From Candidatus Helarchaeota archaeon (lineage in GTDB: Archaea > Asgardarchaeota > Lokiarchaeia > Helarchaeales > RDOG01), in the NCBI GenBank assembly GCA_029838215.1, contig JALGVI010000075.1:1-16039 (forward strand): a stretch of DNA of 16,039 nt. Reading direction: 5' to 3'. The notes below the pieces were generated by a model. It worked only from the letters and a program-made list of their open reading frames with translations. It searched no databases and was not told the origin of the DNA. Shown here one piece after another: positions 1 through 16,039 of this stretch. A program made the position numbers and the translations under genes. Positions within the stretch are counted from its first letter, which is position 1; each line of letters begins with the position of its first letter.

Positions 1-237
1 ACGCAAGGAGCAGAGATAAAGAAAATAGTTCGTGAAGAATCGCAGAAAAAACTCCTTGTTGAGCTGGAAATGAAAGGTAGCCAAGAAGGGTCTCTATACT
101 TCTTTGATCCAACCGGCTCACTTCCCAAAAACGTGAAGACGGATGCCATAAATCATTTTGTCGAACCCATTCAGAAAAATATTTTCAGGATCGACCTTGT
201 TTTTGTAGATAAGTGCAAGCTCGAGCTTTATTTTTGA
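1..237 (+). CDS. 3' end of a hypothetical protein (partial, runs off the left edge)
   Basis: Frame 1 is open from base 1 to TGA at 235-237 (TQGAEIKKIVREESQKKLLVELEMKGSQEGSLYFFDPTGSLPKNVKTDAINHFVEPIQKNIFRIDLVFVDKCKLELYF*). It has protein-like composition and ends 27 bp from the convergent VOC stop. It is not in the ORF track because it lacks a start. Family not recognised. Confidence 0.6.
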   Translation, partial: TQGAEIKKIVREESQKKLLVELEMKGSQEGSLYFFDPTGSLPKNVKTDAINHFVEPIQKNIFRIDLVFVDKCKLELYF

Positions 238-264
238 GGTTTCGGTTTTTCGTTTGTTGAGAAA

Positions 265-726
265 TCATTTACGTGCTTTTTTTTTCCTTTTCAATTGAAT
301 TAGTTCAAATGGGAATCCTAAAACCGATTCAGTATCCATGTACGCAAATCGGACACTCATGACACCGCCCGTGAAAAAAGGCTTAAAACCAAGAGGTCTT
401 AATTGTTCAATTACTTCATCGATGTCGTCCACAAACGAACCGAGGTGATGGATGCCTTCACCCCTGCGTCTAATCCACTCCGTATGAGGTGTTTCACCTT
501 CAAAAACGTGGTTAATTTCGATTTGCAGGTTCCCAACTTGGGCAAGAGCTGTTCGAGTTGAAAATTTTATTTCATCACCATTATAGACCGCAGATTGATC
601 TTTTCGCTCTAATATCAAAAATTGGGGAATATTGAAAAACTTCTTGTAAATTTCAACCATCTTTTCGAGATTTGTGGTCACGATTCCCAGTTGATTGACC
701 TGCTTGAAAATTGCCGGTATTTCCAT
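265..726 (-). CDS. VOC/glyoxalase superfamily protein, methylmalonyl-CoA epimerase-like (Glyoxalase_4 type)
   Basis: Motifs QLGIV..NLEK, QIEI and GEGIHHLG..VDDI, plus C-terminal FELIQ, are typical of the VOC metal-binding fold. I prefer the ATG at 726 (MEIPAIF), which has an AGGTGG SD just upstream, over the GTG at 738. Confidence 0.85.
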   Translation of the reverse strand: MEIPAIFKQVNQLGIVTTNLEKMVEIYKKFFNIPQFLILERKDQSAVYNGDEIKFSTRTALAQVGNLQIEINHVFEGETPHTEWIRRRGEGIHHLGSFVDDIDEVIEQLRPLGFKPFFTGGVMSVRFAYMDTESVLGFPFELIQLKRKKKARK

Positions 727-766
727 CTTTTTTACCACCTAAACTCGATTTTAAGAACGAAAAATG

Positions 767-807
767 ACTTTTTGCTTTTAATGATATGATAACAAAGCAT
801 AAAAAGT
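767..807. repeat. Imperfect inverted repeat in the divergent VOC/peptidase intergenic region
   Basis: ACTTTTT-GCTTT (767-778) pairs with AAAGC-AT-AAAAAGT (794-807), with a 2-nt bulge. Confidence 0.45.
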
Positions 808-856
808 TTTGAGGACATAACAACAACAAATTTTACCAAGTGCCGGAGAAACGAAA

Positions 857-2127
857 ATGACAAGAATAACGGATGACGAATATGGTAAGTTCATGTGGGA
901 TTCCATAAAGCAACTCTGCGATGATTTTGGTCCAAGACCTCCGACATCTGAGGCGGAGCGGCAAGCAGCACTATCTTACGAAAAAGAGTTAGGGAAGTAT
1001 TGCAACGAAACGGTTGTTGATACCTTCGAAACTCGTCCTAATGCATACCCTCAGGGTTTTGTCCGGCTTGTTGCCGTTATCTCGTGCTTGGCATTTTTCT
1101 TTTTTATATTCACGTTTCCATTTAACTTATTGACGATTCTTTTATGTATTCTCGGGTTGTGGATTTTTTATAGCACGCTTTTTCAGCAAAAAGAGTGGAT
1201 CCACGTTCTCTTCAAGAAAGAAAGCTCCCAAAACGTATTTGGAATTATCAAACCACAAAAAGCAACAAGAGTTCGCGTGCTTTTTGGCGGGGCGGCCACA
1301 TGGACTCGGCTTGGGAATCAGGAGTCGCCAAATTCGGTAAATCTCTCTTTATCATTACATTCGGTGGAGCAGCACTCATTCCGTATGCGATCGTTCTTTC
1401 AATAATCAAATCCGTGCAGGTAATTTTGGGACTTTCGTTCGTGAGTTTGTTTCCCATTACCATCACGATGAGTGATCTCATCTTTTTCATCCCTTTTTTT
1501 GGCGGTTGGTTTTGGTTACTAATTTATGTATTGCATGCTTGGGGAAAACGGACGAGAGCAACGCTCGGTGCAAACGATAATCTTTCAGGTGTCGCCATTT
1601 CTTTAGGTGTGGCTCGATATCTTCACGAACATCCTCTCAAAAACATCGAAGTTTGGTGCGGGGCATTTGGTTGTGAAGAATGCGGAGACCAAGGAAGCAA
1701 GGCATTCGTGGCGAAATATGGTGTTCAGGGAATCTTGGATGATGCACACGCTGTTATTCCCGAATCTTGTGGAGCAGGAAAAAAGATAATGATATGGAAG
1801 GGAGACAAGATGCACAAGACCGAATATATTGAAGACACGTATGAAAAGATGTTTCTTGCATATCGGAAAGTCAAAGATGAAAATCCAGACATGCTCGAAT
1901 GGCATTTGGGAATTCCACCATTTGGCTCCTCAGATGCATGTAGATTTGCTCAAAAAGGATACCGAACGACAACGATTTGTGGCATCGAAGACGAAATGAA
2001 GAGACCGAGTAATTGGCATGCCATTACCGACACGCCGGAGAATATCGATCCCACGACCCTCAAACAGGTTCTGGATGTTTGCTTGACTTTCCTTGAAATG
2101 CTCGATTCTGAAATGGATGACTCATGA
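857..2127 (+). pseudogene. M28-family membrane-anchored zinc peptidase, frameshifted by a 5-bp duplication (or an assembly error)
   Basis: The N-part (857 frame) has FGPRPPTSEAERQAA and a TM hairpin. The C-part (1195 frame) has HMDS, GANDNLSGVA, CEECG, PESCG and NWHAITDTPEN. Removing one GGCGG copy at 1286-1295 gives a single 421-aa ORF reading VLFGGHMDSAWE. Confidence 0.85.
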
Positions 2128-2177
2128 GTATGGAATTCAATAAGATTAAATAATCAACACGACTTCTTTTTTCAACA

Positions 2178-2808
2178 ATGAATGATGATGACTTGAGACA
2201 ATACTATGAAAAAGAGGGTTTGAACCTAACTGATGATGATTATTATACGGGATTCTACCAAAATATTTCAACCCACGCCACGAGAATTCATCAAATAAAG
2301 AAATGGTTGCGTCAGATAAAAACAACAGAGACATTTTGCGAAATAGGGAGACATAGCAACAAGTAAAATCCGAATTGCTAGATACATAGCAGAAAAACAA
2401 AATCTAAATTGCAAGTTCTACAGAATGGATGCGGGAAACCTCGAGTTTCCAGATAAATCATTTGACTACGTTCTCTGTTCTCAAGTCTTGGAACATTTAC
2501 GCGATGATCGAAAAGCCATTAAAGAGCTTTTTCGAATTTCAAAGTATAGAGTGATAATAACCGTTCCAAAAAAGGGATGGTATTGGAATATTTTTAATCG
2601 AATGTTTCATGTTAATACTTTTAACAGGGAAGGACACGGGCATTTTCGAGAATACGCGATAGATGATTTAAAAAGAAAACTCAATCACGATGAATTTCGA
2701 ATTGAAAAAATTGAATATACGGGTTTTATCACGCCCGTGCACGACTTGATTTTAAAAAAATTCCCATTCATGCAATCAATCATTTGCATCCTGCTAGAGA
2801 AAACGTGA
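2178..2808 (+). pseudogene. Class I SAM-dependent methyltransferase (Methyltransf_11-like), disrupted by an internal deletion/frameshift
   Basis: The 2178 frame reaches TFCEIG, the start of motif I, then stops at 2364-2366. The other frame is open from 2347 as GDIATSKIRIARYIAEKQNLNCKFYRMDAGNLEFPDKSFDYVLCSQVLEHL...ITVP, covering motif II onward. The GxG loop and the following helix are missing. Confidence 0.75.
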
Positions 2809-2864
2809 GAACCAAAGAAAAGGCGAGGTTTTCTCAAGATAAGTATGAAAATTTCATCGGCCAA

Positions 2865-3992
2865 TCATCTTGTAAGCAAGATGGAATTCTCAACAAGAGA
2901 ACTTGGTTTTAGTCCATAATCAATGCCCGTGGAGATCATCTTCAGATCTTGGATTTCAAACTTTTTTTCGAGGAACAAACTGACCGGCATTACAATATTC
3001 AGTCGAAATCCCTTGTTTCGATTGATGAATTGTATTGCTTTTTTATAAAATGTTTTCTTAATGTTATGAGCAACGTCTGTTCCCGTGGGCTTTTCCTTCG
3101 TTGGGATGTCGAAAAAATCAATCCGATGAGGAAATCGTTTTCGAGTTATTGTGAATATCAACTCATCAATTGTTTTTATCGATATCAATTGCTCAATTAT
3201 GACTTTATTTGTTTGATAATAGCGAGGAAATATCAGTTCTTCCAATGTTTTTTGATCAAAATTCCATATTTTTCCTCTAAAGATGGAAATCAAGTTGTAA
3301 TATTCGGTGAATAGTAATAGAAATGGTTTTATCAGTCCTTGATTTTCCCAAGAAAGGCGGTCGAATTCATCCCAAAAACGCACGATTTGTGCCTTATCGA
3401 GAAATAAATCAAAAAATGCAAGTGATTTCGTCTTCGTTTCTTGCTGGTAGCCATTCTTCAAATATGGCGTGTATAACGAACCCGAATTCTCAAAAAGACG
3501 AATGACATCTTCAATCCTAGGGGCATTTAATGCCTGTTTAAATAGTTCGTCTCGTCCTAAAAATTCTTCAACTAGAAAATTAATGTCATCCTTGATTTGC
3601 TCTGATTTCAGGTTGAGTACCTTTGCCCTGAGGATCGTCTTGATGTTCTGAATTTCGAATTTCATCAAGAAAATTTCAAGAAAATCGTGATCTTGTTCGG
3701 GACTATTTCGTATGATCTTGAAGAAACAGCTCGACAGATTACTCTGAAATAGACGATGTATTTCGCCCAGACTTCTATACTGGTCTTTTTGCAATAATTC
3801 GGGAAAATTTGGAGAAATAATTTGCTTGAATTCAGATAGCGTTCTTGCGTGTGCGGCTCTTGAAAGATCACGGGTTGATGTTATCTTTTTTCTTTCAGAA
3901 GCAATAATCGGAGCTAAATAGGAGTAACACAGACCGGACTTCCGATTCTTTGGCAATCGAAATTCATTAGCAAGGCTCGAATTCTTTTGCAT
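2865..3992 (-). CDS. atpC: A/V-type ATPase subunit C (d/AC39 family)
   Basis: Contains KFEIQNIKTILRAK, FFDLFLDK, EYYNLISIFRGK and EIQDLKMISTG, typical of vATP-synt_AC39. I prefer the ATG at 3992, preceded by TGAGGAAATA 7 bp after the subunit H stop, over the TTG at 4022. It is last in the cluster. Confidence 0.88.
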   Translation of the reverse strand: MQKNSSLANEFRLPKNRKSGLCYSYLAPIIASERKKITSTRDLSRAAHARTLSEFKQIISPNFPELLQKDQYRSLGEIHRLFQSNLSSCFFKIIRNSPEQDHDFLEIFLMKFEIQNIKTILRAKVLNLKSEQIKDDINFLVEEFLGRDELFKQALNAPRIEDVIRLFENSGSLYTPYLKNGYQQETKTKSLAFFDLFLDKAQIVRFWDEFDRLSWENQGLIKPFLLLFTEYYNLISIFRGKIWNFDQKTLEELIFPRYYQTNKVIIEQLISIKTIDELIFTITRKRFPHRIDFFDIPTKEKPTGTDVAHNIKKTFYKKAIQFINRNKGFRLNIVMPVSLFLEKKFEIQDLKMISTGIDYGLKPSSLVENSILLTR

Positions 3993-3999
3993 TATTTCC

Positions 4000-4305
4000 T
4001 CAGATTCCTTTTCCAGTTTCAATTAATATTTCTTTAATGATTTCATCGATTAATTTATCCACGAGTGATTGCTCGAAAGATTCTTGGTCAATTTTTTTCA
4101 AATTGTCTTGGATTTTTATGTCAAGCCTTTTTCTTGCATCCTTTACGGCATTTTCTATCAGTTTTCTTGCATTTTCTCTTGCTTCTTCAACAGCTCGTTC
4201 AATTATTTTAGGGGCATTCTTTATTGCCGTTTGTATGATCTCTCTTTTTCGCTCCTCGGCTTTTTTTGATTTGTCTTCAGCGATTTTTTCCAGTTTTTCC
4301 ATCAT
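4000..4305 (-). CDS. atpH: A/V-type ATPase peripheral stalk subunit H (G)
   Basis: A 101-aa highly charged coiled coil with the A..II..A.EEA...A pattern, lying between I and C, with GGTGA upstream. Assignment rests on size, composition and context. Confidence 0.75.
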   Translation of the reverse strand: MMEKLEKIAEDKSKKAEERKREIIQTAIKNAPKIIERAVEEARENARKLIENAVKDARKRLDIKIQDNLKKIDQESFEQSLVDKLIDEIIKEILIETGKGI

Positions 4306-4344
4306 TTTTTTTATATCTTCACCAAAAATAAGTCATCACCTGAA

Positions 4345-6093
4345 TCATGAGTTCTTTTTTGATATTTTCAAGATAAAAGGGTGATATTCGGTTCCCTGAC
4401 CCTTGTAAAACTTGCTGAACCATTCATAAAAATGCAAACGGAGCGTGTGAATTGACACGAGAAATGCCTCTAACATTATGACTAAAATGTTTCCAACAAC
4501 CAAAATCGGAATGAAAATAAACGGATTCGTTATGAACATGAAAGCAATTATTATCACGACATGATTGAAACCAAAATGTATCAATAACAATGCGAAAATT
4601 CGGAAAAAAGAGACAATATTACTTAAAAACGATAGAAAAGTCTCCCAAACGTGAAGAATTGATTCGGATATAATTTTCTTGAAGGATTCACGCCTTAATT
4701 CTTGCGTGACTTTAAAAGCAGCCGCAATTGGCTTCCCGAGCAACAAAATTAGTAATGGAATCAAGATTAAGAGGATGGGTGGGAGAAAGAAGAACGTGAT
4801 TTGGGGAATCATCCAAGTAGTAAACTGCACGCCATAATTAAAAAACATGATACTGAAACCGATCACGAATAGGAGAGAGGGCAGGGATACTAGCCATGCA
4901 TCAATCTTTGCTGAGCTCTTGTAATTGTTGATGAATTGAAGAGTATATCCTAACGATAATATGATGAATCCCACGAAGAGAGAGAACTTGATTAAAAAAA
5001 TCAAGTTATTCGCGAGCCCTCCAAATTGATATTCAGGAAATAATTGAAGCATGGTCAAGGGGTTAAAGAGGAATTTTATCAATGGAGGCAAGCCAAAAAT
5101 GACTTCGGTTTCAAAGCCGAAGAATTCACCATATAAGAAACCTCCAAAAACACCTCCTATACCGCAATAACACAAGATTTTTGCAATTGTTCTTTTAGTT
5201 TTTAAAGCTAGGATTCCTGCGGCAATTGCAAGGCATATACCTTGCCCGATATCCCCAAACATGAATCCAAACATTAGAGGAAACGAAATCGTAAGCATGA
5301 ATGAGGGATCAACCTCGTTAGCATTGGGAACACCATACAATTTAGTTATGGTTTCGAATGGTTTTACAAGGTTTGAGTGCTTTAATACGGTCGGAATTGT
5401 TTCGTTTCCGAGTTGCTCCTTGCTCAGAACGATCATCTGATAATGATTGTTCGTGACTTTTTTAATGACCTGTTCATATTTGTTGATTTCTTTTTTGGGA
5501 ATCCAACATTCCATTATGGCAATGAATTGATTCCCACCAGATTTCAGAGAAGCGTCTAAAAAATGAATAATGTCATTCAACATTTTATTAAAGGCTTTCA
5601 ATTCTAGGTAATATTTTTTCGCCAATTTGTTGACACTTTCAATGAATTCTTCTTTTCGTTTCTCGATTTCTTCTATGTTATGAATTACAACCTGATCAGT
5701 ATCAATTTCAATTTTGATTTGGTTAGAAACTTCTTTTTCAATGAGAATTTCGGCTTCTTCCAAATCTTGTAATTCTTTATCAATTTCATCGACTTTTTCT
5801 TTGACTCTGGTTAAGAAATTTACCAAATCTTCTTTTTTAAAAGAAATATCTTCAATCTGCTCTTGTCCGTCTTCAATATTGATATCTCTCATGTCAAACT
5901 TTTCAAGAAGGCGAAGAATGTGTGTATTTACACTATTAAATTCATCGAGCATCATTGTATCGGGGTCTTTAACGGTCAAATCCTTACGGACTCTCGTCAA
6001 TTGACAAATTCCGAGAGCTCCAACTTCCAACACGACATCGTCTAGCAAGCGCTTATTGAATACAGTTATTACTTTTTTCATTATTACGGTCAT
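4345..6093 (-). CDS. atpI: A/V-type ATPase subunit I (a)
   Basis: Contains PTVL...KPFETITKLYGVP...EVDP, FGFMFGDIGQG, GFLYGEFFG, SFFRIFAL (essential Arg) and HTLRLHFYEWFSKFYKG. There is a GAGGA SD before the ATG at 6093. Confidence 0.95.
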   Translation of the reverse strand: MTVIMKKVITVFNKRLLDDVVLEVGALGICQLTRVRKDLTVKDPDTMMLDEFNSVNTHILRLLEKFDMRDINIEDGQEQIEDISFKKEDLVNFLTRVKEKVDEIDKELQDLEEAEILIEKEVSNQIKIEIDTDQVVIHNIEEIEKRKEEFIESVNKLAKKYYLELKAFNKMLNDIIHFLDASLKSGGNQFIAIMECWIPKKEINKYEQVIKKVTNNHYQMIVLSKEQLGNETIPTVLKHSNLVKPFETITKLYGVPNANEVDPSFMLTISFPLMFGFMFGDIGQGICLAIAAGILALKTKRTIAKILCYCGIGGVFGGFLYGEFFGFETEVIFGLPPLIKFLFNPLTMLQLFPEYQFGGLANNLIFLIKFSLFVGFIILSLGYTLQFINNYKSSAKIDAWLVSLPSLLFVIGFSIMFFNYGVQFTTWMIPQITFFFLPPILLILIPLLILLLGKPIAAAFKVTQELRRESFKKIISESILHVWETFLSFLSNIVSFFRIFALLLIHFGFNHVVIIIAFMFITNPFIFIPILVVGNILVIMLEAFLVSIHTLRLHFYEWFSKFYKGQGTEYHPFILKISKKNS

Positions 6094-6147
6094 TTTATTC
6101 CTCTAATCGGAAAAATTTTTGAAAATATTGGAGAATCCCCGTGTGTT

Positions 6148-6166
6148 TTCCGCCTTGAAGGTGGAA
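6148..6166. repeat. Near-perfect 19-bp palindrome between K and I
   Basis: TTCCGCCTT-G-AAGGTGGAA; 8 of 9 arm positions pair. Confidence 0.55.
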
Positions 6167-6186
6167 TTAAAGACTCGATTAAGAAT

Positions 6187-6531
6187 TTATAGAATGATCA
6201 ATAACAACGCAACGATCAACCCATAAATAGCAATTGCTTCTGCCATTGAAACAATCAAGAGAGATATCGTAAAGCTTTTTTCAGATTCAACACTTGCACT
6301 AATAGCGGCAGCACCGATTTTACTCATTGCATATCCTGCACCAATACCACTCAATCCCACGCATAAAGCTACTGCAATGGGGAAAAATGGTCCTGACTTA
6401 TCTATCACTGTTGCTTGAGATAAATGAACGCTATATGCAACAGAAACAGAGATCAGTAAAGCATTGGTAACCATGACTAATAAGACTAAAAGAGAAATTA
6501 TGACGAATGCTTTTCTTGTTTTTATTTGCAT
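6187..6531 (-). CDS. atpK: A/V-type ATPase proteolipid subunit K (c), single hairpin with an N-terminal leader
   Basis: Contains GLSGIGAGYAMSKIGAAAI and SMAEAIAIYGLIVALLL with the conserved ion-binding Glu. An extra basic+hydrophobic N-terminal segment precedes the hairpin. Confidence 0.95.
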   Translation of the reverse strand: MQIKTRKAFVIISLLVLLVMVTNALLISVSVAYSVHLSQATVIDKSGPFFPIAVALCVGLSGIGAGYAMSKIGAAAISASVESEKSFTISLLIVSMAEAIAIYGLIVALLLIIL

Positions 6532-6577
6532 TTAAAATACTTCCGTTTCACCAAATAATTTTGAAATATTCATCTGT

Positions 6578-6645
6578 TAATGATTTGCACATATTTTGAG
6601 TATTTGTGTGAGAATCATTAGATCTTACTTCATTTTTTTATTAAA
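6578..6645 (-). promoter_or_regulatory. Putative internal promoter/operator upstream of K-I-H-C
   Basis: Within the 139-bp gap, minus-strand TTTAATAA (6645-6638) is followed by a perfect 8-bp inverted repeat, TAATGATT-N27-AATCATTA (6578-6620). Confidence 0.35.
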
Positions 6646-6670
6646 TTTTTCCATCTAGGATTTGAGCTGG

Positions 6671-7105
6671 TCAATTTACTACCAAAACGGGAACCTTTGT
6701 CATTTCAATTATGTACTTCGTAACGGATCCCATTGCATGTGCCATAATCGTTTTCCGATGGCTACGATGACCGACAATGATCAAATCGGCTTTGATAACA
6801 CTACTGTATTGAAGGATAATTTGTCCAGGATATCCTTCAACGATCTTGCCCGTAAATTTTATGCCGTTTTTCTTACAAAGGTTTTCTAACCAACTCATAT
6901 TCGCAACGCCTTTTTCCATGAACTCCTGTTTTACTTCGTGTCCCGTTTTTTCAGAAATCTTTGAAATGTCTTCAATGATATCTTCATCAATGACAAAGAT
7001 ACCATAAATCTCAGATTTACATGTTCTGGAGAGTTTAATTGCAAGTTGTGCCGAACGAAACGAATGCGATGAACCATCAAATGGTACTAATATTTTTTTG
7101 AACAT
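6671..7105 (-). CDS. Universal stress protein (USP family, single domain)
   Basis: Contains MFKKILVPFDGS.HS..A, G.P...I, ADLIIVG and GSVT..II....VPVLVV. It starts 8 bp after the subunit D stop. Confidence 0.95.
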   Translation of the reverse strand: MFKKILVPFDGSSHSFRSAQLAIKLSRTCKSEIYGIFVIDEDIIEDISKISEKTGHEVKQEFMEKGVANMSWLENLCKKNGIKFTGKIVEGYPGQIILQYSSVIKADLIIVGHRSHRKTIMAHAMGSVTKYIIEMTKVPVLVVN

Positions 7106-7113
7106 GACAAAAC

Positions 7114-7758
7114 CTACTTGAATTTTTTAACTTCTTCAATCAATCTTGCGGCATTTTTTATAATTGTCAATTCATCACGGTCCAATTCTTCTAAATAATT
7201 GTCCAAATAGGTTATAGTTTCATCATAATCAGGAATAATTTTGAATTCAAGAGCATTTAATCGTTTTGTTGTTTTTGAGATTTCAGCCGCTAATCGAAAA
7301 ATTCCATTTTCAATTCCTGCCAACTGAACTAATTTTAAAAGTGCATCCCGGAAATTTTCTTCCACGGCATCTAGATGGATGCTCGTGCGGAAAAAACCAT
7401 AATCGGGGAAATCCTTTCCAGAAGTTTCTGTAATAATAATGTCAGGTACTACAATTCCCATAAAACTTTGCTCATGAAGTTCCATCTTGATAAAAGAACG
7501 TTGAGAACTATCCGCCAATCGGTTCATTTCATCCAATCCCATTTCAATATTAACGAGCTCAAGTGCTTTAAAACCCTTCGCCATGAGGTCCTCGAGATCG
7601 GTCCTCAATTTTTTGGCTTCAATCTTGAGTTCCTTTAACTTCTGAATCAGGACAGTCCGTTTTTCATCAAGGAGTTGATGGGCTTTTTTCAAGAAATTTA
7701 GATCCTTGTTTAGCTCAAGCAAGAAACCTTGTGTAGGGTTTACTTTCAAGATGGTCAT
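7114..7758 (-). CDS. atpD: A/V-type ATPase rotor subunit D
   Basis: Contains VNPTQGFLLEL...AHQLLDEKR and EISKTTKRLNALEFKIIP....I..L.ELDRDE; 214 aa. Confidence 0.96.
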   Translation of the reverse strand: MTILKVNPTQGFLLELNKDLNFLKKAHQLLDEKRTVLIQKLKELKIEAKKLRTDLEDLMAKGFKALELVNIEMGLDEMNRLADSSQRSFIKMELHEQSFMGIVVPDIIITETSGKDFPDYGFFRTSIHLDAVEENFRDALLKLVQLAGIENGIFRLAAEISKTTKRLNALEFKIIPDYDETITYLDNYLEELDRDELTIIKNAARLIEEVKKFK

Positions 7759-7779
7759 TAATATCAGTCTTTTTTCATT

Positions 7780-9183
7780 CTAAATATGTTTGTCGGGAGG
7801 AACTTTTCCCAACCGATAATATTTCTCAATGTATTCATCCTTTATCCGAGTTAATTCCGTGTCAGGAATTGTACTGATGACATCCCAACCAACATCTAAT
7901 GTATCAATAAAGTTTCTATTTTCATTCAACCCCTGCTTGATATATCGCTGGATGAATAATTCATTAAATTTAAGATATTGTCTATCAAGTTGAGAAAGTT
8001 CGTCTGCACCAATAATATTAGCTAGAGATTCAACTTCCTTTGCTTTTGCATACGCTGCATATAATTGACTTGCCAAATCTGCGTGGTCCTCCCGAGTAAG
8101 ACCTTTTCCAATACCAGATTTCATTAATCGCGATAGTGAAGAGAGAATATCAATGGGAGGATATACTCCAGCCATGTGAAGCCCACGGTCCAATGTTATT
8201 TGACCTTCCGTGATGTATCCAGTTAAATCAGGAATGGGATGACCGATGTCATCATTGGGCATTGTTAAGATAGGGATTTGGGTGATTGTCCCTTTTTTCC
8301 CTTTAATCCGACCTGCTCGTTCGTAAATGGATGCCAAATCGGTATATAGATAACCAGGGTATCCTTTTCTACTAGGAATTTCGCCTTTGGCAGATGAAAC
8401 TTCTCTCAATGCTTCAGCATAACTTGTCATGTCAGTTAAGATGACTAAAACGTGCATGTCTTTTTTGAATGCCAGGTATTCTGCAACGGTTAAAGCGATT
8501 CTCGGAGTTATTAATCGTTCCGTGGGCGGGTCTTCGGCGAGATTTAAAAACATAACCACGTCTTTAAATGCGCCCGATTTTTCAAAATTCGTTTTAAAGA
8601 AATCGGCAGTGGCATGTTTTAGCCCCATTGCTGCAAAAACGACAACGAATTGCTCTTTCTTTTCTATGATTGTTGCTTGACGTGCAATTTGAGCAGCCAA
8701 TTCAGAATGTGGAAGACCTGCACCCGAGAAAATCGGCAATTTTTGTCCCCGGACTAGTGTATTGAGTCCATCTATTCCCGAGATTCCTGTCTGAATTGAT
8801 TCGCGGGGGTATTCTCGCGAAATGGGGTTTATCGGACTTGAGTTTATGTCCCGGAGTTCACCGTGCGTGATTTCGGATCCACCATCAATGGGCTTACCAA
8901 ATCCATTGAATATTCTCCCGAGCATTTTTTCAGAAACTCGAACCTCCAAGGGTTTTCCGTGGAATCGAACGCTTGTTTCAGATAGAGAAAGTCCAGAAGT
9001 TCCCGTAAAAACTTCAATCATCACGTACTTGATGCCAGCTTCGAGCACCCGCCCATATCGGATGTTACCATCAATACCTCGAATTTCTGCAATGTCATCA
9101 TATCCAACGTCAATGGCACCTTCAAGAAAAATTAAAGGACCTTGAACCTTAGATACGCCTTTATAGATAAGATATTCGCTCAT
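7780..9183 (-). CDS. atpB: A/V-type ATPase subunit B
   Basis: Contains [69 protein letters not shown] and SLSRLM. I prefer the ATG at 9183 (MSEYL), 1 bp after the subunit A stop, over 9210. Confidence 0.98.
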
Positions 9184-9184
9184 T

Positions 9185-11047
9185 TTATAGTTCACTCCCA
9201 GTAGCATCATAAAACTTACGTTTCTTAATTTCTAATTCGACCCTTTCTCGTTCAATATCTCCCAATTCTTCAAATACCTTGTTTCGTAAATCTTCTATCA
9301 AATCTAAATCATCATTTGGGATTGTCGACTTCATTTTTTCTAACTCTATAATAAACGGTAAAGAGATGACTCGATAAATGGGAACTCGATTTTCAATTAA
9401 TCTTTTTTGAGTGAAATCATAGAAATCAATGATTAATTTTAACATTTTATATTGTTTTTCAGGAGGAGAGTGACAATCCACGGGATCGTATGCGTTTTGG
9501 TTAAGAAAACCATCCTTTATCATGTCACCAACACGTAATATCAATCTTTGAGAGTCAGGTAATGCTTCCATGCCAATCAATTTAACGATTCGTTTGAGTT
9601 CATTCGTTTTTTGCAAGATCGAAATGGCTTTATCGTGATATTCCTTCCAGTCAGAAGAAATATTATCTTGCCACCACTCGGCAACTTGTAATATGTTTTC
9701 AGAATAACTTTGAGTCCAATTGATTGCAGGATAATGCCGGGCATAAGCCAAGTCCTTGTCTAAAGCCCAAAAAACTTCAATTAATTTCTTGGTATTTACG
9801 ACCACGGGGTCCGAAAAATCAGAAGATGGAGGAGAAACAGCACCAATGGCAGTAACGGAACCAGTCTGTTCTTCACCTCCTGATCGCATCACGACCACGT
9901 TTCCCGCTCGCTCATAAAACTCTGCCAAACGCGATGGCAGGTAAGAAGGATAACCGCGTTCTGCAGGAATCTCGTCAAGTCGCCCTGACAATTCCCTCAA
10001 TGCTTCTGCCCATCGGCTCGTGGAATCAGCCATCAGGGCAACATCATACCCCATGTCTCGATAATATTCGGCCATGGTGATTCCCGTGTAAATCGATGCT
10101 TCTCTTGCAGATACAGGCATGTTTGACGTATTCGCGATCAATATCATTCTGTCCATTAGATGTCGTCCTGTTTTGGGATCTGTTAGGCTCGGAAATTCTT
10201 CCAGAATCTCTGCCATCTCATTTCCCCGTTCACCACACCCGATGTAAATGATCACGTCTGCCGCCACCCACTTAGCAAGACTTTGAAGTGTCACGGTTTT
10301 TCCCGAACCGAAACCTCCAGGAATCGCAGCCGCTCCACCATATGTTATTGGAAAAAAAGTATCGATCACGCGATGTCCCGTGATTAACAGCTTATCGTTT
10401 AATAATCTTCTTTTGAAAGGGCGAGGGGTTCTGACGGGCCAATCATGAGTCAATCCTAAATTTATAACAGAACTTTGACTTGAAATACCAAAAGTGCTGC
10501 CAGAAGTCCCTCTAAGTCGAAGAATTTCATCTTTAATTGTATATTCACCTTCAACCGTGACCCACTCAACTTTACCTTCAATCCCGGGCGGTATCATTAT
10601 TCGATGTTCAAAAAAATCATTTTCAAGAACCGTTCCTATTATATCTCCGCCCGAAACACGATCTTCGTTTTTTAACAGGGGTTTAAAATGCCATTTCTTT
10701 TTAGAAGAAAGTGGTTCAGTCGTTGCACCTCGCTTAATGAATGCACCCATTGCTTCCATTATTTGAGGTAACGGTCGTTGGATTCCATCAAACACGCTCC
10801 CTAGCAATCCTGGACCTAAAGTGACACTTAAGGGTTTATCGGTTGTTATGATCGTATCCCCGGGTTTCAAACCACTTGTCTCTTCATATACTTGAACATA
10901 GATCACGTCATTTTCTAACTTTATGATTTCACCTATGAGCTTCTCGGGACCGACACCAACAATCTCGTGCATTTTTGTATTCCGTAATTCTTCACCATAT
11001 CCTTTAATCAAAGGACCTGAAACCCAAATTACTTTACCCTGTGCCAT
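9185..11047 (-). CDS. atpA: A/V-type ATPase catalytic subunit A (no intein)
   Basis: Contains Walker [54 protein letters not shown] and RHYPAINW. The 620-aa ORF is continuous. Confidence 0.98.
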
Positions 11048-11051
11048 CTTT

Positions 11052-11759
11052 TTAGTCTTCCTCCCACAATCGAGTTGAGAAAAAGTTAAGAATATAATCC
11101 CTATGAACGCTAAGAATTGTTTCTATTCGTTTATCGAATGTAAGTGAATCATCAGCCGTCTTGATCAGGACTCCACCCATTGAATCGGGATCTGCATCCA
11201 GGATCTCGAATTCCAAACCATATTTTTCCTGCAAGGAATCGAGGAATTCCCGCGTGATGAGTTCTTTATCGTTTCTTCGCAAGTAAATCATTAGCCTTTT
11301 ATCCTTGTTGATTCGCAATATTCCGGAAGCATCAACACCATAATATTGCTGAAACACGACCAACTCTTGATTTTCAATTCGATCTTGCAAGATTTGGGTG
11401 ATGTTTTTAACACCTTCTTGAATGAATTTTTCTAAAACTTTCTTATATTCGGGCGTTGTCGTGAAATGCTTTATTTTTTGATTCAGCCGTTGATAAATAT
11501 CATCCAACAATTTAGCGCGATGGTTTAAAATTGCTCTTTTTATTTGAATCTCAGCCAATGACTCCAAACGTCGCACCTGTGTTCGTGCTTCTTCTTTTGC
11601 CTTCTTCATGATCTGGTTTATTTTTTCATTTGCCTCTTCTTCTGCTGATGAGATTATCTTTTTGGCTTGTTTTTCCCCTTCTTTAATGATCAGTAAAGCT
11701 TTTTCTTCTAACTCTTGTAAAACGCTACTATAAACGGGATTTGTATTCTTTTTTTCCAT
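11052..11759 (-). CDS. atpE: A/V-type ATPase peripheral stalk subunit E
   Basis: A long N-terminal coiled coil is followed by Y..VL.KFI.EG and MGGVLI.T.D..LTFD. I prefer the ATG at 11759, with GGTG upstream, over the GTG at 11768. Confidence 0.9.
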   Translation of the reverse strand: MEKKNTNPVYSSVLQELEEKALLIIKEGEKQAKKIISSAEEEANEKINQIMKKAKEEARTQVRRLESLAEIQIKRAILNHRAKLLDDIYQRLNQKIKHFTTTPEYKKVLEKFIQEGVKNITQILQDRIENQELVVFQQYYGVDASGILRINKDKRLMIYLRRNDKELITREFLDSLQEKYGLEFEILDADPDSMGGVLIKTADDSLTFDKRIETILSVHRDYILNFFSTRLWEED

Positions 11760-11777
11760 TTCACACACCGTTCATTC

Positions 11778-12080
11778 TCAGATCCTGAAACCAATGGCTG
11801 ATTTAATGGTATGTTCGAGAGCAAGATAGTCTCTCGGTCCACTCCGATCAGGCACTTCGATAATTAAGGGTATCCGCTTTGTCGTTTTAATTTTATTAAT
11901 ATAGGTTTGTAAGTCTTCATAGATCTTTTCAGTGATGATTAAAATGCCAAAATCTTCTTTTAACAAAAAGGAATTGATTAATTGGCGTGCTTCCCGCTTG
12001 CCGGAAATTATCGTGCCGGGAACCCCCACAAGCTTAAATCCAATGACCGTATCTCTGTCTCCAATGACGTGGATCCACAT
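11778..12080 (-). CDS. atpF: A/V-type ATPase subunit F
   Basis: Contains I.VIGDRDTVIGFKLVGV, FGILIITE and PLIIEVPD; 100 aa. It is the first gene of the cluster. Confidence 0.96.
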   Translation of the reverse strand: MWIHVIGDRDTVIGFKLVGVPGTIISGKREARQLINSFLLKEDFGILIITEKIYEDLQTYINKIKTTKRIPLIIEVPDRSGPRDYLALEHTIKSAIGFRI

Positions 12081-12286
12081 TTAACTCTAACCTATTGAAC
12101 ATGGTATTGATTTCATTTTGCAAGTTATTTAATTCTTGAATCTCTGAAATGATAAATTACAAATTTCACTTTAATCTTATCGTTTCTGCAGATAAAAATA
12201 ATCGTATAACAGTTAATTGATCTTCTATCATGTCTTTCAAAGACGAGCACTTTAGACTCAATAAACAAAAATTTTTTATTTAAATA

Positions 12287-12328
12287 CATGGAAATCAATG
12301 AAAATAACATATAAGAATAATTTCCATG
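12287..12328. repeat. Perfect 9-bp inverted repeat in the divergent ATPase/ClC intergenic region
   Basis: CATGGAAAT (12287-12295), N24, ATTTCCATG (12320-12328). Confidence 0.55.
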
Positions 12329-12488
12329 AGAAAAACTTGGTTTAATTATAAAGATGCTCATATAATTTCTTTTGAAAAACGTAAATCGAAGGTGCCTTAT
12401 CGACGAACCACCTGAACCAGCATAAAATTATCTTTTGCACTTCATTATTTAAGCGAGTTAAATTAGGCGTGAATCATTATTCTGAGAG

Positions 12489-12827
12489 ATGAGTGAATTG
12501 AAATCGTGTAAGAATTGCTATCACCTGCGAACCCATGTAGATAAAGACGGAAACAAATCTTATTTCTGCTACGCTGAAGGCTTTAACAAGAATATAAAGG
12601 ATGAAACAAGTGTTGATTGTTACTATTTTAGAGAGAAAAACAAAGAACCGGAACTTTGCCCGGATTGCCATTCAGTCCGAAGAAGAGACAGCATTTTCTG
12701 TTTACATTGCAAGGTTTTAAAATATCATCAGAAAAAGAAAGAAAATGCAAGTACAAAAGAAGATGTTGATAATAATTTGCCGGGCTACAAGCTACGAAAG
12801 AAAATAAAGGACTACTTGGAACATTAA
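12489..12827 (+). CDS. Small Cys-rich hypothetical protein with a probable zinc ribbon
   Basis: 112 aa with CKNC-x16-C-x16-C and CPDC-x10-CLHC, and a charged C-terminus. It has a TATA-like TTATTTAA upstream and ends 38 bp before ClC. Confidence 0.75.
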   Translation: MSELKSCKNCYHLRTHVDKDGNKSYFCYAEGFNKNIKDETSVDCYYFREKNKEPELCPDCHSVRRRDSIFCLHCKVLKYHQKKKENASTKEDVDNNLPGYKLRKKIKDYLEH

Positions 12828-12865
12828 AGGTTTTTCATCGGTGATTATTAAAAGAAGGTCTTGAG

Positions 12866-14629
12866 ATGCGTGATTGTCTGGAAATGGTTCTTAAAAAAGC
12901 CAAGGAAAGGCTACAACACGGCATTTACCATCATAGATTTCTGTTAATGGTTTTATTATCCATTCTAGTGGGAATTATAGGCGGCTTGGGTGCAGTTATT
13001 TTTAGACTAATGGTAATATTAAATCAATTCTTATTTAGCATTATTCCCACCATTTTTGGACCGGTTTTCATTTTTCTAATGCCAACGATAGGAGGTTTGC
13101 TTGCGGGAATTCTCATCTCTAAGTTGGGAAAAGAAACAAAAGGAAATGGAGTTCCCGAAATAATGGAAGCCATGGCATTAAAAGGAGGACGTATCAGGAA
13201 AAGAGTTGCTCCCTTGAAAATTCTAGTTTCCAGCATTACGATTGGTTCGGGAGGATCTGCAGGTAGAGAGGGTCCAATTGCACAAATAGGGGCAAGTAGT
13301 GGTTCAACAATCGCTCAGATTACAAGGCTTGATGAGAACAACACGAAAATCTTGGTGGCGTGCGGGACAGCAGCAGGAATTGCAGCAACATTCAATGCCC
13401 CCTTTGGTGGACTTCTGTTTGGAATCGAAGTAATATTGAGCATGACCAGACTAAATGCCAAGATCTTGATCAACATGGTGATCTCTGTTATCGTGGCAAA
13501 TTTCATTTCAATCTTATTTCTGGGTAATAATCCTGCATTCATCATCGGACAGACTTTCGCCTTTGTCAATCCATTCGAAATCTTTCTATATTTTCTTTTT
13601 GGCGTCATAATGGGCTTTTTTGGCATCTTTTGGGTCAAATTTCTTTATTTTTTTGAAAGGAAATTCGATAGCTTGAAAATTCCCGATTATCTTAAATCCA
13701 CAATTGGTGGTTTAGGAGTTGGCTTGATAGGCATTTTTTTCAGCACGCAAGTGATGGGAGTGGGCTATCCGACAATTGAACTGACACTGATAGGGAGCAT
13801 ACCATTTTGGTTTCTTCTGCCGCTCAGTCTCTTTAAGATGGTAGTCACATCGCTAACGATAGGAAGTGGCGGTAGCGGAGGTGTATTTGCTTCATCTCTT
13901 TTCATAGGTGCCACGTTTGGAGGATTCATCGGAGTGCTTTTTTTCTTGGGTTTTCCGGGTCTGGTTTCACAACCAATGGCTTATGCCCTGGTAGGAATGG
14001 GTGCCTTATTCGCAGGAGTCGCACGTTCTCCATTAACTTGCATTATCATGACAATTGAGATGACATCAGACTACTTGCTGATCATTCCATTAATGACTAG
14101 CTGCATCACGAGTTACATGATAAATGCCGTCGTCATGAAAGATGAAAACATATACACAAAAAAACTATTGAATAGAGGAATTAGAATAAAATATAACTTC
14201 TATACAGACATATACGATGACATAGAAGTTGGGGAAATAATGACAAGGAAAGTCGTCACGATTGGAGAAGATGTAAGCGTTGCAGACGTGCTGAAAATGA
14301 TGGAAATGGATAAACACATGGGTTACCCTGTCGTGAATGATAAAGGAGAATTTGTCGGATTTATAGCATTTGAAAACGTGAGAAAAGCCGTTTTGCAAGG
14401 AAATCAGGACTTGCTCATTAAGGACATATGCAATCGCAAGCTCATCGTATTATTTGAAGACGATACGATTCACGAAGCAATGATTAAGATGTTGCGGCAT
14501 AATGTGGTCATGTTGCCCGTCGTCGATAGAGAAAAACCAACAAATTTGATCGGATTAATCTCACGGTTCGACGTGATGAGAGCCCACGAACTCGAGTCGA
14601 TGAAATTGCAACTAGAAAAAAGAGAATGA
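12866..14629 (+). CDS. ClC (EriC-type) chloride channel / Cl-:H+ antiporter family protein with a C-terminal CBS pair
   Basis: Contains GNGVPE, GSAGREGP, FNAPFGG..F.IE, GGVFAS and NIYT, then VGEIM...V, GYPVV and LPVVD...LIGLISRFD (two CBS domains). An alternative start is the ATG at 12884. Confidence 0.96.
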   Translation: MRDCLEMVLKKAKERLQHGIYHHRFLLMVLLSILVGIIGGLGAVIFRLMVILNQFLFSIIPTIFGPVFIFLMPTIGGLLAGILISKLGKETKGNGVPEIMEAMALKGGRIRKRVAPLKILVSSITIGSGGSAGREGPIAQIGASSGSTIAQITRLDENNTKILVACGTAAGIAATFNAPFGGLLFGIEVILSMTRLNAKILINMVISVIVANFISILFLGNNPAFIIGQTFAFVNPFEIFLYFLFGVIMGFFGIFWVKFLYFFERKFDSLKIPDYLKSTIGGLGVGLIGIFFSTQVMGVGYPTIELTLIGSIPFWFLLPLSLFKMVVTSLTIGSGGSGGVFASSLFIGATFGGFIGVLFFLGFPGLVSQPMAYALVGMGALFAGVARSPLTCIIMTIEMTSDYLLIIPLMTSCITSYMINAVVMKDENIYTKKLLNRGIRIKYNFYTDIYDDIEVGEIMTRKVVTIGEDVSVADVLKMMEMDKHMGYPVVNDKGEFVGFIAFENVRKAVLQGNQDLLIKDICNRKLIVLFEDDTIHEAMIKMLRHNVVMLPVVDREKPTNLIGLISRFDVMRAHELESMKLQLEKRE

Positions 14630-14658
14630 CAACAGTTTGCATGTAGAATTTCTTCAAT

Positions 14659-15357
14659 TTAACAAATTTCTTTGAAAATGCTTTTAATTAACATCCTTGT
14701 CTTTTCTATTTCCTTTTCGACATCTGTTTTTAATGAAAAAACACCTTTAAGCGAATTTGTTAGACTTTGATCTTTTAACCTATTGATAATCATTTCTAAT
14801 TGTGTCCTGAATTTCTCAGGGGATCCTCTTCTGCAATGAGACATGATTTTTTCAAGGGAAACACCTTCATTTAACGCGATTATGTCCCTAATGTCCGTTT
14901 TTCTACCAGAATGGATCTTAAAAGCGATCATGAGTTCCTTCTCTGGAGTTGTACAAATTACGGAGCCCATCAATCCAGAAATTGTCGTTGCAAGAGAATG
15001 CTCTAGGATGTAATTATGAGTCCAAACAGCATCAGTATTCCTGCAAACAAGGCTATCGATCATGACATCAATAGTTATGGGAAGATGTTCAATTTCCTTC
15101 TTGTAACTTATAAATTCCCCACCATATTTTTTATCAAATCCCTTTTTTCGCACGATTTCTTTGAACCCCAGTCCTTCTAGGAAATTCTTAAGAGTCTTAG
15201 AATCACGCTTTGATAAAATTATATCACAATCTACGGAAAATCTATGCCTGGCAAGACCGCTCACAGCATACCCACCAACTACTATAAATTTAAAATTTTT
15301 TTCTGTAAGTTTCTGTAACGTCTTGATAATTTCGCCTTCTCTTTCAAAAAATGCCAT
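14659..15357 (-). CDS. Pol-beta superfamily nucleotidyltransferase, AbiEii/DUF1814-like putative type IV toxin
   Basis: Contains VVGGYAV....RFSVDCDII (GG..DxD NTase motif) and the C-terminal K.HSGRKTDIRDI resembling the K...R..D..D motif. The start is coupled to the upstream stop (TGA-C-ATG). Confidence 0.8.
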   Translation of the reverse strand: MAFFEREGEIIKTLQKLTEKNFKFIVVGGYAVSGLARHRFSVDCDIILSKRDSKTLKNFLEGLGFKEIVRKKGFDKKYGGEFISYKKEIEHLPITIDVMIDSLVCRNTDAVWTHNYILEHSLATTISGLMGSVICTTPEKELMIAFKIHSGRKTDIRDIIALNEGVSLEKIMSHCRRGSPEKFRTQLEMIINRLKDQSLTNSLKGVFSLKTDVEKEIEKTRMLIKSIFKEIC

Positions 15358-15358
15358 G

Positions 15359-15991
15359 TCATTCCCTTGAATTGATTCTTAATTTATTATTCTTAATATT
15401 TAATCCCAGATCATGCAATTCATCCATCATTTCTAAGGCAGGTTCATATGAATAAATTCTCTTTTGACAAAATTCGATTGTCTCTTTTAAGGGCTGAACC
15501 CTGTAATTATCAATGGTTTCTACTTTGAAATCCTTGCCAACATATAGAACATAAAAAATTCCAAAAAGTGTTTCTTTCACTTCATTCCCTTCTATGAAAA
15601 ATCGCTGCTTTTCTGATTTAAAGAATTTTTTCCATTTGATTAAATCCTGATTCTTAATTTTAAGATGAATGGGATAAAATCCAAAAAATCTATCTACAAT
15701 ATATCCACCCTTGGTCCAAAAAAATACCGCATCGGGTCCTGTAAATGCGTATTTCATCCCACTTCTTTTTAATAGAGCATAAGCTTTAGTAATATTCACT
15801 TTTTTTGCCAAGTATTCCGCAGGAGAATTTACTTTGTATCGACCCCATTCTATTCTTTCTAACAAATCTTTCTTTGTCATGTCATGTAGGACCTTATTTG
15901 GATTTGGACTTATAAAAACAGACGAAAACTCTTTGGTTGTAAACTCCCGCCTCCAATTCACCAAAATATTCCATAATTCGTAATATCGCAT
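15359..15991 (-). CDS. Winged-HTH protein, AbiEi-like putative antitoxin/transcriptional regulator
   Basis: The N-terminal FTTKEF...NKVLHDMTKKDLLERIEWGRYKV fits a wHTH with a wing, followed by YAFTGPDAV..WT, similar in pattern to the AbiEi C-terminal domain. It lies directly upstream of the NTase. Confidence 0.65.
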   Translation of the reverse strand: MRYYELWNILVNWRREFTTKEFSSVFISPNPNKVLHDMTKKDLLERIEWGRYKVNSPAEYLAKKVNITKAYALLKRSGMKYAFTGPDAVFFWTKGGYIVDRFFGFYPIHLKIKNQDLIKWKKFFKSEKQRFFIEGNEVKETLFGIFYVLYVGKDFKVETIDNYRVQPLKETIEFCQKRIYSYEPALEMMDELHDLGLNIKNNKLRINSRE

Positions 15992-16021
15992 ATTATTACT
16001 ATAGCGGTAAGAATTTAAAAA
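15992..16021 (-). promoter_or_regulatory. Putative archaeal promoter (TATA) with an imperfect palindromic operator for the wHTH-NTase operon
   Basis: Minus-strand TTTTTAAA (16021-16014) lies 22 nt before the ATG, a leaderless spacing. ATTATTAC-N7-GTAAGAAT (15992-16014) is a 7/8 inverted repeat. Confidence 0.4.
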
Positions 16022-16039
16022 TCTTTGTCAAGGACTTTT

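Follow-up and report, generated by a model that had tools for sequence, protein, structure and literature searches.

Introduction

Inhibitors and switches of rotary ATPases include bacterial epsilon, mitochondrial IF1, Paracoccus zeta, and subunit H of the eukaryotic V-ATPase. How the prokaryotic V/A-type ATPases avoid wasting ATP, or match their activity to the state of the cell, is poorly understood, and we know of no dedicated protein regulator for these enzymes. A second body of work concerns universal stress proteins (USPs). The prototype ATP-binding archaeal USP is MJ0577 of Methanocaldococcus jannaschii (PDB 1mjh), for which we know of no link to an ATPase operon. Operon-encoded USP regulators of transport systems, in turn, are already known. 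According to the account of Schweikhard et al. (2010) given in PMC12159084, TeaD is the USP of the teaABCD operon of Halomonas elongata and regulates the TeaABC transporter. The USP Rv2623 partners the ABC transporter Rv1747 (PMC5549992), and the N-terminal USP domain of KdpD (PDB 7ji4) binds c-di-AMP.

Here we describe a USP gene embedded in an A/V-ATPase cluster of an Asgard archaeon. An earlier note on this DNA had read the USP as an energy-sensing brake or assembly switch dedicated to the ATPase, a reading that our analysis partly supports, and had regarded such a system as uncharacterized. We likewise found no paper on the subject: USPs in V/A-ATPase operons are described neither in the full-text literature searched nor in a 2025 review of archaeal USPs, and the V/A-ATPase-linked USP lineage is undescribed in that literature.

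The locus most resembles teaABCD. Like the USP described here, TeaD (PDB 3hgm) is a small single-domain USP whose gene is a final or internal member of a transport-system operon, and both proteins are presumed to regulate the transporter in question. The present gene lies 8 nt past atpD with K-I-H-C downstream. The partner differs, being a TRAP transporter for TeaD and a rotary A/V-ATPase here. The same account has TeaD binding ATP and passing from dimer to tetramer with the nucleotide (PMC12159084), whereas the corresponding loop of our USP is non-canonical. KdpD and the Rv2623-Rv1747 pair are similar in that a USP module serves as the cytoplasmic regulatory element of membrane transport; they are, however, fused domains or partners in interaction assays, within P-type and ABC systems, while the present USP is encoded by a gene of its own within the operon of a rotary ATPase. 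Epsilon, IF1, zeta, and subunit H are small proteins that restrain or tune a rotary ATPase, which is the role proposed for this USP, but none of them is a USP and there is no sequence or fold relationship.

Organization of the ATPase cluster

The window, by which we mean the whole 16,039-nucleotide stretch analyzed, carries a complete A/V-type ATPase cluster on the minus strand, with the gene order F-E-A-B-D-USP-K-I-H-C (Table 1). Subunit H is the weakest assignment, with a sub-cut-off match to TIGR02926 AhaH (E = 5.4e-4) and a match to PF00430 at E = 6.4e-4. The genes upstream of and including the USP are tightly coupled, as had been noted earlier, with intergenic distances of 9 nt (F-E), 4 nt (E-A), -26 nt (A-B), 21 nt (B-D), and 8 nt (D-USP). 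The atpD stop codon is TAG at 7116-7114 and the USP ATG occupies 7105-7103, leaving a gap of exactly 8 nt on the same strand, again as the earlier note had it. That note had placed the USP at 6671-7113. The first of these coordinates holds, but the reading frame reaches only to 7105 and the second therefore takes in the spacer. Nor does the USP close the F-E-A-B-D block, as had been proposed, since K-I-H-C continue downstream on the same strand.

Table 1. Features of the A/V-ATPase cluster and its USP gene in the window
Feature	Position	Strand	Evidence
USP, Usp family, 144 aa	6671..7105	-	Pfam PF00582, ATG start
Spacer, 8 nt, atpD stop to USP ATG	7106..7113	-	Direct sequence reading
A/V-ATPase subunit D (central rotor stalk), atpD	7114..7758	-	PF01813 E 5.6e-45; TIGR00309
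A/V-ATPase subunit B	7780..9210	-	PF00006, PF22919, PF02874
A/V-ATPase catalytic subunit A	9185..11047	-	TIGR01043 E 5.9e-248; Walker A GGFGSGKT + GERGNE
A/V-ATPase subunit E	11052..11768	-	PF01991 E 4.3e-18
A/V-ATPase subunit F	11778..12080	-	PF01990 E 6.1e-22
USP-K spacer, 139 nt	6532..6670	-	Direct sequence reading
A/V-ATPase proteolipid subunit K (c)	6187..6531	-	PF00137 E 4e-16; NF004888
A/V-ATPase subunit I (a)	4345..6093	-	PF01496 E 5.1e-33; NF004434 E 6.8e-63
Probable subunit H (peripheral stalk, coiled coil)	4000..4305	-	Weak: TIGR02926 AhaH, PF00430
A/V-ATPase subunit C (d)	2865..4022	-	PF01992 E 1.6e-33; TIGR02923

The 144-residue product matches the Usp profile PF00582 with 81.1 bits (cut-off 24, E = 1.5e-22), residues 1-143 aligning to profile positions 1-140 of 141. 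It has no other Pfam match and no homology to the nine A/V-ATPase subunit families, and NCBIfam holds no specific model for USPs of this kind, offering weak UspA/E/F/G-type matches far under cut-off. The USP thus lies outside the nine canonical subunits, as the earlier note had stated. All nine are encoded by the other genes of the cluster, which rules out the USP as a stand-in for a missing stalk subunit. The host genome (3.6 Mb in 170 contigs, 94% complete) contains no other Usp-family match.

The A/T-rich 139-nt spacer between USP and K might contain an internal archaeal promoter. Reading this spacer by eye showed no T-rich tract immediately behind the stop codon of the USP. The corresponding spacer measures 124 nt in a relative whose USP is 73% identical. 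In four genomes of the same order it is only ~9-48 nt long, which indicates that the USP gene is internal to the operon.

Three further features were observed in the window and its genome. Divergent from the ATPase cluster lies a gene (window 12866-14629, plus strand; NF002505 E = 5e-89) for a ClC-type chloride channel/exchanger whose C terminus carries CBS domains. At 857-2127 (plus strand), the overlapping reading frames 857-1405 and 1195-2127 look like a single gene split by a frameshift. The host genome also encodes a full-length actin (PF00022 E = 3.7e-132, 441 bits) and a second actin-family protein (E = 6.2e-54), located at G000:C49:28764-29873 and G000:C23:32873-33991. The presence of actin makes the host very probably a member of the Asgard archaea.

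Protein fold and the ATP loop

The AF2 model of the window USP, calculated from an alignment of 40 linked USPs, has a pLDDT of 91 and a pTM of 0.85, with low confidence at residues ~113-125. All 50 of the top 50 Foldseek matches are USPs. TeaD is the best match (E = 1.1e-9, TM 0.74) at a sequence identity of ~21%, accompanied by MJ0577, which has the same fold (TM 0.81) and is alignable to the window USP over its whole length (E = 6.9e-6). The KdpD domain is a more distant structural match.

The ATP-binding subclass of USPs, the MJ0577 or UspFG type, is marked by the motif G-2x-G-9x-G-(S/T), which forms a phosphate-binding loop (PMC12159084). In MJ0577 the motif runs G127-SH-G130-x9-G140-S. 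The window USP does not conform, reading G112-HR-S115-x10-G126-S127; relative to MJ0577 it carries a 2-residue insertion, and the second Gly is replaced by either Ser or Arg, the HMMER alignment placing Arg there. The window USP preserves the N-terminal D-G-S as well as the Val that follows strand 2.

Similar losses recur in what we define here as the pump-linked USP group, that is, the USPs of V/A-ATPase or H+-pyrophosphatase (H+-PPase) operons. USPs of the window's order have an invariant His after the first position of the motif and are missing the second Gly. Those of family f4, in the same class, have lost the first Gly and end the motif in G-H, and the spirochaete proteins read G-G-x-S...S-E. 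The canonical motif is intact in generic USPs and in the other Asgard paralogues. At the level of sequence, then, every pump-linked group has a degraded form of G-x2-G-x9-G-(S/T), and the form differs from group to group. In place of the motif is a loop with many His, Arg, and Lys residues, at the stretch that the model predicts with low confidence.

The earlier note had based energy sensing on adenine-nucleotide binding. With the canonical motif broken here and in every pump-linked group, energy sensing through ATP is unsupported as claimed, and classical ATP binding by the pump-linked USPs finds no support in their sequences. According to a review, degenerate USP motifs can retain a pocket (PMC12159084). 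Another ligand, or a protein contact, is possible. Co-folding of D, F, and the USP, each supplied as an alignment, returned a score of 0.00, which we count neither for nor against an interaction. A search for longer forms recovered tandem USPs and unrelated fusions only, and no fusion of a USP to an ATPase subunit.

Conservation in the window's order and class

Seven species-level genomes of the window's order were sampled, five of which hold atpD. All five feature B-D-USP-K-I on a single strand with spacers of a few to ~50 nt, and their USPs are 26-38% identical to the window USP. The two genomes that have no USP are also missing atpD; they are 82% and 88% complete, so that both genes probably lie on unassembled DNA. 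The metagenomic relative with the 73% identical USP shows the order F-E-A-B-D-USP-K.

A profile built from the USPs of the order alone was searched against 151 genomes of the class, and its best matches share contig and strand with atpD. The position of the USP varies. Outside the window's order the cluster is laid out as K-C-H-F-E-A-B-D-I. In family f6 the USP directly follows D (D-USP-I). In family f4, at least five genomes place it behind I plus a small zinc-ribbon membrane protein (D-I-[TM protein]-USP), and at least five after a second A-subunit paralogue, A2 (D-I-[TM protein]-A2-USP). No USP was detected within 9 kb downstream of atpD in ~113 further genomes of the class, where the gene pattern is mostly D-I-A2 (59) or D-I (44). 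The gene is missing from most f4 operons and from 13/13 sampled f5 operons. Within the class, the USP is universal in the window's order and patchy in the others, yet linked to the cluster at varying position. The earlier note had named absence from related operons as a finding that would speak against it. Such absence is real in the ~113 other clusters of the class, but does not extend to the order itself, with the gene present in 5/5 genomes that hold atpD.

Members of the pump-linked group are also found away from the ATPase. Three f4 genomes carry one directly downstream of a membrane H+-PPase (PF03030, E = 2.7e-228). In one of these loci the pump gene spans L345:2226-4331 and the USP L345:1731-2213; the others are L031 and L048. 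In two f6 genomes, group members occupy unrelated contexts.

Several features of the ATPases themselves were recorded. The gene order of the window (2865-12080), F-E-A-B-D-USP-K-I-H-C, is that of its order and differs from the rest of the class (L052-L063). The B subunit of the window is 55-60% identical to bacterial V-type B subunits, versus 50-54% to those of family f4, and the B-subunit tree joins the two Asgard groups weakly (62). The A2 paralogue of family f4 (L055:12168-13985 in genome G133) occurs in ~65 other genomes of the class. It is encoded after subunit I and the small TM zinc-ribbon protein and is ~42-46% identical to the window A subunit. The one copy examined keeps Walker A and is missing GERGNE.

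Bacterial operons and the EIIA gene

The 80 nearest relatives of the window B subunit in the genome collection come mostly from bacterial V-type operons, at 55-60% identity; close Asgard relatives are not among the 80 loci returned. In 22 of these 80 loci, arranged as C-I-K-F-E-A-B-D-USP, a USP comes immediately after D, and the two frames often overlap by 4 nt. Such loci occur in Spirochaetaceae, Sphaerochaeta, Treponema, Pleomorphochaeta, Limnochordia, Omnitrophota, and Ratteibacteria. The linked gene is the sole USP match in one Treponema and one Omnitrophota genome.

Spirochaetota were surveyed in an even sample of 301 genomes, with matches at E <= 1e-20 in 132 and at about E <= 1e-30 in 61. 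Among the top 30 loci, 29 show B-D-USP and the remaining one is cut at a contig end. Ranks 31-61 contribute another 27 with A-B-D-USP, plus one further just below, so that ~57/301 genomes carry A-B-D-USP. Weaker USP matches show no ATPase linkage. Counting genomes with a USP at atpD had been suggested in the earlier note, and the counts come out in its favor: 5/5 atpD-holding genomes in the order, 22/80 B-subunit loci, and ~57/301 Spirochaetota.

A generic set of 80 USP loci, mostly bacterial, was retrieved with the window USP as query and used for comparison. ATPase genes are nearby at only one, a Bathyarchaeia contig with E-F-A-B-D-x-USP-I-K. This locus (L069:2114-11046, CAYWPD010000006.1) has ~1 kb between D and the USP and represents another archaeal lineage. 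Its USP is a long branch outside the pump-linked group and has Arg for the second Gly of the ATP motif.

Immediately downstream of the bacterial USP, a PTS EIIA-2 gene of PtsN type (PF00359, E ~1e-31 to 1e-35) is usually present in the same orientation. The succession is found in 16/22 bacterial operons that have the USP and at 19 of the top 30 Spirochaetota loci; examples are L196:8444-8959, L205:8536-9006, and L165:8484-8999, and more than 30 other bacterial loci have the gene. None of the USP-less operons compared contains it. At two spirochaete loci (L384, L395), the USP-EIIA pair occurs without ATPase genes. PtsN-type proteins regulate K+ transport systems through direct binding. The PtsN-like gene usually follows the USP and is never seen in the USP-less operons, and the tail of the operon therefore looks like a regulatory or signaling add-on.

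Phylogenetic congruence

In a quick maximum-likelihood tree of 146 USPs, the ATPase-linked proteins (7 from the order, 12 from f4, 1 from f6, and 21 bacterial) all fall to the same side of a single branch (SH-aLRT 85). A more careful unrooted tree (LG+C20, 108 rows) defines a side of 47 rows, with UFBoot 96 / SH-aLRT 89, which contains the window USP and all 44 pump-linked rows. The other three rows come from two f6 genomes and represent two distinct sequences. Across the split lie 19 other Asgard USP paralogues and the nearest generic USPs.

The B subunits of 95 operons were compared in a quick unrooted LG+G4 tree. The comparison set was picked by similarity to the window, and USP-less operons of the window's class were left out. 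A branch with 97% SH-aLRT separates 40 rows from 55 USP-less operons, the latter from Clostridia, Atribacterota, WOR-3, Desulfurococcales, and others. All 37 operons that bear a USP are among the 40 rows, the rest being one long-branch Ruminococcus and two loci cut off before D. As judged from these two trees, the pump-linked USP group is congruent with the ATPase B-subunit tree. The earlier note's expectation that linked USPs form a clade matching the ATPase tree was thus borne out, by UFBoot 96 / SH-aLRT 89 on the USP side and by the 97% branch on the other.

Role of the USP

Chance adjacency is ruled out by the counts, with the gene in place in 5/5 same-order genomes that hold atpD, 22/80 B-subunit loci, and ~57/301 Spirochaetota versus 1/80 among generic USPs. 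The linkage to the ATPase is probably functional, as far as genomic context can indicate. It is conserved across two domains and withstands rearrangement, and it involves a dedicated lineage that agrees with the pump tree and supplies the sole USP of several genomes; together these observations argue strongly for a functional tie to the pump. The lineage travels, it appears, with primary ion-pump operons. Among Asgard archaea, Spirochaetota, and a few other bacteria it accompanies V/A-ATPases, and in some Asgard genomes the H+-PPase.

We judge it an even call that the window USP is a dedicated, non-structural accessory protein or modulator of the rotary A/V-ATPase, and this reading from context is the one that we favor. 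The protein would be a small cytoplasmic USP-fold protein, probably a dimer as other USPs are, and presumably co-transcribed with the genes of the A1 head and rotor. It may act after translation in the manner of TeaD, tuning the activity or the coupling of the pump to the cell's state, by inhibition or by activation and without fixed stoichiometry. The glycine-rich ATP loop appears to have been recast as a basic loop rich in His, Arg, and Lys, so that any ligand sensing would not be canonical ATP binding. The degraded motif counts against the modulator reading in that it takes away the simplest mechanism of sensing. An obligatory structural subunit is argued against by the gene content of related clusters: ~113 clusters of the same class have no USP, and the protein is hence dispensable for that type of enzyme. 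The neighbor of the USP gene also varies (D, A2, the small TM zinc-ribbon protein, or the H+-PPase), which speaks against one fixed docking subunit. Together with the absence from most f4 and from 13 f5 operons and the recruitment to the H+-PPase, this variation favors a non-stoichiometric modulator.

Three other explanations have to be weighed against a modulator. The USP could be a co-expressed passenger, a general stress protein that profits from the strong expression of the ATPase operon, serves other targets, and has no direct effect on the pump. The gene is missing from most operons of the class, group members also lie behind the H+-PPase and in unrelated contexts in two f6 genomes, and the USP-EIIA pair is away from the ATPase at two spirochaete loci, all of which suits a passenger; as the only USP of its genome, the protein would moreover take on any general USP role. 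We nevertheless consider this somewhat unlikely, because the linkage persists across archaeal and bacterial phyla and through several rearrangements, stop and start codons overlap in many bacteria, the linked USPs group in a separate clade that agrees with the tree of the B subunit, and generic USPs are near ATPase genes in 1/80. A role in assembly or stability, with the USP acting as a chaperone for the A1 head and rotor or for the membrane sector without regulating rate, appears quite unlikely. Most related ATPases assemble without a USP, the EIIA(Ntr)-type companion gene of bacteria indicates signaling, and the link to the structurally unrelated H+-PPase is hard to square with a specific assembly role. 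Such a role would fit the placement of the gene immediately past A-B-D, with translational coupling, and the loss of the ATP loop would suit non-enzymatic binding. Chaperone activity is on record for some USPs.

An ATP/ADP-sensing brake, in which nucleotide binding at the classical site blocks rotation at low energy, was closest to the original proposal and strikes us as highly improbable. The protein retains the USP fold together with the N-terminal D-G-S and the conserved Val following strand 2, the nearest structures, MJ0577 and TeaD, bind ATP, and a brake on hydrolysis could benefit fermentative hosts. The motif, however, reads G-x2-S-x10-G-S, and the pump-linked groups all differ in how it is degraded, while generic USPs and the Asgard paralogues have it intact; the loop is also the only low-confidence part of the AF2 model. 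A bolder version of the modulator reading makes the USP a tenth component of one V/A-ATPase lineage (that of Asgard archaea, Spirochaetota, Omnitrophota/Ratteibacteria, and Limnochordia), which would dock to the enzyme and gate ATP hydrolysis or coupling in response to a signal received via the basic loop, in bacteria together with EIIA. We regard this as unlikely.

Implications

As a conserved addition to the operon, the USP gene occurs in ~1/5 of the Spirochaetota sampled and, within one Asgard order, in all ATPase operons recovered, and it belongs to a USP lineage that has, in its entirety, abandoned the classical ATP loop. Culturable spirochaetes, among them the Pleomorphochaeta isolate of locus L195, carry A-B-D-USP, which makes genetics and biochemistry feasible on a concrete candidate regulator. 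If the proposed link is true, rotary ATPases and H+-pyrophosphatases join the transport systems that use USP modules. Should the docking and gating version also be true, the USP would be the prokaryotic V/A-type counterpart of IF1, epsilon, or subunit H.
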